Shown: positions 1 to 64,000 of the stretch, piece by piece | Layout of the letters: every line of letters begins with the position of its first letter | How positions within the stretch are numbered: the stretch's first letter is position 1 | Sequence record: OL956808.1 | Length of the DNA stretch: 64,000 nucleotides | Direction: 5' to 3' (one strand) | Origin: Escherichia phage vB_EcoM-S1P5QW | Notes under the pieces: generated by a model | Told to the model about the DNA's origin: nothing | Database searches by the model: none | What the model saw: only the letters and a program-made list of their open reading frames with translations | Made by a program: the position numbers and the translations under genes

Positions 1-6
1 ATACCG

Positions 7-948
7 ATGTTTGGTCAAAATATCGTTCTTTCTATTATCAATCAATGGCTCAATAGTGTTGATGCAAGTATTGTTTCTTCTACTAAATTTATTCATGAAA
101 TTCGTAAAATTTCTAGCCGTGTAGATAAAGATGTTATCAAGAAAACCTTTAAAGAGTCTCGTCTTCTTTCATATTTGGTTAATCGGGATATTCTTGGTAA
201 TTTTGGGAAAGAAATTAAACGAACTAAAGATGTAGTAGGATATAATTGGTTCGGTGATGTTAATTCTTATCATCTTAATAATAAAGAAGACCCTGAGAAT
301 ATTTTTACTCGTCGTTGGATTAGTAATTTCAGACTTTTCAAAGGACAGATTCTAAAATCAGCTTCTAAATTATGTTATGGCGATTATCGTCAAATTCATC
401 CTTTGGCTTCTGATATGATTATCATAAAAGAATATGAGCTTGATAAAAATAAAGTAGCTATTTTTGTGAATTATGGATTTTTTACACCAGAAACTAACCA
501 AAAGAACATTAATAAATTTTTCTCAATTGCTAGCACTATAACTCGTCAATTAGAGACCGCATTACTTTGTATGGAAACAGTAGAAAATATTCATACATAT
601 CCTTTTAAGAATATATGCGGTTGGGAAGGATATAAAATTGTAGTTAGTCTTCGTGAAGTGAAATGTACTTATTCACTTACTAGTAAAGAAATTTACCAAC
701 AAAAATGTGATGAAATTGTGAATACTCCTAAAGAAGAAACTACCCTTGAGGAACTAATGGAATGTCTTGATGATTCGCCTGAACCTGTAGAAATTCGTCC
801 AGAAGTTATTGCACTAGAAAAAGCTTATAAAGAAGTTCTAGAAATTTCTAATAAAGCGCAGAAAGAATATGAGCAGGCTAAAAGGATTTGGGAAGAATCT
901 GTTAATCGTCTTGATCGTTTGGAACAAGCTTTACAGTTAATTAAGTAA
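7..948 (+). CDS. hypothetical protein with C-terminal coiled coil; may be 5-prime truncated at window edge
   Basis: 313-aa ORF; no in-frame stop before window start; paralogous to the next ORF (shared FK-SRLLS and LxC(Y/H)GD motifs). Confidence 0.45.
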   Translation: MFGQNIVLSIINQWLNSVDASIVSSTKFIHEIRKISSRVDKDVIKKTFKESRLLSYLVNRDILGNFGKEIKRTKDVVGYNWFGDVNSYHLNNKEDPENIFTRRWISNFRLFKGQILKSASKLCYGDYRQIHPLASDMIIIKEYELDKNKVAIFVNYGFFTPETNQKNINKFFSIASTITRQLETALLCMETVENIHTYPFKNICGWEGYKIVVSLREVKCTYSLTSKEIYQQKCDEIVNTPKEETTLEELMECLDDSPEPVEIRPEVIALEKAYKEVLEISNKAQKEYEQAKRIWEESVNRLDRLEQALQLIK

Positions 949-1000
949 TTTAAAGCCAAGGATGGCTCGGAGTATAAATCATTAACCAAGTGAGAAGAAC

Positions 1001-1927
1001 ATGAAAACTCGTAAACATTATATTGATTATTTTGACAGTCTTATTACTAAACATCGTAATTATCAGATAGGACACAGAGCAGTAATCAATAATATTCTTC
1101 GTGATTTTTTAGACTATATTGGATGGGAAAACCATATTTGTAAAGATACACAAAATGCGTATTCACATTCTCTTGGTTCTTTGCTCGAGTGGTTCAAACG
1201 TTCCAGATTACTATCTTCTGTGATAGCTGTTAATAATGTTAAAAAATTTATGTATCCAAGCTACATTGAGACTAATGTATCAAATGCTAATGTTGTTACA
1301 TTTAATATTATTAATGACGTGAAAAGAACTTATTTAGAAGAATGGTTTTCTAAAAATAGTAAAGAAAAATTTGCCAGTGAGTTTTCACACGAATTTAATA
1401 ATAATGTGAATATGCTTTTTAAGCATTCTCGTAGACTGTTTTGTCATGGCGATGATCGTACTATTAATGTAAATGTAAAAGATTGGGTTACGGCTAAATT
1501 CATTCCATCATCACAGAATGGACCATTTGAATTGTCAATTATTGTTTGTGCTCCGCATGAAATATATAAAAATCTTCCATATATGAAACCATGTGAAGCT
1601 AATAAACATAATAAAACGATTCGTTCTTTGACTTATAATCTTCGTACGTTATTGTCTAAAATGGACGTAGTTGAATCCTTTGATGATAATACGAATTATG
1701 GTCTTTCACTGTTTGAAACTAAAGTTGTTATTAAGTTAAAGGACCCTAATAAATTTAAACCTACGCCAAAGCCCAATCATGGGAATGATACTATGAAAGA
1801 AGAACGCGAATATCTCAGTGCCCGTTTGGTTGAAGTTGAAAAACAGATTGAAGAGCATACTAAAGTTATTAAGGCTTTAACCGCCAAAGCAAATGGTTTA
1901 CGTGATGCTATTGAGGTACTGAAATGA
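1001..1927 (+). CDS. hypothetical protein, paralog of upstream ORF, C-terminal coiled coil
   Basis: 308-aa ORF, SD-like AAG upstream, ATGA overlap with next ORF. Confidence 0.5.
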   Translation: MKTRKHYIDYFDSLITKHRNYQIGHRAVINNILRDFLDYIGWENHICKDTQNAYSHSLGSLLEWFKRSRLLSSVIAVNNVKKFMYPSYIETNVSNANVVTFNIINDVKRTYLEEWFSKNSKEKFASEFSHEFNNNVNMLFKHSRRLFCHGDDRTINVNVKDWVTAKFIPSSQNGPFELSIIVCAPHEIYKNLPYMKPCEANKHNKTIRSLTYNLRTLLSKMDVVESFDDNTNYGLSLFETKVVIKLKDPNKFKPTPKPNHGNDTMKEEREYLSARLVEVEKQIEEHTKVIKALTAKANGLRDAIEVLK

Positions 1928-2220
1928 AAAAGCGTTTATTAGAAGATATTGCCGAAGCTTCAGATTTTCCTGAATGGACTCCATGCGCTGGGTTTGATAA
2001 AGGACTGCTAGTTACTGACGATTTAGATTTTAAACCTCCAGCATGGGATGCTATTATGGCTATGGTTGAACGACGTGAAAGAGCTTCTAAAAACGTTCCT
2101 AATTGCCCTGAGTGTGGAACTGAACAGGTGCAATTGGTCCATTGGCAGACTAATAATCTTCGTTATAAATGTCGTCATTGTAAACGCCGATTTGACCGAG
2201 AAGAAAATGACAAAGCGTAA
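1924..2220 (+). CDS. small zinc-ribbon protein
   Basis: 98-aa ORF with CPECG...CRHC Cys4 pattern. Confidence 0.45.
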
Positions 2221-2449
2221 AGAATATATGGAGGCTGCTGAAAAGGCAGTCCGTGAATTAGCAATAGCTTATTATAATGAACATGGTAAATTTCCTGATA
2301 GATACAGCGTGCTTAAATCAGCTTTAACTCGTTCATATAAAAATATGCTATCAGAAGTAAGTGATATTATATACAAACATAAAGAACAAACGGGCCAAAG
2401 TCTTGATTACGACGAGACTTTTAAACAAGTACTAGGAATTAAGGAATAA
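2207..2449 (+). CDS. hypothetical protein (80 aa)
   Basis: first ATG (MTKRKEY) of the 2048 ORF frame lying after the preceding gene; track start is likely an N-terminal over-extension. Confidence 0.4.
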
Positions 2450-2450
2450 T

Positions 2451-2714
2451 ATGTTTAAAGTATATGGTTATGATAGCAACATCCATAAATGCGTGTACTG
2501 CGATAATGCAAAACGTCTTTTGACTGTGAAGAAACAGCCGTTTGAATTTATCAACATTATGCCAGAAAAAGGTGTTTTTGATGATGAGAAAATCGCTGAG
2601 CTTCTGACTAAACTAGGTCGTGATACTCAAATCGGCTTGACAATGCCTCAGGTATTTGCTCCTGATGGAAGTCATATTGGTGGATTTGACCAACTGCGAG
2701 AATACTTTAAATGA
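2451..2714 (+). CDS. nrdC: thioredoxin NrdC
   Basis: 87 aa, CVYC redox motif, sequence recognised as T4 NrdC. Confidence 0.9.
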   Translation: MFKVYGYDSNIHKCVYCDNAKRLLTVKKQPFEFINIMPEKGVFDDEKIAELLTKLGRDTQIGLTMPQVFAPDGSHIGGFDQLREYFK

Positions 2715-2926
2715 TGCTCGAAGGAAATGACTATATTCATGATTATCGTGGAAGCGCGGTATATGTAGGTGATGAAGTTGCAGTTTATTATGGGTATGGA
2801 ACTTTGATGACAGCCAAGGTTATTCAAATTAAAAATAATCGTGCTAAACTCGAAGTTTATTATTCTAATGGTGAAAAGTCTATTTCTAAGTGGAAATACG
2901 GCGATTGCATGGTCAAACTGGGGTAA
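2711..2926 (+). CDS. hypothetical protein
   Basis: 71-aa ORF, ATGA overlap with nrdC stop. Confidence 0.4.
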   Translation: MMLEGNDYIHDYRGSAVYVGDEVAVYYGYGTLMTAKVIQIKNNRAKLEVYYSNGEKSISKWKYGDCMVKLG

Positions 2927-2928
2927 AT

Positions 2929-3099
2929 ATGATATACGATATTAGTGCAGCAAGAGCTCCATCAATGGTTACTATTCCTGTTGAAGAATTAGATCGTCTT
3001 CATAAAATTGAAGAACTTCTTTGGGAAATTGAATGTGACCTGCCATCAGGATTAGAATCCTGGATTGATTATGAAGAACTTAATAAGCTTCGGGGTTAA
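2929..3099 (+). CDS. hypothetical small protein
   Basis: ATG directly after the previous stop (TAA-AT-ATG); track ORF begins at an upstream GTG. Confidence 0.3.
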   Translation: MIYDISAARAPSMVTIPVEELDRLHKIEELLWEIECDLPSGLESWIDYEELNKLRG

Positions 3100-3221
3100 A
3101 CCTTGGTGGGCGGCTAGATGGGAAACTGTAGAGCCAGAGCCGGAAGAACCGGTTTACACTGATGAAGAAACAATATATAATGAACCAACGATAAATGACT
3201 TAATTGATATGGAGATGGGAC

Positions 3222-3668
3222 ATGATTACAGTAGATAAGTGGTTTAGAATTAATCGTGCTGATACAGGGCTGTGTAATTACTGGCCGGAACTTAGTGCAG
3301 GTACTGTCTTTAAAGTTCGTGAACTTGCAAAAGAATGTGAAGATGATATAGAACCTGATACTGGAATTATTGAAATTGAACTTTCTGATGGAAAGATTAT
3401 TAACATCTATGATAAGCCAATTACGTATTGGTGCTTGTGGAATACTGAATCAGTCGAAAATGGCGAAATTGAAGAAGTTGTAGAGCGAACTAATCAAGTT
3501 GTTCAGAAGCCTAAAGCCGGTTTTCAAGGTGAACGTATTTCATACGCATTAGCTAAATCGGCGTTGAAAAAAGATATTGATGATTACGAAGGAAATTTGA
3601 TGCAAGCTGCGGCAGAATATATTGAATGGCTTGAAACTCAAATTTCTTTTTCTGACCGAGCATTTTAA
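3222..3668 (+). CDS. hypothetical protein (148 aa)
   Basis: ATG with GGAG 7 nt upstream; track start is a TTG. Confidence 0.4.
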   Translation: MITVDKWFRINRADTGLCNYWPELSAGTVFKVRELAKECEDDIEPDTGIIEIELSDGKIINIYDKPITYWCLWNTESVENGEIEEVVERTNQVVQKPKAGFQGERISYALAKSALKKDIDDYEGNLMQAAAEYIEWLETQISFSDRAF

Positions 3669-3717
3669 TACTTGAAAATAATAAATACCCTTATCTATTT
3701 AAGGTAAGGGTTTTATT

Positions 3718-4191
3718 ATGTTATTGACTGGCAAATTATATAAAGAAGAAAAACAGAAATTTTATGATGCACAAAACGGTAAATGCTTAATTTGCCAACG
3801 AGAACTAAATCCTGATGTTCAAGCTAATCACCTCGACCATGACCATGAATTAAATGGACCAAAAGCAGGAAAGGTACGTGGATTGCTTTGTAATCTCTGC
3901 AATGCCGCAGAAGGTCAAATGAAGCACAAATTTAATCGTTCTGGCTTAAAGGGACAAGGTGTTGATTATCTTGAATGGTTAGAAAATTTACTTACTTATT
4001 TAAAATCCGATTACACCCAAAATAATATTCACCCTAACTTTGTTGGAGATAAAACAAAGGAATTTTCTCGTTTAGGAAAAGAGGAAATGATGGCTGAGAT
4101 GCTTCAAAGAGGATTTGAATATAATGAATCTGACACCAAAACACAGTTAATAGCTTCATTTAAGAAGCAGCTTAGAAAGAGTTTAAAATGA
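3718..4191 (+). CDS. 49: endonuclease VII (Holliday junction resolvase)
   Basis: 157 aa, sequence recognised as T4 gp49; ATGA overlap with nrdD. Confidence 0.9.
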   Translation: MLLTGKLYKEEKQKFYDAQNGKCLICQRELNPDVQANHLDHDHELNGPKAGKVRGLLCNLCNAAEGQMKHKFNRSGLKGQGVDYLEWLENLLTYLKSDYTQNNIHPNFVGDKTKEFSRLGKEEMMAEMLQRGFEYNESDTKTQLIASFKKQLRKSLK

Positions 4192-6005
4192 CAATTGAAA
4201 AAGAAATTGAAGGATTGATTCATAAAACTAATAAAGACCTTTTAAACGAGAATGCTAATAAAGATTCTCGTGTTTTTCCAACTCAACGGGACCTTATGGC
4301 TGGTATTGTGTCTAAACACATTGCCAAAAATATGGTCCCGTCTTTTATTATGAAAGCGCATGAAAGCGGAATTATTCATTTCCATGATATTGATTATTCC
4401 CCTGCTCTTCCATTTACTAATTGTTGTTTAGTAGATTTAAAAGGAATGCTTGAGAACGGATTTAAGCTTGGTAATGCACAGATTGAAACTCCTAAATCAA
4501 TTGGAGTTGCTACTGCAATTATGGCACAAATTACTGCACAGGTTGCTTCCCATCAATACGGCGGAACGACTTTTGCTAATGTAGATAAAGTACTTTCTCC
4601 TTATGTTAAACGCACCTATGCAAAACATATTGAGGATGCAGAAAAATGGCAAATCGCTGATGCGTTGAATTATGCTCAATCTAAAACAGAAAAAGACGTA
4701 TACGATGCATTCCAAGCTTATGAATATGAAGTAAATACTCTCTTTAGTTCAAACGGGCAAACACCTTTTGTAACAATTACATTTGGTACAGGAACTGACT
4801 GGACTGAACGAATGATTCAGAAAGCAATTCTGAAAAATCGTATTAAAGGTCTCGGTCGTGATGGGATAACTCCTATTTTTCCTAAGCTTGTTATGTTCGT
4901 CGAAGAAGGCGTTAATCTTTACAAAGACGATCCGAATTACGACATTAAGCAACTTGCTTTAGAGTGTGCAAGCAAAAGGATGTATCCTGATATTATTTCA
5001 GCTAAGAATAATAAAGCTATCACTGGTTCATCTGTTCCTGTTTCTCCAATGGGTTGCCGTAGTTTCTTGAGCGTATGGAAAGATTCGACTGGTAATGAAA
5101 TTCTTGATGGACGTAATAATCTTGGTGTTGTAACACTGAATCTTCCTCGCATTGCATTAGATTCTTATATTGGAACACAATTTAACGAACAGAAATTTGT
5201 TGAATTATTCAATGAACGAATGGATTTATGTTTTGAAGCTTTGATGTGTAGAATTAGTTCCTTAAAAGGAGTTAAAGCGACTGTTGCTCCTATTCTTTAC
5301 CAAGAAGGTGCATTCGGGGTTCGTCTTAAACCTGATGACGATATAATTGAGTTATTTAAAAACGGCAGAAGTTCAGTGTCTTTAGGATACATAGGTATTC
5401 ATGAATTGAATATTCTTGTTGGTCGTGACATTGGACAAGAAATTTTAACTAAAATGAATGCTCATCTTAAACAGTGGACTGAAAGAACCGGATTTGCTTT
5501 TAGTTTATATTCGACTCCTGCTGAAAACCTTTGTTATCGCTTCTGTAAACTCGATACAGAAAAATATGGAAGCGTAAAAGATGTTACCGATAAAGGTTGG
5601 TACACTAACAGTTTCCATGTTTCAGTAGAAGAAAATATTACTCCGTTTGAAAAGATTTCTCGTGAAGCGCCATATCATTTCATTGCGACAGGTGGTCACA
5701 TTTCTTATGTTGAACTTCCTGATATGAAAAATAACTTAAAAGGTCTTGAGGCCGTGTGGGATTATGCTGCACAGCATTTAGATTATTTTGGTGTTAATAT
5801 GCCGGTAGATAAATGTTTTACATGTGGAAGTACCCATGAAATGACTCCTACTGAAAACGGATTTGTTTGTTCTATTTGTGGAGAAACTGATCCTAAAAAG
5901 ATGAACACAATAAGAAGAACATGTGGTTATTTGGGAAATCCGAACGAACGCGGATTTAATCTCGGTAAAAATAAAGAAATCATGCATAGGGTTAAACACC
6001 AATGA
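4188..6005 (+). CDS. nrdD: anaerobic ribonucleoside-triphosphate reductase (class III), uninterrupted
   Basis: 605 aa continuous ORF; C-terminal glycyl-radical motif RRTCGYLG; zinc CxxC pairs. Confidence 0.95.
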   Translation: MTIEKEIEGLIHKTNKDLLNENANKDSRVFPTQRDLMAGIVSKHIAKNMVPSFIMKAHESGIIHFHDIDYSPALPFTNCCLVDLKGMLENGFKLGNAQIETPKSIGVATAIMAQITAQVASHQYGGTTFANVDKVLSPYVKRTYAKHIEDAEKWQIADALNYAQSKTEKDVYDAFQAYEYEVNTLFSSNGQTPFVTITFGTGTDWTERMIQKAILKNRIKGLGRDGITPIFPKLVMFVEEGVNLYKDDPNYDIKQLALECASKRMYPDIISAKNNKAITGSSVPVSPMGCRSFLSVWKDSTGNEILDGRNNLGVVTLNLPRIALDSYIGTQFNEQKFVELFNERMDLCFEALMCRISSLKGVKATVAPILYQEGAFGVRLKPDDDIIELFKNGRSSVSLGYIGIHELNILVGRDIGQEILTKMNAHLKQWTERTGFAFSLYSTPAENLCYRFCKLDTEKYGSVKDVTDKGWYTNSFHVSVEENITPFEKISREAPYHFIATGGHISYVELPDMKNNLKGLEAVWDYAAQHLDYFGVNMPVDKCFTCGSTHEMTPTENGFVCSICGETDPKKMNTIRRTCGYLGNPNERGFNLGKNKEIMHRVKHQ

Positions 6006-6472
6006 ATTACGATAGATTTTATCCCTGTGATTTTGTGAATGGCCCTGGATGCAGGGTCGTTCTTTTCGTTACAGGTTGTTTGCATAAATGCGAAGGGTGT
6101 TATAATAAATCAACATGGAATGCTAGAAATGGTGCTCCATTCACTGGTGAAACACTAGAACAATTAATTGAATGTTTGAATAATGATTATATAGAAGGAT
6201 TAACTATAACCGGAGGAGACCCTCTTTATCCTGATAACAGAGACGTGATTCACTCTGTGGTTCAAACTATTAAAAATCTTTATCCCAATAAAAGCATTTG
6301 GTTGTGGACAGGATATAAGTTTGAAGATATTAAACAACTAGAAATGCTTAAATATGTTGATGTTATTATTGATGGGAAGTATGAGAAAAATCTTCCGACC
6401 AAAAAGCTGTGGCGAGGATCAGATAATCAGCGGCTTTGGTCAAATACCGATGGGGTGTGGAAACATGATTAA
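6002..6472 (+). CDS. nrdG: anaerobic RNR activating enzyme (radical SAM)
   Basis: 156 aa, Cys-rich N-terminal radical-SAM-like cluster motif (CLHKCEGC); ATGA overlap with nrdD. Confidence 0.9.
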   Translation: MNYDRFYPCDFVNGPGCRVVLFVTGCLHKCEGCYNKSTWNARNGAPFTGETLEQLIECLNNDYIEGLTITGGDPLYPDNRDVIHSVVQTIKNLYPNKSIWLWTGYKFEDIKQLEMLKYVDVIIDGKYEKNLPTKKLWRGSDNQRLWSNTDGVWKHD

Positions 6473-6587
6473 ATTGAATTATATTATGGATACTATAAAT
6501 GATATGATTTTTCATTTTGGTCCAGAATTTTATTCCCAATATAGTTTAGTGCTTATCAATGCTTGGTTAATTAATTAAGGGTAAAAT

Positions 6588-6800
6588 ATGTATAAATTTC
6601 GTAAAGGTTTAGCTGATTTTCTTACAACTGTAACATTCTTTCTGTTTATGGCAGTTGGAGCTATTTTCCTTATTCCTTTTATTGTTATATTTTTCGTAAT
6701 TAGTTTGATTTCTCCAGAAAAGGGCTTATCTTCTAGTGAGTTCAATGAGCGTCTGGATAAAATTACTAATAAGCTGAATGCTGCTCTTAGTAAGGAATAG
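6588..6800 (+). CDS. small membrane protein
   Basis: 70 aa, one long hydrophobic segment, AAGGG SD. Confidence 0.4.
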   Translation: MYKFRKGLADFLTTVTFFLFMAVGAIFLIPFIVIFFVISLISPEKGLSSSEFNERLDKITNKLNAALSKE

Positions 6801-6802
6801 TT

Positions 6803-7111
6803 GTGAAACAAAATAAGATTGAAGTCTATGGAATTCCAGATGAAGTAGGTCGTTGTCCTGGATGTCAATCAGTTACAAAACTCCTAAAGGAGCTCAATGC
6901 TCCTTTTACTTTCTATAAAGTTCTTACAAATAATGGTAAGATTGAGTATGATCGTCCACTGATTGTATCTCTTGCTAAACGCGCTGGATTCACATCTCTT
7001 AACATTCGTTATCCGGTCATTTTCATTAATGATTCTAGACAAAAGAACATTAAACACTTCAAAGAAACTCTCATTTCACTTGGATATGATAGAGATATCA
7101 TAGAAGACTAA
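6803..7111 (+). CDS. nrdH: glutaredoxin-like NrdH
   Basis: 102 aa, CPGC motif, GTG start with AAGGAA SD, position after nrdG. Confidence 0.7.
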   Translation: MKQNKIEVYGIPDEVGRCPGCQSVTKLLKELNAPFTFYKVLTNNGKIEYDRPLIVSLAKRAGFTSLNIRYPVIFINDSRQKNIKHFKETLISLGYDRDIIED

Positions 7112-7113
7112 GA

Positions 7114-7137
7114 CGGGCCCTCTGGGCCTTTCTTTCT
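7114..7137 (+). terminator. hairpin plus T-rich tract after nrdH
   Basis: GGCCC-TCT-GGGCC then TTTCTTTCTC. Confidence 0.4.
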
Positions 7138-7209
7138 CACATTCTGTATATTACCATTCTAAGCTATCGTTCCCTTCTTATCATTCCCTAAAATAATTTT
7201 CACAAAGTT

Positions 7210-7239
7210 GTTTACAACAAGTTCAAACCGTGGTATTAT
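7210..7239 (+). promoter_or_regulatory. T4-type early promoter (GTTTAC-N18-TATTAT)
   Basis: -35 GTTTAC and -10 with upstream TGG; coordinates approximate. Confidence 0.55.
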
Positions 7240-7269
7240 TAACATATGAATTACCTTTGAGGAATTGAT

Positions 7270-7446
7270 ATGGTTGATAAAGAGATTAAAATTGACCAGT
7301 ACTATCGTGTTAACGGACATATCGTTATTGTTACAGCAGTCGATGATTTAGATGTTCATTATACTGTGATTAAATGGAACAAACGTATGATTTGTGATCG
7401 TGCTGTATTTAGTTCAGTTGCTAAGGAAATTAAACTCCATGGGTAA
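7270..7446 (+). CDS. hypothetical small protein (58 aa)
   Basis: not in ORF track (<60 aa); GAGGA SD, directly downstream of an early promoter. Confidence 0.3.
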   Translation: MVDKEIKIDQYYRVNGHIVIVTAVDDLDVHYTVIKWNKRMICDRAVFSSVAKEIKLHG

Positions 7447-7732
7447 AACGTATCGTCGTAAAGACTTAAAAGTGCGTGATTATGACTATTTCGGAAAGCG
7501 TAAAGCTCCTGATGGGGTAAGTCATAAAGATATGGTTGAAAACATTTTTCGCTCAGATAAATGGCGTAGAATGAAAGGTATTGATTCAGAAGTTAAAGAT
7601 GAGTTAAATCGTCAATTACGTGGTGAAGTAAGAAAGTTGAAAAAATCAGTTTACATTGACGATGATTTTGATTATAATACTTCTCAACGAGTTGCTAAAC
7701 GTAAATCAAACGAGTGTTATCGTTACAGCTGA
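7439..7732 (+). CDS. hypothetical basic protein (97 aa)
   Basis: ATG overlapping previous stop; track start is an upstream GTG. Confidence 0.4.
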   Translation: MGKTYRRKDLKVRDYDYFGKRKAPDGVSHKDMVENIFRSDKWRRMKGIDSEVKDELNRQLRGEVRKLKKSVYIDDDFDYNTSQRVAKRKSNECYRYS

Positions 7733-7739
7733 GGAAAAT

Positions 7740-7871
7740 ATGAATATCAAACGAATGCTTTTTAAGCAAGGGCTATATACTTTAAATGTTACTCCAAAAG
7801 GTGATACAACTAAGTGGTCAGTAAATGACTGGATTAAATTTATTGATGAAAACGGTAACTGGAAAATTTAA
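7740..7871 (+). CDS. hypothetical small protein (43 aa)
   Basis: ATG with GAGGAAA SD; track ORF is over-extended. Confidence 0.3.
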   Translation: MNIKRMLFKQGLYTLNVTPKGDTTKWSVNDWIKFIDENGNWKI

Positions 7872-8072
7872 ATGAATCCTGAATCTAAATTATCACAACG
7901 AATTGCCGAATCTCGTCGTCAGTTCTTTGAAAATATGATAGCCCAAGGTATTGATGATGAAGTTTTTCTAAACTGGTTTTGGAATCACAAATATTCGAGT
8001 TGCTCAGGAGCAATATTAATATCAGCCGCAATGATGTACGAAGGCTGGAAGGGTGCCAAAAAGTTTAGCTAA
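7872..8072 (+). CDS. hypothetical protein
   Basis: 66-aa ORF followed by hairpin terminator. Confidence 0.35.
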   Translation: MNPESKLSQRIAESRRQFFENMIAQGIDDEVFLNWFWNHKYSSCSGAILISAAMMYEGWKGAKKFS

Positions 8073-8089
8073 GGGCTTCGGCCCTTTTT
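8073..8089 (+). terminator. UUCG-tetraloop hairpin terminator
   Basis: GGGCTTCGGCCC then TTTTT. Confidence 0.6.
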
Positions 8090-8124
8090 GGATAATAAAA
8101 TTTTAACGTAATTGAGGATAATGT

Positions 8125-8451
8125 ATGACTATTCAAATTAAAAACGTCATTAATTCTTACGCATATGATAAAGTAGTTTCTTTGCTAGAAAAAGGCGATA
8201 TTGTAACTCCTCAAATTTTGGATAAATGGGAAAAAGAGCTTCATCAAATGATGAAACAGAATGATCAGAAGATTGGACGCAATACTGTCCGTGAATTGTT
8301 GGTTCAATATATCTTGTCAGAATTTGATGTTAAAGCTTTTGGTGTAGAATCTAAAGCTTATCAAAAGCATGAAATTTCCGATAAAACTATTCGTCGCATG
8401 AAAAATCAACGCAAGAAAAAATTTGCAGACCTGAAAATTACTAAGGTATAA
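8125..8451 (+). CDS. hypothetical protein
   Basis: 108-aa ORF, GAGGA SD. Confidence 0.45.
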   Translation: MTIQIKNVINSYAYDKVVSLLEKGDIVTPQILDKWEKELHQMMKQNDQKIGRNTVRELLVQYILSEFDVKAFGVESKAYQKHEISDKTIRRMKNQRKKKFADLKITKV

Positions 8452-8453
8452 TT

Positions 8454-8669
8454 ATGAACGAAGCTCTTATTAACGATTTGCGTCTTGCCGGATATGAAGT
8501 AAATACAAATGGCATTGGTTTAACTCAAATTGAAGGAAACGGATTCATCCTTGAGTATGAATTTAGCCAATGGTGGTTATATGCCAATTACGGCGAATTG
8601 ATTGAATATGTTGATCAATTTGATTCATTAGATGCAGCTCTTGAAGCGGCTAAGTTGATGAATGTATGA
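8454..8669 (+). CDS. hypothetical acidic protein
   Basis: 71-aa ORF tightly packed. Confidence 0.4.
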   Translation: MNEALINDLRLAGYEVNTNGIGLTQIEGNGFILEYEFSQWWLYANYGELIEYVDQFDSLDAALEAAKLMNV

Positions 8670-8935
8670 AATTTATTAATATTTCTATTACTATTGAAAA
8701 TTATGGCATTTTCTATGTTGACCAATACATGAAAATTTCATTTTTCCCAAATAAGACTGGTGTTGGATATTGGGAAAGCCATGTTTCTGAATTAAATGAA
8801 AGTGAATATGCTAGCACACATGAAAAGTTTTTAGACTTTTTATATCATGCTGATTTAACTAGTCATTATATAGATATTCATGAATTTAAAAAGATGATGG
8901 AGAAAGTATTCCAAGCATACTGCTTACTTAGATAA
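8666..8935 (+). CDS. hypothetical protein
   Basis: 89-aa ORF, ATGA overlap. Confidence 0.4.
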   Translation: MKFINISITIENYGIFYVDQYMKISFFPNKTGVGYWESHVSELNESEYASTHEKFLDFLYHADLTSHYIDIHEFKKMMEKVFQAYCLLR

Positions 8936-8948
8936 CTGATATCCTCTA

Positions 8949-8976
8949 TGCTTTAAGATAGATCTTCAAATATTAT
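8949..8976 (+). promoter_or_regulatory. candidate middle promoter upstream of gene 55, inside an inverted repeat
   Basis: ATGCTTTA box plus TATTAT; flanked by ATAGATCT/AGATCTAT. Confidence 0.3.
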
Positions 8977-9013
8977 GATATAATAGATCTATGAATTGAG
9001 CTAAGAGGTGAAA

Positions 9014-9571
9014 ATGTCAGAAACTAAGCCTAAATATAATTACGTAAACAATAAAGAGCTTTTACAAGCTATTATTGATTGGAAAACAGAATTAGCAAAT
9101 AATAAAGACCCAAATAAAGTAGTTCGTCAGAATGATACTATCGGATTGGCCATTATGCTTATCGCAGAAGGCTTATCTAAACGTTTCAACTTTTCAGGAT
9201 ACACCCAATCCTGGAAACAAGAAATGATTGCAGATGGTATAGAAGCTTCTATTAAGGGGCTTCATAATTTTGATGAAACGAAATATAAAAACCCACATGC
9301 ATATATAACTCAAGCTTGTTTTAATGCATTCGTCCAACGTATTAAAAAAGAACGTAAGGAAGTTGCAAAGAAATACAGTTACTTCGTTCACAATGTCTAT
9401 GACAGTCGTGACGACGATATGGTTGCGTTAGTAGATGAAACTTTTATTCAAGACATCTACGATAAAATGACGCATTACGAAGAATCAACCTATAGAACAC
9501 CGGGGGCTGAAAAGAAAAGTGTTGTAGACGATTCTCCTAGTTTGGATTTTTTATATGAGGCTAACGATTAA
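9014..9571 (+). CDS. 55: late-transcription sigma factor gp55
   Basis: 185 aa from ATG ([10 protein letters not shown]), recognised as T4 gp55; track start is an upstream GTG. Confidence 0.9.
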
Positions 9572-9773
9572 CCTCTCCGGATTCTTGGAAGAAATACCTG
9601 AAGTTGAAGCTATTCCCTATTTGCTTAAAATGTATCTCAGGGAAGTTTTAGCTCTTGACATTGATATTGATCCAGAAAATCCGTATGATACCGCTTTTAA
9701 ATCTAATGGTGTAGAATTAAATTACAGGTATCATTTAACAGATGATGATTTTTATTTTATATTAGAGAAATAA
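9555..9773 (+). CDS. hypothetical protein
   Basis: 72-aa ORF overlapping the end of gene 55. Confidence 0.35.
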
Positions 9774-9774
9774 T

Positions 9775-10092
9775 ATGACTGATAAACCCGAAATTAATGA
9801 TGAAGTGGAAAAGCTTATTTCTTCTATTGAAGAAAAGAACCGTCTTGAAGCAGAAAGAAAAGCAAATAAGTTATTGTCTAAAAACAAACGTGAACTGAAT
9901 CGTCTTTATAAGCACGCTCAGATCGCAGCTGAAAATAATAATTTTGCTCAATACGAATATGCTATCAAGAAAAGTCGGGATATTCTAAAACAGCCATATA
10001 ACGATGAACTCATCAGTATTCTTTGGAAGACTACTAGATCGCAAATTGAGGATATGATTGATGCTTACACACGTAAAATTCAAGCGTCTTAA
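9775..10092 (+). CDS. hypothetical coiled-coil protein
   Basis: 105-aa ORF. Confidence 0.4.
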   Translation: MTDKPEINDEVEKLISSIEEKNRLEAERKANKLLSKNKRELNRLYKHAQIAAENNNFAQYEYAIKKSRDILKQPYNDELISILWKTTRSQIEDMIDAYTRKIQAS

Positions 10093-10264
10093 AATTAATG
10101 CAGGATTTACTGAATCTTTGAATGGTCATCTTTGTGTGAAAATTTCTGAAAAAGAATACCATGATAGTTCAATTAAAGAAGTTAATCCTCCTATTGTAAG
10201 AGCAGACCCTAATATGAAAGTGTGGGTTGATTCTTATCAAGTCAAAAAATGGTGGCAGTTATGA
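10058..10264 (+). CDS. hypothetical protein
   Basis: 68-aa ORF overlapping previous ORF. Confidence 0.3.
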   Translation: MMLTHVKFKRLKINAGFTESLNGHLCVKISEKEYHDSSIKEVNPPIVRADPNMKVWVDSYQVKKWWQL

Positions 10265-10308
10265 AAGATGAACACCCAGACTTCTGAAATAGATTATAAT
10301 AAAATTCG

Positions 10309-10349
10309 TTCCTCTAAAGAGGAAATGATGAGACTCTTTAAAGAGTCTC
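10309..10349 (+). repeat. two adjacent perfect palindromes upstream of alpha-gt
   Basis: TTCCTCT-AA-AGAGGAA and GAGACTCTTT-AAAGAGTCTC. Confidence 0.6.
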
Positions 10350-10441
10350 ATGATAAAGCTAAAGCAGAAGGAACTATAAAATATAAGCGCATAAAATTTA
10401 AAAGTTCTAACGAGCCTCTGTATGGCGTATTATGTGGATAG
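10325..10441 (+). CDS. possible small ORF (38 aa) with SD buried in a palindrome
   Basis: AAGAGGAA SD lies inside a 7-bp-arm palindrome; very short, speculative. Confidence 0.2.
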   Translation: MMRLFKESHDKAKAEGTIKYKRIKFKSSNEPLYGVLCG

Positions 10442-10454
10442 GAGCTTCGGCTCC
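10441..10454 (+). terminator. UUCG-tetraloop hairpin (terminator or RNA stabiliser)
   Basis: GGAGCTTCGGCTCC, weak T tract. Confidence 0.35.
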
Positions 10455-10458
10455 TATA

Positions 10459-10483
10459 TTGCTTTATAAATTTTTGGTAAAAT
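10459..10483 (+). promoter_or_regulatory. candidate MotA-dependent middle promoter upstream of alpha-gt
   Basis: MotA-box-like TTGCTTTA about 12 bp upstream of -10-like TAAAAT. Confidence 0.4.
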
Positions 10484-10507
10484 AAACCAAAACAAAGAGG
10501 ATATTAA

Positions 10508-11710
10508 ATGAAAGTATGTATTTTTATGGCTCGAGGTCTTGAAGGTTGTGGTGTAACAAAATTCTCACTCGAGCAACGTGATTGGTTTATTAAAAATAGT
10601 CATGAAGTGACTTTGGTTTATGCTAAAGATAAATCATTTACTCGTAATTGCGCGCATGATTATAAATCATTTTCAATTCCGGTTTTATTGGCAAAAGAAT
10701 ATGATAAAACACTTAAGCTGGTAAATGATTGTGATATTCTAATTATCAATTCAGTTCCTGCTACTTCGGTTGAAGAAGACACGATTAATAACTATAAAAA
10801 AATTATTGATAACATTAAACCTTCTGTTCGTGTTGTAGTTTATCAACATGACCATTCTTCTCTTTCTTTGCGTCGAAATTTGGGATTAGAAGAAACTGTT
10901 CGTCGAGCTGATGTTATTTTTAGCCATTCTGATAATGGTGATTTTAATAAAGTTCTGATGAAAGAGTGGTATCCAGAAACTGTTTCTCTGTTTGATGATA
11001 TTGAAGAAGCACCGACCGTATATAACTTTCAGCCTCCTATGGATATTGCGAAGGTTCGATCAACCTACTGGAAAGATGTTTCTGAAATTAACATGAATAT
11101 CAACCGTTGGATTGGTCGTACGACTACATGGAAAGGTTTTTATCAGATGTTTGATTTTCACGAAAAACATCTTAAACCTGCAGGACTAAGTACTATTATG
11201 GAAGGTCTGGAACGTTCTCCAGCGTTCATTCCTATTAAAGAAAAAGGAATTCCATACGAGTATTATCGTCTTCATCAAGTAGACCAAATTAAAATTGCTC
11301 CTAATTTGCCAACGCAAATTCTTGACCGTTATGTAAATAGCGAAATGCTTGAACGTATGAGTAAATCCGGATTTGGTTATCAGTTGAGTAAGTTGGATAA
11401 AAAATATCTACAGCGCTCTTTAGAATATACTCATCTCGAGCTTGGTGCATGTGGAACAATTCCGGTATTTTGGAAATCTACTGGCGAAAATTTAAAATTC
11501 CGTGTTGATAATACTCCTTTGACCTCGCATGATAGCGGTATCATTTGGTTTGATGAAAATGATATGGAATCAACATTTGAACGTATTAAAGAACTGTCAT
11601 CTGACCGAGCTCTTTATGACCGTGAGCGAGAAAAAGCATATGAATTTTTGTATCAGCATCAAGATTCAAGCTTCTGCTTTAAAGAACAGTTTGACATTAT
11701 TACAAAATAA
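10508..11710 (+). CDS. agt: DNA alpha-glucosyltransferase
   Basis: 400 aa, recognised as T4 alpha-gt; AAGAGGA SD. Confidence 0.9.
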   Translation: MKVCIFMARGLEGCGVTKFSLEQRDWFIKNSHEVTLVYAKDKSFTRNCAHDYKSFSIPVLLAKEYDKTLKLVNDCDILIINSVPATSVEEDTINNYKKIIDNIKPSVRVVVYQHDHSSLSLRRNLGLEETVRRADVIFSHSDNGDFNKVLMKEWYPETVSLFDDIEEAPTVYNFQPPMDIAKVRSTYWKDVSEINMNINRWIGRTTTWKGFYQMFDFHEKHLKPAGLSTIMEGLERSPAFIPIKEKGIPYEYYRLHQVDQIKIAPNLPTQILDRYVNSEMLERMSKSGFGYQLSKLDKKYLQRSLEYTHLELGACGTIPVFWKSTGENLKFRVDNTPLTSHDSGIIWFDENDMESTFERIKELSSDRALYDREREKAYEFLYQHQDSSFCFKEQFDIITK

Positions 11711-11711
11711 A

Positions 11712-11727
11712 GGGCTTCGGCCCTTTA
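11712..11727 (+). terminator. UUCG-tetraloop hairpin after alpha-gt
   Basis: GGGCTTCGGCCC then TTT. Confidence 0.5.
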
Positions 11728-11749
11728 GCTTTATACGGAGTTTGATATA

Positions 11750-11890
11750 ATGATATTTCTTGGATATGTGATACTTTTTCTTGCATTTTATCTATTCACT
11801 AGAGCATGCTGGATTGGGTTCTTTAGCACTCCAGATGGATTTATTTCAATAATTTTATTTTGCATTTCAATGACGGTTCTTGATATATGA
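11750..11890 (+). CDS. small hydrophobic protein (46 aa)
   Basis: not in track; GGAG SD; ATGA overlap with gene 47 start. Confidence 0.3.
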   Translation: MIFLGYVILFLAFYLFTRACWIGFFSTPDGFISIILFCISMTVLDI

Positions 11891-12906
11891 AAATTTTAAA
11901 TTTAGGTGATTGGCATTTAGGCGTTAAAGCCGATGATGAGTGGGTTCAATCCATTCAGTTAGATGGAATTAAACAAGCAATAGAATATTCTAAGAAAAAT
12001 GGAATTACTACCTGGATTCAATATGGCGATATTTTTGATGTGCGAAAAGCAATCACGCATAAAACTATGGAGTTCGCTCGTGAAATAGTTCAAATGCTTG
12101 ATGATGCTGGTATTACCCTACATACTGTTGTAGGAAACCATGATATGCACTTTAAAAATACTTTAACTCCAAATGCCTCTACTGAGCTTTTGGCTAAATA
12201 TCCTAATGTTAAAGTATATGATAAGCCTACTACAGTAGATTTTGACGGATGTTTAATTGATTTAATTCCTTGGATGTGTGAAGAAAATACTGGTGAAATT
12301 CTCGAGCACATAAAAACTTCTTCTGCTTCTTTTTGTGTTGGTCACTGGGAACTGAATGGATTTTATTTTTATAAAGGAATGAAATCTCACGGTCTTGAAC
12401 CTGATTTCCTTAAGACTTATAAAGAAGTGTGGTCTGGTCACTTCCATACTATTTCTGAGGCTGCAAACGTCAAATATATTGGGACACCATGGACACTAAC
12501 TGCAGGTGACGAGAATGACCCTCGTGGGTTCTGGATGTTTGATACAGAAACAGAACGAATGGAATTTATTCCAAACAACACTACCTGGCATCGTAGAATT
12601 CATTATCCATTTAAAGGAAAAATTGACTATAAAGATTTTACAAATCTATCAGTACGTGTTATAGTAACTGAGGTAGACAAAAATCTGACGAAGTTCGAAT
12701 CTGAACTAGAAAAAGTTGTGCATTCATTACGAGTTGTGTCAAAGATTGATAACTCTGTCGAGTCAGATGACAGTGAAGAAGTTGAAGTTCAATCTCTTCA
12801 GACGTTAATGGAAGAATACATTAATGCAATTCCAGACATCACTGATTCTGATCGTGAAGCACTTATTCAATATGCAAATCAGTTATATGTAGAGGCAACA
12901 CAATGA
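11887..12906 (+). CDS. 47: recombination endonuclease subunit gp47 (Mre11-like)
   Basis: 339 aa; phosphoesterase motifs DxH and GNHD. Confidence 0.9.
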   Translation: MKILNLGDWHLGVKADDEWVQSIQLDGIKQAIEYSKKNGITTWIQYGDIFDVRKAITHKTMEFAREIVQMLDDAGITLHTVVGNHDMHFKNTLTPNASTELLAKYPNVKVYDKPTTVDFDGCLIDLIPWMCEENTGEILEHIKTSSASFCVGHWELNGFYFYKGMKSHGLEPDFLKTYKEVWSGHFHTISEAANVKYIGTPWTLTAGDENDPRGFWMFDTETERMEFIPNNTTWHRRIHYPFKGKIDYKDFTNLSVRVIVTEVDKNLTKFESELEKVVHSLRVVSKIDNSVESDDSEEVEVQSLQTLMEEYINAIPDITDSDREALIQYANQLYVEATQ

Positions 12907-13166
12907 TTTTTGATGAATTTAAAGATGTCATGATGAGTCAGCATTTTGAATGCGAAGTAAAAGATGATATTGGGCATAAAGAAATTATTGAATATTGGTT
13001 TGAACCGCTAGAAGTTGAAGATAATTGTATTAAAAAGGTTACAGTCTGCACTGACTGGGCTGTATCTTTTAACTTCAACATTTTAGATAATGACACACCT
13101 AAATCATTACGAGATATGGCTGTATCTTGTATTAAGGATGCATACTGTGAAGTTTTCGACATTTGA
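12903..13166 (+). CDS. hypothetical protein
   Basis: 87-aa ORF between 47 and 46. Confidence 0.45.
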   Translation: MIFDEFKDVMMSQHFECEVKDDIGHKEIIEYWFEPLEVEDNCIKKVTVCTDWAVSFNFNILDNDTPKSLRDMAVSCIKDAYCEVFDI

Positions 13167-13353
13167 CATTAATGATGAATTCATAGCAAATATTGATTAT
13201 ACCGAAGAAGATTCTAGATATGTTGGAATAATTTATATTACATCAAAAACAGCACAAGGTGTTGTTTGCATGGCTGAATTTGATGAATACTTTTTAGATT
13301 ATGATGATATGATAGAATGGTCTAAAAGATACATTAAAAGGAATCTTTTGTGA
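13138..13353 (+). CDS. hypothetical protein (start uncertain)
   Basis: ORF between 47 and 46; in-frame GTG at 13147 with AAGGA SD is an alternative start. Confidence 0.3.
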   Translation: MHTVKFSTFDINDEFIANIDYTEEDSRYVGIIYITSKTAQGVVCMAEFDEYFLDYDDMIEWSKRYIKRNLL

Positions 13354-15032
13354 AGAATTTTAAACTAAACCGAGTTAGGTATCAAAATATAATGTCAGTA
13401 GGTGGAAATCCTATTGACATTCAATTAGATAAGGTTCAAAAAACTCTTATTACTGGCCGAAATGGCGGTGGTAAGTCTACTATGTTAGAAGCCATCACAT
13501 TTGGGCTTTTTGGCAAGCCATTTCGTGATGTAAAGAAAGGTCAATTAATAAACAGCACAAATAAGAAAGAACTTTTAGTTGAACTGTGGATGGAATATGA
13601 TGAGAAAAAGTACTATATCAAAAGAGGACAAAAACCGAACGTTTTCGAAATCACCGTTAACGGTACACGTCTTAATGAATCTGCCAGCAGTAAAGATTTC
13701 CAAGCAGAATTTGAACAGCTTATCGGAATGTCATATGCCAGTTTCAAGCAGATTGTTGTTCTTGGTACAGCAGGGTATACCCCTTTCATGGGTTTGTCGA
13801 CCCCTGCGCGAAGAAAGCTTGTGGAAGACCTGCTTGAGGTAGGAACATTAGCTGAAATGGATAAGCTTAATAAAGCACTAATACGTGAATTAAATTCACA
13901 AAACCAAGTGCTTGATGTTAAAAAAGATAGTATTATCCAACAAATTAAAATATATAATGATAACGTTGAACGCCAGAAAAAATTAACGGGTGACAACCTT
14001 ACTCGTCTTCAAAATATGTATGATGATTTGGCAAAAGAAGCTAGAACGCTAAAATCGGAAATAGAAGAAGCTAACGAAAGATTAGTTAATATTGTTTTGG
14101 ATGAAGACCCGACTGATGCATTTAATAAAATCGGTCAAGAAGCATTTTTAATTAAATCAAAAATTGATTCGTATAATAAAGTCATTAATATGTATCACGA
14201 AGGTGGATTATGTCCAACCTGTTTGTCACAATTAAGTTCCGGTGATAAAGTTGTTTCTAAAATTAAAGATAAAGTTTCTGAATGCACGCATTCATTTGAA
14301 CAGCTTTCAACACATCGTGATAATTTAAAAGTTCTTGTTGATGAATACCGAGATAATATTAAAACCCAGCAGACGTTGGCAAATGATATTCGCAATAAAA
14401 AGCAATCTCTAATCACGACGGTAGATAAAGCTAAAAAAGTTAAAGCAGCTATAGAAAAAGCATCATCCGAGTTTATTGACCATGCTGATGAAATAGCACT
14501 GCTTCAAGAAGAACTTGATAAAATTGTTAAGACAAAAACTAATTTAGTAATGGAAAAATACCACAGAGGAATTTTGACTGACATGCTCAAAGATTCTGGT
14601 ATTAAAGGTGCTATTATTAAAAAGTACATTCCATTATTTAATAAGCAGATTAACCATTATCTTAAAATAATGGAAGCGGATTATGTGTTTACATTAGATG
14701 AAGAATTTAATGAGACAATTAAATCCCGTGGTCGTGAAGATTTTAGTTATGCTTCATTTAGTCAAGGTGAAAAAGCACGAATTGATATTGCTCTTTTATT
14801 TACTTGGCGTGATATTGCTGAAAAAGTTTCAGGTGTTAAAATAAACACACTAATTCTTGATGAAGTTTTTGATTCAGCGACCGACGTTGAAGGTGTAAAA
14901 GCTATTTCAACTATTTTAGATAGTTTAAAAAATACTAATGTTTTTGTTATTTCACATAGAGACCATGACCCGCAAGCATACGGTCAGCATCTTCAAATGA
15001 AGAAAGTTGGTCGATTTACTGTAATGGTTTAA
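13350..15032 (+). CDS. 46: recombination endonuclease subunit gp46 (Rad50/SbcC-like ATPase)
   Basis: 560 aa; Walker A GRNGGGKST, Zn-hook CPTC, signature SGGE, Walker B LILDE. Confidence 0.9.
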   Translation: MKNFKLNRVRYQNIMSVGGNPIDIQLDKVQKTLITGRNGGGKSTMLEAITFGLFGKPFRDVKKGQLINSTNKKELLVELWMEYDEKKYYIKRGQKPNVFEITVNGTRLNESASSKDFQAEFEQLIGMSYASFKQIVVLGTAGYTPFMGLSTPARRKLVEDLLEVGTLAEMDKLNKALIRELNSQNQVLDVKKDSIIQQIKIYNDNVERQKKLTGDNLTRLQNMYDDLAKEARTLKSEIEEANERLVNIVLDEDPTDAFNKIGQEAFLIKSKIDSYNKVINMYHEGGLCPTCLSQLSSGDKVVSKIKDKVSECTHSFEQLSTHRDNLKVLVDEYRDNIKTQQTLANDIRNKKQSLITTVDKAKKVKAAIEKASSEFIDHADEIALLQEELDKIVKTKTNLVMEKYHRGILTDMLKDSGIKGAIIKKYIPLFNKQINHYLKIMEADYVFTLDEEFNETIKSRGREDFSYASFSQGEKARIDIALLFTWRDIAEKVSGVKINTLILDEVFDSATDVEGVKAISTILDSLKNTNVFVISHRDHDPQAYGQHLQMKKVGRFTVMV

Positions 15033-15087
15033 TTTATAAGAGATTATGCTTTAATTTATTAGAGTATAATCTCTATGGAGGAAAAAC

Positions 15088-15276
15088 ATGGAATATTCAA
15101 CTGGACAGCATCTATTAACTATTCCTGAAATAAAACGATATATTCTGAGAAATAATTTTTCTAATGAAGAGCATATAGTTACTGAATATATGCTTAGGAA
15201 TGCATTTAAAGCAGAATATACAAAAATAATGTCCAATAGAAATGAAGCTTGGACTGTTACTGATTATTATGACTAA
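15088..15276 (+). CDS. hypothetical protein (T4 45.2-like)
   Basis: 62 aa, GGAGG SD, position between 46 and rpbA. Confidence 0.5.
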   Translation: MEYSTGQHLLTIPEIKRYILRNNFSNEEHIVTEYMLRNAFKAEYTKIMSNRNEAWTVTDYYD

Positions 15277-15285
15277 AGGTGTATT

Positions 15286-15675
15286 ATGACTAAAATTACT
15301 GTGAATTATACTGTTGATGTAAAAGATATTCAGCCAAAACACGTGCGTTCTGAATCAAATCCACAAAACCAAAATAAAATCCGTCGAGCATGGGTTTTGT
15401 CTCTTTCTGATAACGCAATGGAAGTTATTCAGAACAAAATTAAATCTGCACCTGCTCGTCATGCGTATTATGAAGCTATCGATCGTGAAGTAAGTAATAA
15501 ATGGATTGAACTAATGCGCAAACATACTACAGAATCTCTAAACGCCGGTGCTAAATTTATTATGACTTCATGTGGTGAACGCCTTGAAGATGATTATTGC
15601 GGTAATGCAGATGAACGTCTGATTGTTGCTGCACAAATTGTTGCGGAAACAATTGTGGCCGAGTTTAATAAATGA
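15286..15675 (+). CDS. rpbA: RNA polymerase-binding protein RpbA
   Basis: 129 aa, position upstream of gene 45. Confidence 0.7.
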
Positions 15676-16559
15676 ATTTAGTATATCTTATTAGCTTTCC
15701 AGAGCGGGAAGCTAAAAATATTTTTCCGTGTTATTATATAGGTTCAAAAATTAACGCAATTTTCGATGGAACAAATATAATTGATTCAGCTGGAAAGATT
15801 TATACTGGAAGCGTGTCATCGAGTTATAGCGATGAATATTTTGAACTTATTAAAACCACTAAATATACCGTCAAAATTTTAGCTGAAACTATATTAGATC
15901 CAAGAAAATTGGAGAGATTTTTTCAATTAAAAGTTAAAGCAAAGAGTAATATAAAATATTTTAATAAAGCATACGCAGATGAAAATACTTTAATTGGTGC
16001 TAAAGGATATGGAACATATAAAAATGTTTTAACTGGAAAAATTGTAAAGCTTTCGCAATCTGAAATTACGCCTGAGTATGTCGGTATTCGTAAAGGTTAC
16101 AAACATAGTTCTGAAGTAAAATACAAAATATCTAATTCAATGAAGAATCACTGGACCGATGAGAAAAAGCTTAAACTCTCAAATAAGATGAAATTGAAAT
16201 ATCTTGATTGTAGTTATGCTAAAAAGTTTAGTGATATAATGAATTCAGAAAGTGTAAGATCAAAAATTTCTAAATCTCAAAAAGAATTATGGAATAATGC
16301 TGAAAGAAGACAGAGAGCTTCAATTCAAGCAACTGTTAGAAATAATTTACCGGAATTCAAATCAAAATTTAGAAAATCTAAAGCTAGAGGAACTTGGATT
16401 GAACATGAAGATGAATTAAAATCTTTATGGCATGCTTACGGAAAACCAAGTTATAATAAATTTCGTAAAATTGCAGTAGCTAATGGGTTTAACGACGAAT
16501 CTTATCAGGGTGCTGTACGGTCCTGGTCTAACTATTATGTAAATAGGAAATTGAAATGA
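15672..16559 (+). CDS. homing-endonuclease-like protein (degenerate GIY-YIG-like N-terminus, NUMOD3-like repeats)
   Basis: 295 aa; VYL...YYIGS near N-terminus; [11 protein letters not shown] and [12 protein letters not shown] repeats; not present at this position in T4 as I recall. Confidence 0.5.
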
Positions 16560-17242
16560 AATTATCTAAAGACACACTGAATATTTTGAAAAATTTCGCT
16601 ACTATTAACTCTGGCATTATGCTTAAATCAGGTCAATTTATTATGACTCGCGCAGTTAATGGTACAACTTATGCAGAAGCAAATATTTCTGACACTATTG
16701 ATTTTGATGTAGCGATTTACGATTTGAACGGTTTTCTCGGTATTCTGTCTCTAGTTAATGATGATGCAGAAATTTCCCAGTCAGAAGATGGAAATATTAA
16801 AATTGCTGATGCCCGCTCAACAATTTTTTGGCCAGCAGCCGATCCGAGTACAGTAGTTGCTCCTAATAAACCAATTCCATTCCCGGTAGCATCTGTTGTT
16901 ACTGAAATTAAAGCTGAAGACCTTCAACAACTGTTGCGTGTATCTCGTGGTCTGCAAATTGATACAATTGCTATCACGGTAAAAGAAGGTAAAATCGTAA
17001 TTAATGGTTTTAATAAAGTAGAAGATTCTGCTCTTACCCGTGTTAAATATTCTTTGACTCTTGGTGATTATGATGGTGAAAATACATTTAATTTCATTAT
17101 CAATATGGCAAATATGAAAATGCAACCAGGAAATTATAAACTTCTGCTCTGGGCAAAAGGTAAACAAGGCGCTGCTAAATTTGAAGGTGAACACGCGAAT
17201 TATGTAGTAGCTCTTGAAGCTGATTCTACCCACGATTTTTAA
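16556..17242 (+). CDS. 45: sliding clamp gp45
   Basis: 228 aa, recognised as T4 gp45. Confidence 0.95.
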   Translation: MKLSKDTLNILKNFATINSGIMLKSGQFIMTRAVNGTTYAEANISDTIDFDVAIYDLNGFLGILSLVNDDAEISQSEDGNIKIADARSTIFWPAADPSTVVAPNKPIPFPVASVVTEIKAEDLQQLLRVSRGLQIDTIAITVKEGKIVINGFNKVEDSALTRVKYSLTLGDYDGENTFNFIINMANMKMQPGNYKLLLWAKGKQGAAKFEGEHANYVVALEADSTHDF

Positions 17243-17246
17243 TAGA

Positions 17247-17261
17247 GGGCTTCGGCCCTTT
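17247..17261 (+). terminator. UUCG-tetraloop hairpin after gene 45
   Basis: GGGCTTCGGCCC then TTT. Confidence 0.5.
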
Positions 17262-17293
17262 ATAATTTACACTAAAACTTGAATGAGGAAATT

Positions 17294-18253
17294 ATGATTA
17301 CCGTAAATGAAAAAGAACACATTCTTGAACAGAAATATCGTCCATCTACTATCGATGAATGTATTCTTCCCGCCTTTGATAAAGAAACCTTTAAATCTAT
17401 TACAAGTAAAGGTAAGATTCCACATATTATTCTTCATTCTCCTTCTCCAGGAACAGGTAAAACAACTGTAGCAAAAGCATTGTGTCATGATGTAAATGCT
17501 GATATGATGTTTGTGAATGGATCAGACTGTAAAATTGATTTCGTTCGTGGTCCTTTGACTAATTTTGCCAGCGCCGCTTCATTTGATGGTCGTCAAAAAG
17601 TAATAGTTATTGATGAATTTGACCGCTCAGGATTAGCAGAGTCTCAGCGACATCTTCGTTCCTTTATGGAAGCTTATAGTTCAAACTGTAGTATTATTAT
17701 TACTGCTAACAATATTGATGGTATTATTAAACCGCTTCAGTCACGCTGCCGAGTTATTACGTTCGGTCAACCGACCGATGAAGATAAAATTGAAATGATG
17801 AAGCAGATGATTCGTCGATTGACTGAAATCTGCAAGCATGAAGGAATTGCTATAGCTGATATGAAAGTTGTAGCAGCTTTGGTTAAAAAGAATTTTCCTG
17901 ATTTTCGTAAAACTATTGGCGAGCTCGATAGTTATTCATCTAAAGGTGTTTTGGATGCTGGTATTTTATCACTGGTTACTAACGATCGTGGTGCTATTGA
18001 TGATGTTCTTGAGTCTCTCAAAAATAAAGATGTTAAACAACTCAGAGCTTTAGCACCAAAATATGCGGCTGATTATTCGTGGTTCGTTGGTAAACTTGCC
18101 GAAGAAATCTATACACGCGTAACTCCACAAAGTATTATTCGTATGTATGAAATTGTTGGTGAAAATAACCAGTATCACGGAATTGCGGCTAATACGGAAT
18201 TACATTTAGCATATCTTTTCATTCAATTGGCATGCGAAATGCAGTGGAAGTGA
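17294..18253 (+). CDS. 44: clamp loader large subunit gp44
   Basis: 319 aa from ATG (MITVNEK); Walker A GTGKTT; track start over-extended. Confidence 0.9.
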
Positions 18254-18254
18254 T

Positions 18255-18818
18255 ATGAGCTTATTTGAAGATGATATTCAATTAAACGAGCATCAAGTTG
18301 CTTGGTATTCAAAAGATTGGACAGCTGTCCAATCCGCTGCTGATTCTTTTAAAGAAAAAGCTGAAAATGAATTTTTTGAAATAATTGGAGCTATTAATAA
18401 TAAAACTAAATGCTCTATTGCTCAAAAAGATTATTCAAAATTCATGGTCGAAAATGCATTATCACAATTTCCAGAGTGCATGCCAGCTGTATATGCTATG
18501 AATTTAATTGGATCAGGTTTAAGTGATGAAGCCCATTTTAATTATCTGATGGCTGCAGTTCCTCGTGGTAAAAGATATGGTAAATGGGCAAAACTGGTCG
18601 AAGATTCCACCGAAGTATTGATTATTAAGTTACTTGCTAAGCGGTATCAAGTTAATACAAATGATGCAATTAACTATAAATCAATTCTTACTAAAAATGG
18701 AAAACTACCTTTAGTATTAAAAGAACTTAAAGGATTAGTCACGGATGATTTTTTAAAAGAAGTGACTAAGAACGTAAAAGAACAGAAACAACTCAAAAAA
18801 CTAGCATTGGAATGGTAA
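18255..18818 (+). CDS. 62: clamp loader small subunit gp62
   Basis: 187 aa, follows gene 44 with 1-nt spacing. Confidence 0.9.
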
Positions 18819-18819
18819 A

Positions 18820-19188
18820 ATGATTGAAATTACTCTTAAAAAACCTGAAGATTTTCTGAAAGTAAAAGAAACTTTGACTCGTATGGGAATTGCTAATAAT
18901 AAAGATAAAGTTCTGTATCAGTCCTGTCATATTCTTCAGAAAAAAGGACTATACTATATCGTTCATTTTAAAGAAATGCTTCGTATGGATGGCCGGCAAG
19001 TTGAAATGACAGAAGAAGATGAAGTTCGTCGTGATTCGATTGCATGGCTGTTAGAAGATTGGGGACTGATTGAAATCGTTCCTGGACAAAGAACTTTTAT
19101 GAAAGATTTAACTAATAACTTCCGAGTTATTTCTTTTAAACAAAAACATGAATGGAAACTCGTTCCTAAATATACGATTGGTAATTAA
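18820..19188 (+). CDS. regA: translational repressor RegA
   Basis: 122 aa, position after 62. Confidence 0.85.
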   Translation: MIEITLKKPEDFLKVKETLTRMGIANNKDKVLYQSCHILQKKGLYYIVHFKEMLRMDGRQVEMTEEDEVRRDSIAWLLEDWGLIEIVPGQRTFMKDLTNNFRVISFKQKHEWKLVPKYTIGN

Positions 19189-19198
19189 GGTAAATTAT

Positions 19199-19435
19199 AT
19201 GACACAATCAGAGATTCAGTTTACCGAAGCTTTTCTAATATTCGAAAATCTAAAACAAACATATGGTCTGTCTTCTACTCAACTGGTTTTTGACCTCCCG
19301 GAAGATAAACAAATAGAATTCCAAAAAGAATTCCAACGATTAGTTTACCCACGCCAACGCGCATTTCATGCGATTATCAAAACCACAAATAAAGATGGCA
19401 AGTCCGTTATATCGCGTCGTACAATAGAAATTTAA
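19199..19435 (+). CDS. hypothetical protein (78 aa)
   Basis: ATG with AAGG SD after regA; followed by hairpin. Confidence 0.4.
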   Translation: MTQSEIQFTEAFLIFENLKQTYGLSSTQLVFDLPEDKQIEFQKEFQRLVYPRQRAFHAIIKTTNKDGKSVISRRTIEI

Positions 19436-19441
19436 AGCAAA

Positions 19442-19460
19442 GGGGCTTCGGCCCCTTATT
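19442..19460 (+). terminator. UUCG-tetraloop hairpin before gene 43
   Basis: GGGGCTTCGGCCCC then TTATTT. Confidence 0.5.
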
Positions 19461-19515
19461 TGGAGTATAATATATCAAGAGCCTAATAACTCGGGCTATA
19501 AACTAAGGAATATCT

Positions 19516-22212
19516 ATGAAAGAATTTTATATCTCTATCGAAACAGTCGGAAATAATATTGTTGAACGTTATATTGATGAAAACGGAAAGGAACGTACTC
19601 GTGAAGTAGAATATCTTCCGACTATGTTTAGGCATTGTAAGGAAGAGTCAAAATACAAAGACATCTATGGTAAAAACTGCGCTCCTCAAAAATTTCCATC
19701 AATGAAAGATGCTCGAGATTGGATGAAGCGAATGGAAGACATCGGTCTCGAAGCTCTCGGTATGAACGATTTTAAACTCGCTTATATCAGTGATACGTAT
19801 GGTTCAGAAATTGTTTATGACCGAAAATTTGTTCGTGTAGCTAACTGTGACATTGAGGTTACTGGTGATAAATTTCCTGACCCAATGAAAGCTGAATATG
19901 AAATTGATGCTATCACTCATTACGATTCAATTGATGATCGTTTTTATGTTTTCGACCTTTTGAATTCAATGTACGGTTCAGTATCAAAATGGGATGCAAA
20001 GTTAGCTGCTAAGCTTGACTGTGAAGGTGGTGATGAAGTTCCTCAAGAAATTCTTGACCGAGTAATTTATATGCCATTCGATAATGAGCGTGATATGCTC
20101 ATGGAATATATCAATCTCTGGGAACAGAAACGACCTGCTATTTTTACTGGTTGGAATATTGAGGGATTTGACGTTCCGTATATCATGAATCGCGTTAAAA
20201 TGGTTCTCGGTGAACGTAGTATGAAACGCTTCTCTCCAATCGGTCGAGTAAAATCTAAACTAATTCAAAATATGTACGGCAGCAAAGAAATTTATTCTAT
20301 TGATGGCGTATCTATTCTTGATTATTTAGATTTGTATAAGAAATTCGCATTTACTAATTTGCCGTCATTCTCTTTGGAATCAGTTGCTCAGCATGAAACC
20401 AAAAAGGGTAAATTACCATACGACGGTCCTATTAATAAACTTCGTGAGACTAATCATCAACGATACATTAGTTATAACATCATTGACGTAGAATCAGTTC
20501 AAGCAATTGATAAAATTCGCGGGTTTATCGATCTAGTTTTAAGTATGTCTTATTACGCTAAAATGCCTTTTTCCGGTGTAATGAGTCCTATTAAAACTTG
20601 GGATGCTATTATTTTTAACTCATTGAAAAGTGAACATAAGGTTATTCCTCAACAAGGTTCGCACGTTAAACAAAGTTTTCCGGGTGCATTTGTATTTGAA
20701 CCTAAACCGATTGCTCGTCGATACATTATGAGTTTTGACTTGACGTCTCTGTATCCTAGCATTATTCGTCAGGTTAACATTAGTCCTGAGACTATTCGTG
20801 GGCAGTTTAAAGTTCATCCAATTCATGAATATATCGCAGGAACAGCTCCTAAACCGAGTGATGAATATTCTTGTTCTCCGAATGGATGGATGTACGATAA
20901 GCATCAAGAAGGTATCATTCCAAAGGAAATCGCTAAAGTATTTTTCCAGCGTAAAGATTGGAAAAAGAAAATGTTCGCTGAAGAAATGAATGCCGAAGCT
21001 ATTAAAAAGATTATTATGAAAGGCGCAGGGTCTTGTTCAACTAAACCTGAAGTTGAACGATATGTTAAGTTCAGTGATGATTTCTTAAATGAACTATCGA
21101 ATTATACTGAATCTGTTCTCAATAGTTTGATTGAAGAATGTGAAAAAGCAGCTACACTTGCTAATACAAATCAGCTGAACCGTAAAATTCTTATTAACAG
21201 CCTTTACGGTGCTCTTGGTAATATTCATTTCCGTTACTATGATTTGCGAAATGCTACTGCTATCACAATTTTTGGTCAAGTTGGTATTCAGTGGATTGCT
21301 CGTAAAATTAATGAGTATCTGAATAAAGTATGTGGAACTAATGGCGAAGATTTCATCGCAGCAGGTGATACTGATTCGGTATATGTTTGTGTAGATAAAG
21401 TTATTGAAAAAGTAGGTCTTGACCGATTCAAAGAGCAGAACGATTTGGTTGAATTTATGAATCAGTTCGGTAAGAAAAAGATGGAACCTATGATTGATGT
21501 TGCATATCGTGAGTTATGTGATTATATGAATAACCGCGAGCATCTGATGCATATGGACCGTGAAGCTATTTCTTGCCCTCCGCTTGGTTCAAAGGGTGTT
21601 GGTGGATTTTGGAAAGCGAAAAAGCGTTATGCTCTGAACGTTTATGATATGGAAGATAAGCGTTTTGCTGAACCACATCTAAAAATCATGGGTATGGAAA
21701 CTCAGCAGAGTTCAACGCCTAAAGCGGTCCAAGAAGCTCTCGAAGAAAGTATTCGTCGTATTCTTCAGGAAGGTGAAGAGTCTGTCCAAGAATATTACAA
21801 GAACTTCGAGAAAGAATATCGTCAACTTGACTATAAAGTTATTGCTGAAGTAAAAACTGCGAACGATATAGCGAAATATGATGATAAAGGTTGGCCAGGA
21901 TTTAAATGCCCGTTCCATATTCGTGGGGTGCTAACTTATCGTCGAGCTGTTAATGGTCTGGGTGTAGCTCCAATTTTGGATGGAAATAAAGTAATGGTTC
22001 TTCCATTACGTGAAGGAAATCCATTTGGTGACAAGTGTATTGCTTGGCCGTCGGGCACAGAACTTCCAAAAGAAATTCGTTCTGACGTACTGTCTTGGAT
22101 TGACTACTCAACTTTGTTCCAAAAATCGTTTGTTAAACCGCTTGCAGGCATGTGTGAATCGGCTGGTATGGACTATGAAGAAAAAGCTTCGTTAGACTTC
22201 CTGTTTGGCTGA
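19516..22212 (+). CDS. 43: DNA polymerase gp43 (family B)
   Basis: 898 aa; exo motif FDIE, pol motifs SLYPS and DTDS. Confidence 0.95.
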   Translation: MKEFYISIETVGNNIVERYIDENGKERTREVEYLPTMFRHCKEESKYKDIYGKNCAPQKFPSMKDARDWMKRMEDIGLEALGMNDFKLAYISDTYGSEIVYDRKFVRVANCDIEVTGDKFPDPMKAEYEIDAITHYDSIDDRFYVFDLLNSMYGSVSKWDAKLAAKLDCEGGDEVPQEILDRVIYMPFDNERDMLMEYINLWEQKRPAIFTGWNIEGFDVPYIMNRVKMVLGERSMKRFSPIGRVKSKLIQNMYGSKEIYSIDGVSILDYLDLYKKFAFTNLPSFSLESVAQHETKKGKLPYDGPINKLRETNHQRYISYNIIDVESVQAIDKIRGFIDLVLSMSYYAKMPFSGVMSPIKTWDAIIFNSLKSEHKVIPQQGSHVKQSFPGAFVFEPKPIARRYIMSFDLTSLYPSIIRQVNISPETIRGQFKVHPIHEYIAGTAPKPSDEYSCSPNGWMYDKHQEGIIPKEIAKVFFQRKDWKKKMFAEEMNAEAIKKIIMKGAGSCSTKPEVERYVKFSDDFLNELSNYTESVLNSLIEECEKAATLANTNQLNRKILINSLYGALGNIHFRYYDLRNATAITIFGQVGIQWIARKINEYLNKVCGTNGEDFIAAGDTDSVYVCVDKVIEKVGLDRFKEQNDLVEFMNQFGKKKMEPMIDVAYRELCDYMNNREHLMHMDREAISCPPLGSKGVGGFWKAKKRYALNVYDMEDKRFAEPHLKIMGMETQQSSTPKAVQEALEESIRRILQEGEESVQEYYKNFEKEYRQLDYKVIAEVKTANDIAKYDDKGWPGFKCPFHIRGVLTYRRAVNGLGVAPILDGNKVMVLPLREGNPFGDKCIAWPSGTELPKEIRSDVLSWIDYSTLFQKSFVKPLAGMCESAGMDYEEKASLDFLFG

Positions 22213-22225
22213 TAGAATAAATCTA

Positions 22226-22246
22226 GGGACCTCCGGGTCCCTTTTT
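22226..22246 (+). terminator. rho-independent terminator after gene 43
   Basis: GGGACC-TCCG-GGTCCC then TTTTT. Confidence 0.65.
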
Positions 22247-22328
22247 CATACAAGTAATATAAATCTATACTTATGAAAAACAGATGATTCTGGACCTTTA
22301 GAATTCCCTAAAAAAATTTCACAAAACT

Positions 22329-22358
22329 GTTTACAAGACTGTTCTTCCATGGTACTAT
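22329..22358 (+). promoter_or_regulatory. T4-type early promoter (GTTTAC-N18-TACTAT)
   Basis: consensus elements, AT-rich upstream; coordinates approximate. Confidence 0.6.
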
Positions 22359-22386
22359 ACAACTATCAACTACGGAGGAACACAAA

Positions 22387-22638
22387 ATGAAAAATATTCA
22401 AACTAATTTTATTCAAAATTTAAAAGTTGTTAACGCAGAAAAAGCTAATAAACTCTTTAAAGTTAAAGAATTTGAAAATGAAGGTAACACTTACGGTATT
22501 ATAGAACAAAATGGAATGGTTACTGGATTAGAAATTTATAATGGTAAAGGAAAATTTCAGTCACAGCCAATTTCTGTTATGGGTGTAAGAAAAGGAATTA
22601 AAACTGAAGATGCTTTAAAGTTATTTGTTAAGTTTTAA
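22387..22638 (+). CDS. hypothetical protein
   Basis: 83-aa ORF after an early promoter, GGAGGAA SD. Confidence 0.45.
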   Translation: MKNIQTNFIQNLKVVNAEKANKLFKVKEFENEGNTYGIIEQNGMVTGLEIYNGKGKFQSQPISVMGVRKGIKTEDALKLFVKF

Positions 22639-22650
22639 GAGGAAATTATT

Positions 22651-23031
22651 ATGAAAATCGCTATTTTGGTTATTGCATTAGGTCTTACTGGTTGTGTGGC
22701 TCAAGGACCGGTAGTAAATCAGTCTGATGTAGGAAAAATTGTAAACTGTTCAAGCAAGTTTTATAATCCTAATGTCAAGTGTTATAAAGAAGCTCCAAAG
22801 CAAACAGTAGAACAAATGCAGGCGAATTTTGACGAAGCTATTCGTCCAGATGAATCTGCTCAAGCATATCGTAATTCGGATGTAATTACACGCGAAGAAA
22901 AAATTGAAAACTACTGCGCCGAGCTTTGGGCTAATTGGGCTAATAATTACCAATGGCGTACCGGTAAAAATGCTCCGATGGAGTATGTAGTGAATTCTTA
23001 TAATTCATGCGTAAAAAATTTGACTAAGTGA
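22651..23031 (+). CDS. putative lipoprotein
   Basis: 126 aa, signal peptide with LTGC lipobox. Confidence 0.5.
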   Translation: MKIAILVIALGLTGCVAQGPVVNQSDVGKIVNCSSKFYNPNVKCYKEAPKQTVEQMQANFDEAIRPDESAQAYRNSDVITREEKIENYCAELWANWANNYQWRTGKNAPMEYVVNSYNSCVKNLTK

Positions 23032-23038
23032 GGAAAAC

Positions 23039-23290
23039 ATGGAAACTTTAGTAGCAGGTTCAATTTTTATGGTTTTAGTTTCAGGCGTGTTGGCTATTAT
23101 TATATACATGCTTCCATGGTTTATCGCCTTGATGCGTGGGTCAAAATCGACAGTAGGAATCTTTTTCACGTCTTTACTGTTTAACTGGTCAATTATTGGT
23201 TGGTTTATTACATTTATTTGGTCAATTGCGGGTGAAACTAAAAAGTCTGCACAGCCAAATCAGGTAATTATCATCAGAGAGAAGGAATGA
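23039..23290 (+). CDS. imm: superinfection immunity membrane protein Imm
   Basis: 83 aa, two TM helices, position between 43 and 42. Confidence 0.6.
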   Translation: METLVAGSIFMVLVSGVLAIIIYMLPWFIALMRGSKSTVGIFFTSLLFNWSIIGWFITFIWSIAGETKKSAQPNQVIIIREKE

Positions 23291-23436
23291 AAAGCAAAAT
23301 TATAGCAGTGTTGCTTTTAATCTTGATGATTATAATAAGTATATACTATAGTGTAACGGTTCCTCTTATGATTCCAACTATTATTTTAGGTTGGAGCTTA
23401 TTACTGTTACAAGTTAAATATGAATGTATCAATTGA
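23287..23436 (+). CDS. small membrane protein (49 aa)
   Basis: not in track; ATGA overlap with imm stop; strongly hydrophobic. Confidence 0.3.
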   Translation: MKSKIIAVLLLILMIIISIYYSVTVPLMIPTIILGWSLLLLQVKYECIN

Positions 23437-23443
23437 GGTTTAA

Positions 23444-24184
23444 ATGATTAGTGACTCTATGACAGTTGAAGAAATCCGTCTTCATTTGGGGCTTGCATTA
23501 AAGGAAAAAGATTTCGTAGTTGATAAAACTGGTGTTAAAACTGTTGAAATTATTGGCGCATCATTTGTAGCAGATGAACCCTTTATTTTTGGCGCTCTTA
23601 ATGATGAATACATTCAGCGTGAACTTGAATGGTACAAGTCTCAAAGTCTGTTTGTTAAAGATATTCCAGGTGAAACACCAAAGATTTGGCAGCAGGTAGC
23701 ATCTTCTAAAGGCGAAATTAACTCGAATTATGGTTGGGCTATTTGGTCAGAAGATAACTATGCCCAGTATGATATGTGTTTAGCTGAACTTGGTCAAAAT
23801 CCTGATTCTCGACGTGGTATCATGATTTATACTCGTCCATCTATGCAGTTTGACTATAATAAAGATGGTATGTCAGATTTCATGTGCACGAATACAGTAC
23901 AGTACCTGATTCGTGACAAGAAAGTCAATGCAGTAGTAAGCATGCGCTCAAATGACGTGGTCTTCGGATTCCGTAATGATTATGCATGGCAAAAATACGT
24001 ATTAGATAAATTAGTATCTGATTTGAATGCAGGCGATTCAACTCGTCAGTATAAAGCAGGTTCTATTATATGGAATGTTGGAAGTCTTCATGTATATTCT
24101 CGTCATTTTTACTTGGTTGATCATTGGTGGAATACTGGCGAAACTCATATTGTGAAAAAAGACTATAAAGGTGAGTGGAAATGA
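23444..24184 (+). CDS. 42: dCMP hydroxymethylase
   Basis: 246 aa, thymidylate-synthase-like fold, recognised as T4 gp42. Confidence 0.9.
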   Translation: MISDSMTVEEIRLHLGLALKEKDFVVDKTGVKTVEIIGASFVADEPFIFGALNDEYIQRELEWYKSQSLFVKDIPGETPKIWQQVASSKGEINSNYGWAIWSEDNYAQYDMCLAELGQNPDSRRGIMIYTRPSMQFDYNKDGMSDFMCTNTVQYLIRDKKVNAVVSMRSNDVVFGFRNDYAWQKYVLDKLVSDLNAGDSTRQYKAGSIIWNVGSLHVYSRHFYLVDHWWNTGETHIVKKDYKGEWK

Positions 24185-25023
24185 TTCAATTCGTAATTCC
24201 AAGTTATCAACGTGTCGGGGCAGTTTCTGCCCTTGATATGTTTCCGACTGATTATGAACCGCATATTGTAGTGCGTGAACACGAAGAAAAAGCTTATTAT
24301 GATGCTTATGGGTCTAGAGCTAAAATTATAACTATTCCTGATGATGTAAACGGAATTGCCGGTACTCGTAAAGCAATTACTGATATGTATGCAGGTCAAC
24401 GAATTTGGATGATTGACGATGATACTACTATTCGTATGAGTTCAATGCGAAAAAGAGATGACCGTCGTTGTGTGGATAAAGTCAATCAATTGACTCATGA
24501 ACAGTTCTATGAATTGATTCAATATGTTGAGGATGCCATGGATTGTGGGTATTATCATGGCCATGCTCGTCTACCTATTTTTAAAATTACTTCATCTTGG
24601 GGCAATTATCGTGAAAATTCATATGGATTCACGAATACATGGTATGACCTCGGAAAACTTACTACAGAACAAATTGGGTATGGAAAAATTGATTTATGCG
24701 AAGATATGTATGCATTTCTCAATTTAATTAGTCAAGGTTATCCGCATTTGGCCTTGTTCAAATATCTGGTTGTATCTGGAAAAGCACAAGCTCCTGGCGG
24801 GTGTAGTTCAATTCGTAGTAATTCTAAACATAATAGAGCGCTTGAGCAAATCAATAGAGAGTTTCCAGAGCAAGCTCGTTGGAAAACTTCTAATATTGAA
24901 AAACGAAAATCGTTGGGTGAAGAAGACGAGCCATTAAAGGTTCTTCGCATGTGTGTTTCACGTAAAGAAAAATCAGAAGCATTTCATAAGTTTAATGCTA
25001 TTCATCCAATAGCAGTTGATTAA
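24181..25023 (+). CDS. putative DNA glycosyltransferase (GT-A-like, DxD), occupying the T4 beta-gt locus
   Basis: 281 aa from ATG overlapping gene 42 stop; IDDDTT motif; not T4 beta-gt (351 aa). Confidence 0.55.
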   Translation: MIQFVIPSYQRVGAVSALDMFPTDYEPHIVVREHEEKAYYDAYGSRAKIITIPDDVNGIAGTRKAITDMYAGQRIWMIDDDTTIRMSSMRKRDDRRCVDKVNQLTHEQFYELIQYVEDAMDCGYYHGHARLPIFKITSSWGNYRENSYGFTNTWYDLGKLTTEQIGYGKIDLCEDMYAFLNLISQGYPHLALFKYLVVSGKAQAPGGCSSIRSNSKHNRALEQINREFPEQARWKTSNIEKRKSLGEEDEPLKVLRMCVSRKEKSEAFHKFNAIHPIAVD

Positions 25024-25100
25024 TGCCTAAATTTATTGTGTTATAATTACTCTATCTTTAACCAGTGAGGAAAATATAATGATGCCTATGGAAAAAATGA

Positions 25101-26282
25101 ATGTCTATTGCAGATTTAAAATCCCGTTTGATTAAAGCTTCCACTTCTAAAATGACTGCTGAACTGACTACATCTAAATTCTTTAATGAAAAGGATGTAA
25201 TCCGTACAAAAATCCCAATGCTTAATATTGCTATTTCTGGTGCGATTGATGGCGGCATGCAGTCTGGTTTAACTATTTTCGCAGGGCCTTCTAAACACTT
25301 TAAATCAAATATGTCTTTGACTATGGTTGCGGCATATTTGAACAAATATCCTGACGCGGTTTGTCTATTCTATGATAGCGAATTTGGTATTACTCCAGCT
25401 TATTTACGATCCATGGGAGTTGACCCGGAACGAGTAATTCATACGCCAATTCAGTCAGTTGAACAGCTGAAAATTGATATGGTGAACCAGCTTGAAGCTA
25501 TTGAGCGTGGTGAAAAGGTTATTGTATTCATCGACTCAATCGGTAATATGGCTTCTAAGAAAGAAACGGAAGATGCCTTGAATGAAAAATCTGTGGCAGA
25601 TATGACTCGTGCTAAATCACTGAAGTCATTATTCCGTATTGTTACTCCTTATTTTAGCATTAAAAATATTCCATGTGTTGCGGTTAACCATACAATTGAA
25701 ACAATTGAAATGTTTAGTAAAACCGTGATGACAGGTGGTACAGGCGTAATGTATTCGGCTGATACTGTATTCATTATCGGTAAACGCCAGATTAAAGATG
25801 GTTCTGATCTTCAGGGGTATCAATTTGTTCTAAATGTAGAAAAATCTCGTACCGTTAAAGAAAAAAGTAAATTCTTTATTGATGTTAAATTTGACGGTGG
25901 TATCGATCCTTATTCTGGATTGTTAGATATGGCTCTAGAATTAGGATTTGTTGTAAAACCTAAGAATGGTTGGTATGCTCGTGAATTTCTTGACGAAGAA
26001 ACTGGCGAGATGATTCGCGAAGAAAAATCTTGGCGTGCAAAAGATACCAACTGCACTACATTCTGGGGTCCTTTATTTAAGCATCAACCATTCCGAGATG
26101 CTATTAAACGTGCTTATCAGTTAGGTGCTATTGATAGTAATGAAATTGTTGAAGCTGAAGTTGATGAATTGATTAACTCAAAGGTTGAAAAATTTAAATC
26201 TCCAGAAAGTAAAAGTAAATCAGCAGCTGATTTAGAAACTGACCTCGAGCAGTTAAGTGATATGGAAGAATTTAATGAATAA
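25101..26282 (+). CDS. uvsX: recombinase UvsX (RecA-like)
   Basis: 393 aa, Walker A GPSKHFKS, recognised as T4 UvsX. Confidence 0.95.
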   Translation: MSIADLKSRLIKASTSKMTAELTTSKFFNEKDVIRTKIPMLNIAISGAIDGGMQSGLTIFAGPSKHFKSNMSLTMVAAYLNKYPDAVCLFYDSEFGITPAYLRSMGVDPERVIHTPIQSVEQLKIDMVNQLEAIERGEKVIVFIDSIGNMASKKETEDALNEKSVADMTRAKSLKSLFRIVTPYFSIKNIPCVAVNHTIETIEMFSKTVMTGGTGVMYSADTVFIIGKRQIKDGSDLQGYQFVLNVEKSRTVKEKSKFFIDVKFDGGIDPYSGLLDMALELGFVVKPKNGWYAREFLDEETGEMIREEKSWRAKDTNCTTFWGPLFKHQPFRDAIKRAYQLGAIDSNEIVEAEVDELINSKVEKFKSPESKSKSAADLETDLEQLSDMEEFNE

Positions 26283-26616
26283 AGATGATTTAGACTTAGA
26301 TCTAGAAATTATCGATGAATCCCCCTCTTCGGAGGGGGAAGAAAGAAAAGAACGTCTTTTTAACGAGTCTCTTAAGATAATTAAATCTGCCATGGAAAAT
26401 GTTATCCAGGAGATTGTCATTAAACTAGAAGATGGTTCTACACATATAGTGTATGTAACTAAACTGGATTGGGTTGATGGAAAGGTTGTAATGGACTTTG
26501 CTGTTCTTGACCAAGAAAGAAAAGCTGAGTTAGCTCCTCATGTAGAAAAATGTATTACAATGCAACTACAAGATGCATTTAATAAAAGGTCAAAGAAAAA
26601 GTTTAAATTCTTTTAA
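26275..26616 (+). CDS. 40: head vertex assembly protein gp40 (start uncertain)
   Basis: ATG with GGAAG SD overlapping uvsX end; track gives a GTG at 26257. Confidence 0.55.
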   Translation: MNKDDLDLDLEIIDESPSSEGEERKERLFNESLKIIKSAMENVIQEIVIKLEDGSTHIVYVTKLDWVDGKVVMDFAVLDQERKAELAPHVEKCITMQLQDAFNKRSKKKFKFF

Positions 26617-26625
26617 GGAGTAAGT

Positions 26626-28053
26626 GTGGTAGAAATTATTCTTTCTCATCTTATATTTGATCAAGCTTATTTTTCAAAAGTTTGGCCATATATGGATTCA
26701 GAATATTTTGAAAGTGGTCCAGCTAAAAATACATTCAAATTAATTAAATCTCATGTCAATGAGTATCATAGCGTTCCATCTATTAATGCGTTAAATGTTG
26801 CATTAGAAAATAGTTCATTTACTGAAACAGAATATTCTGGTGTAAAAACACTTATTTCAAAACTGGCTGATTCTCCAGAAGACCACAGCTGGTTAGTAAA
26901 AGAAACAGAAAAATATGTTCAGCAAAGGGCGATGTTTAATGCTACGTCTAAAATAATCGAAATTCAAACTAATGCTGAGCTTCCTCCGGAAAAACGAAAT
27001 AAGAAAATGCCGGATGTTGGTGCTATTCCTGACATCATGCGGCAAGCATTATCTATTTCATTTGATAGTTACGTTGGTCATGATTGGATGGATGACTATG
27101 AAGCACGTTGGCTATCTTATATGAATAAAGCTCGTAAAGTTCCATTTAAACTCAGAATTCTAAACAAAATTACTAAAGGCGGAGCTGAGACTGGAACACT
27201 GAACGTTTTAATGGCTGGCGTTAACGTTGGTAAATCATTAGGTCTGTGTTCATTAGCAGCAGATTATTTACAGCTCGGACATAATGTTCTTTACATTTCC
27301 ATGGAAATGGCAGAAGAAGTCTGTGCTAAGCGTATTGACGCTAACATGCTTGATGTTTCTCTTGATGACATTGATGATGGGCATATTTCTTACGCTGAGT
27401 ATAAAGGAAAAATGGAAAAATGGCGTGAGAAATCTACTCTCGGTCGTTTAATCGTTAAACAGTATCCTACTGGTGGAGCAGACGCTAACACATTCAGGTC
27501 TCTCTTGAATGAATTGAAGCTCAAGAAGAATTTTGTTCCAACAATCATTATTGTCGACTATCTAGGTATTTGTAAATCTTGCCGCATCAGAGTTTATTCA
27601 GAAAATAGTTACACAACTGTTAAAGCTATTGCAGAGGAATTGCGTGCTCTGGCTGTTGAAACCGAAACTGTTCTTTGGACTGCAGCACAGGTTGGTAAAC
27701 AAGCTTGGGACTCTTCCGATGTTAACATGAGCGATATTGCAGAATCTGCTGGTCTTCCAGCAACAGCTGATTTTATGCTTGCGGTCATTGAAACCGAGGA
27801 GCTAGCAGCTGCTGAACAACAACTCATTAAGCAAATCAAATCACGATATGGCGATAAGAACAAATGGAATAAGTTTTTGATGGGTGTTCAAAAAGGAAAT
27901 CAGAAATGGGTAGAAATTGAACAAGATTCTACTCCAACCGAAGTGAGTGAAGTAGCAGGTTCACAACAGATTCAGGCTGAACAGAATCGCTATCAAAGAA
28001 ACGAATCAGCTCGAGCTCAGTTAGATGCTTTGGCAAATGAATTAAAATTTTAG
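26626..28053 (+). CDS. 41: replicative DNA helicase gp41 (DnaB-like)
   Basis: 475 aa, GTG start with AAGGAG SD, Walker A GVNVGKS. Confidence 0.95.
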   Translation: MVEIILSHLIFDQAYFSKVWPYMDSEYFESGPAKNTFKLIKSHVNEYHSVPSINALNVALENSSFTETEYSGVKTLISKLADSPEDHSWLVKETEKYVQQRAMFNATSKIIEIQTNAELPPEKRNKKMPDVGAIPDIMRQALSISFDSYVGHDWMDDYEARWLSYMNKARKVPFKLRILNKITKGGAETGTLNVLMAGVNVGKSLGLCSLAADYLQLGHNVLYISMEMAEEVCAKRIDANMLDVSLDDIDDGHISYAEYKGKMEKWREKSTLGRLIVKQYPTGGADANTFRSLLNELKLKKNFVPTIIIVDYLGICKSCRIRVYSENSYTTVKAIAEELRALAVETETVLWTAAQVGKQAWDSSDVNMSDIAESAGLPATADFMLAVIETEELAAAEQQLIKQIKSRYGDKNKWNKFLMGVQKGNQKWVEIEQDSTPTEVSEVAGSQQIQAEQNRYQRNESARAQLDALANELKF

Positions 28054-28082
28054 TTTACAGGCTGACAAGACTATGGTATAGT
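28053..28082 (+). promoter_or_regulatory. T4-type early promoter upstream of dmd
   Basis: GTTTAC-N18-TATAGT. Confidence 0.55.
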
Positions 28083-28111
28083 AGTCTTGTTGGTTAAATG
28101 AGGAGATTGTT

Positions 28112-28294
28112 ATGGAATTGGTAAAGGTAGTTTTTATGGGGTGGTTTAAGAATGAAAGCATGTTTACTAAAGAAACCACAATGATGAAAGATGACGTTCA
28201 ATGGGCTACTACTCAATATGCTGAAGTTAATAAAGCATTAGTTAAAGCTTTCATTGATGACAAGAAAGTATGTGAAGTAGATTGCCGAGGATAA
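28112..28294 (+). CDS. dmd: Dmd antitoxin-like protein
   Basis: 60 aa, recognised as T4 Dmd (from memory); position between 41 and 61. Confidence 0.6.
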   Translation: MELVKVVFMGWFKNESMFTKETTMMKDDVQWATTQYAEVNKALVKAFIDDKKVCEVDCRG

Positions 28295-28295
28295 T

Positions 28296-28553
28296 ATGCA
28301 TATTGTTTTATTTAAACCTACTCCGTATAACGTCAGGAAAAATACTCAATTCAAAGCACTTATTGCAGATACGTGGGAATTGGTGCTAGATATTCCAGCA
28401 GAAGAAAGTCCTCCATTTGGTCGAGTGGAATTTATTAAGTTTGTTGTACGTCCTACGAAGAGGCAGATTCGTCAGTGTAAAAGGCATTTTCGTAAGATCG
28501 TTAAGCTAGAGAAACAGTTTGTAACATGTGATTATGCAGAAGTTTTAAAATAG
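28296..28553 (+). CDS. hypothetical basic protein
   Basis: 85-aa ORF. Confidence 0.45.
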   Translation: MHIVLFKPTPYNVRKNTQFKALIADTWELVLDIPAEESPPFGRVEFIKFVVRPTKRQIRQCKRHFRKIVKLEKQFVTCDYAEVLK

Positions 28554-28554
28554 C

Positions 28555-28584
28555 TGTTTACTTTTGTTGGAAATTGAGATACTA
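28555..28584 (+). promoter_or_regulatory. T4-type early promoter upstream of sp
   Basis: GTTTAC-N18-TACTAT. Confidence 0.55.
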
Positions 28585-28613
28585 TATAAACATAAACTAC
28601 TGAGGAGATTATC

Positions 28614-28907
28614 ATGAAAAAATTTATTTTTGCTACAATTTTTACTTTGGCTTCTTGTGCTGCTCAGCCTGCTATGGCAGGTTATGATAAAGATTTGTGT
28701 GAATGGTCTATGACTGCAGATCAGACTGAAGTTGAAACTCAAATTGAAGCGGATATTATGAATATCGTTGAGCGTGATCGTCCTGAAATGAAAGCTGAAG
28801 TACAAAAACAGCTTAAGTCTGGTGGTGTAATGCAGTATAATTATGTTCTGTATTGCGATAAAAACTTTAATAACAAAAATATCATCGCTGAAGTGGTAGG
28901 TGAATAA
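28614..28907 (+). CDS. sp: Spackle-like periplasmic protein
   Basis: 97 aa, N-terminal signal peptide, position and size as in T4. Confidence 0.55.
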   Translation: MKKFIFATIFTLASCAAQPAMAGYDKDLCEWSMTADQTEVETQIEADIMNIVERDRPEMKAEVQKQLKSGGVMQYNYVLYCDKNFNNKNIIAEVVGE

Positions 28908-29533
28908 TGCTTTATCAAATGCACAAGTGCAAAGATACATACAAATATAAAGGTGCCCAGTGTTATATCATTAATCGTGAAAACGCGGGTCCAGGTCATT
29001 CGCATCAATCACGGTTTGTATTCGTTAAAAACAATGAAATTATAGCAGTTGCTAATTACATGCTTGTGACTAATGATGTTAATCCGGTGCCTTTTACATA
29101 TTATAATCTAATGGATTTGGCGTACGATTATAATTGGTTTAATCATGACACTTTGGCTCATATCGAAGGCGTAGGATTTGACATCTCTTATTCTAGTTAT
29201 TCGTTGTGTCCTATGAGCCGAGCTCATAAAGAGCCTGAATATTTTTCATTTCGTCGGCGTGTAGACTTTAAACGCAGTACAGAGTATGTCGGTGGAATCT
29301 TTGTTAAAGATAATCGAATTACTCGCATTATTTATCCTTTGGGCTGTGGTCAAAAAGATATTGATGTTGATTTAGACTTTACTGAAAACATCATTAATCA
29401 TATTGCTTCTGTATATTTTGATATTGATCACAAAATTGTAATATGTGGATATGAATTGCCATCTGAAAAACAGTCTAAAGTAAATGTTTCTATTGATGAC
29501 CAAATTTTTAATGCTTTTATGAATAGAGGTTAA
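28907..29533 (+). CDS. hypothetical protein (T4 61.2-like)
   Basis: 208-aa ORF. Confidence 0.5.
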   Translation: MLYQMHKCKDTYKYKGAQCYIINRENAGPGHSHQSRFVFVKNNEIIAVANYMLVTNDVNPVPFTYYNLMDLAYDYNWFNHDTLAHIEGVGFDISYSSYSLCPMSRAHKEPEYFSFRRRVDFKRSTEYVGGIFVKDNRITRIIYPLGCGQKDIDVDLDFTENIINHIASVYFDIDHKIVICGYELPSEKQSKVNVSIDDQIFNAFMNRG

Positions 29534-29534
29534 T

Positions 29535-29699
29535 ATGAAAACATATAAAGAATTTATTAAAGAAGATATGGTCGCTGGAGATTCAGGCGGTAATCCTGAA
29601 AATATCTCTACTGGAACAACGTCAGGCGCTGTAGTAAATAAAGGCCCTGAACAGATTCCTAAAAAGAAAAAAGAGGAATCTAAAGAAAAAGAAGAGTAA
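29535..29699 (+). CDS. hypothetical small Lys/Glu-rich protein (54 aa)
   Basis: not in track; fills the gap before gene 61. Confidence 0.35.
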   Translation: MKTYKEFIKEDMVAGDSGGNPENISTGTTSGAVVNKGPEQIPKKKKEESKEKEE

Positions 29700-29701
29700 A
29701 A

Positions 29702-30730
29702 ATGTCATCAATACCTTGGATTGATAATGAGTTTGCATACCGTGCATTAGCTCATTTACCTAAATTCACACAAGTAAATAATAGTTCAACTTTTAAATTA
29801 CGGTTTAGATGTCCTGTTTGTGGAGATTCAAAAACCGACCAGAATAAAGCTCGTGGATGGTATTATGGTGATAATAATGAAGGAAATATTCATTGTTATA
29901 ACTGTAATTATCATGCACCAATCGGAATATATTTAAAGGAGTTTGAACCTGATTTATATCGTGAGTATATCTTTGAAATAAGAAAAGAAAAAGGTAAAAG
30001 TCGTCCAATAGAAAAACCTAAAGAACTTCCTAAGCAACCTGAGAAGAAAATAATTAAATCTCTTCCGTCATGTGTTAGATTAGATAAACTGGCGGAAGAC
30101 CATCCAATTATAAAATATGTAAAAGCTCGTTGTATTCCAAAGGATAAATGGAAATATCTTTGGTTTACAACCGAATGGCCTAAATTAGTTAATAGCATAG
30201 CACCGGGAACATACAAAAAGGAAATTTCTGAGCCTCGTCTTGTTATTCCAATTTATAATGCTAATGGAAAAGCTGAGTCTTTTCAAGGACGTGCATTAAA
30301 GAAAGATGCTCCTCAAAAATATATCACCATTAAAGCTTATCCTGAGGCAACAAAAATTTACGGTGTTGAACGAGTTAAAGATGGTGATGTATATGTTCTA
30401 GAAGGACCTATAGATTCACTTTTTATTGAAAATGGTATAGCTATTACGGGTGGTCAATTAGACCTAGAAGTTGTTCCATTTAAAGATAGACGAGTGTGGG
30501 TTTTAGATAATGAACCTCGTCACCCTGACACTATCAAACGAATGACTAAATTAGTTGATGCAGGAGAAAGGGTTATGTTTTGGGATAAATCTCCCTGGAA
30601 ATCAAAAGATGTCAATGATATGATTAGAAAGGAAGGTGCAACCCCTGAACAAATTATGGAATATATGAAAAATAATATTGCCCAGGGGTTGATGGCTAAA
30701 ATGCGGCTATCTAAATATGCTAAGATTTAA
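29702..30730 (+). CDS. 61: DNA primase gp61
   Basis: 342 aa, zinc ribbon CPVCGD...CYNC, TOPRIM-like core. Confidence 0.9.
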   Translation: MSSIPWIDNEFAYRALAHLPKFTQVNNSSTFKLRFRCPVCGDSKTDQNKARGWYYGDNNEGNIHCYNCNYHAPIGIYLKEFEPDLYREYIFEIRKEKGKSRPIEKPKELPKQPEKKIIKSLPSCVRLDKLAEDHPIIKYVKARCIPKDKWKYLWFTTEWPKLVNSIAPGTYKKEISEPRLVIPIYNANGKAESFQGRALKKDAPQKYITIKAYPEATKIYGVERVKDGDVYVLEGPIDSLFIENGIAITGGQLDLEVVPFKDRRVWVLDNEPRHPDTIKRMTKLVDAGERVMFWDKSPWKSKDVNDMIRKEGATPEQIMEYMKNNIAQGLMAKMRLSKYAKI

Positions 30731-30927
30731 ATCAACCCAACTAAAGCAAATGCTAAATCTACAAATGTATCAAGAGTAACTACTGGAATATTAATACCAT
30801 GTGCAATTGCAATTGGTGATAAAATAAAGTTCCAGAGTAAAATTCCTACCATAGCAGAAATAGTAAAAGCTATACGTTTTTTATTACCTTTTATGGCATT
30901 AACAAGTGCCATTAATTTTTGTACCAT
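30727..30927 (-). CDS. small two-TM membrane protein encoded antisense to the early genes
   Basis: 66 aa; AAGGAGG SD 5 nt before ATG on the - strand; does not overlap any + gene. Confidence 0.5.
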   Translation of the reverse strand: MVQKLMALVNAIKGNKKRIAFTISAMVGILLWNFILSPIAIAHGINIPVVTLDTFVDLAFALVGLI

Positions 30928-30940
30928 ATGTCCTCCTTAT

Positions 30941-30964
30941 TGCTTTATATATTTATTGTATAAT
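30941..30964 (+). promoter_or_regulatory. candidate MotA-dependent middle promoter upstream of gene 56
   Basis: TGCTTTA followed about 12 bp later by TATAAT. Confidence 0.45.
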
Positions 30965-30998
30965 TAATCTACTAACCCATGAATTGAAAGGAAAAATA

Positions 30999-31517
30999 AT
31001 GGCTTACTTTAATGAATGTGCTCATTTGATCGAAGGTGTTGATAAAGCAAATCGTGCATATGCTGAGAATATTATGCACAATATTGACCCACTGCAGGTT
31101 ATGCTTGACATGCAGCGGCATTTACAGATTCGTTTGGCTAATGATAAACCAGAAACAAATCGTCATCCTGATTCACTTGAAACTGCAGGAGAAGTTCTTG
31201 CTTGGTTGCGAAACCAAGACGATTATATCGCAGATGAAACTCGCGAGCTATATACTTCTCTTGGTGGTATGAGTAATGGTGAAAAAGAAGCTTCTGCTGT
31301 ATGGAAACCTTGGAAGAAACGTTATTCTGAAATGCAATCCAAGAAAATTCAAGATTTATCTCCTGAAGATCAGCTTGAAATTAAATTTGAACTGATTGAC
31401 CAATTTCACTTTTTCATGAATAAATTTATTGCTCTTGGAATGTCAGCTGAAGAAATCTTTAAACTTTATTACCTGAAAAATGCTGAAAACTTCGCTCGTC
31501 AAGACCGAGGTTATTAA
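30999..31517 (+). CDS. 56: dCTP pyrophosphatase gp56
   Basis: 172 aa from ATG (MAYFNECAHL), recognised as T4 gp56; track start over-extended. Confidence 0.85.
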   Translation: MAYFNECAHLIEGVDKANRAYAENIMHNIDPLQVMLDMQRHLQIRLANDKPETNRHPDSLETAGEVLAWLRNQDDYIADETRELYTSLGGMSNGEKEASAVWKPWKKRYSEMQSKKIQDLSPEDQLEIKFELIDQFHFFMNKFIALGMSAEEIFKLYYLKNAENFARQDRGY

Positions 31518-31717
31518 TGGCTCGTTTAAATAAGCGTCAGCTCAAGAAAGCCCATAAGAAACGTATTGACCAGCTATTTAAAGATTATAACAAGGAGCTC
31601 GTATGTGAGCTCTTAACTAATCAACTTCGTATGGTTGATTGGGTTATAGAAGAAGGTCCTGACGAAATTTTTGTCAGCGAAGAAGCCTTAAAATTAATTA
31701 TAGAGCATTCAAAATGA
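31517..31717 (+). CDS. hypothetical protein
   Basis: 66-aa ORF, TAATG overlap. Confidence 0.4.
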   Translation: MARLNKRQLKKAHKKRIDQLFKDYNKELVCELLTNQLRMVDWVIEEGPDEIFVSEEALKLIIEHSK

Positions 31718-31923
31718 AATTTGATTTCTACGCGTGGCAAAAAGCCGGGAGACCGGCTACTCGAGCATTTGGTTCTGATGGATATAATATTAGAGCCCAT
31801 TGGAAATTTAATGCTCCAGAAGATTATTCTCCGGTAATTATTAACGGCGATGTTGTTATATTAACTAAAATCGGGTATTTTAACGTTCCGCGAGAATTTA
31901 TTATAAATAATCATGTAATTTAA
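31714..31923 (+). CDS. hypothetical protein
   Basis: 69-aa ORF, ATGA overlap. Confidence 0.4.
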   Translation: MKFDFYAWQKAGRPATRAFGSDGYNIRAHWKFNAPEDYSPVIINGDVVILTKIGYFNVPREFIINNHVI

Positions 31924-31939
31924 ATAAAAGGAGAATTAC

Positions 31940-32197
31940 ATGGCTAGTACTCGCGGTTATGTTAATATTAAAACATTTGACCAAGCAGTTGATGGTGGTA
32001 CAATTCAGGGTAAAGAAATTTCTGTAGCTTTCCCTCTTTATTCTGATGTTCACAAAATTTCTGGGGCTCATTATCAGACATTTCCTTCAGAAAAAGCAGC
32101 ATATTCAACAGTATATGAAGAAAATCAGCGTGCTGATTGGATTACTGCAAATGAAGGTCTTTGGACTGTTACGCCAACTCCAGGTATTGGTGATTAA
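31940..32197 (+). CDS. soc: small outer capsid protein Soc
   Basis: 85 aa, recognised as T4 Soc; followed by hairpin terminator. Confidence 0.8.
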   Translation: MASTRGYVNIKTFDQAVDGGTIQGKEISVAFPLYSDVHKISGAHYQTFPSEKAAYSTVYEENQRADWITANEGLWTVTPTPGIGD

Positions 32198-32204
32198 AAT
32201 TTAA

Positions 32205-32228
32205 GGAATCCTTCGGGGTTCCTTTTTT
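32205..32228 (+). terminator. rho-independent terminator after soc
   Basis: GGAATCC-TTCG-GGGTTCC then TTTTTT. Confidence 0.65.
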
Positions 32229-32294
32229 CGTTTTTGCAGTTTACTTTCCAAAATGAGTATGGTATAATAGAATTATCTTATAGAGGAGAGCACT

Positions 32295-32501
32295 ATGTTA
32301 AATCGCTGGATTAAACCAAATGAAGATTTAGATATTATCATTTCACGGCATGTAATGAAGAAATATGAATTGCAACCATGGTCTACAGAAGTTGTTGTGC
32401 ATTCATTTATGATGTACGCAGATGGTTCTGTCGAATTTAATGCAGAGATTCGATATGATTATGGTGAAAAGCAAGTCGAATTTCAAAGAGGCTTTTTGTA
32501 A
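32295..32501 (+). CDS. hypothetical protein
   Basis: 68-aa ORF. Confidence 0.4.
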   Translation: MLNRWIKPNEDLDIIISRHVMKKYELQPWSTEVVVHSFMMYADGSVEFNAEIRYDYGEKQVEFQRGFL

Positions 32502-32842
32502 TGTTTATCTTTAATTGGTTTAAAAATTTCTTTACAGATTTTTTCTCTACAACTCCGGGAGAAGGTGTAGTTCCTATTTCAAATGACTATCTTCCTTTAA
32601 CTGTAGTTGAATATGTTTATATGGGAGATGGAACAGTAGAAGCAGTTACTATGACTTATGAAGAAGCCCAAGAATATTATAAAAATCCTTGGCGCTGGTC
32701 AGTACCTACTACATCATCTAATGCACAGAATACACAGTCTAGTTCTGATTCATATGACACCAATGTTCCTGTTCATGTATGGGCAGGTGATTCATGTGGA
32801 AGTTCTTGTGATTCTAGTTGTTCATCTACATCTTGTGATTGA
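32501..32842 (+). CDS. hypothetical protein with Cys/Ser-rich C-terminal tail
   Basis: 113 aa; C-terminus [15 protein letters not shown]. Confidence 0.4.
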
Positions 32843-32850
32843 GGAAAATT

Positions 32851-33336
32851 ATGGAAGCGATTTTGTTTGAAATGTATATTAGCAGTAATAGCATGTCGTT
32901 TGCTAAAGATGTTCCAATTACTGTAGCCGTAGTGATTGATAAGGGTTATTGTAACCCTATGTATCTCGTAGAAAATTTCGTTTCAATGCCAGTTCCAGAA
33001 GATGTTGAAATAAAACTTAAAAAGATCGGAATTATTGAAACTGTGCCAAATAGTCCGTTTAGAGCAATTGAAGCATTTACTAAATCCGAATACATTAATG
33101 TTAGCGCAGAACAATATAATGGTAATCCTTTATCTTTTTATTCGTACGATTCAGTATATGACTGGAAAATAAATGAAGGAAATAAATTTATAATTGCGAG
33201 TGAAGATGCTTTATCATACTTTATTTATTATGTATGGAATAATTTAAATCCAAAATTGCTAAAAATTCATGAATTTGACGATGCTCCTACTATTGTTTTA
33301 GGTAAAACAAATGAAAGTTCTGAAGAAGATGCTTGA
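32851..33336 (+). CDS. hypothetical protein (possibly Mrh)
   Basis: 161 aa from ATG with GAGGAAA SD; size and position fit T4 mrh. Confidence 0.4.
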
Positions 33337-33514
33337 ATGGTTCAATAGACCAAACTCAATGTATATTGACGATGGTTGGGTTGAACAGGCAAATAAAGAA
33401 ATGCAGAACGAATCGGAAGAATGGATGAAATCAATGATTAGTGCTGAGAAAGAAAAGAAATTAGAACGCTCAGCACTTAAATTGATGAGAGACATCTATG
33501 GGGATAAATCATGA
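33329..33514 (+). CDS. hypothetical protein (start uncertain)
   Basis: ORF overlapping end of previous gene. Confidence 0.3.
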
Positions 33515-33675
33515 ACAAGAACATGACGTTAGAAGAGGCTAAAGCTAAAGCAAATGAAGCCTTAGATTTGCTTCTTAAAATCGGTAGTAAAATGATGGAA
33601 GAAAATGAGAAATACATTCAGGAAAACAAAATTCCTGACGGTCCATTAGTAGGCAAAAGGAAATCACATGATTGA
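33511..33675 (+). CDS. hypothetical small protein (54 aa)
   Basis: not in track; ATGA overlaps at both ends. Confidence 0.3.
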
Positions 33676-34138
33676 AGTAGCAAAATTATATTCAATAGAA
33701 TTTATGTCTAAAGAAGGTAAATCAGTAAATACACTTGATAAAAAATGCTCGTTAATTATTCCTTTAGCAGAAAATCCGGATATTTTAATTAAAGATATAA
33801 AAGAAAGAAAATATCCAGAAAATGTTATTCTAATTATAAAGCATACTGAAGATATTTTGCAGAATACAGATTCACCATTTTCTTCTTCTGAAGCTTTAAC
33901 TATTAAAGGCTATAAAAGAGCTCATGAATATGGTCTTTTTGACATGTTTGAAGACGATAAAGTTAAATTAGCGAGTCAACCTTCTAAAAGTAAAACATTC
34001 ATTATTGAAGATATTAAAGATATAAACGCATTTGTTAAGATGGTCTGGGCTCATTTTGATGTTGGACTACGCTGGAGAATGTCTGAAGAAGAAAGAAAGA
34101 TTGTTGAAGCTAATCGTCACTTTGGTTTTTATCGCTAG
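33668..34138 (+). CDS. hypothetical protein
   Basis: 156-aa ORF. Confidence 0.45.
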
Positions 34139-34146
34139 GAATTAAT

Positions 34147-34329
34147 ATGGATTTATTTGAGATGTTAGAAGATAATCATTCTACGAATATCCAGAATGAT
34201 TCTAGTGATTATAAGAAAGAGTACCGTATAGTATTACAGAATTATGGAATTGAAGCCCCAGATGCTCTTCTAGAAGAACTAGCTTCATACCATCTTGACC
34301 CTCCGCCCTGGGCTCCCTGGGCAAAATAA
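34147..34329 (+). CDS. hypothetical acidic protein
   Basis: 60-aa ORF. Confidence 0.35.
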   Translation: MDLFEMLEDNHSTNIQNDSSDYKKEYRIVLQNYGIEAPDALLEELASYHLDPPPWAPWAK

Positions 34330-34340
34330 TTCAAAAAGTT

Positions 34341-34370
34341 GTTTACTTTCCTTTCTAACGATGATATGAT
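34341..34370 (+). promoter_or_regulatory. T4-type early promoter upstream of modB
   Basis: GTTTAC-N18-TATGAT. Confidence 0.55.
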
Positions 34371-34396
34371 AGCTTCTGAAGTATACGGAGGCTATC

Positions 34397-35020
34397 ATGA
34401 TTATTAATCTTGCAGATGTTGAACAGTTATCTATAAAAGCTGAAAGCGTTGATTTTCAATATGATATGTATAAAAAGGTCTGTGAAAAATTTACTGATTT
34501 TGAGCAGTCTGTTCTTTGGCAATGTATGGAAGCTAAAAAGAATGAAGCTCTTCATCGGCAATTGAATAAAATCATTAAAAAGCATTTAACTAAATCGCCT
34601 TATCAGTTATATCGTGGTATATCAAAATCGACAAAAGAACTTATTAAAGATTTACAAGTTGGAGAAGTGTTTTCAACGAACAGAGTAGATTCATTTACTA
34701 CTAGTTTGCATACAGCGTGTTCTTTTTCTTATGCTGAATATTTCACTGAAACAATACTTCGTTTAAAAACTGATAAAGCTTTTAATTATTCTGACCATAT
34801 CAGCGATATTATACTTTCTTCTCCTAACACTGAGTTTAAGTACACGTATGAAGATACTGATGGGTTAGATTCAGAAAGAACTGATAACTTAATGATGATT
34901 GTACATGAACAAGAATGGATGATTCCAATTGGAAAGTATAAAATAACTTCTATTTCAAAAGAAAAATTACACGATTCATTTGGAACATTTAAAGTTTATG
35001 ATATTGAGGTAGTTGAATGA
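34397..35020 (+). CDS. modB: ADP-ribosyltransferase ModB
   Basis: 207 aa; ART-like R / S-T-S / ExE elements (YRG, TTS, EQEWMIP); early promoter upstream. Confidence 0.6.
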   Translation: MIINLADVEQLSIKAESVDFQYDMYKKVCEKFTDFEQSVLWQCMEAKKNEALHRQLNKIIKKHLTKSPYQLYRGISKSTKELIKDLQVGEVFSTNRVDSFTTSLHTACSFSYAEYFTETILRLKTDKAFNYSDHISDIILSSPNTEFKYTYEDTDGLDSERTDNLMMIVHEQEWMIPIGKYKITSISKEKLHDSFGTFKVYDIEVVE

Positions 35021-35619
35021 AATACTCAGTAATGCAACTAAAAGATTTTAAAATAAAATCAATGGATGCATCGGTGCGTGCTTCTATTCGTGAAGAATTA
35101 CTTTCTGAAGGGTTTAATTTATCTGAAATTGAACTTTTAATTCATTGTATTACTAATAAGCCAGATGACCATACTTGGTTAAATGAAATAATCAAATCTC
35201 GTTTGGTTCCAAACGATAAACCTCTTTGGAGAGGTGTTCCAGTTGAGACTAAACAAATATTAAATCAAGGAATTGATATTATTACATTTGATAAAGTAGT
35301 ATCAGCTTCATATGATAAAAATATAGCTCTACATTTTGCTTCCGGTTTAGAGTATAACACACAAGTTATTTTTGAATTCAAAGCTCCTATGGTATTCAAT
35401 TTCCAGGAGTATGCCATAAAAGCTCTACGCTGTAAAGAATACAATCCAAACTTTAAGTTTCCGGATAGCCATCGTTATCGTAATATGGAATTAGTTTCAG
35501 ATGAACAAGAAGTAATGATACCAGCTGGAAGTGTATTTAGAATTGCAGATAGATATGAGTACAAAAAGTATTCAACATACACTATCTATACTCTTGATTT
35601 TGAAGGATTTAATCTATAA
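35017..35619 (+). CDS. modA: ADP-ribosyltransferase ModA
   Basis: 200 aa paralog of upstream ORF (LWRG, SAS, EQEVMIP). Confidence 0.6.
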   Translation: MKYSVMQLKDFKIKSMDASVRASIREELLSEGFNLSEIELLIHCITNKPDDHTWLNEIIKSRLVPNDKPLWRGVPVETKQILNQGIDIITFDKVVSASYDKNIALHFASGLEYNTQVIFEFKAPMVFNFQEYAIKALRCKEYNPNFKFPDSHRYRNMELVSDEQEVMIPAGSVFRIADRYEYKKYSTYTIYTLDFEGFNL

Positions 35620-35676
35620 TGGAAGGACTTAGATTCATTATACCATGAAATTTTTAAAGCATTTTTACATAAAGTT

Positions 35677-35706
35677 GTTTACAAGTTAAAGTAAAAATGT
35701 TATAGT
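35677..35706 (+). promoter_or_regulatory. T4-type early promoter upstream of srd
   Basis: GTTTAC-N18-TATAGT. Confidence 0.55.
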
Positions 35707-35742
35707 ATAAGTAGTTAACCGTCCGTAAGATGTGAGAAAAAT

Positions 35743-36489
35743 ATGAAGCTGTCTAATAACCAAATTCGTAAAATTAAACGTCGTTTAGAGCATACTCAGG
35801 CATCTGCAAAAAGACGTTCTAAAGATTTTAACTTAGACTTCAATTACATTAAGAACATTTTAGATCAAAAAGTTTGTGCCTATTCAGGAGAACCTTTTGA
35901 TAATCGTATTGAAGGAGAGAAATTATCATTAGAACGTTTTGATAATAACGTTGGATACATTAAAGGGAATGTTATTGCAGTAAAGAAAAAGTATAATACA
36001 TTTCGTTCTGATTATACTTTAGAAGAGTTGATTGAAAAACGGGATTTATTTGCTTTGCGAATTGGTCGTTCATCTGCGAAAAAAGTTCATAAACTAAATT
36101 TAGATGAAAAGAAATGGGCTAAAATCAAAAAGACTTATAATCAAATTAAAGCTATACAGAAAAAGCGTGAAAATCGAATTGAACACATTTCTCAGCTTTC
36201 TAAATCAAAACAGACCTCTGACATTAAGCTAAGGATTATAGCACTTAAAGCTCGTATTGATGGTTCTCGCATAGCAGAAGGCGCTGAAGTTGTTAAACTG
36301 AACGTTCTTCTTAAAGGCTCGGATTGGAAAATTGTGAAAAAGTTGTCAGAAGCAGAAATGCAATATGATATGTGTGATAAAATTATTCAAGGTGTAGAGC
36401 GGTATCAAAACTTGTCTTTTATTGATAAACTTAAACTGAAAAGAGGATACCCGCTAAATTGTTCAATTTTTAAACTTATCCGAGGATAA
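35743..36489 (+). CDS. srd: Srd-like protein
   Basis: 248 aa, position between modA and dda. Confidence 0.5.
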   Translation: MKLSNNQIRKIKRRLEHTQASAKRRSKDFNLDFNYIKNILDQKVCAYSGEPFDNRIEGEKLSLERFDNNVGYIKGNVIAVKKKYNTFRSDYTLEELIEKRDLFALRIGRSSAKKVHKLNLDEKKWAKIKKTYNQIKAIQKKRENRIEHISQLSKSKQTSDIKLRIIALKARIDGSRIAEGAEVVKLNVLLKGSDWKIVKKLSEAEMQYDMCDKIIQGVERYQNLSFIDKLKLKRGYPLNCSIFKLIRG

Positions 36490-36490
36490 T

Positions 36491-36802
36491 ATGGTTTATG
36501 TATATGCGATAGTTTACCGAGACAAAGACGGATTTACGGCGCCAGTTCCGCTTGATGAACATCGTCCTGCTGTATTTTTTGAATGGAATATTGCTGACAA
36601 AGTATTTACCACTCTTAAAGAGCAGTATCAACTAGCTTTAGGTAAGGGAATTCCAAGATTAGTTGAGACTCCACGTAAATTTTGGTTTAATAAAATAGAA
36701 GTTAAACATGTTAAGCCTGATGTAGATACACAAAGATTATATCAACGAATTCTAGATACTGGGCGTATTGTTAGTATTCCAATTGCAGGGACTTTCCGAT
36801 GA
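36491..36802 (+). CDS. hypothetical protein
   Basis: 103-aa ORF, ATGA overlap with dda. Confidence 0.4.
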   Translation: MVYVYAIVYRDKDGFTAPVPLDEHRPAVFFEWNIADKVFTTLKEQYQLALGKGIPRLVETPRKFWFNKIEVKHVKPDVDTQRLYQRILDTGRIVSIPIAGTFR

Positions 36803-38118
36803 CATTTGATGATTTGACCGAAGGCCAGAAAAATGCCTTTAACATTGTTATGAGGGCTATTAAAGAAAAGAAACATCATGTAACTATTAATGGACCTGCT
36901 GGTACTGGTAAGACTACTCTTACTAAGTTCATCATTGAAGCTTTAATATCTACGGGTGAAACTGGTATTATTTTAGCAGCTCCTACTCATGCAGCTAAAA
37001 AGATTCTTTCAAAACTGTCGGGGAAAGAAGCGAGTACTATTCACAGTATTCTTAAAATTAACCCGGTAACATATGAAGAAAACGTTCTTTTTGAACAAAA
37101 AGAAGTACCAGATTTAGCTAAATGCAGGGTATTAATCTGCGATGAAGTGTCAATGTATGATAGAAAGCTATTTAAAATTCTGCTTTCAACTATCCCGCCG
37201 TGGTGTACTATAATTGGAATAGGGGATAATAAGCAAATTAGACCTGTTGACCCAGGAGAAAATACTGCTTATATCAGTCCATTCTTTACACATAAAGATT
37301 TTTATCAGTGTGAACTCACTGAAGTTAAACGCAGTAATGCTCCTATTATTGATGTAGCTACTGACGTTCGTAACGGTAAGTGGATTTATGATAAAGTTGT
37401 TGACGGGCATGGAGTACGTGGATTTACTGGTGATACCGCTTTACGCGATTTTATGGTAAATTATTTTTCAATTGTTAAATCATTAGATGATTTGTTTGAA
37501 AATCGTGTGATGGCATTTACGAATAAATCTGTTGATAAGTTAAATAGCATTATTCGTAAAAAGATTTTTGAAACTGATAAAGATTTTATTGTCGGTGAAA
37601 TTATTGTAATGCAGGAACCATTAATTAAAACATATAAAATTGATGGAAAGCCTGTATCAGAAATTATTTTTAATAATGGGCAATTAGTTCGTATTATAGA
37701 AGCAGAGTATACATCGACGTTTGTTAAAGCTCGTGGTGTTCCTGGAGAATACTTAATTCGTCATTGGGATTTAACAGTAGAAACTTACGGCGATGATGAA
37801 TATTATCGTGAAAAGATTAAAATAATTTCATCTGATGAAGAGCTATATAAGTTTAACCTGTTTTTAGGTAAAACGGCAGAAACTTATAAAAATTGGAACA
37901 AAGGCGGAAAAGCTCCATGGAGTGATTTTTGGGATGCTAAATCACAGTTCAGTAAAGTGAAAGCACTTCCTGCATCAACATTCCATAAAGCTCAGGGTAT
38001 GTCTGTAGACCGTGCTTTCATTTATACGCCTTGTATTCATTATGCAGATGCTGAACTAGCTCAACAACTTCTTTATGTTGGTGTCACCCGCGGTCGTTAT
38101 GATGTGTTTTATGTGTGA
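36799..38118 (+). CDS. dda: DNA helicase Dda (SF1B)
   Basis: 439 aa, Walker A GPAGTGKT, recognised as T4 Dda. Confidence 0.95.
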   Translation: MTFDDLTEGQKNAFNIVMRAIKEKKHHVTINGPAGTGKTTLTKFIIEALISTGETGIILAAPTHAAKKILSKLSGKEASTIHSILKINPVTYEENVLFEQKEVPDLAKCRVLICDEVSMYDRKLFKILLSTIPPWCTIIGIGDNKQIRPVDPGENTAYISPFFTHKDFYQCELTEVKRSNAPIIDVATDVRNGKWIYDKVVDGHGVRGFTGDTALRDFMVNYFSIVKSLDDLFENRVMAFTNKSVDKLNSIIRKKIFETDKDFIVGEIIVMQEPLIKTYKIDGKPVSEIIFNNGQLVRIIEAEYTSTFVKARGVPGEYLIRHWDLTVETYGDDEYYREKIKIISSDEELYKFNLFLGKTAETYKNWNKGGKAPWSDFWDAKSQFSKVKALPASTFHKAQGMSVDRAFIYTPCIHYADAELAQQLLYVGVTRGRYDVFYV

Positions 38119-38124
38119 GGCTAT

Positions 38125-38385
38125 ATGATTAACATCAATTCAAAATATTTAAATCGTCTAATAGATGGTATAAGGAAGCATACTAATAAGCAAGATAATC
38201 TCGATGTTATGGTAACAGGAGCTGAGCTCCTTCATAAGCTTTATCTTATAAGTGATACTATATTAGCAATTAAACGAATTGAAAAACAATCATATCACAG
38301 TAATACAGATACGGTAATTACACTAGATGAAAGTGTCTGTAAATTACTAATTAAATTTGAGGAAGCTATTCGTGGAAATAACTAA
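38125..38385 (+). CDS. hypothetical protein, member 1 of tandem paralog trio
   Basis: 86-aa ORF. Confidence 0.4.
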   Translation: MININSKYLNRLIDGIRKHTNKQDNLDVMVTGAELLHKLYLISDTILAIKRIEKQSYHSNTDTVITLDESVCKLLIKFEEAIRGNN

Positions 38386-38617
38386 AGATCAGTTTTATCT
38401 TCTTCAGGATAAAGTTAGCGAAATTTATGAAATTGCTCATGGTAAAAATCGTGAAACTGTAAAAATTGAATCTAGTAAGTTGATGCTTCAATTAGAAGAA
38501 ATTGAACGAGATTTAATTGCGTTAGAATTCTTTTGTGGTGAAGTGAAAACTGTTACAATCAATGATTACGTTTTAGGCGAAATTAGCTATCTTTATGAGG
38601 CGATTATTAATGATTGA
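38372..38617 (+). CDS. hypothetical protein, member 2 of tandem paralog trio (start uncertain)
   Basis: GTG with GAGGAAG SD; track uses a TTG at 38357. Confidence 0.4.
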   Translation: MEITKDQFYLLQDKVSEIYEIAHGKNRETVKIESSKLMLQLEEIERDLIALEFFCGEVKTVTINDYVLGEISYLYEAIIND

Positions 38618-38852
38618 ATTAAGTTGGTACCAGTTTAAATCTCTTATGGCAAATGTTAAAGCTGTCATTCAAGAAAATTCAGGACCTGATAATGTTACTA
38701 TTCGCGAAAAAGCTTTAAAGATAGTATACAGTCTTGAAGAGATACAAAAAGATATTGAATCTATGGCAAAATTTATTGATGAGCCTATTAATAAAGTTTA
38801 TATTCAAGACTATACTGTAGGCCAAATTCGTGATTTAGCGAGGAAAATTTAA
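38610..38852 (+). CDS. hypothetical protein, member 3 of tandem paralog trio (start uncertain)
   Basis: ATG with GAGG SD; alternative ATG at 38595. Confidence 0.4.
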   Translation: MIELSWYQFKSLMANVKAVIQENSGPDNVTIREKALKIVYSLEEIQKDIESMAKFIDEPINKVYIQDYTVGQIRDLARKI

Positions 38853-39535
38853 TGTTTGATTTTATTATAGATTTTGAAACAATGGGAAGCGGTGAAAAAG
38901 CAGCTGTTATTGATTTGGCTGTAATTGCTTTTGACCCTAACCCAGAAGTAGTTGAATCATTCGATGAACTAGTTTCACGTGGCATTAAAATCAAATTTGA
39001 TTTAAAAAGCCAAAAAGGACATCGTCTTTTTACTAAAAGCACTATCGAATGGTGGAAAAATCAGTCTCCTGAAGCTCGAAAAAATATTGCACCATCCGAT
39101 GAAGATGTAAGCACCATTGATGGTATTGCAAAATTCAACGATTACATCAATGCACATAATATCGATCCTTGGAAATCTCAAGGCTGGTGCCGTGGAATGT
39201 CGTTTGATTTTCCAATTTTAGTCGATCTCATTCGCGATATTCAACGTCTTAATGGCGTTTCCGAGAATGAGCTTGATACATTTAAGTTAGAACCATGTAA
39301 ATTCTGGAATCAGCGTGATATTCGTACCAGAATTGAAGCACTTCTGCTTGTTCGTGATATGACCACGTGTCCTCTTCCAAAGGGAACTTTAGATGGATTC
39401 GTTGCACATGATTCTATTCATGACTGTGCGAAAGACATCCTGATGATGAAGTATGCTTTGCGATACGCTATGGGTCTTGAAGATGCTCCGTCAGAGGAAG
39501 ATTGCGATCCTCTGTCTCTTCCAACAAAACGATAA
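38852..39535 (+). CDS. dexA: exonuclease A (DEDDh 3-prime to 5-prime exonuclease)
   Basis: 227 aa, N-terminal DFET motif, recognised as T4 DexA. Confidence 0.85.
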   Translation: MFDFIIDFETMGSGEKAAVIDLAVIAFDPNPEVVESFDELVSRGIKIKFDLKSQKGHRLFTKSTIEWWKNQSPEARKNIAPSDEDVSTIDGIAKFNDYINAHNIDPWKSQGWCRGMSFDFPILVDLIRDIQRLNGVSENELDTFKLEPCKFWNQRDIRTRIEALLLVRDMTTCPLPKGTLDGFVAHDSIHDCAKDILMMKYALRYAMGLEDAPSEEDCDPLSLPTKR

Positions 39536-39541
39536 AAAGTT

Positions 39542-39571
39542 GTTTACTTCCTCGGTTAGTTGTGGTATTAT
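39542..39571 (+). promoter_or_regulatory. T4-type early promoter
   Basis: GTTTAC-N18-TATTAT. Confidence 0.55.
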
Positions 39572-39598
39572 AACACCATAGCTACTGAGGATAATAAA

Positions 39599-40111
39599 AT
39601 GAAAATTTATCGTGTTGAATCATCGTTTAGCGCATTAAATGATGATAGTGGTATAGTCAAAATTAGGCAAGAGTTATGCGTTCAATCAACTCCTTATCGT
39701 GGATTTGATTCTATGAAAACTCGAACTTGGCTAAAATTTTGCGGTATTAATTCATCGTCATTTCATCATCATAGCGATAATTATGAAAGCCATGAAAGTA
39801 TTCCTATTCCACACGATGATAAGTTATTAGTTGAAAATGCTAATGATGTTATTAAAACTAAATGGAATAAAGATTATTCACGAATTGAAAATTATATTCC
39901 ATTGTGGTTTATTGCATTATATCATTTTGCTTTCGCTAGTGAATATGATATGATGAGATGGTTCACTCGAGAAGAGCGTGAAGACTTAAAAGAACGTGGA
40001 ATGTACATTGCGATTTATGAAGTGCCAGATGACCAAGTTATCATTGGCGGACATCAAGTAATGTTCCGCAAATCGCATGCCGAATTAAAAGGCTTTATTA
40101 CTTTAGATTAA
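39599..40111 (+). CDS. hypothetical protein
   Basis: 170 aa from ATG with GAGGA SD after an early promoter. Confidence 0.45.
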   Translation: MKIYRVESSFSALNDDSGIVKIRQELCVQSTPYRGFDSMKTRTWLKFCGINSSSFHHHSDNYESHESIPIPHDDKLLVENANDVIKTKWNKDYSRIENYIPLWFIALYHFAFASEYDMMRWFTREEREDLKERGMYIAIYEVPDDQVIIGGHQVMFRKSHAELKGFITLD

Positions 40112-40121
40112 AGAGAAAATC

Positions 40122-40559
40122 ATGATTAAAAATAATGCTGTTTATCAATTGAAAAAATTTGATGAAATTAAGAATTTTTCGGTACTGTCTAATACAGCTC
40201 ATAATAAGTTTTGTGAACTTCTTGGTTTAACTGGCGGATATCCTTTTACTGTTATTAGTGTTAATAGCGGAATTCTTATCGGTATGATGTATATTGAAAT
40301 TAGAAACTATTATGGAATGGTATCATCGCTTATTATTTATGAAAAAGATTTTAGTCTATTGACAGAAATTGAAAAACCTGAAGATCCAACTGATCTGCTG
40401 CGTAAGGCAGTTTATATTCGTCGTCCATTCGCGAATCCTGTTGGTGGATGGGTGACTGATCAGTGGATTGAAGATGGTGTTGAACTTCTGAACGTAGTTC
40501 ATGCTGGAGAGTACTCTGTAGTTCCTCGCAGCGCAGTGATTAATGTTCGTGTAAGCTAG
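40122..40559 (+). CDS. hypothetical protein with conserved C-terminal DQW(I/V)EDG module
   Basis: 145 aa; shares C-terminal ~30 aa with the next two ORFs. Confidence 0.45.
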   Translation: MIKNNAVYQLKKFDEIKNFSVLSNTAHNKFCELLGLTGGYPFTVISVNSGILIGMMYIEIRNYYGMVSSLIIYEKDFSLLTEIEKPEDPTDLLRKAVYIRRPFANPVGGWVTDQWIEDGVELLNVVHAGEYSVVPRSAVINVRVS

Positions 40560-40588
40560 TTTACAAACTCTTGGGACCAGAGTATAAT
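40559..40588 (+). promoter_or_regulatory. T4-type early promoter
   Basis: GTTTAC-N18-TATAAT. Confidence 0.55.
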
Positions 40589-40631
40589 GGTCCTGCGGAG
40601 TATAAATCTTAACAACAAAGAGAGAAAAATT

Positions 40632-41105
40632 ATGATTACTATCGGTGAAATTAAGCGTGTATCGTCTGCATCTCGTTCTAAAGCTGCAGGTCGTTTAGTT
40701 GAAGTGGTAGGACTTCGTACTAATGGTACTGGTCGTGTTAAAGAAGTTAAAGTTCGAATCATTCCTAGTTCTGGAAAAACTGAAACTCAGTACGCTTACG
40801 TAAGTCCTAAATTTCTGGAAACTCGTGTTAGCTCTCATTTTGCTTCTGTTGAAGAAGTTGAATCTACTGAGTCTAATACACAATTTAAATGGGCGTTGTG
40901 TAAAGGCGTTGAATTTGTAACTGATGAAGAATTCGATTATATTGATGATTTCGCTGGTCCAAGTAAAACTGATAGGATGTGTGGCTTCATCACAGACCAA
41001 TGGGTTGAAGATGGTGAAAAGCTCTACAATATCGTATTCTTAGGTGACTTCCGGGTTGTTGAAGAATCTGAAATCACTCGTTATGCTTCTCCTCGTAAAG
41101 CTTAA
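40632..41105 (+). CDS. hypothetical protein, paralog with DQWVEDG module
   Basis: 157 aa from ATG; full-length paralog of the next ORF. Confidence 0.45.
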   Translation: MITIGEIKRVSSASRSKAAGRLVEVVGLRTNGTGRVKEVKVRIIPSSGKTETQYAYVSPKFLETRVSSHFASVEEVESTESNTQFKWALCKGVEFVTDEEFDYIDDFAGPSKTDRMCGFITDQWVEDGEKLYNIVFLGDFRVVEESEITRYASPRKA

Positions 41106-41114
41106 GGAATTATT

Positions 41115-41534
41115 ATGAATATTGTAAATCTCTCTACTGGTGATTACGTATATGTATCCGTTGCTTCTCGTTCTAAAGTTGCAGGAAAGCTGGTTGAAGT
41201 TCTTTCTGTAAGTGATCCAGTTTTTGGTCGTAACGAGGTTAAAGTTCGTGACGCTGATGGTAACATTGGTTATGTCTCAAGTCAGTTCATTGAGCCAGAA
41301 GAACGCGCATTTAAATGGAAACTTTGTTCTTCAGTTTTAGTTGTAAAAGACCATAAATTCACAATTGCGGCGGCAACAGATGGAACTCCATGGACAACGA
41401 ATCAAGTCGCTGGTTTTATTTCGGACCGTTGGGTAGAAGATGGTGTCAAGCTCTACAATATTGTTTTTGCAGGCCAGTTCATGGTAGTTCCTGAATTCCA
41501 AATTAAAAAATGGTGCGAAGCAGCTTTAGCATAA
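41115..41534 (+). CDS. hypothetical protein, paralog with DRWVEDG module
   Basis: 139 aa. Confidence 0.45.
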   Translation: MNIVNLSTGDYVYVSVASRSKVAGKLVEVLSVSDPVFGRNEVKVRDADGNIGYVSSQFIEPEERAFKWKLCSSVLVVKDHKFTIAAATDGTPWTTNQVAGFISDRWVEDGVKLYNIVFAGQFMVVPEFQIKKWCEAALA

Positions 41535-41643
41535 ATTTGCATAAAGTTTAAATTTTTTTTTCATAAAACTATATACATCAGTAGTTGATTATGGTACTAT
41601 ATCAATATCAACTACTGATACAGAAAACAACTTGGAGAATAAA

Positions 41644-41913
41644 ATGGAAAATTTAATTATCATCGAGCAATCTTTCAATGATTATGGTATGGCTTACGGT
41701 TATCGTGCGATAATGGAAGATTCTCGTGGATGTGTTATCGATATTGCTGAATGTAAAGATTTACTGCAGCTTTTGAAGATTGTTCGCAAAAATTGGGATT
41801 GCGAAAATATTAAAGTTCGAGTTGTTACAGAAGAAGAAACTGTTTTTCATGATGTAAAATTCGCTAAAGGTGCTGCTACTCTTCTGAAACGCATCGCTCC
41901 ACTGTTCAATTAA
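41644..41913 (+). CDS. hypothetical protein
   Basis: 89 aa from ATG with GGAGA SD; downstream of a promoter embedded in a stem-loop. Confidence 0.4.
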   Translation: MENLIIIEQSFNDYGMAYGYRAIMEDSRGCVIDIAECKDLLQLLKIVRKNWDCENIKVRVVTEEETVFHDVKFAKGAATLLKRIAPLFN

Positions 41914-41926
41914 TGAGGAAATTGTA

Positions 41927-42142
41927 ATGAAACGTAAAATTGTTCAGAATTGCACTAATGACGAATTTGAAGATGTACTATTCGATCCAGATTTGGTAGT
42001 AGTTCAAAAAGAACATACCGTTAAGTTTACTCACTTGACTTCGGTTTATGTGTATGAAAAGGTTGGTGATAAACAACCAATTTACGGTGTATTTCGTGAA
42101 ATTACTGAAGATGGCACAACTTACTGGAAGGAAACTTATTAA
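41927..42142 (+). CDS. hypothetical protein
   Basis: 71-aa ORF, GAGGAAA SD. Confidence 0.4.
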
Positions 42143-42567
42143 TGGCTATTAAATTTGAAGTTAATAAATGGTATCAATTTAAAAATAAACAAGCTCAAGA
42201 AGATTTTATCAAGGACCATACTGAAAACGGAATTTATGCACGTCGTCTTGGTATGGAACCTTTTAGAGTTACAGATATTGACTATCTTGGTCGTCCTACT
42301 AAACTTGTGACATCTAGTGGAAAATTGGCGTTATCTTCTGGTAAAGATATTTTGGATGAAGATTTTATCTGGCTTTCAACGAGCGAAGCTGTGTTCTTTG
42401 ATGAAGTGGAAAATCCATACCAGGCAGCCGAAGAGCAAGAGCAGGAAGAGAAAGAGCAAGAACAAATAGAAGATTTCACAGAATTCCCGGTCATGAAAGT
42501 TACTATTGAAAATAATGAACATGCATGGTCCTTGTATCAGATGTTGAAAGCACATTTTAAGGAATAA
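42142..42567 (+). CDS. hypothetical acidic protein (possibly GoF-like)
   Basis: 141 aa, Glu/Gln-rich acidic stretch; size matches T4 goF. Confidence 0.35.
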
Positions 42568-42569
42568 TT

Positions 42570-42746
42570 ATGCCAATGTATGATTATAAATGCCAATCCG
42601 AAGATTGCGGGCATGAATATGAAAAAATTAAAAAGATTTCTGAACGAGAAAATGATGTTTGCCCTAAATGCCATCGTTTGTCTACTCGTCGGCCTTCTGC
42701 TCCTAAGCATGTGAATGGTGGTTTTTACGATTTACTTAAAGGGTGA
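42570..42746 (+). CDS. FmdB-family-like zinc-ribbon protein (58 aa)
   Basis: not in track; MPMYDYKCxxxxCGHEYE...CPKCH pattern. Confidence 0.4.
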   Translation: MPMYDYKCQSEDCGHEYEKIKKISERENDVCPKCHRLSTRRPSAPKHVNGGFYDLLKG

Positions 42747-42748
42747 TT

Positions 42749-43120
42749 ATGTTTAAAATCGGTAAGAAATATCGTATTCGCGAAGGCGAAGAAAAGAAAT
42801 ATCTAATGTCTGCTATTTATAGGAATGGTTCTATTAATGCTGTAATATCTACAAGCGAATTTATCGTTGAAGATATGAAAGGTCATAATGTTACAATGAT
42901 TAGTACAGCATCTGGAAATGATGGAAAAATTCTTCATAGTTGTCAGAGTAATGTTCTAATTTATGATGAAGAATTTGACTTCTTCAAAGAAGTTTCCGAA
43001 GATTTTGATTTTGAATGTACTATTACTATGAAATCTGGTGACCCTCTTTCTTTTACAGTTAAAGATGAAAGAAGCCGTTTAAGAATTATTAGTCTCCTTC
43101 AAGCTATTAAATTTAAGTGA
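42749..43120 (+). CDS. hypothetical protein
   Basis: 123 aa from ATG; track start is GTG. Confidence 0.4.
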   Translation: MFKIGKKYRIREGEEKKYLMSAIYRNGSINAVISTSEFIVEDMKGHNVTMISTASGNDGKILHSCQSNVLIYDEEFDFFKEVSEDFDFECTITMKSGDPLSFTVKDERSRLRIISLLQAIKFK

Positions 43121-43125
43121 AAATT

Positions 43126-43386
43126 ATGAAATATATTAATCGTTCTATTGCAGCATTAGTATTAGCAGTATCTTTAGTAGGATGCACTGATGCTGATAAT
43201 GCAACTAAAATTTTATCATCAAGTGGTTTTACGAATATTGAAATCACTGGATATAATTGGTTTGGTTGTTCTGAAAATGATTTCCAACATACTGGATTTC
43301 GTGCTATTGGACCTACTGGGCAGAAAGTAGAAGGAACAGTATGTTCTGGGCTGTTCTTTAAGGATTCAACTATTCGTTTTAAATAA
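43126..43386 (+). CDS. putative lipoprotein
   Basis: signal peptide with LVGC lipobox; followed by terminator hairpin. Confidence 0.45.
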   Translation: MKYINRSIAALVLAVSLVGCTDADNATKILSSSGFTNIEITGYNWFGCSENDFQHTGFRAIGPTGQKVEGTVCSGLFFKDSTIRFK

Positions 43387-43388
43387 AA

Positions 43389-43403
43389 GGCCTTCGGGCC
43401 TTT
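43389..43403 (+). terminator. UUCG-tetraloop hairpin before gene 39
   Basis: GGCCTTCGGGCC then TTT. Confidence 0.45.
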
Positions 43404-43455
43404 AGCTTTATGATTGCCGGAGTATAATATTCCCGAAACCAAACGAGGATAAGTG

Positions 43456-45273
43456 ATGATTAAGAATGAAATTAAAATTCTGAGCGATATTGAACATATC
43501 AAAAAGCGTAGCGGCATGTACATTGGCTCTTCAGCTAATGAAATGCATGAGCGCTTTCTGTTTGGTAAATGGGAAAGTGTTCAGTATGTACCTGGTCTTG
43601 TTAAGCTTATTGATGAAATTATCGATAACTCAGTAGATGAAGGTATTCGTACTAAGTTTAAATTCGCAAATAAAATTAATGTTACTATTAAAAATAATCA
43701 AGTAACAGTTGAAGATAACGGTCGTGGTATTCCACAGGCGATGGTTAAAACACCTACCGGTGAAGAAATTCCTGGTCCTGTTGCTGCGTGGACTATTCCA
43801 AAAGCAGGTGGTAACTTCGGTGATGATAAAGAACGCGTCACCGGCGGTATGAATGGTGTTGGTTCTAGTTTGACAAACATTTTTTCTGTGATGTTTGTTG
43901 GTGAAACTGGCGATGGTCAAAATAATATTGTAGTTCGTTGTTCAAACGGCATGGAAAATAAATCATGGGAAGATATTCCTGGAAAATGGAAAGGAACCCG
44001 TGTTACTTTCATTCCTGATTTTATGTCATTTGAAACTAATGAGCTGTCCCAAGTTTATCTTGACATTACATTAGATCGTCTCCAGACACTTGCTGTTGTT
44101 TATCCTGATATTCAATTTACCTTTAATGGTAAAAAGGTTCAGGGTAATTTTAAGAAATATGCACGCCAATATGATGAGCATGCTATTGTTCAAGAACAAG
44201 AAAATTGTTCTATTGCGGTTGGTCGTTCACCGGATGGTTTTCGTCAATTAACATACGTCAATAACATTCATACTAAGAATGGTGGCCATCACATTGACTG
44301 TGTTATGGATGATATTTGTGAAGACCTTATTCCACAAATCAAACGTAAGTTCAAAATTGATGTAACTAAAGCACGTGTCAAAGAATGTTTGACTATCGTT
44401 ATGTTTGTTCGTGATATGAAAAACATGCGATTTGATTCTCAAACTAAAGAGCGTTTGACTTCTCCATTTGGCGAAATTCGTAGTCATATTCAGCTTGATG
44501 CTAAAAAGATTTCACGCGCTATTCTAAATAATGAAGCAATTCTAATGCCAATTATTGAAGCAGCATTAGCTCGTAAATTGGCAGCAGAAAAAGCAGCAGA
44601 AACTAAAGCAGCTAAAAAGGCTTCTAAAGCTAAGGTTCATAAACATATCAAAGCGAATCTTTGCGGTAAAGATGCTGACACTACATTGTTCTTGACTGAG
44701 GGTGATTCAGCTATCGGATATCTTATTGATGTTCGCGATAAAGAACTTCATGGTGGTTATCCATTGCGCGGTAAAGTTCTTAATAGCTGGGGTATGTCAT
44801 ATGCCGATATGCTTAAAAACAAAGAACTATTTGATATTTGCGCAATCACTGGTCTAGTTCTTGGTGAAAAAGCTGAAAACTTGAATTATCGCAATATTGC
44901 TATTATGACTGATGCTGACCATGATGGTCTAGGAAGCATTTATCCTTCTCTGCTCGGATTTTTTAGTAATTGGCCAGAATTGTTTGAGCAAGGACGAATT
45001 CGCTTTGTCAAAACTCCTGTAATCATCGCTCAGGTCGGTAAAAAACAAGAATGGTTTTATACAGTCGCTGAATATGAGAGTGCCAAAGATGCTCTACCTA
45101 AACATAGCATCCGTTATATTAAGGGACTTGGCTCTTTGGAAAAATCTGAATATCGTGAGATGATTCAAAATCCAGTATATGATGTTGTTAAACTTCCTGA
45201 GAATTGGAAAGAGCTTTTTGAAATGCTCATGGGAGATAATGCTGACCTTCGTAAAGAATGGATGAGCCAGTAG
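43456..45273 (+). CDS. 39: DNA topoisomerase II large subunit (GyrB-like ATPase + TOPRIM), fused form
   Basis: 605 aa continuous ORF from ATG with GAGGA SD; contains both the ATPase part and the TOPRIM part (MTDADHDG). Confidence 0.9.
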   Translation: MIKNEIKILSDIEHIKKRSGMYIGSSANEMHERFLFGKWESVQYVPGLVKLIDEIIDNSVDEGIRTKFKFANKINVTIKNNQVTVEDNGRGIPQAMVKTPTGEEIPGPVAAWTIPKAGGNFGDDKERVTGGMNGVGSSLTNIFSVMFVGETGDGQNNIVVRCSNGMENKSWEDIPGKWKGTRVTFIPDFMSFETNELSQVYLDITLDRLQTLAVVYPDIQFTFNGKKVQGNFKKYARQYDEHAIVQEQENCSIAVGRSPDGFRQLTYVNNIHTKNGGHHIDCVMDDICEDLIPQIKRKFKIDVTKARVKECLTIVMFVRDMKNMRFDSQTKERLTSPFGEIRSHIQLDAKKISRAILNNEAILMPIIEAALARKLAAEKAAETKAAKKASKAKVHKHIKANLCGKDADTTLFLTEGDSAIGYLIDVRDKELHGGYPLRGKVLNSWGMSYADMLKNKELFDICAITGLVLGEKAENLNYRNIAIMTDADHDGLGSIYPSLLGFFSNWPELFEQGRIRFVKTPVIIAQVGKKQEWFYTVAEYESAKDALPKHSIRYIKGLGSLEKSEYREMIQNPVYDVVKLPENWKELFEMLMGDNADLRKEWMSQ

Positions 45274-45302
45274 TTTACTTTACCACAAGGATGTGGTATA
45301 AT
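45273..45302 (+). promoter_or_regulatory. T4-type early promoter upstream of rIIA region
   Basis: GTTTAC-N18-TATAAT with TGG extension. Confidence 0.6.
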
Positions 45303-45327
45303 TAATTGGGCAAATGAGGATATTGAA

Positions 45328-45531
45328 ATGAAATCATATAGAGTAAATTTAGAACTTTTTGATAAAGCAGTTCATCGAGAATATAGAATCATTCAACGCT
45401 TTTTCGATATGGGAGAAGCCGAAGAATTTAAAAACCGCTTTAAAGATATTAGAGATAAAATTCAATCCGACACCGCAACTAAAGACGAACTACTAGAAGT
45501 TGCTGAAGTTATTAAGCGTAATATGAATTAA
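45328..45531 (+). CDS. hypothetical protein (T4 rIIA.1-like)
   Basis: 67-aa ORF between 39 and rIIA, after an early promoter. Confidence 0.4.
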
Positions 45532-45541
45532 TGAGGAAATT

Positions 45542-47719
45542 ATGATTATCACCACTGAAAAAGAAACAATTCTTGGTAATGGTTCTAAATCAAAAGCATT
45601 TAGCATCACAGCATCTCCTAAAGTATTTAAAATTCTGTCGTCTGATTTGTATACAAACAAGATTCGTGCAGTAGTCCGTGAATTGATTACCAACATGATT
45701 GATGCCCATGCTCTCAATGGAAATCCTGAAAAATTTATTATTCAAGTTCCTGGACGTTTAGATCCACGATTTGTTTGCCGAGATTTTGGTCCGGGTATGA
45801 GTGATTTTGATATTCAGGGTGATGATAATTCTCCTGGGTTGTATAATTCATATTTCAGTTCATCTAAGGCTGAATCTAACGATTTCATTGGCGGATTTGG
45901 TTTAGGTTCTAAATCTCCGTTTAGTTATACTGATACATTTAGTATTACTTCATATCATAAAGGCGAAATTCGTGGTTATGTAGCTTACATGGATGGTGAC
46001 GGTCCGCAGATTAAACCTACATTCGTAAAAGAAATGGGTCCAGATGATAAAACTGGTATTGAAATCGTAGTTCCAGTTGAAGAAAAAGACTTTAGAAACT
46101 TTGCTTATGAAGTTTCTTATATCATGCGACCGTTCAAAGATTTGGCTATCATTAATGGTCTTGACCGCGAAATTGATTATTTTCCTGATTTTGATGATTA
46201 TTATGGTGTAAATCCAGAAAGATACTGGCCTGATCGTGGTGAATTATATGCTATCTATGGCGGTATTGTTTATCCTATCGATGGTGTTATTAGAGACCGT
46301 AACTGGCTAAGCATTCGCAATGAAGTGAATTACATTAAGTTTCCAATGGGTTCACTTGATATTGCTCCATCTCGCGAGGCTCTTTCACTAGATGATCGCA
46401 CTCGTAAAAATATCATTGAACGAGTTAAAGAACTCAGTGAGAAAGCATTTAATGAAGATGTAAAACGATTTAAAGAATCTACATCTCCTCGTCACACATA
46501 TCGCGAATTAATGAAGATGGGGTATTCTGCTCGAGATTATATGATTAGTAATTCAGTCAAATTCACGACTAAAAATCTGTCATATAAAAAGATGCAGAGC
46601 ATGTTTGAACCTGACAGTAAGTTATGCAATGCAGGAGTTGTGTATGAAGTAAATCTTGACCCTCGACTGAAACGCATTAAGCAAAGTCATGAAACTTCAG
46701 CCGTTGCATCAAGTTATCGTCTGTTTGGTATTAATACAACAAAAATTAATATCGTTATTGATAATATTAAAAATCGTGTTAATATTGTTCGTGGATTAGC
46801 ACGTGCGTTAGATGATAGTGAATTTAATAACACTTTGAATATTCATCATAACGAACGCCTTTTGTTTATTAACCCAGAAATAGAATCGCAGATTGATTTA
46901 CTTCCTGATATTATGGCGATGTTTGAAAGTGATGAAGTTAACATTCATTATTTGTCAGAAATTGAAGCTTTAGTAAAAAGTTATATTCCAAAGGTAGTTA
47001 AAAGTAAAGCTCCTCGTCCTAAAGCTGCTACAGCATTTAAGTTTGAAATTAAAGATGGGCGTTGGGAAAAAGAGGAATTATTTACACTTACGTCAGAAGC
47101 AGATGAAATTACTGGTTATGTAGCGTATATGCATCGTTCTGATATTTTCTCTATGGATGGTACTACATCACTTTGTCATCCATCTATGAATATTTTGATT
47201 CGTATGGCTAATCTTATTGGCATTAATGAATTTTATGTTATTCGTCCGCTTTTACAGAAAAAGGTAAAAGAACTCGGTCAGTGCCAATGTATTTTTGAAG
47301 CTTTGCGTGATTTATATGTAGATGCTTTTGATGATGTAGATTATGATAAGTATGTAGGTTATTCAAGTTCAGCTCAACGATATATTGATAAAATTATCAA
47401 GTATCCTGAACTAGATTTTATGATGAAGTACTTCAGTACAGATGAAGTTTCTGAAGAATATACACGACTTGGTAATATGGTTAGTTCATTACGCGGTGTA
47501 TATTTCAACGGTGGAAAAGATACCATCGGTCATGATATCTGGACAGTAACTAATCTCTTTGATGAATTATCACGTAATGCTTCAAAAAATAGTGATAAAA
47601 TGGTTGCTGAGTTTACCAAGAAATTCCGTATTGTTTCCGACTTCATCGGTTATCGCAACTCTTTAAGTGATGATGAAGTTTCCCAAATCGCTAAAACTAT
47701 GAAGGCCCTTGCGGCCTAA
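45542..47719 (+). CDS. rIIA: rIIA protein
   Basis: 725 aa, recognised as T4 rIIA. Confidence 0.95.
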
Positions 47720-47730
47720 TAAGGAAAATT

Positions 47731-48669
47731 ATGTACAATATTAAATGCCTGACCAAAAACGAACAAGCTGAAATTGTTAAATTGTATTCAAGCGGTAATT
47801 ACACCCAACAGGAATTGGCTGATTGGCAAGGTGTATCGGTTGACACAATTCGTCGTGTTTTGAAAAATGCTGAAGAAGCTAAACGCTCTAAAGTTACTAT
47901 TAGCGGTGATATTACAATTAAAGTTAATAGCGATGCAGTTATTGCTCCAGTTGCTAAATCTGACATTATTTGGAATGCATCTAAAAAATTCATTTCAATT
48001 ACTGTTGACGGTGTAACTTATAACGCAACTCCTAATACTCATTCAAACTTCCAGGAAATTCTTAATCTGCTTGTAGCAGATAAGTTGGAAGAAGCGGCAC
48101 AAAAAATTAATGTTCGTCGCGCTGTTGAAAAATATATTTCCGGCGATGTTCGAATTGAAGGCGGAAGCTTGTTCTATCAAAATATCGAATTACGGTCTGG
48201 TTTAGTTGATCGTATTCTCGATTCGATGGAAAAAGGTGAAAACTTTGAATTTTATTTTCCGTTCTTGGAAAATCTGCTGGAAAACCCAAGCCAGAAAGCG
48301 GTATCTCGACTCTTTGATTTCTTGGTAGCAAACGATATTGAAATTACAGAAGATGGTTACTTCTATGCTTGGAAAGTAGTTCGTGACAACTACTTTGACT
48401 GTCACTCAAACACCTTTGATAACAGTCCTGGTAAAGTAGTTAAAATGCCGCGTACTCGTGTGAATGACGATGATACACAAACTTGTTCTCGTGGTCTGCA
48501 TGTATGTTCTAAATCTTATATTCGTCACTTTGGCAGTTCAACCAGCCGAGTTGTAAAAGTTAAAGTACATCCACGTGATGTAGTATCAATTCCGATTGAT
48601 TACAACGATGCTAAAATGCGTACCTGCCAATACGAAGTAGTTGAAGACGTTACTGAACAATTTAAATAA
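47731..48669 (+). CDS. rIIB: rIIB protein
   Basis: 312 aa, position after rIIA, followed by hairpin. Confidence 0.9.
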   Translation: MYNIKCLTKNEQAEIVKLYSSGNYTQQELADWQGVSVDTIRRVLKNAEEAKRSKVTISGDITIKVNSDAVIAPVAKSDIIWNASKKFISITVDGVTYNATPNTHSNFQEILNLLVADKLEEAAQKINVRRAVEKYISGDVRIEGGSLFYQNIELRSGLVDRILDSMEKGENFEFYFPFLENLLENPSQKAVSRLFDFLVANDIEITEDGYFYAWKVVRDNYFDCHSNTFDNSPGKVVKMPRTRVNDDDTQTCSRGLHVCSKSYIRHFGSSTSRVVKVKVHPRDVVSIPIDYNDAKMRTCQYEVVEDVTEQFK

Positions 48670-48684
48670 GGGCTTCGGCCCTTA
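48670..48684 (+). terminator. UUCG-tetraloop hairpin after rIIB
   Basis: GGGCTTCGGCCC. Confidence 0.45.
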
Positions 48685-48701
48685 TCATATTAAGGAAAAT
48701 T

Positions 48702-48896
48702 ATGTTAGGTTATCAAGCACGAGTAAAAGAAGAATACGATCAATTAATGCTCAAAATTAATGCACTGAGCAAATTTTTAGAAAGCGCAAAGTTTCTAACA
48801 GTTAACGCAGTTGAGCAAGAACTGCTACTTTCGCAGTTCATCTCAATGAAATCTTATGCTGAGTGTCTAGAGAAAAGAATCGCACAATTCAAATAA
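48702..48896 (+). CDS. hypothetical protein
   Basis: 64-aa ORF flanked by two GGGCUUCGGCCC hairpins. Confidence 0.4.
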   Translation: MLGYQARVKEEYDQLMLKINALSKFLESAKFLTVNAVEQELLLSQFISMKSYAECLEKRIAQFK

Positions 48897-48901
48897 AATA
48901 A

Positions 48902-48917
48902 GGGCTTCGGCCCTTTT
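48902..48917 (+). terminator. UUCG-tetraloop hairpin terminator
   Basis: GGGCTTCGGCCC then TTTT. Confidence 0.55.
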
Positions 48918-48959
48918 GTTTTAAGAGAAATTATGATTCCGACATAAAGGAAAGTTTAA

Positions 48960-49517
48960 ATGCAGAAAACGAATCCGGGTTTACAGAGACTATTTCAGAT
49001 TCCGACATTTACCCTATCGAACAGTGACTTGACTAGTGAAATGAAGGTCAAAATTGCTGATACAGCAAGATACTCTTTAAAACAAAACCCGAACCAGGAT
49101 AAAGCAGAAGTTATCGAAAGATGCCGTATCGCTGTGTACGCAGAGTTTTTTGTGGCAGATTGGCTAAGCGGATATGTCAATAAAGGCCAAGAAAATGTCG
49201 ATGATCCGTACACGTATGCATGGGATGTTTTAGCGCATCCAAAATATTGCGGGCTTCGTGTAGAAGTCAAAACACATCAAACTGACTCGCGTTGGATTTC
49301 GGTAACAACGGGATGCAGCGGAGAGTATCCATATGGTTCTGGAATAAATTTAGGGCCCATTCTAAATCATCAAGTCGCTGACTGTATAATTATATTCAAC
49401 ACTAAAGAAATTCATCCAGGTGTCATCCAGTACACTCCGAAGTTCATCGGTGACAGAGAAGACCTTCGTAAGGTTGTAAGAAAAAGCAACTACAACGGAT
49501 GGTATCTTTCCATTTAA
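48960..49517 (+). CDS. denB: endonuclease IV DenB-like
   Basis: 185 aa, size and position after rIIB as in T4. Confidence 0.55.
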   Translation: MQKTNPGLQRLFQIPTFTLSNSDLTSEMKVKIADTARYSLKQNPNQDKAEVIERCRIAVYAEFFVADWLSGYVNKGQENVDDPYTYAWDVLAHPKYCGLRVEVKTHQTDSRWISVTTGCSGEYPYGSGINLGPILNHQVADCIIIFNTKEIHPGVIQYTPKFIGDREDLRKVVRKSNYNGWYLSI

Positions 49518-49533
49518 AAATTTTCACAAAACG

Positions 49534-49563
49534 GTTTACATACCACAAGGACCGTGGTACTAT
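49534..49563 (+). promoter_or_regulatory. T4-type early promoter
   Basis: GTTTAC-N18-TACTAT. Confidence 0.6.
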
Positions 49564-49597
49564 ACAACTATCAACTGATACTGATTTGGAGAGTAAA

Positions 49598-49861
49598 ATG
49601 AAATTTAAATTTTATTATGCTAAGCATAAAATAACTGATGAGTTTGTGTCAGTTGAATATTCTAGCGATGATGAAGGCATGATTTATACTCGCTTAGGAT
49701 TATCGCATTGGGAGTCTGATCAGCCTTATTTTTCAACTCCTGAAGAAATTACACGCTTAGTTAATGGTCATATGAATGACCACTGGAATGTAATTCTTTC
49801 AGATAGTCTTAAAGAGGCTATTAATAGTAATGAAATGAAAATCGCTGAGATTGAGCTATGA
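49598..49861 (+). CDS. hypothetical protein
   Basis: 87 aa from ATG with GGAGAG SD after an early promoter. Confidence 0.4.
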   Translation: MKFKFYYAKHKITDEFVSVEYSSDDEGMIYTRLGLSHWESDQPYFSTPEEITRLVNGHMNDHWNVILSDSLKEAINSNEMKIAEIEL

Positions 49862-50046
49862 GTTCATTATGGTGGTGTTTTGTTTGGTTAATTAGTATTC
49901 CAGTAATTTGTTTAACATTTACTTTTGTGATGAGGTTATTATGAAAATTTTGAATTCTGTACTTATTGCTTGTGCGTGGTGGGTTGCACAGGTTTCAGCG
50001 GTAGTAGTTGGTATTCACATTTATTACGAATATTTTTAAAAAAGTT

Positions 50047-50076
50047 GTTTACAAGACTGTTCTTCCGTGGTACTAT
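50047..50076 (+). promoter_or_regulatory. T4-type early promoter (near-identical copy of the 22329 cassette)
   Basis: GTTTAC-N18-TACTAT. Confidence 0.6.
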
Positions 50077-50104
50077 TACCCTATCAACTACGGAGGAACA
50101 GAAA

Positions 50105-50218
50105 ATGAAAAAGATTATTAAAGCTATATGGAATGTAGTTATAATACTAATAGTTTTGAGTATATTCCCAATCGTTTTAATGATTGATGTATTAAACGCT
50201 TATTTTGGATTTATGTGA
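50105..50218 (+). CDS. small membrane protein (37 aa)
   Basis: ATG with GGAGGAA SD after an early promoter; hydrophobic. Confidence 0.3.
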   Translation: MKKIIKAIWNVVIILIVLSIFPIVLMIDVLNAYFGFM

Positions 50219-50225
50219 GGAAAAT

Positions 50226-50423
50226 ATGAAGCGTAAACGTAGTGCTTTTACATTTATTGAATGGTTTTTCGATAATATTTTTCCGGCTTTATTCATTTTC
50301 ATGCTGATTTTTGCCTTAGGTTCAGTTGTAGTTGGAATCTATTTGATGGCGGTAGTCGGAATGGATATTCATCAAAATGGTTTAAAATCTGTGGTTGAAA
50401 CAATTTGGAATGGTGTAAAATGA
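50226..50423 (+). CDS. small membrane protein
   Basis: 65 aa from ATG with GAGGAAA SD; two hydrophobic segments. Confidence 0.35.
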   Translation: MKRKRSAFTFIEWFFDNIFPALFIFMLIFALGSVVVGIYLMAVVGMDIHQNGLKSVVETIWNGVK

Positions 50424-50538
50424 TGAATTTGCTGAGTGGTTGGTTTTATATTCTCATGTTTTACATTGGTGCAAATTTCCCATATTGGATGGGATGGTCA
50501 ACAACTGCATTTGGATTTTATACTCCTTGAGGTGAATT

Positions 50539-50754
50539 ATGAAAATCTTTAAAGATGTAAAAGTTGGTGAAATTTTTTGCTTAGATAATGGTGATCAGTT
50601 AATTCGTATTTCGCCTCTTAAAAGCACTAGCGAGAAAATGACAGTTAACGCTACTTTAGCAAATAACAGCAATGAACGTTTCTGTATTGAAAATGATACT
50701 GAAACTTATACTGTAGAAGAGTTCTGGGAATTAAGCGTCGACTGCGATGATTAA
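50539..50754 (+). CDS. hypothetical acidic protein
   Basis: 71-aa ORF, GAGG SD. Confidence 0.4.
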   Translation: MKIFKDVKVGEIFCLDNGDQLIRISPLKSTSEKMTVNATLANNSNERFCIENDTETYTVEEFWELSVDCDD

Positions 50755-50814
50755 TTTAATGGCCGTGTGTATTCATGCGGCCTTGGAGTAGAAAATAATT
50801 TAGAGGAAATTAAT

Positions 50815-51273
50815 ATGAAATATATGACTGTTACTGATCTGAACAATGCAGGCGCTACCGTTATTGGTACAATCAAGAACGGTGAATGGTTTTTGGGAGT
50901 TCCACATAAAGATATTTTATCTAAACCTGGATTTTACTTTTTAGTAAGTAAATTAGATGGTCGTCTATTTAGTAATCCATGTGTGTCTGCACGATTTTAT
51001 GTAGGTAATCAACGTTCTAAGCAAGGATTCAGTGCAGTTCTAAGTCATATTCGTCAGCGTCGGTCTCAGCTTGCACGTACTATTGCAAATAACAATGTTC
51101 CATACACGGTATTTTATCTACCTGCTTCTAAGATGAAACCTCTGACGACGGGGTTTGGAAAAGGTCAGTTAGCTTTGGCGTTTACCCGTAATCATCATTC
51201 TGAGTATCAAACACTTGAAGAAATGAATCGTATGTTGGCTGATAACTTTAAATTTGTTTTGCAGGCGTATTAA
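50815..51273 (+). CDS. ndd: nucleoid disruption protein Ndd
   Basis: 152 aa from ATG ([11 protein letters not shown]) with GAGGAAA SD, recognised as T4 Ndd. Confidence 0.75.
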
Positions 51274-51360
51274 TGAGTAATTTCCATAACGAACACGTGA
51301 TGCAGTTCTATCGTAACAATCTTAAAACTAAAGGCGTCTTCGGACGCCAGTGAGGAAAAT

Positions 51361-51519
51361 ATGAATATTGCAAAATTATTAGGAGTTATTTCATTTATTT
51401 GTTGGATAGTAGCATGTGTTTTAACTATCTGTATTGATGCCAGCAGCGTGTTTTCACAAGCTTTAGCTCAGGGTATGTGTGCATATTTAACATTTGTGTT
51501 GTTATCTACTAATGATTAA
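51361..51519 (+). CDS. small membrane protein (52 aa), possibly Ac-like
   Basis: not in track; GAGGAAAAT SD preceded by a hairpin; hydrophobic. Confidence 0.3.
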   Translation: MNIAKLLGVISFICWIVACVLTICIDASSVFSQALAQGMCAYLTFVLLSTND

Positions 51520-51656
51520 GAAAATCTTGGGCTACTCAGTAGCCCTTGCTACTTTATTGGTAGCACTATATTATGGAGTAATGTTCGGATTAATTCAAGT
51601 CGTGCTTTTCATTTCTGATGTTATTATGGCACTACATTCACTAGTATGGTAAATTT

Positions 51657-52985
51657 ATGCAACTGAATAATCGCGATTTAAAAAGTATCATTGATAATGA
51701 AGCATTGGCTTATGCTATGTACACGGTTGAAAATCGTGCTATTCCAAATATGATTGATGGATTTAAGCCAGTTCAACGATTTGTTATTGCTCGAGCTCTT
51801 GATTTGGCACGAGGAAATAAAGATAAGTTTCACAAACTCGCTTCTATTGCAGGTGGTGTAGCGGACCTTGGATATCACCATGGTGAAAACTCTGCACAAG
51901 ATGCAGGTGCTTTGATGGCTAATACTTGGAATAATAACTTTCCTCTGTTAGATGGTCAAGGAAACTTTGGTTCTCGTACTGTCCAAAAGGCAGCGGCAAG
52001 TCGTTATATTTTTGCTCGTGTAAGTAAAAATTTCTATAACGTATATAAAGATACTGAATATGCTCCGGTACATCAAGATAAAGAACACATTCCGCCTGCT
52101 TTCTATTTGCCTATTATTCCTACTGTTCTTCTTAATGGTGTTTCCGGTATTGCAACTGGTTATGCAACTTACATTCTTCCTCATAGTGTTTCTTCTGTTA
52201 AGAAAGCTGTACTGCAAGCTCTTCAAGGAAAGAAAGTAACTAAACCGAAGGTAGAATTCCCAGAATTTCGTGGTGAAGTCGTTGAAATTGACGGTCAATA
52301 TGAAATTCGTGGAACATATAAGTTTACTTCACGAACTCAAATGCATATCACTGAGATTCCGTATAAGTATGATCGTGAAACTTATGTGAGTAAAATCTTA
52401 GACCCGCTTGAAGATAAAGGCTTCATTACATGGGATGATGCTTGTGGTGAGCATGGTTTTGGCTTTAAAATTAAATTCCGCAAAGAATACTCTTTGAGCG
52501 ATAACGAAGAAGAACGCCATGCAAAAATCATGAAAGACTTCGGGTTGATTGAGCGTCGTTCCCAGAATATTACCGTTATTAATGAGAAAGGAAAACTACA
52601 AGTTTACGATAACGTAGTTGATTTAATTAAAGACTTCGTTGAAGTTCGTAAAACTTATGTCCAAAAGCGAATTGATAACAAAATCAAAGAAACTGAATCA
52701 GCATTTCGTTTAGCCTTTGCCAAGGCACATTTCATTAAGAAAGTGATTTCAGGTGAAATTGTTGTACAAGGTAAAACTCGCAAAGAACTGACTGAAGAAC
52801 TTTCTAAAATTGATATGTATTCTTCTTATGTTGATAAACTAGTTGGAATGAACATTTTTCATATGACTTCCGACGAAGCAAAGAAACTTGCTGAAGAAGC
52901 TAAAGCTAAAAAAGAAGAAAACGAATATTGGAAAACTACTGATGTAGTTACAGAATACACTAAAGATTTAGAGGAAATCAAATGA
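51657..52985 (+). CDS. 52: DNA topoisomerase II medium subunit (GyrA-like)
   Basis: 442 aa, recognised as T4 gp52. Confidence 0.9.
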   Translation: MQLNNRDLKSIIDNEALAYAMYTVENRAIPNMIDGFKPVQRFVIARALDLARGNKDKFHKLASIAGGVADLGYHHGENSAQDAGALMANTWNNNFPLLDGQGNFGSRTVQKAAASRYIFARVSKNFYNVYKDTEYAPVHQDKEHIPPAFYLPIIPTVLLNGVSGIATGYATYILPHSVSSVKKAVLQALQGKKVTKPKVEFPEFRGEVVEIDGQYEIRGTYKFTSRTQMHITEIPYKYDRETYVSKILDPLEDKGFITWDDACGEHGFGFKIKFRKEYSLSDNEEERHAKIMKDFGLIERRSQNITVINEKGKLQVYDNVVDLIKDFVEVRKTYVQKRIDNKIKETESAFRLAFAKAHFIKKVISGEIVVQGKTRKELTEELSKIDMYSSYVDKLVGMNIFHMTSDEAKKLAEEAKAKKEENEYWKTTDVVTEYTKDLEEIK

Positions 52986-53131
52986 GTCCATTCATAGGTA
53001 TTACAAGCGCGGCATTAGTATCTGGTAGCATTTTACTAGCGGGTTTAGGTGTTGTTCCAGCTGTAGCAGGAGGTCTTCTTGCGTTCGGCATTCAACGTGT
53101 TATCATGACAGTTATCACAGTCATGCAGTAA
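52982..53131 (+). CDS. small membrane protein (49 aa)
   Basis: not in track; ATGA overlap with gene 52 stop; followed by strong terminator. Confidence 0.3.
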   Translation: MSPFIGITSAALVSGSILLAGLGVVPAVAGGLLAFGIQRVIMTVITVMQ

Positions 53132-53136
53132 TTTTA

Positions 53137-53165
53137 GGGAGAGCCAAGGCTCTCCCTTTTTATTT
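53137..53165 (+). terminator. rho-independent terminator after gene 52 region
   Basis: GGGAGAGCC-AA-GGCTCTCCC then TTTTTATTTT. Confidence 0.7.
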
Positions 53166-53186
53166 TAAAATTTTTTTCACAAAACG

Positions 53187-53216
53187 GTTTACAACCAAAG
53201 CATACTGTGGTACTAT
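53187..53216 (+). promoter_or_regulatory. T4-type early promoter upstream of motA
   Basis: GTTTAC-N18-TACTAT. Confidence 0.6.
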
Positions 53217-53257
53217 ACAACTATCAACTGCTGATACAGAATTACGGAGATTAGAAA

Positions 53258-53893
53258 ATGTCTAAAGTAACTTACATCATCAAAGCTTCTAACGATGTTC
53301 TGAATGAAAAAACTGCTGTGATTTTAATTACCATTGCTAAGAAAGATTTCATTACAGCTGCAGAAGTTCGTGAGGTGCATCCAGATTTAGGTAATGCAGT
53401 AGTTAATAGTAATATTGGGGTATTGATTAAAAAAGGCCTGGTGGAGAAATCTGGTGATGGATTAATCATTACTGGTGAAGCTCAGGATATTATTTCAAAC
53501 GCGGCAACTTTATACGCACAGGAAAATGCTCCGGAACTACTGAAAAAACGAGCAACTCGTAAAGCTCGCGAGATTACTTCTGATATGGAAGAAGATAAAG
53601 ATTTCATGTTAAAACTTTTAGATGAAAATGGATTTGTTCTTAAAAAAGTTGAAACTTATCGTAGTAACTATCTCGCTATTTTAGAAAAACGCACTCACGG
53701 AATTCGTAATTTTGAAATTAACAACAATGGAAACATGCGAATTTTTGGATACAAAATGATGGAACATCATATTCAGAAATTTACTGACATCGGTATGTCA
53801 TGCAAAATCGCTAAAAATGGTAATGTGTATCTTGACATTAAACGCTCGGCAGAAAACATTGAAGCTGTAATCACTGTAGCATCTGAACTGTGA
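53258..53893 (+). CDS. motA: middle-transcription activator MotA
   Basis: 211 aa, recognised as T4 MotA. Confidence 0.85.
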   Translation: MSKVTYIIKASNDVLNEKTAVILITIAKKDFITAAEVREVHPDLGNAVVNSNIGVLIKKGLVEKSGDGLIITGEAQDIISNAATLYAQENAPELLKKRATRKAREITSDMEEDKDFMLKLLDENGFVLKKVETYRSNYLAILEKRTHGIRNFEINNNGNMRIFGYKMMEHHIQKFTDIGMSCKIAKNGNVYLDIKRSAENIEAVITVASEL

Positions 53894-53903
53894 GGAATAA
53901 ATA

Positions 53904-54233
53904 ATGAACAAGTTAGAAATTGTTAATGAACTTCGTCGTTGCGCAGAACCTACTCAAGAGGGGTGGGACATCTGGTATCATGGAGCTTATCTTGGAACTA
54001 TCGTAAAGATTAAGACTGGTAAATACATGATTATTCGTGAAAGTAAAGATGCTCCAGTAGGTATTCGCAATAATTTTATGGCAGCGATAAGTTCATTTAC
54101 GGATGCAGCTTACGAAATTTACCTTGCTGATTATAAAGAATTCCAGGAATCTCAACCAGTTATTCGCTCAATTGGTGTTAACAAAGCTCAACAGAAAACT
54201 TTGTGGCAACGTATTAAAGGATGGTTTAAATGA
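53904..54233 (+). CDS. hypothetical protein
   Basis: 109-aa ORF, GAGGAA SD. Confidence 0.45.
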
Positions 54234-54691
54234 ATCCATTTATTAATCGTTTAAAAATGCTGAATGTTCCTTTATATCGTGAGACTCCAGAAAGTCTTGT
54301 TGAAAAATTTAAAGCACACGGTTATAAATGCACAGAAGAAGATATTCTTGCAGAAGTTCCGGAAATCTGTTGGCAGTCTGCATACTGGGATGAAAACCAA
54401 AAGTACCAACGACGAATTGTCTGTGCAGCCAACCGTTTTAAATTAAAAGATGGACGAATTCTTGTTATTCCGGGTGCTCGTCATTATTCTAAAGATATGG
54501 CAGCAGTTTTAGATGTAGTTAAACCTCAATTAGTTACTCAACAAGTTTGTGATGATGACCAAGGGTTTATTGACCAATATAGTAATTATTGGACACGTGA
54601 AGAAGCAATGATTATTGCAACTTACGCTGGACAAGTACGTATTGAACGCGGTGGTAGTGAAAAAGAACTTTACTCTGAGGACCTTTACTAA
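54230..54691 (+). CDS. hypothetical protein
   Basis: 153-aa ORF, ATGA overlap. Confidence 0.45.
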
Positions 54692-54987
54692 TGAATATTA
54701 AAAAGTTTCAAATTGATGGAATTATGAATCAAATCCAGGCATTGGAATATGCCAATAAAATGATGTCAACCAAATGGGGAATTTATGCCAATGAACCGGC
54801 ATTTCAGTTCTGTAATATGGAATTCACTAAAAAGCTCGTAGGAAAAGATTATGTATGTCCATTTAGTTCCCCAATAAATGGAATGCTAAAGCCTGCTTTA
54901 CGCGATCTTTATATTGCGATGAACGAAGAGATGATAAAAGAACTAAAACGTCAACTGAAGGTGATTCAATTTGGCCAGGGAAATTAA
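54691..54987 (+). CDS. hypothetical protein
   Basis: 98-aa ORF, GAGGA SD. Confidence 0.4.
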   Translation: MNIKKFQIDGIMNQIQALEYANKMMSTKWGIYANEPAFQFCNMEFTKKLVGKDYVCPFSSPINGMLKPALRDLYIAMNEEMIKELKRQLKVIQFGQGN

Positions 54988-55189
54988 TTCAAAATCTGAT
55001 TATTTTAATTCTCTCAATGATAAAGATAAAAATCTAATACGGCATTTTATTGTTGAGATGGGATATACCGATACACGTGATTTAAGAGAACATATATTTG
55101 AATGTGGTGTAGCTAAAAAGTTTTCATTCACATGCAAATGTTTGAGAGAGGTAATTCAGCACTATGAACAATTTAGTCGCAAAACATAA
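54971..55189 (+). CDS. hypothetical protein (doubtful start)
   Basis: track ORF starts at TTG; first in-frame ATG is far inside. Confidence 0.25.
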   Translation: MAREINSKSDYFNSLNDKDKNLIRHFIVEMGYTDTRDLREHIFECGVAKKFSFTCKCLREVIQHYEQFSRKT

Positions 55190-55272
55190 TTTTAATAAAG
55201 CTTCTGTTCATAAGGATAAGAAGAAAGCGTTTAAAGAATCTAATCGCAAACAGAAACATAAGGGGAAGGTCT

Positions 55273-55551
55273 ATGATTATTGATTCTCAATCCGTGGTTC
55301 AATACACAATCAAAATTGATATTCTAGAAAAGCTATATAAGTTTCTACCAAATTTATACCATTCAATTGTCAATGAATTAGTTGAAGAACTACATCTCGA
55401 GAATAATGATTTCTTGGTTGGAACTTATAAAGACCTCTCAAAAGTAGGATATTTTTACGTAATTCCAGCTCCAGGAAAAAGTATTGATGATGTATTAAAA
55501 ACTATAATGATTTACGTCCATGATTACGAAATTGAAGATTATTTCGAATGA
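55273..55551 (+). CDS. hypothetical acidic protein (possibly Arn-like)
   Basis: 92 aa, net acidic, AAGGGGAAGG SD, located just upstream of asiA. Confidence 0.35.
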   Translation: MIIDSQSVVQYTIKIDILEKLYKFLPNLYHSIVNELVEELHLENNDFLVGTYKDLSKVGYFYVIPAPGKSIDDVLKTIMIYVHDYEIEDYFE

Positions 55552-55712
55552 GTCATAATCTTGAAAAGGTAATCGAGCACAATGTAGCTCAGGAACGTAA
55601 GTCGTTCAAGGAATTCGTAGAAAAAATTTTTGAAGAAAATAACACAGACCAGTTTACAAATCAAGCGTCTGATGATATTATAATAAAGTCAACTAATTGA
55701 GTGGTATAGTTA

Positions 55713-55985
55713 ATGAATAAAAACATTGATACAGTTCGTGAAATTATTACTGTTGCGTCTATTTTGATTAAATTTTCCAGAGAAGATATTGTTGAGAATC
55801 GTGCTAATTTTATTGCATTTCTGAATGAGATTGGAGTAACGCATGAAGGTAGAAAATTAAATCAGAATTCATTCCGTAAAATTGTTTCTGAATTAACTCA
55901 AGAAGATAAGAAAACCCTCATCGACGAATTCAACGAGGGTTTTGAGGGTGTATATCGATATCTAGAGATGTATACGAACAAATAA
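55713..55985 (+). CDS. asiA: anti-sigma70 factor AsiA
   Basis: 90 aa, recognised as T4 AsiA. Confidence 0.8.
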   Translation: MNKNIDTVREIITVASILIKFSREDIVENRANFIAFLNEIGVTHEGRKLNQNSFRKIVSELTQEDKKTLIDEFNEGFEGVYRYLEMYTNK

Positions 55986-56642
55986 TTATTTAGCCCTTCC
56001 TAATATTCTGGCCGCCTGAGCACATATTGATTCAAGGCGGTCATTACTTATATGATCATTTCTATACCAGTACATGGTTATCGTTCCAGCATAGATATTA
56101 TCCAAATTAAAATATGGACAACTGTACATGTAGTTTATTTCGGGAGTAGGCTTTTTAGTTGGTAAAAAAGCAAATTTTGAGTCAGAATAATAATGACGTC
56201 CATTTAAATGAACTGTATATTCATCCATAGTTTTATCAACAGGATATCCTCCAAGTGATTTTTCAGTTATTGTTGAAGGTAATCTTCCTTCGTATGCTAT
56301 AATATCAACAAAATAGTTTAAGTTTTTAGGGCGGAAAGAATACACCGCACTAAAGTCTGCCTCAGATGATATATGAACTATCTGGAGTTGTTCCAGGGCG
56401 ACAGATTCAAAGCGTGCATTTCTTTCCTTTTCAATAATTTCACTGTATGTTTCATACTTTGATTGCTTATAGTACTCAAAGAAACTATCTCCCCTATACC
56501 AAACAATCGCCATCATAAATAAAAGAATTACGACAGCTACCCGGGAAGCAAGAACTTTCCCGGTAGCGTTATCTTTGAACAAGCGATCTAGAACACCAAA
56601 TAGAATATCAGAGGGCGAAAATGATATTCTAGGTGCTGCCAT
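55986..56642 (-). CDS. t: holin T
   Basis: 218 aa, N-terminal TM segment, recognised as T4 holin; late promoter and AAGGAGG SD upstream. Confidence 0.9.
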   Translation of the reverse strand: MAAPRISFSPSDILFGVLDRLFKDNATGKVLASRVAVVILLFMMAIVWYRGDSFFEYYKQSKYETYSEIIEKERNARFESVALEQLQIVHISSEADFSAVYSFRPKNLNYFVDIIAYEGRLPSTITEKSLGGYPVDKTMDEYTVHLNGRHYYSDSKFAFLPTKKPTPEINYMYSCPYFNLDNIYAGTITMYWYRNDHISNDRLESICAQAARILGRAK

Positions 56643-56659
56643 AGACCCTCCTTTTAAGA

Positions 56660-56667
56660 TATTTATA
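56660..56667 (-). promoter_or_regulatory. late promoter TATAAATA upstream of holin t
   Basis: exact TATAAATA on - strand, followed by AAGGAGG SD and ATG. Confidence 0.6.
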
Positions 56668-57214
56668 CGTAATGCTTGAATAAACGCTTATACCAAGGCT
56701 TCTGTTCTTTTTCAGGCCATTTAGGAAATTCACCACCTAAATGCTCATGCTTTTCTAAAAGAGCAAAGAACCGCTTAAGGTTTTTATAATAGAATTTTTC
56801 CTTTTTATTCGCGACAGAAGCTTCAATCATATTATTTAAAACTTGGAATTCTTTGTATAATTCTTCAATTTTTCTATTGCGAATTAAAACGCGTTTATAT
56901 GTTTCGTCTTCTTTCCAACCATCATCAGTCCATATATCAAATTCGCCGGGTTCATCAAAAGTTATACCAACCGGGCTTCCTATGTCAGTTATTAAGATTT
57001 CTTCTTTATTAAAAGTCCAAGCCCGTTTACCGCGATGGTCTTCTTCATAAATCCAATCCTGAATACGTTCATCAAATACAACTGCGTATCCTTCTTTAGG
57101 TTCTAAAGGTTTTTTAATTGTTGAATGAGCAGGAAGACCGAGACCTTTAACAGGTTTGTAATTTTCTTCTTTGTAAAATTCTTTAGTGTCAAAATAATAA
57201 TGATAGATTTTCAT
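56663..57214 (-). CDS. 38: long tail fiber assembly protein gp38 (T4-type)
   Basis: 183 aa, recognised as T4 gp38. Confidence 0.85.
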   Translation of the reverse strand: MKIYHYYFDTKEFYKEENYKPVKGLGLPAHSTIKKPLEPKEGYAVVFDERIQDWIYEEDHRGKRAWTFNKEEILITDIGSPVGITFDEPGEFDIWTDDGWKEDETYKRVLIRNRKIEELYKEFQVLNNMIEASVANKKEKFYYKNLKRFFALLEKHEHLGGEFPKWPEKEQKPWYKRLFKHYV

Positions 57215-57241
57215 ATTTAGAAGGGGCCGAAGCCCCTCTCC
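57215..57241 (-). promoter_or_regulatory. gene 38 translation-initiation hairpin (SD, UUCG hairpin, AUG)
   Basis: - strand reads GGAGA-GGGGCUUCGGCCCC-UUCUAAAU-AUG; hairpin would shorten the effective SD-AUG spacing. Confidence 0.55.
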
Positions 57242-60200
57242 TTATGCTAAACGAACAATATAGTTAAAAGCAATGTTTTTAACCGTGTTTTCTGTATTAC
57301 CTGTACTATTTACAGTGATAGTATGACCATGCGAGCCAATTGCTACCGTGTGGGTATGAGCACCGATACCTACAGTATGGGTATGAGCACCAATACCAAC
57401 AGTATGCGCGTGAGCGCCTGCGCTTGCAGCAGTACCAGATATAGAGTGCGAATGTGCCCCAGAAGAAGAAGTTCCAAGCGTATTACCACCACCGGCGGAT
57501 CCTCTTATAGAACCAGTACCAGGAGAGTTGTTACTTCCCGCATAAAGAGCGCTTGTGTGGCTGTGCGCACCGGCGGTGTTTGTGGAACCGCTCAAACTAT
57601 GCGTATGAGCACCAGTATTATTACTGGTCTTAGTACCATAATCAAAGCTTGAAGTCGTTTTGCTACCGTAATCAAAACTAGAAGTGGTCTTAGTACCCAA
57701 ATCTGTGCTTGATGCACTTGCACTATGGCTATGTGACTTAACACCGTCTGCTTCTGTACTTAATACAGCGCGCCCAGATGGTTTACCCTTGATAGTTTGA
57801 CCACGCATATCAGGCAGAGCGCCAGAAGGATACACCGCAGCTAACTTAGGATACAAGCCAGTATCAAATGTTTGGCCTTCCATTATGGCATAACCTTCAG
57901 GAGGTGTATCAGTAGGCCAAGGAATCGGAGCACCAATTGGATAACTCGATACAATATCGGTTTTAAGTGATTCAATTGTACTATTTAAGTTGGCAAAATT
58001 ACCAGAACCACCAGTAATGTTACCGTCTGTACCTAAATAAACTGAACCCCCAGCAGAAATGCGCTTAGGAGATATAAAATCACCAGAACGTGTAAATTCC
58101 CAGCCTAAATCTTTTATAACTGCGCCTGTTGAACTTCCGTCTCCACCTTCATGATAATGAACTCTAAAGTTACCACCATTAATTAAAGTGCCTAACGAAT
58201 AACAGCTGTTACCTTGAACATAACGTTGTTTTAAAATAGGAACGTAAGTACTTGTATCTGTGCGATTAATATTCATATAGAACGGAGCACGAACGTTTTC
58301 ATTATTTTGTGAAGCAAAAGACCCTGCACCAGCCGGACGTACTGTATCAGTGCATTCAGCATCAATATAAGCTGCTTGTCCTAATTGCATACGGTAATTA
58401 GGAGAAATGCGGCTATGACTAGTAACAACAACAAGTTTACTGTCATTGTCCACAGTAATCATATTACCGCCAGCGCCATCATCGCCTAACGTAACAGAAT
58501 GGCGCATTTTTACCATACCATTATTAAGACTAATACTTAGCGGGCGGAGATTACTTATTCCACCACTTTCACCGGCATCTTTAGGAGTCGGGATAATATG
58601 TAATGCTGTTTCTGAGCGACGGAAAATAGCACCGTATTCGGCATTCCAAATTCTTAATGCATCTGCCGTTCCACCGAATTTAGCCTGACCATTTACAGAT
58701 AATCCATTATTTGCAACTAAACTTGATTCAGTAACAATAGAACCAGATGATGTAATACCACCAGAAGTTAATAAACCACCATTAACTCGAAATTGAATAG
58801 GTCCGACGGTAGAACCTGATCCGGGAGCAACTCGTTGAGAATAAAAATGGTAACCTTGTCCATCTGATACTTCAAAAACTGTTTCACGAGCACGATCGCC
58901 AGATGCATTAAAGGCATTACCCCATGCTTTGATAGATAGATAACTTTTATTCTGACCTGGGCGAGTACCGCCGGCCCACAATATAGTTTTAGTGCCATCT
59001 GTTGCTGTAGGAGCGTCAAGTTGAATACCGTCGGGTCTAGCACCAGTAAGAACTAATCCGTTATCAAATTTAATTCTTTGTATTGAAGATACTGTTCCGT
59101 CGGCATAAAACTGTACGTTATTAGAGCCAGTTACCAATTTCAAAATACCCGGATTAACTTCCATACCTTCCTGAGTATTAATATTAGTTTTGCCTTTACC
59201 ACGGAAATAGTGGTTCATTTTTCCGCCTGAGTTATAGCCAATATGCGTCTGGCCGTCTCCAGCAGTGTTTTCATCAGCCTGTGTTTGAACTGATAAAAAG
59301 GCAGCGTTCGTTCCAGGCATTGTCCAGGTTCCGCCTTGGTCTTCTGAACGTCCAAATAACGCTTTACGAGTACTACGGAAACTATCAGGAGTAATAGAAG
59401 CAACAGAATTCCAATTACCTACTAAATCATAAACACCCTGCTTAATGTATTTTAAACCAGTGGCAGCATCGCCCAAAGCAATATATCTTTCTCCCATTGG
59501 AGTAGGAGAACCATAGTTGTTAGTATTTTCGTCAGTGGTAATTGTGCCAATAGCAAGTGAACGACGTAATACCATTGCGCCATCATTACGAAGACCCATT
59601 AATTTAGTAGTAAGTGTATTTCCGGTCCACCAAGAAATTTCATCATTTTTACCGGTTTGAGCTGAAGCGATTTCATGGTAAATGGTTCCGCCTGATTTAG
59701 CTCGAACTTTACGAAGATAGTTTATACCATTTTCTTCACCTGTTCCAGGATAAACATATTGAACTAATGATTGCGAATCGTATTGTCCAAATGCTTTTGT
59801 ATCTAAAATAATATTTTTAGTATTAATCTGAGGCGAAGTAATATTTCCGAGAGCTGCAATATTTCCAGATGTAGTTATACTACCTCCTGATACTGCTAAA
59901 CCTCCACCGTCAACAACAAATCCGCCGTCACGTCGAAACGTCCAATATTTCGAATCGCCAGATTCATTGATATAATGAATCTTCAACGAACCTTCAGAAA
60001 CTAAAGTACCTAATGAAAAAGTTCCATCTTTAAAGCGCTGTTTAATTATAGGATTATATTCAGATGTGGAAGTAGCTGAGCTTAAATCTACAAAAATTGG
60101 AGCTTTTGCAGTGTGTTGACCAGACCAAGCCCCACTTCCAGTAGTACGATAATTAAACTCAATATATCCACCGCTTGCTACAATTTGCGGACCAATTAAA

Positions 60201-60424
60201 TTAAATTTTCCAGTCTGTGTATAATCGCCAGTTTGAGTGATATTTCCACTAATATTACCGCCAGCGGTAATGCTTAAATCAATAATATTTCCCGAGTCAT
60301 CTTTAGTAAAAAGAGTACGGTCTTTTAAGTTTATAGCCAATTCACCTTCGGCTAATACTGAAGCAGCAGGACGTTGACCTGCGGTTTTGCTTCTTTTAAA
60401 TTGTATTTGTTTTAAAGTAGCCAT
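57242..60424 (-). CDS. 37: long tail fiber distal subunit gp37 (receptor-binding)
   Basis: 1060 aa; conserved N- and C-termini ([13 protein letters not shown] ... [11 protein letters not shown]); His-box repeats near C-terminus. Confidence 0.95.
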
Positions 60425-60432
60425 AAGTCCTC

Positions 60433-61095
60433 TTAATAATAGCCGAAATCTTGAACAGAATCCTTAATTACGATTTGGTCAAATCGTGGAACATGTGAAG
60501 GTTGAGATGCAGGATTCTGCGAGAAAAAGTTTGGCGCTGTTAAATTACCTGTCATGGTGTCACCAGATCGTAGCACCCTAGAGTTCGCATTTGCTGTAAC
60601 AGTATTTATTGCTCCATCAACATAGTCCTTTCTAGTAAGGTCATTCGCTGCTATAGGAGCAACTGCATTACTTCTTATTTGACCTACTGCTGTCATAACG
60701 CCTTTTGTACTAATATCACCATTACGTGCATTAATTACAACAGTTCGGTCTGCTGAACCTTGTGATGATTTAAAACCAATACCATTCCACGAAACGATGT
60801 CAATATTTGCCATAGCAAAAGTAGCTGCATCACCGTTACCTGGATAAACACCGCACTGTTGACTACTACCTATAGTAGGAACATGTACTCCTCCATTAAA
60901 TCGAACAGTCGCGGCGTAAGTACCACCATTAGCTTTAGAAACGAAATCGTTATCAGCAGCTTGTGGTTTATTATATTCTGAATATATTTTAAATGATTTA
61001 TAGAGTACATCGTCACCGGCTGGATTCAATGGAAAATTTCCTTGATGCCAAATGACAGAGCCTCCGGTTGTTGAACCTACTTTTAAATCAGCCAT
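60433..61095 (-). CDS. 36: long tail fiber hinge protein gp36
   Basis: 220 aa, AAGGGG SD, late promoter upstream. Confidence 0.9.
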
Positions 61096-61118
61096 TGTAT
61101 GCCCCTTTATTTTAATAG

Positions 61119-61126
61119 TATTTATA
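61119..61126 (-). promoter_or_regulatory. late promoter TATAAATA upstream of gene 36
   Basis: exact TATAAATA on - strand about 24 nt before the gene 36 ATG. Confidence 0.6.
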
Positions 61127-61152
61127 AAGAAAAAGGGAACCCGAAGGCTCCC
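61126..61152 (-). terminator. rho-independent terminator after gene 35 (- strand)
   Basis: - strand GGGAGCCTTCGGGTTCCC followed by U-rich tract, immediately before the gene 36 late promoter. Confidence 0.6.
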
Positions 61153-61157
61153 TCAAT

Positions 61158-62273
61158 TTAAACTTCTCTAAATTCTTGCCCAAACACTTTACCAGTTTTA
61201 GACGATGCTTGTGTAGGAAGTACCATTATATCCGGAGGTGAAGCAGATTCACAGATATAATTAACACGAATGCCATTTACGCCAAATTCAGCAGGTTTTG
61301 AAATACCGCCGTTTCTTGATACTTCAGAAAAGCTTAAATTTCGCATACCGCCTTGTCCCGCTTGAGCAGTTCTCTGTGCATATATCGTAAATCCTACTGC
61401 ATTTTCTGGAACAACTACATAATCTTCCTTTAATTCCCATGACCCAGCTTGCCCAGTAAATTCAGCTTGCGTCGAGGAAATATATCCATTAGATGCATTA
61501 TAAAAACGGATAGATATATTTGTAGTTCCAAGCGCAAGTAAATCAGCATCGGCATATAACTGGGCTTTAAGATAAAGAACGTCACCAGGAATTAAATTAT
61601 AATCAGAGAGTTTACTTATAGCAGCTGAAGTTGGTAATCTTGCAATTTCGTTATTAGTTCCACCAACCGCTGACATAAATTGCTCAACGCTTTCATACGT
61701 TCTTCTTGGAAACCCGGTAGCTCCGACGTCTTCTAAACTGTCAAATACAACATCTAAAATAGTTTGATAATCATCTGTGCTTTTTCTATTACTCAGTTTA
61801 ACATGCTCTAATGCAATAGCTCTTTTAGAAGAAGTATAAAAGGCAGCATATGATACGTCGAATCTTGACAATACAGAATCAGATGGAAAAGCAGACGTTC
61901 CGGCGGTTCTTAACCAAGATACTACTTCAGGAGGAAAATTAACCTTTCCGTTAGTTAATATAGCAACAAGTCTGTTATTCGTCAAAGAATTCATGAAACT
62001 AACAAAAGCAGCTGATGTAGTATCATTTGAAGTAGAAAAAGCATATGACTTACTATCAACTAATGCTCCGGTGGAAGGGTCAAAAACTCTTAGATGAAGT
62101 CCTGCGCTAAATGTTTGATTTCCGACAGGATTATCTTGAAATTTAACATATGGTCCTGCAGTAGAAAGCGGGCAAGAACCCGCTATACTTATTTTGTATC
62201 TTACTGAATTACTTTCCGATAAAAATGGCGTTTGGACATATCCTTGTCCAAACTCTGCCATAAATTTTTCCAT
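61158..62273 (-). CDS. 35: long tail fiber hinge connector gp35
   Basis: 371 aa, position between 34 and 36. Confidence 0.9.
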   Translation of the reverse strand: MEKFMAEFGQGYVQTPFLSESNSVRYKISIAGSCPLSTAGPYVKFQDNPVGNQTFSAGLHLRVFDPSTGALVDSKSYAFSTSNDTTSAAFVSFMNSLTNNRLVAILTNGKVNFPPEVVSWLRTAGTSAFPSDSVLSRFDVSYAAFYTSSKRAIALEHVKLSNRKSTDDYQTILDVVFDSLEDVGATGFPRRTYESVEQFMSAVGGTNNEIARLPTSAAISKLSDYNLIPGDVLYLKAQLYADADLLALGTTNISIRFYNASNGYISSTQAEFTGQAGSWELKEDYVVVPENAVGFTIYAQRTAQAGQGGMRNLSFSEVSRNGGISKPAEFGVNGIRVNYICESASPPDIMVLPTQASSKTGKVFGQEFREV

Positions 62274-62281
62274 AATACCTC

Positions 62282-64000
62282 TTATTCAATCCATTCAAAT
62301 TTAACAGATTTATTTACTGGGTCAGGAATAATGCGAACATTACCAATTCGTAAGAAATCGCGAATAGTAAGATTCCCCATTGTAGCATTATCAGATGGTA
62401 AAGCACCGATATCAGACGGCTGAGGAGGGTTACCTCCATCAAATACCTGAACAAAACTCGACCAAGAGTTTTTGGTTTTCTGCCATGTACGGGTCCAGCG
62501 AGTGGTACGTGCTTCTGGAGTCGTTGGATAAGTAATCCAATCTTGGTAAAGCGAATCAAGTGTGTTACCAAACTGAGTCAATGTACCAGGAGATTTAACT
62601 TCTTCACCGCGTTCTAAGTATGGAAGTCCAGTCACTTCATTAGTTTTTTCAACCATTTTAAAATAACCTGGGAACTGGTTATAAGTGGCTGAATCGTTAA
62701 TATCGATTGACCAGAATCCGACTGTATCAGCAGTAGGAGCACGAGTGTATAAATCGGCAGTTTTAGAACCCTGAGAACGAATTCTCGAGTTAACAGTTAA
62801 ACCGCCTGAATTTATAGTAGCACCTTTGGCAATGATTAAGCTTTCACCAATCGTTACTTGGCCAGATGCATTATTAATAGCCAAAGGACGTAATCCATTA
62901 AATCCACCGGTCTGATCACCGGATGCAGTAAGCATAAAATAGGTATTAGCAGCATCATTACGAATAAAGAATCCATAATCACCGCTAATTGCTCTGAAAG
63001 CATTTGCAGACTTGCTAATGAATTCACCATTGGCTGTAACTGAACGACCAAATGTTGCAACGCCATTAACATTCATCAAACCGGAAGCATTAATGTTTAT
63101 TGGCATTACAGTACCATTAATGCTAAACGCTATATTCCCAGCTTTATTGCGTTGAGAATAAAAATGATTAGACGTTTCATCACCAACTTCAAATACAGTA
63201 GAACGTGTTGTATCTGATCCGCCACCAAACTGATTTCCCCATACTCTGATAGTCATCGTCTGTGCTGGGTTAGTTCCAGTTTGAGGTCCTTTTTCAAAAA
63301 TCAGACGAGTTGCTGTTCCAGTATTAGAAATAGTTAATGTACTATTTGCCGAAACTGAACCACCAAACGTAGCAGTACTAGATGATACAAGAGGGGCACT
63401 CAGATTCGTTTGTTGGGTTAAGGTTAGTGAACCATTAACTGTCTGTGCAATATCCCTACGAATGAACTGAGATGAATCTAGACCATCTAATAAATTTGCG
63501 TCAGCAGCTTTTGCTTTTAATGGCAAATAGTTAGCAAGTACACGGTTTAATTCATATGGTGATACCGCATAGCTATTTTTCTCGTATAATTCTAACGACT
63601 GTGTAGAACCGACTGTATCATTACCAACGAATGTAATAGAACCGGATGAAGTTTTAACAAAACCTCTTATTGCAGTAGTAGCAGCCCATGTCGGTTCATT
63701 CTGGACAATCCATTTTAAATTCTTAGGAGATACAGCAGTATTAGCAGAAGTTCCTGTTACAGTTTCAGATTGAGTAGCAACCTTAATTACACCTTCAGAC
63801 GTTTCAGTGGACTTAGTCCCTAAAAGCTTTTTAGGAGTTATTAAAACATTATCCAATTTTCCAGCAGCGGCTTCAACTTGTGTAGCCACACGAAGTGTAC
63901 CACGCTGTGTCTCATTTGCTTCAAGAATATTAAGGGTATAATGGTCCCAGAGAGTTCCTGATTCAACTAATCCAGATAGAGCAACAACAGAAGTACGATC
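62282..64000 (-). CDS. 34: long tail fiber proximal subunit gp34, C-terminal part (gene continues beyond window end)
   Basis: matches the C-terminal region of T4 gp34; ORF open to window edge. Confidence 0.9.
   Translation of the reverse strand, partial: DRTSVVALSGLVESGTLWDHYTLNILEANETQRGTLRVATQVEAAAGKLDNVLITPKKLLGTKSTETSEGVIKVATQSETVTGTSANTAVSPKNLKWIVQNEPTWAATTAIRGFVKTSSGSITFVGNDTVGSTQSLELYEKNSYAVSPYELNRVLANYLPLKAKAADANLLDGLDSSQFIRRDIAQTVNGSLTLTQQTNLSAPLVSSSTATFGGSVSANSTLTISNTGTATRLIFEKGPQTGTNPAQTMTIRVWGNQFGGGSDTTRSTVFEVGDETSNHFYSQRNKAGNIAFSINGTVMPININASGLMNVNGVATFGRSVTANGEFISKSANAFRAISGDYGFFIRNDAANTYFMLTASGDQTGGFNGLRPLAINNASGQVTIGESLIIAKGATINSGGLTVNSRIRSQGSKTADLYTRAPTADTVGFWSIDINDSATYNQFPGYFKMVEKTNEVTGLPYLERGEEVKSPGTLTQFGNTLDSLYQDWITYPTTPEARTTRWTRTWQKTKNSWSSFVQVFDGGNPPQPSDIGALPSDNATMGNLTIRDFLRIGNVRIIPDPVNKSVKFEWIE

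What the first reader, a model, noticed from the sequence alone, without database searches (positions are those of the whole stretch)
40122..41534. Tandem family of three proteins sharing a C-terminal DQW(V/I)EDG module
Three consecutive ORFs (145, 157 and 139 aa) end in a near-identical roughly 30-aa module, for example GFITDQWVEDGEKLYNIVFLGDFRVV, GFISDRWVEDGVKLYNIVFAGQFMVV and GGWVTDQWIEDGVELLNVVHAGEYSVV. The last two are also paralogous over their full length (SASRSKAAGRLVEV versus VASRSKVAGKLVEV, FKWALC versus FKWKLC). One early promoter lies within the cluster. A diversifying N-terminal part on a conserved C-terminal module looks like a shared interaction domain with variable specificity, as might be expected for host-takeover or anti-defence factors, but function is unknown.
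Basis: seen in the sequence. Interest (0 to 1): 0.5.

Follow-up and report, generated by a model that had tools for sequence, protein, structure and literature searches.

The report
T4-type MotB.1, MotB and MotB-like genes

Summary
Three consecutive + strand ORFs (40122-40559, 40632-41105, 41115-41534) share a C-terminal module far beyond chance: pairwise BLASTP E 9e-10, 2e-11 and 8e-29, shuffle z 14-18. It is not a new family. All three pass the gathering threshold of Pfam PF17613 "motB". ORF1 is MotB.1 (78% identical to T4 MotB.1). ORF2 is MotB (85% to RB69 MotB, 46% to T4 MotB). ORF3 is the second motB copy known from RB69 (87%).

Patterson-West et al. 2021 (PMC7827196) already reported that MotB and MotB.1 share a C-terminal domain (CTD) on different N-terminal domains (NTDs), and that some phages carry extra copies. 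T4 MotB is a characterised abundant early DNA-binding protein that alters H-NS silencing.

- The shared unit is the whole CTD of about 51-64 aa, not 30 aa (hhalign 98.7%).
- The family is narrow: 29 clusters among 1.84 billion representatives.

Side finding: the 119-aa MotB.1 of the T4 reference genome comes from a one-base insertion seen only in that sequence.

Novelty: already known. Interest: low.

The parts
40122..40559 (+). ORF1 = motB.1 (145 aa): LSm/SH3-like N-terminal barrel plus the MotB-family C-terminal domain
   Evidence: phrog_2333 E 2.9e-66. 78% identical to T4 MotB.1 over 116 aa. Pfam motB 32.6 bits (cut-off 25), matching only aa 104-139. AF2 model pLDDT 80.
40395..40556 (+). 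ORF1 C-terminal domain (aa 92-145). The module core GWVTDQWIEDGVELLNVVHAGEYSVVPRSA lies at about 40443-40538.
   Evidence: hhalign aligns ORF1 92-142 with ORF2 88-151. Predicted strands 96-99, 107-117, 120-127, 130-135, a short helical turn, then 139-143. G109-H127 is almost entirely invariant in 45 homologues.
40560..40588 (+). Early-promoter-like site (TTTACA, 17 nt spacer, TATAAT) upstream of motB
   Evidence: 11 of 12 consensus match. Identical in T4 while the flanks differ. Not tested experimentally here.
40632..41105 (+). ORF2 = motB (157 aa): basic KOW/SH3-like NTD, disordered acidic linker, C-terminal barrel
   Evidence: Pfam motB 141.3 bits over aa 1-153. phrog_1671 E 2.4e-68. 46% identical to T4 MotB and 85% to RB69 MotB P0009. 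AF2 pLDDT 82, with residues 66-82 below 50. NTD charge +6.5 to +7.5 and CTD -7.
40884..41102 (+). ORF2 C-terminal domain (aa 85-157)
   Evidence: Pfam motB 73.1 bits on this fragment alone. Predicted strands 92-105, 109-126, 129-136, 139-144, a short helical turn, then 148-151.
41115..41534 (+). ORF3 = second motB copy ('MotB-like', 139 aa): non-basic KOW-like NTD, almost no linker, C-terminal barrel
   Evidence: 39% identical to ORF2, E 8e-29. Pfam motB 71.8 bits. 87% identical to RB69p010. Absent from T4. NTD charge -1.2 to +0.8 in all ORF3-type homologues.
41310..41531 (+). ORF3 C-terminal domain (aa 66-139)
   Evidence: Pfam motB 56.9 bits on this fragment alone. Alignment A5.

Best explanation
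The cluster is the motB.1 / motB / motB-like gene trio of a T4-like phage (Tequatrovirus of the GiZh/RB3 type). It lies in the usual early-gene region between dexA-motB.2 and cef-goF.

All three proteins end in the same small five-stranded beta-barrel domain of 51-64 aa.

ORF2 is the orthologue of MotB. In T4, MotB is shown to be an abundant early protein that binds DNA tightly without sequence specificity, co-purifies with H-NS and StpA on DNA, changes the H-NS footprint, de-represses H-NS-silenced host genes, is toxic when expressed alone, and doubles burst size.

Inferred here:
- In MotB the consistently basic KOW-like NTD is the main DNA contact.
- The shared barrel, acidic in its module core and rich in aromatic residues, is a protein-contact or self-association surface rather than the DNA-binding surface (my estimate about 0.45, against about 0.3 for nucleic-acid binding).
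- MotB.1 puts the same barrel on an LSm-like NTD, and ORF3 puts it on a non-basic KOW-like NTD, so the paralogues probably share a partner but differ in what they bring to it.
- The trio arose by duplication and domain exchange from a single KOW-plus-barrel gene, the state still found in more distant T4-like phages.
For: Identity:
- Pfam PF17613 is above the cut-off for all three ORFs, with matching PHROG families.
- Synteny and annotation match JLBYU24, PP01, T4 and RB69.
- Identities to the T4 and RB69 proteins are given.

Shared domain:
- hhalign 98.7%, 51 aligned columns.
- AF2 models show the same strand pattern in both CTDs, with a 13-residue longer beta1-beta2 hairpin in MotB.

Selection rather than recent copying: 7-10 of the 15-21 identical residues in the module use different codons, and nucleotide identity is 51-70%.

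Charge pattern: MotB NTDs are +1.8 to +8.5 in 44 of the 45 MotB-type sequences, while CTDs range from -7 to +3. The module core carries 5-8 acidic residues in the window's three copies (4 in T4 MotB) (sequence).

Origin:
- Contigs L006 and L007 carry one family gene between motB.2 and cef.
- Hybrids with a KOW NTD and a MotB.1-type CTD exist.

Published function: PMC6070864, PMC7827196, and at second hand Son et al. 2021 as cited.
Against: - No experiment has assigned DNA binding to either MotB domain. The published in-silico reading calls the CTD a cold-shock-like OB fold that could bind DNA.
- ORF2 is only 46% identical to the T4 protein that was studied.
- ORF3-type proteins have never been tested.
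- Deletion of T4 motB.1 has no phenotype in the laboratory.
- CTD net charge is not acidic in T4 MotB (+2.8).
Confidence: 0.85

Rival explanations
1. The shared C-terminal domain is the nucleic-acid-binding part, a cold-shock-like OB fold as proposed in the literature. All three proteins would then be DNA or RNA binders anchored by the same domain, with the N-terminal domains as variable effector parts.
For: - HHpred-based assignment in PMC7827196.
- The module is rich in aromatic residues on predicted strands (GF/GW, DQW, LY/LL, VF/VH, F/Y), loosely like the RNP motifs of cold-shock domains (my reading of the sequence).
- Small barrels often bind nucleic acids.
Against: - The module core is acidic (net -4 in ORF1, -6 in ORF2) and has no basic residue conserved between the subfamilies. 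The invariant K130 and E145 of MotB are E121 and R136 in MotB.1.
- The predicted strand 2-3-4 meander has two-residue turns and a short helical turn before strand 5, which is the SH3-like pattern and not the OB pattern.
- The MotB NTD is the consistently basic part.
Confidence: 0.3
2. The family consists of anti-defence factors. The conserved module would bind a host immune component and the variable N-terminal parts would give specificity.
For: - The genes are early, dispensable and variable in copy number, in an accessory region of T4-like genomes.
- H-NS-type silencing can be seen as a defence that MotB counteracts.
Against: - I found no report linking MotB, MotB.1 or MotB-like proteins to a dedicated defence system.
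- Deleting motB.1 has no phenotype on laboratory hosts.
- The MotB phenotype is explained by general DNA binding.
- The PADLOC scan is empty, although that library holds defence proteins rather than anti-defence proteins.
Confidence: 0.08
3. The near-identity of the module reflects recent gene conversion or recombination between neighbouring paralogues, with the module acting as a recombination linker rather than being held by selection on the protein.
For: - Short identical DNA runs are shared by ORF2 and ORF3 (for example AAGCTCTACAATAT).
- Mosaic proteins exist in which different NTDs carry an identical C-terminal tail (P0173 against ORF1).
- A deletion fusion, P0282, joins MotB.2 to the module.
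Against: - Nucleotide identity in the module is only 51-70%, and roughly half of the conserved residues use different codons.
- The module stays at 0.90 mean identity across MotB.1 homologues whose NTDs fall to 0.12.
Confidence: 0.03

Closest known systems
T4 MotB (Pfam PF17613; PMC6070864, PMC7827196)
   Same: - ORF2 aligns over its full length (46% identity, E 5e-48).
- It has the same two-domain layout and the same position downstream of an identical early-promoter-like site.
   Different: - ORF2 belongs to the RB69-type branch (85% to RB69 MotB).
- Its linker is shorter and its CTD is strongly acidic (-7, against +2.8 in T4).
- No biochemistry exists for this branch.
T4 MotB.1 (LSm-like fold family with GoF and Frd.2; PMC12152347)
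   Same: - ORF1 is 78% identical over 116 aa.
- It has the same NTD and the same position upstream of motB.
   Different: - ORF1 (145 aa) has a complete CTD.
- The 119-aa T4 reference protein used in the literature is cut inside the module by a one-base insertion that no other T4 record has.
RB69 motB plus second motB copy (RB69p011, RB69p010)
   Same: - ORF2 and ORF3 are 85% and 87% identical to this pair and lie in the same order and spacing.
- PMC7827196 already notes that RB69 has two motB copies and one motB.1.
   Different: - In RB69, motB.2 lies after the pair instead of before motB.1.
- The motB.1 of the RB69 reference is broken by two frame changes.
Tudor / KOW / chromo SH3-like small beta-barrels (53BP1, PHF19, Spt5, NusG)
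   Same: - Five strands with a short helical turn before the last strand.
   Different: - Sequence identity is 9-19% and no Pfam Tudor or KOW hit reaches threshold.
- No evidence of an aromatic cage or of methyl-lysine binding.
- The resemblance is of fold, not family membership.
Other phage antagonists of H-NS (T7 gp5.5, T4 Arn)
   Same: The outcome, relief of H-NS silencing, is the same (discussion of PMC7827196).
   Different: gp5.5 and Arn bind H-NS directly. [quoted passage not shown]

Membership tests
Pfam PF17613 motB (MotB family in the broad sense) | HMM score at or above the gathering cut-off of 25 bits | tested here: met
   ORF1 32.6 bits, ORF2 141.3 bits, ORF3 71.8 bits. The CTD fragments alone score 35.4, 73.1 and 56.9 bits.
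MotB proper (Category 1 of PMC7827196) | Full-length match: KOW-like NTD (SRSKAAG...EVKVR...YV) plus CTD | tested here: met
   ORF2 aa 1-153 match profile positions 2-158 of 162. ORF3 matches phrog_1671 over aa 5-139 and ORF2 over its full length, although its NTD alone scores 21.4 bits, below the cut-off. ORF1 does not meet this feature because its NTD is different.
MotB proper | Position in the early region between dexA/motB.2 and cef/goF of Tevenvirinae | tested here: met
   Window order is dexA, motB.2, ORF1, ORF2, ORF3, a 93-aa ORF, cef, goF. The neighbourhood is the same in JLBYU24, PP01, T4 and RB69.
MotB proper | Non-specific tight DNA binding, co-purification with H-NS/StpA, toxicity, nucleoid compaction | not testable with these tools
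   Known only for T4 MotB (PMC6070864, PMC7827196).
MotB proper | Basic N-terminal domain | tested here: met
   ORF2 NTD has pI 10.7 and charge +6.5 to +7.5. ORF3 does not meet this: its NTD is -1.2, as in all ORF3-type homologues.
MotB.1 (Category 2 of PMC7827196; LSm-like fold family of PMC12152347) | MotB.1-type NTD followed by DPTDLL...GWVTDQWIEDGVELLNVVH | tested here: met
   ORF1: phrog_2333 E 2.9e-66; 78% identical to T4 MotB.1; alignment A3. The NTD model has strands 7-10, 42-49, 55-61, 67-73 and 80-83 plus helix 24-37.
OB fold, cold-shock-like (published assignment of the CTD) | Five-stranded barrel with OB strand order and a helix or long loop between strands 3 and 4 | tested here: inconclusive
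   [not shown]
Tudor / KOW (SH3-like) domains | Sequence-profile membership (Pfam KOW, Tudor or SH3) | tested here: not met
   Only sub-threshold SH3_3 hits on the ORF3 NTD (13.6-15.8 bits, cut-off 27). Fold similarity only.

The most novel reading that the evidence does not exclude
The shared, near-invariant SH3-like barrel, acidic in its module core, is a docking domain. Through it MotB, the MotB-like copy and MotB.1 would associate with each other, or with the basic KOW domain of neighbouring MotB molecules, on DNA. The three paralogues would then form one mixed nucleoid-coating assembly in which non-basic (ORF3) or LSm-like (MotB.1) heads modulate or cap MotB filaments.
Probability: 0.12. 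Interest if true: 0.45.

Novelty: already known. Interest (0 to 1): 0.15.

Why it matters
As a discovery it matters little. The family, its shared C-terminal domain and its copy-number variation are already in Pfam, PHROGs and the literature.

- The homologous unit is a complete small barrel that looks SH3/Tudor-like rather than OB-like, and its module core is acidic. This argues for testing it as a protein-contact domain.
- The second MotB copy has lost the basic charge of the N-terminal domain, so it is probably not a simple duplicate of a DNA-coating protein.
- The MotB.1 protein of the T4 reference genome is truncated inside this domain by what looks like a sequence error. Published work on the 13.8-kDa form may not reflect the natural 143-aa protein.

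Tried and rejected
- Chance similarity: rejected by BLASTP, shuffles and hhalign.
- Further copies of the module in the window: none found in a six-frame HMM scan.
- Recent gene conversion as the cause of the conservation: rejected on codon usage.
- Sequence relatives with solved structures: none at E up to 1.
- Other Pfam domains in the isolated CTD or NTD fragments at E up to 10: only sub-threshold SH3_3.
- Defence-system libraries: no PADLOC hit, which says little about anti-defence.
- Structured RNA in 39400-42200: no Rfam match at E up to 1.
- A wider family outside T4-like phages: the exhaustive profile search gave only 29 clusters. The three weakest are repeat proteins or a fragment that I regard as noise.
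- BFVD structural relatives are also essentially T4-like phage proteins.
It was repeated with P0095.
- Son et al. 2021 (PMC8450097) could not be read and is cited only second-hand.
- I could not obtain model coordinates, so no domain-level superposition, surface mapping or check of the possible K130-E145 / E121-R136 contact was possible.

Full report
**What is there**

The window is a T4-like phage. The stretch 39500-42200 is 98.9% identical to Shigella phage ESh18 and 96-98% identical to the JLBYU24, GiZh and RB3 group of Tequatrovirus. On the + strand the gene order is:
- dexA (38852-39535)
- motB.2 (39599-40111)
- ORF1 (40122-40559, 145 aa)
- ORF2 (40632-41105, 157 aa)
- ORF3 (41115-41534, 139 aa)
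- a 93-aa ORF, then cef, goF, 39.2 and further small ORFs
- a fused 606-aa gene 39 (annotation of relatives)

**Is the repeat real?**

Yes.
- Pairwise BLASTP gives E 8e-29 for ORF2/ORF3 (39% identity over the full length), 9e-10 for ORF1/ORF2 and 2e-11 for ORF1/ORF3 (53% over 32 aa).
- The best 30-residue ungapped BLOSUM62 scores are 90-113. In 1000 shuffles the mean is 18-20 and the maximum 41 (z 14-18).
- An HMM built from the three modules finds only these three places in a six-frame translation of the whole 64 kb.

**What is it?**

It is the MotB family.
- All three ORFs exceed the 25-bit gathering cut-off of Pfam PF17613 'motB, modifier of transcription'. ORF2 scores 141 bits over its full length and ORF3 72 bits. 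ORF1 scores 33 bits, matching only residues 104-139.
- PHROGs separates ORF1 (phrog_2333) from ORF2 and ORF3 (phrog_1671, 'MotB-like transcriptional regulator').
- ORF1 is 78% identical to T4 MotB.1.
- ORF2 is 46% identical to T4 MotB and 85% identical to RB69 MotB (P0009).
- ORF3 is 37% identical to T4 MotB and 87% identical to RB69p010, the second motB copy of RB69.
- T4 itself has only motB.1 and motB.

The window therefore carries a T4-type motB.1 next to an RB69-type motB pair.

**What the literature already says**

- Patterson-West et al. 2018 (PMC6070864) showed that T4 MotB is toxic in E. coli, binds unmodified and modified DNA without detectable specificity, co-purifies with H-NS and StpA, and doubles burst size.
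- Patterson-West et al. 2021 (PMC7827196) predicted a KOW-like NTD and an 'OB-fold' CTD. They showed that MotB changes the H-NS footprint and de-represses part of the H-NS regulon.
- The same 2021 paper reported explicitly that MotB and MotB.1 share the CTD on different NTDs, that four categories of such proteins exist in Tevenvirinae, and that RB69 has two motB copies, one motB.1 and a 29-aa orphan CTD peptide.
- Kim et al. 2025 (PMC12152347) assigned the MotB.1 NTD to an LSm-like fold family together with GoF and Frd.2, and found no phenotype for a motB.1 deletion.

Extent of the shared domain:
- Profile-profile comparison of 45 MotB.1-type and 53 MotB-type sequences aligns ORF1 residues 92-142 with ORF2 residues 88-151 at 98.7% probability.
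- The homologous unit is therefore the whole CTD. MotB has a 13-residue insertion between the first two strands.

Predicted structure:
- AlphaFold2 models (pLDDT 80 and 82) give the same pattern in both CTDs: five strands, two-residue turns between strands 2-3 and 3-4, and a short helical turn before strand 5.
- In ORF1 the strands are 96-99, 107-117, 120-127, 130-135 and 139-143. In ORF2 they are 92-105, 109-126, 129-136, 139-144 and 148-151.
- In MotB a disordered acidic linker (residues 66-82) separates the CTD from the NTD.

Fold comparison:
- This pattern and these hits fit an SH3-like small barrel better than an OB fold.
- I had no residue ranges or coordinates, so the published OB assignment is questioned rather than overturned.
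- No sequence relative has a solved structure.

**Conservation and charge**

- The module is the most conserved part of both subfamilies. Mean pairwise identity is 0.90 against 0.45 for the NTD in MotB.1-type proteins, and 0.76 against 0.60 in MotB-type proteins.
- This is selection on the protein, not recent copying. Within the window, 7-10 of the 15-21 identical residues use different codons, and nucleotide identity is 51-70%.
- MotB-type NTDs are basic in 44 of 45 MotB-type sequences (+1.8 to +8.5) and linkers are acidic and 15-56 residues long. CTD charge varies from -7 to +3.
- ORF3-type proteins have a neutral NTD (-1.2 to +0.8) and almost no linker.
- The module core itself carries 5-8 acidic residues in the window's three copies (4 in T4 MotB) and no basic residue conserved between subfamilies.
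- The invariant K130 and E145 of MotB are E121 and R136 in MotB.1. This could be a swapped salt bridge, but I could not check the contact.

**Distribution and origin**

- tblastn with the 32-aa module finds 780 phage records and 1551 places. Most records have two places, and those of the RB3 type have three. All are T4-like phages of Enterobacterales.
- An exhaustive profile search of 1.84 billion representative proteins returns only 29 clusters at 50% identity.
- Divergent members combine a MotB-type KOW NTD with a MotB.1-type CTD (P0266, P0270, P0273-P0275, P0278, P0279).
- In two divergent T4-like contigs a single such gene lies between motB.2 and cef (L006, L007).
- The simplest history is one ancestral KOW-plus-barrel gene, followed by duplication and N-terminal domain exchange in Tequatrovirus and Mosigvirus.

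**Expression signals**

- A near-consensus sigma-70 site (TTTACA, 17 nt, TATAAT) lies at 40560-40588, in the 72-base gap between ORF1 and ORF2. It is identical in T4 although the neighbouring coding DNA has diverged.
- A second, weaker site (TTTACT, 17 nt, TATTAT with an upstream TG) lies at 39543-39571, before motB.2.
- ORF3 starts 9 bases after the ORF2 stop, behind an AAGGA motif, so it is probably co-transcribed with ORF2.

**How it most likely works**

Shown for T4 MotB and assumed for ORF2: abundant early synthesis, sequence-independent coating of DNA, altered H-NS-DNA complexes, and de-repression of silenced genes.

Inferred here: the basic KOW-like NTD is the DNA contact. The shared barrel, whose module core is acidic and aromatic, is a protein-contact or self-association surface common to the three paralogues. 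I put this at about 0.45, against about 0.3 for the published idea that the CTD binds nucleic acid. The remainder is unknown.

MotB.1 would bring an LSm-like head to the same partner and ORF3 a non-basic KOW-like head. None of this was testable here.

**Side finding**

- The T4 reference (AF158101.6 = NC_000866.4) has one extra G inside the module of motB.1 (GGATTGGAAGATGG against GGATTGAAGATGG). This ends the annotated protein at 119 aa.
- The next reading frame still encodes EDGVELLNVVHAGEYSVVPRSAVVAILN.
- The extra-G version occurs only in those two records. Eleven other T4 genome records, plus RB55 and RB59, match the single-G version exactly.
- The 143-aa protein P0160, identical to the reference protein up to the shift, is seen on 256 contigs, against 2 for the 119-aa form.
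- The RB69 reference has two frame changes in the same domain, which explains the published '29-aa peptide'.
- The 13.8-kDa MotB.1 studied in PMC12152347 matches the size of the reference (truncated) form. That paper reports it as largely insoluble, which would fit a barrel lacking three strands. That link is my inference.

**Verdict**

This is an already known and annotated family, so novelty and interest are low.

Noticed in passing
L003 3792-3860 (NC_000866.4 about 7270-7329); window equivalent 40465-40480: The T4 reference motB.1 (119 aa) is cut inside the shared module by one extra G. The extra-G version occurs only in AF158101.6 and NC_000866.4. Eleven other T4 records plus RB55 and RB59 have the intact frame, which encodes 143 aa. 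Published work on the 13.8-kDa MotB.1 matches the truncated form in size.
   Followed up: yes
L005 3877-4373 (RB69 NC_004928 8376-8872): The RB69 reference motB.1 has two frame changes within the module. They produce a 133-aa ORF and the 29-aa orphan ORF RB69p012, the 'Category 3 peptide' of PMC7827196. Close relatives such as P0171 encode an intact 164-aa protein. Whether this is a sequencing error or a real pseudogene was not resolved.
   Followed up: partly
window 41577-41619: A strong intergenic stem-loop lies between ORF3 and the next ORF: a 13-bp outer stem plus a 5-bp inner stem, -20.6 kcal/mol for the 97-nt stretch, z -5.0 against shuffles. No U-run follows and there is no Rfam match. 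Its function is unknown.
   Followed up: partly
proteins P0147, P0170, P0171, P0198, P0240, P0270, P0273-P0275, P0278, P0279: A short motif, roughly [IV]D.D[VIL].[SC][MT]Y..P, recurs in the N-terminal extensions or linkers of many MotB.1-type and hybrid proteins. It is absent from the window's ORF1. It could be a short docking motif.
   Followed up: no
window 40122-41534 compared with T4 (L003) and RB69 (L005): The cluster is mosaic. ORF1 is T4-type (78% to T4). ORF2 and ORF3 are RB69-type (85% and 87% to RB69, only 46% and 37% to T4 MotB). This suggests a recombination junction near the conserved promoter or module.
   Followed up: partly
protein P0282 (43 aa): A metagenomic ORF joins the first 11 residues of MotB.2 (MKIYRVESSFS) directly to the end of the module (EDGVELLNVVHAGDFSVVPRSAVVAILN). 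This looks like a deletion across motB.2-motB.1.
   Followed up: no
window 43453-45273: Gene 39 (topoisomerase II large subunit) is a single 606-aa ORF here, whereas T4 has it split into genes 39 and 60.
   Followed up: no
window 42743-43120: The 125-aa ORF begins MIMFKIGKKYRIREGEEKKY. By eye this resembles the IEIGKTYKLVEP start of the LSm-like NTDs of MotB.1-type proteins (P0198, P0240), so it may be another member of the small-barrel family described in PMC12152347. Not tested.
   Followed up: no
window 39543-39571: A second promoter-like site (TTTACT, 17 nt, TATTAT, preceded by TG) lies just upstream of motB.2. It would drive motB.2 and motB.1.
   Followed up: no
ORF2 K130/E145 against ORF1 E121/R136 (window about 41019-41021 and 41064-41066; 40482-40484 and 40527-40529): Two positions that are invariant or nearly invariant within each subfamily carry opposite charges in the other subfamily (K...E in MotB, E...R in MotB.1). 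This suggests a swapped salt bridge in the barrel. The contact could not be checked without model coordinates.
   Followed up: no

Follow-up and report, generated by a model that had tools for sequence, protein, structure and literature searches.

The interval between motA and asiA in Escherichia phage vB_EcoM-S1P5QW is, with very little doubt, the canonical 'arn operon' of Tequatrovirus (T4/T2-like) phages, in which arn.4, arn.3, arn.2, arn.1, a gene for a DUF7230 protein, arn and asiA.1 follow one another head-to-tail. The locus is already known as the arn operon of T4 and T2. All positions refer to the window, namely the whole stretch of 64,000 nucleotides that was analysed (from sequence record OL956808.1). 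The flanking genes 52, motA.1, motA, asiA, t, 38 and 37 are those of a T4-like phage, in an orientation reversed with respect to the T4 map, and comparison of the ORF map with the T4 annotation places the cluster on the strand of motA and asiA, between these two genes, with t, 38 and 37 beyond one end and gene 52 beyond the other. The genes of the interval and the two genes that bound it are as follows.

53258–53893, plus strand: motA, the left boundary, annotated as motA in T4; 211 aa, with five differences from T4 MotA.
53904–54233, plus strand: arn.4; 109 aa.
54230–54691, plus strand: arn.3; 153 aa, in which a variable helical N-terminal part precedes a conserved core domain of some 95 aa.
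54691–54987, plus strand: arn.2; 98 aa, with five amino acid differences from T4 arn.2 and a match to phrog_1844.
54971–55189, plus strand: arn.1; 72 aa from a predicted TTG start, with the Shine-Dalgarno sequence GAAGGTGA at 54957–54964.
55164–55283, plus strand: the DUF7230 gene; 39 aa, basic, overlapping the end of arn.1 and the start of arn.
55273–55551, plus strand: arn; 92 aa, assigned to the DNA-mimic family of McrBC inhibitors.
55548–55700, plus strand: asiA.1; 50 aa, ortholog of T4 asiA.1 with three differences and a match to phrog_3762.
55713–55985, plus strand: asiA, the right boundary; 90 aa, identical to T4 AsiA.

In the T4 genome (the accession number: NC_000866), asiA.1, arn, arn.1, arn.2, arn.3 and arn.4 are annotated between asiA and motA, and the T4 counterpart of the interval (161163–162833) agrees with the present one in genes, order, strand, overlaps and spacing. 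Over 53258–55985 the nucleotide identity to T4 is 96.4% (98 differing columns in 2728), and the single indel, of 3 bp, gives one extra Gly in Arn.3 of the present phage. Each of the five proteins reported in the preliminary description differs from the equivalent T4 frame by 1–9 residues. In the present phage motA and asiA are 1823 bp apart, against 1820 bp in T4 and 1819 bp in T2. A megablast search returned 827 matching phage records, 477 of which cover at least 80% of the query, the best being Escherichia phage TH09 (98.2%), and blastn with the interval alone as the query gave 482 phage records at a coverage of at least 80%. Among the reference genomes compared (T4, T2 and others), none was found that lacks one of the interval genes at its position.

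The preliminary description had listed five ORFs of 109, 153, 98, 72 and 92 aa between motA and asiA. These ORFs are indeed present in the ORF map, but the inventory was incomplete, as asiA.1 (55548–55700) and the 39-aa ORF (55164–55283) had been overlooked. It had also taken the interval to be expanded relative to T4, in which it placed only one or two genes (motA.1, arn) here, and this is contradicted by the genes annotated in NC_000866. The reading that extra ORFs have expanded the interval, and that they are new anti-restriction or anti-defence cargo, finds some encouragement in the fact that T4-like genera differ in gene content here: a Dhakavirus has an extra 112-aa ORF between arn.4 and arn.3, and the slot that separates the DUF7230 gene from asiA measures 219 to 1107 bp, depending on the genus. 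In T4-like genera other than that of the present phage, motA and asiA lie 1347 to 2723 bp apart. However, T4 itself carries all five ORFs and asiA.1, its alignment with the present phage contains only the one 3-bp indel, and the spacing matches both T4 and T2. Furthermore, G+C content and skew are flat over the interval, and the same block is found in about 480 phage genomes. This reading is thus practically untenable. Since none of the five genes is missing from T4, where their order and spacing are also the same, there is no extra cargo in the present phage. The notion of variable counter-defence cargo applies to the family, as the length of the DUF7230-asiA slot illustrates, and not to this genome, which has the standard Tequatrovirus content. 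All five ORFs have syntenic T4 orthologs, among which Arn is the only one with a known function.

Homologs of all five ORFs occur across T4-like genera, including Mosigvirus, Dhakavirus and many uncultured contigs, and in every gene of the interval pairwise nucleotide differences are commonest at third codon positions. Because of this distribution and the third-position substitution excess, the five ORFs are judged to be genuine genes and not chance ORFs. The minus strand of the interval has short ORFs only (at most 45 aa), and scans for tRNA genes, Rfam families and repeats revealed no tRNA gene, no relevant Rfam match and no meaningful repeat in it. When all the ORFs of the interval were scanned against Pfam, NCBIfam and PHROGs, the only named families were Arn and DUF7230. 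Arn.1, Arn.2, Arn.3 and Arn.4 have no relative in Pfam, NCBIfam or PDB, and the earlier remark that the 153-aa and 109-aa ORFs carry no recognisable motif agrees with the empty family scans. A profile search of PDB with Arn.1 found nothing significant, and searches by structure and by profile were uninformative as to the function of Arn.1 to Arn.4, the DUF7230 protein and AsiA.1. In the CRISPRi-ART screen of T4, arn, arn.1 to arn.4 and asiA.1 are all given as 'Not Fit' in supplementary file 15 (PMC11879866), a label which, as used in that work, means that fitness on the laboratory host does not require the gene (PMC11879866). The main texts of the HIDEN-SEQ and CRISPRi-ART studies make no mention of the interval genes, which do appear in the CRISPRi-ART supplement.

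The 92-aa protein matches the Pfam family DM_Arn (PF22134) with 177.2 bits against a cut-off of 26 (E = 7.8e-53), and chain A of PDB 3WX4 with an E value of 7e-55, where residues 1–92 are aligned and 88 of the 92 (96%) are identical. It is acidic (pI 4.55; 16 D+E versus 7 K+R), and the net negative charge fits a DNA mimic. By these matches the 92-aa ORF is identified as Arn, of the known DNA-mimic family that inhibits McrBC restriction of non-glucosylated hydroxymethylcytosine DNA. This is what the preliminary description had supposed from the acidic composition of the ORF. Arn is also reported to bind H-NS (Ho et al. 2014, as cited in PMC12871103). Compared with T4 Arn, the protein of the present phage has the changes F13I, I49V, A58V and N70S. 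T2 Arn has I13, S70 and F80, so that I13 and S70 are common to the two phages, whereas residue 80 is Ile here as in T4. T4 Arn with the N70S change no longer inhibited the PUA-Cal-HAD defence system (PMC12871103). Because the present Arn has S70, it may fail to inhibit PUA-Cal-HAD.

Five sites that may act in the expression of the cluster were located, as follows.

53136–53157, plus strand: terminator-like hairpin after motA.1, with a T run behind its 9-bp G+C-rich stem.
53188–53216, plus strand: promoter-like site of the sigma-70 type, preceding motA (TTTACA-17-TACTAT, with a TG extension).
54975–54984, plus strand: putative ArcZ pairing site CCAGGGAAAT, at +285 to +294 of arn.2.
55042–55046, plus strand: GCATT motif, 11 nt ahead of the ATG at 55058 and inside the arn.1 frame (R-H-F codons).
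55653–55681, plus strand: sigma-70-type promoter-like site upstream of asiA, TTTACA-17-TATTAT with TG, 10 of 12 matches.

Sequence scans found no MotA-box promoter and no terminator between motA and asiA.1, and the genes are tightly joined: there are ATGA junctions at arn.4/arn.3 and arn/asiA.1 and a TAATG junction at arn.3/arn.2, and the overlaps amount to 17 nt between arn.2 and arn.1, 26 nt between arn.1 and the 39-aa ORF, and 11 nt between the 39-aa ORF and arn. For T2, a preprint of June 2026 describes arn.4-arn.3-arn.2-arn.1-arn as one transcript (bioRxiv 10.64898/2026.06.19.733364). From the absent consensus signals and the T2 preprint, we infer a single-transcript model for the present phage as well, in which transcription from the motA promoter would read through and give one early/middle polycistronic message over the arn block, and adjoining genes of the block would be translationally coupled. 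The host RNA ArcZ would pair with the 3' end of arn.2 and protect this message from RNase E, as reported for T2; the protected message would allow Arn to be made, and Arn would block the attack of McrBC on hydroxymethylcytosine DNA. The remaining proteins of the arn block would be dispensable accessory factors of host takeover or counter-defence.

For T2, base pairing of the host ArcZ with positions +285 to +294 of arn.2 is reported to shield the message from RNase E, and RNase E acts at GCAUU, 11 nt upstream of the annotated arn.1 ATG; the equivalent of 54988–55057 is considered there as a 70-nt intergenic region with the RNase E site, and no function is assigned to arn.1 to arn.4 (bioRxiv 10.64898/2026.06.19.733364). 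Both the ArcZ 10-mer and the GCAUU motif are identical and at the same positions in the present phage. The 10-mer CCAGGGAAAT is the exact complement of AUUUCCCUGG in E. coli ArcZ and has no second occurrence in the 64-kb window. Rfam (RF00081, 120.8 bits) confirmed the ArcZ sequence, which is 100% identical in 5,417 of 5,426 E. coli genomes. The RNAduplex energy of the site is unexceptional, 5 of the 638 windows of the 64 kb being equally low. In the records of T4 and T2, arn.1 is annotated with 43 aa from the ATG equivalent to 55058, whereas conservation of the upstream frame (see below) argues that arn.1 has 72 aa. If arn.1 does have 72 aa, it follows that the 'intergenic region' of the T2 preprint is the N-terminal coding part of arn.1, in the present phage as in T2 and T4, and that the ArcZ site falls at +5 to +14 of arn.1. 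Pairing on the start region of a gene normally predicts repression of its translation, which is awkward for a purely protective role. With the 72-aa arn.1, ArcZ would pair on the translation start of that gene, and it is conceivable, if not likely, that the published ArcZ/RNase E model in truth reflects translational control of arn.1.

The apparent gap between arn.1 and arn, which is 100% identical to T4, is filled by the ORF for the 39-aa protein MNNLVAKHNFNKASVHKDKKKAFKESNRKQKHKGKVYDY with a pI of 10.2. The protein matches Pfam DUF7230 (PF23876) with 44.9 bits against a cut-off of 27, the 10 homologs tested all pass as well, and no difference from the Pfam family was found; the gene is absent from the reference annotations of T4 and T2. 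It is present in 1,196 phage records, and nearly all the syntenic loci sampled keep its ORF intact, even those without arn.1 or arn. No other gene of the interval is as strongly conserved. All the relatives found are from T4-like phages and all are unnamed. A profile search of PDB gave nothing significant for the protein. ArfA was considered as a candidate and rejected: hhalign gave a probability of 0.3% over 5 aligned columns, using a manually entered E. coli ArfA sequence, and there was no PDB match.

The gene models of arn.1 and of the 39-aa protein have to be weighed against the records themselves. The records of T4 and T2 give arn.1 as 43 aa and leave the equivalent of 55190–55272 unannotated, the T2 preprint treats 54988–55057 as intergenic with an RNase E site, and TTG start codons are uncommon, all of which would fit a reading in which some of the ORFs are not genes, arn.1 being a 43-aa frame that follows a 70-nt non-coding spacer and the 39-aa ORF a chance frame. 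We consider this very improbable. The N-terminal 29 residues of the longer arn.1 (xSKSDYFNSLNxxxKxxIxxFIxE) are kept in other genera: at least six lineages in which the start is ATG or GTG conserve them as protein sequence, and the annotated Met30 of T4 is Leu in most of these lineages, so the short form could not start at that residue. Moreover, the extension has an excess of substitutions at third positions like the remainder of the gene (differences at the three codon positions of 2323/1871/3493 for residues 2–29 and 2895/1945/4361 for residues 30–65), and the TTG is preceded, at a distance of 6 nt, by a good Shine-Dalgarno sequence, GAAGGTGA. As for the 39-aa ORF, it scores above the Pfam threshold of DUF7230, stays intact across syntenic loci and shows a 3.2-fold third-position excess, the strongest of the interval (3512/3385/11018). 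Thus the reading preferred here is that arn.1 has 72 aa and that the DUF7230 frame is a gene.

The annotation of arn.4 also calls for correction. Its homologs are all 107–119 aa long, and of 44 loci, 43 have ATG as the start codon, T4 alone having ATA; hence the T4 gene is annotated with 68 aa, whereas the present phage has the ATG start. In the T2 record PV648363, arn.4 has a 2-bp deletion at codon 27, while the gene is intact here. As predicted from these comparisons, arn.4 is a gene of 109 aa whose start is damaged in T4.

Arn.3 has a conserved C-terminal core of about 95 aa, which contains the motifs QGFxD, REEA and GQ and ends in the near-invariant LxSEDLY. The residues R61, A66, A67, R84, H85, Q111, G112, F113, D115, R123, A126 and Q135 are invariant. 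A profile search of 1.84 billion cluster representatives gave 3,892 proteins at E ≤1e-3, with 1,523 at E ≤1e-10, and proteins with this domain are mostly stand-alone and 90–130 aa long; in ten longer proteins with a C-terminal Arn.3 domain, no Pfam domain was found. A profile search of PDB gave nothing significant, so that Arn.3 had no match among the solved structures. Using Foldseek against BFVD, the Arn.3 model retrieved uncharacterised phage proteins from many hosts, and it matched segments of three BFVD proteins named 'large polyvalent protein associated domain-containing' (E values from 8e-4 to 1.3e-2). The domains of phage 'large polyvalent proteins' are said to have been treated by Iyer et al. 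in 2017. Arn.3 differs from such proteins in being small and stand-alone, and the Pfam LPD families matched none of 44 Arn.3 homologs and none of the 10 fused relatives. The many invariant polar residues, together with the very broad host range, suggest that Arn.3 is a ligand-binding or enzymatic domain and not a strain-specific protein inhibitor. As the likeliest guess, the core might bind or modify a small ligand resembling a nucleotide, or else a host component that is conserved universally, in place of a strain-specific defence protein, a proposal that we still regard as doubtful. It is unlikely, if worth stating, that the Arn.3 core is a widespread phage effector domain acting on a nucleotide-derived molecule or a universal host target, with the co-located DUF7230 protein as a second core host-takeover factor.

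Among T4-like phages, arn.4 and arn.3 are present in every syntenic locus sampled, and arn.2 and arn.1 have been lost or moved in some. Many genera have an acidic protein of 86–99 aa in the slot between the DUF7230 gene and asiA. Pfam DM_Arn has no match to the acidic slot proteins of other genera, but profile-profile comparison of these proteins with Arn gave an hhalign probability of 95.6% (E = 1.3e-8) over the full length, which shows them to be divergent homologs of Arn. For another part of the cluster, a role other than counter-defence has to be considered, in which Arn.1 to Arn.4 and the DUF7230 protein would serve host takeover, with nucleic acids, transcription or the ribosome as their targets. 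Several points fit it: the genes sit between two regulators of middle transcription, MotA and AsiA; Arn.4, Arn.2, Arn.1 and the DUF7230 protein are basic (pI 9.2, 9.2, 8.5 and 10.2, respectively); every T4-like genus sampled has the cluster in its core, while anti-defence cargo is usually patchy; and Arn itself is cited as a binder of H-NS besides its action on McrBC. We hold such a role to be possible, with the balance somewhat against it, and the model set out above leaves room for both host takeover and counter-defence among the accessory proteins.

The finding of an 'expanded island', as first stated, carries no weight, its source being an incorrect map of T4. What remains of value is the correction of annotations, the DUF7230 gene and the widespread Arn.3 domain. 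Three corrections concern T4 and T2: arn.1 very probably has 72 aa, arn.4 is a 109-aa gene whose start is damaged in T4, and the DUF7230 gene is missing from the annotations. These bear on the design and the reading of guide RNAs, reporters and 'intergenic' elements, including the ArcZ/RNase E model of 2026. At the level of the allele, the presence of S70 in Arn predicts that inhibition of PUA-Cal-HAD is possibly absent in the present phage. Finally, Arn.3 and the DUF7230 protein are conserved proteins that merit functional study, and Arn.3 is the more widespread of the two.

Features between motA and asiA, among them the reported regulatory sites, were located in the window as follows:

53904–53906, start codon of arn.4 (ATG)
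54949–54984, stretch holding the sequence to which ArcZ is reported to pair in T2 (54975–54984), placed at +5 to +14 when counted from the start of arn.1
54971–55189, + strand, arn.1, 72 aa, TTG start
55042–55046, RNase E motif reported for T2, within the arn.1 reading frame
55164–55283, + strand, 39-aa ORF (Pfam DUF7230), conserved and very basic, occupying the 'gap' between arn.1 and arn
55273–55551, the Arn allele, set apart by residues 13, 49, 58 and 70

The arn.1 gene reads as 72 aa from the TTG codon, whereas the T4 and T2 annotations give it 43 aa. Its N-terminal extension is kept across genera, and Met30, the annotated start, is replaced by Leu in most genera compared. Since the ArcZ site lies at this start and the RNase E motif within the frame, the 'intergenic region' model published for T2 (bioRxiv 10.64898/2026.06.19.733364) may involve arn.1 translation. 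The DUF7230 ORF has no annotation in the reference record of either T4 or T2. It occurs in 1,196 phage records and is under stronger purifying selection than any other gene of the interval.

The start codon of arn.4 is ATG in the window and in 43 of 44 loci, and ATA in T4, and the T2 record PV648363 (L083, 733–1038) carries a 2-bp deletion at codon 27, which suggests that both classic laboratory phages have a damaged arn.4. In addition, the cluster is rearranged in some lineages, as judged from an additional 112-aa ORF between arn.4 and arn.3 in one Dhakavirus (L003, 2130–2468) and from the position of arn.1 upstream of arn.3 in loci such as L019 and L021.

The 1060-aa gene 37 product (57242–60424, − strand) ends in repeated His-rich GAHTHT/GSHGHT motifs, which look similar to the His boxes that bind metal at the tip of the long tail fibre in T4.

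The arn slot of other T4-like genera is filled by acidic proteins of 86–99 aa, found in these syntenic loci:

L002, 3165–3464
L011, 4860–5141
L021, 4571–4831
L023, 4994–5272
L025, 4779–5057
L031, 4952–5230
L039, 4632–4895

They are not recognised by Pfam, and their alignment with Arn (hhalign probability 95.6%) shows that they are divergent Arn homologs. Among the syntenic loci sampled, some Dhakavirus-like ones lack Arn altogether. The window's Arn has I13 and S70 in common with that of T2. T4 Arn reportedly no longer inhibits the PUA-Cal-HAD defence system once it carries N70S (PMC12871103), so the S70 allele of the window may lack this activity.
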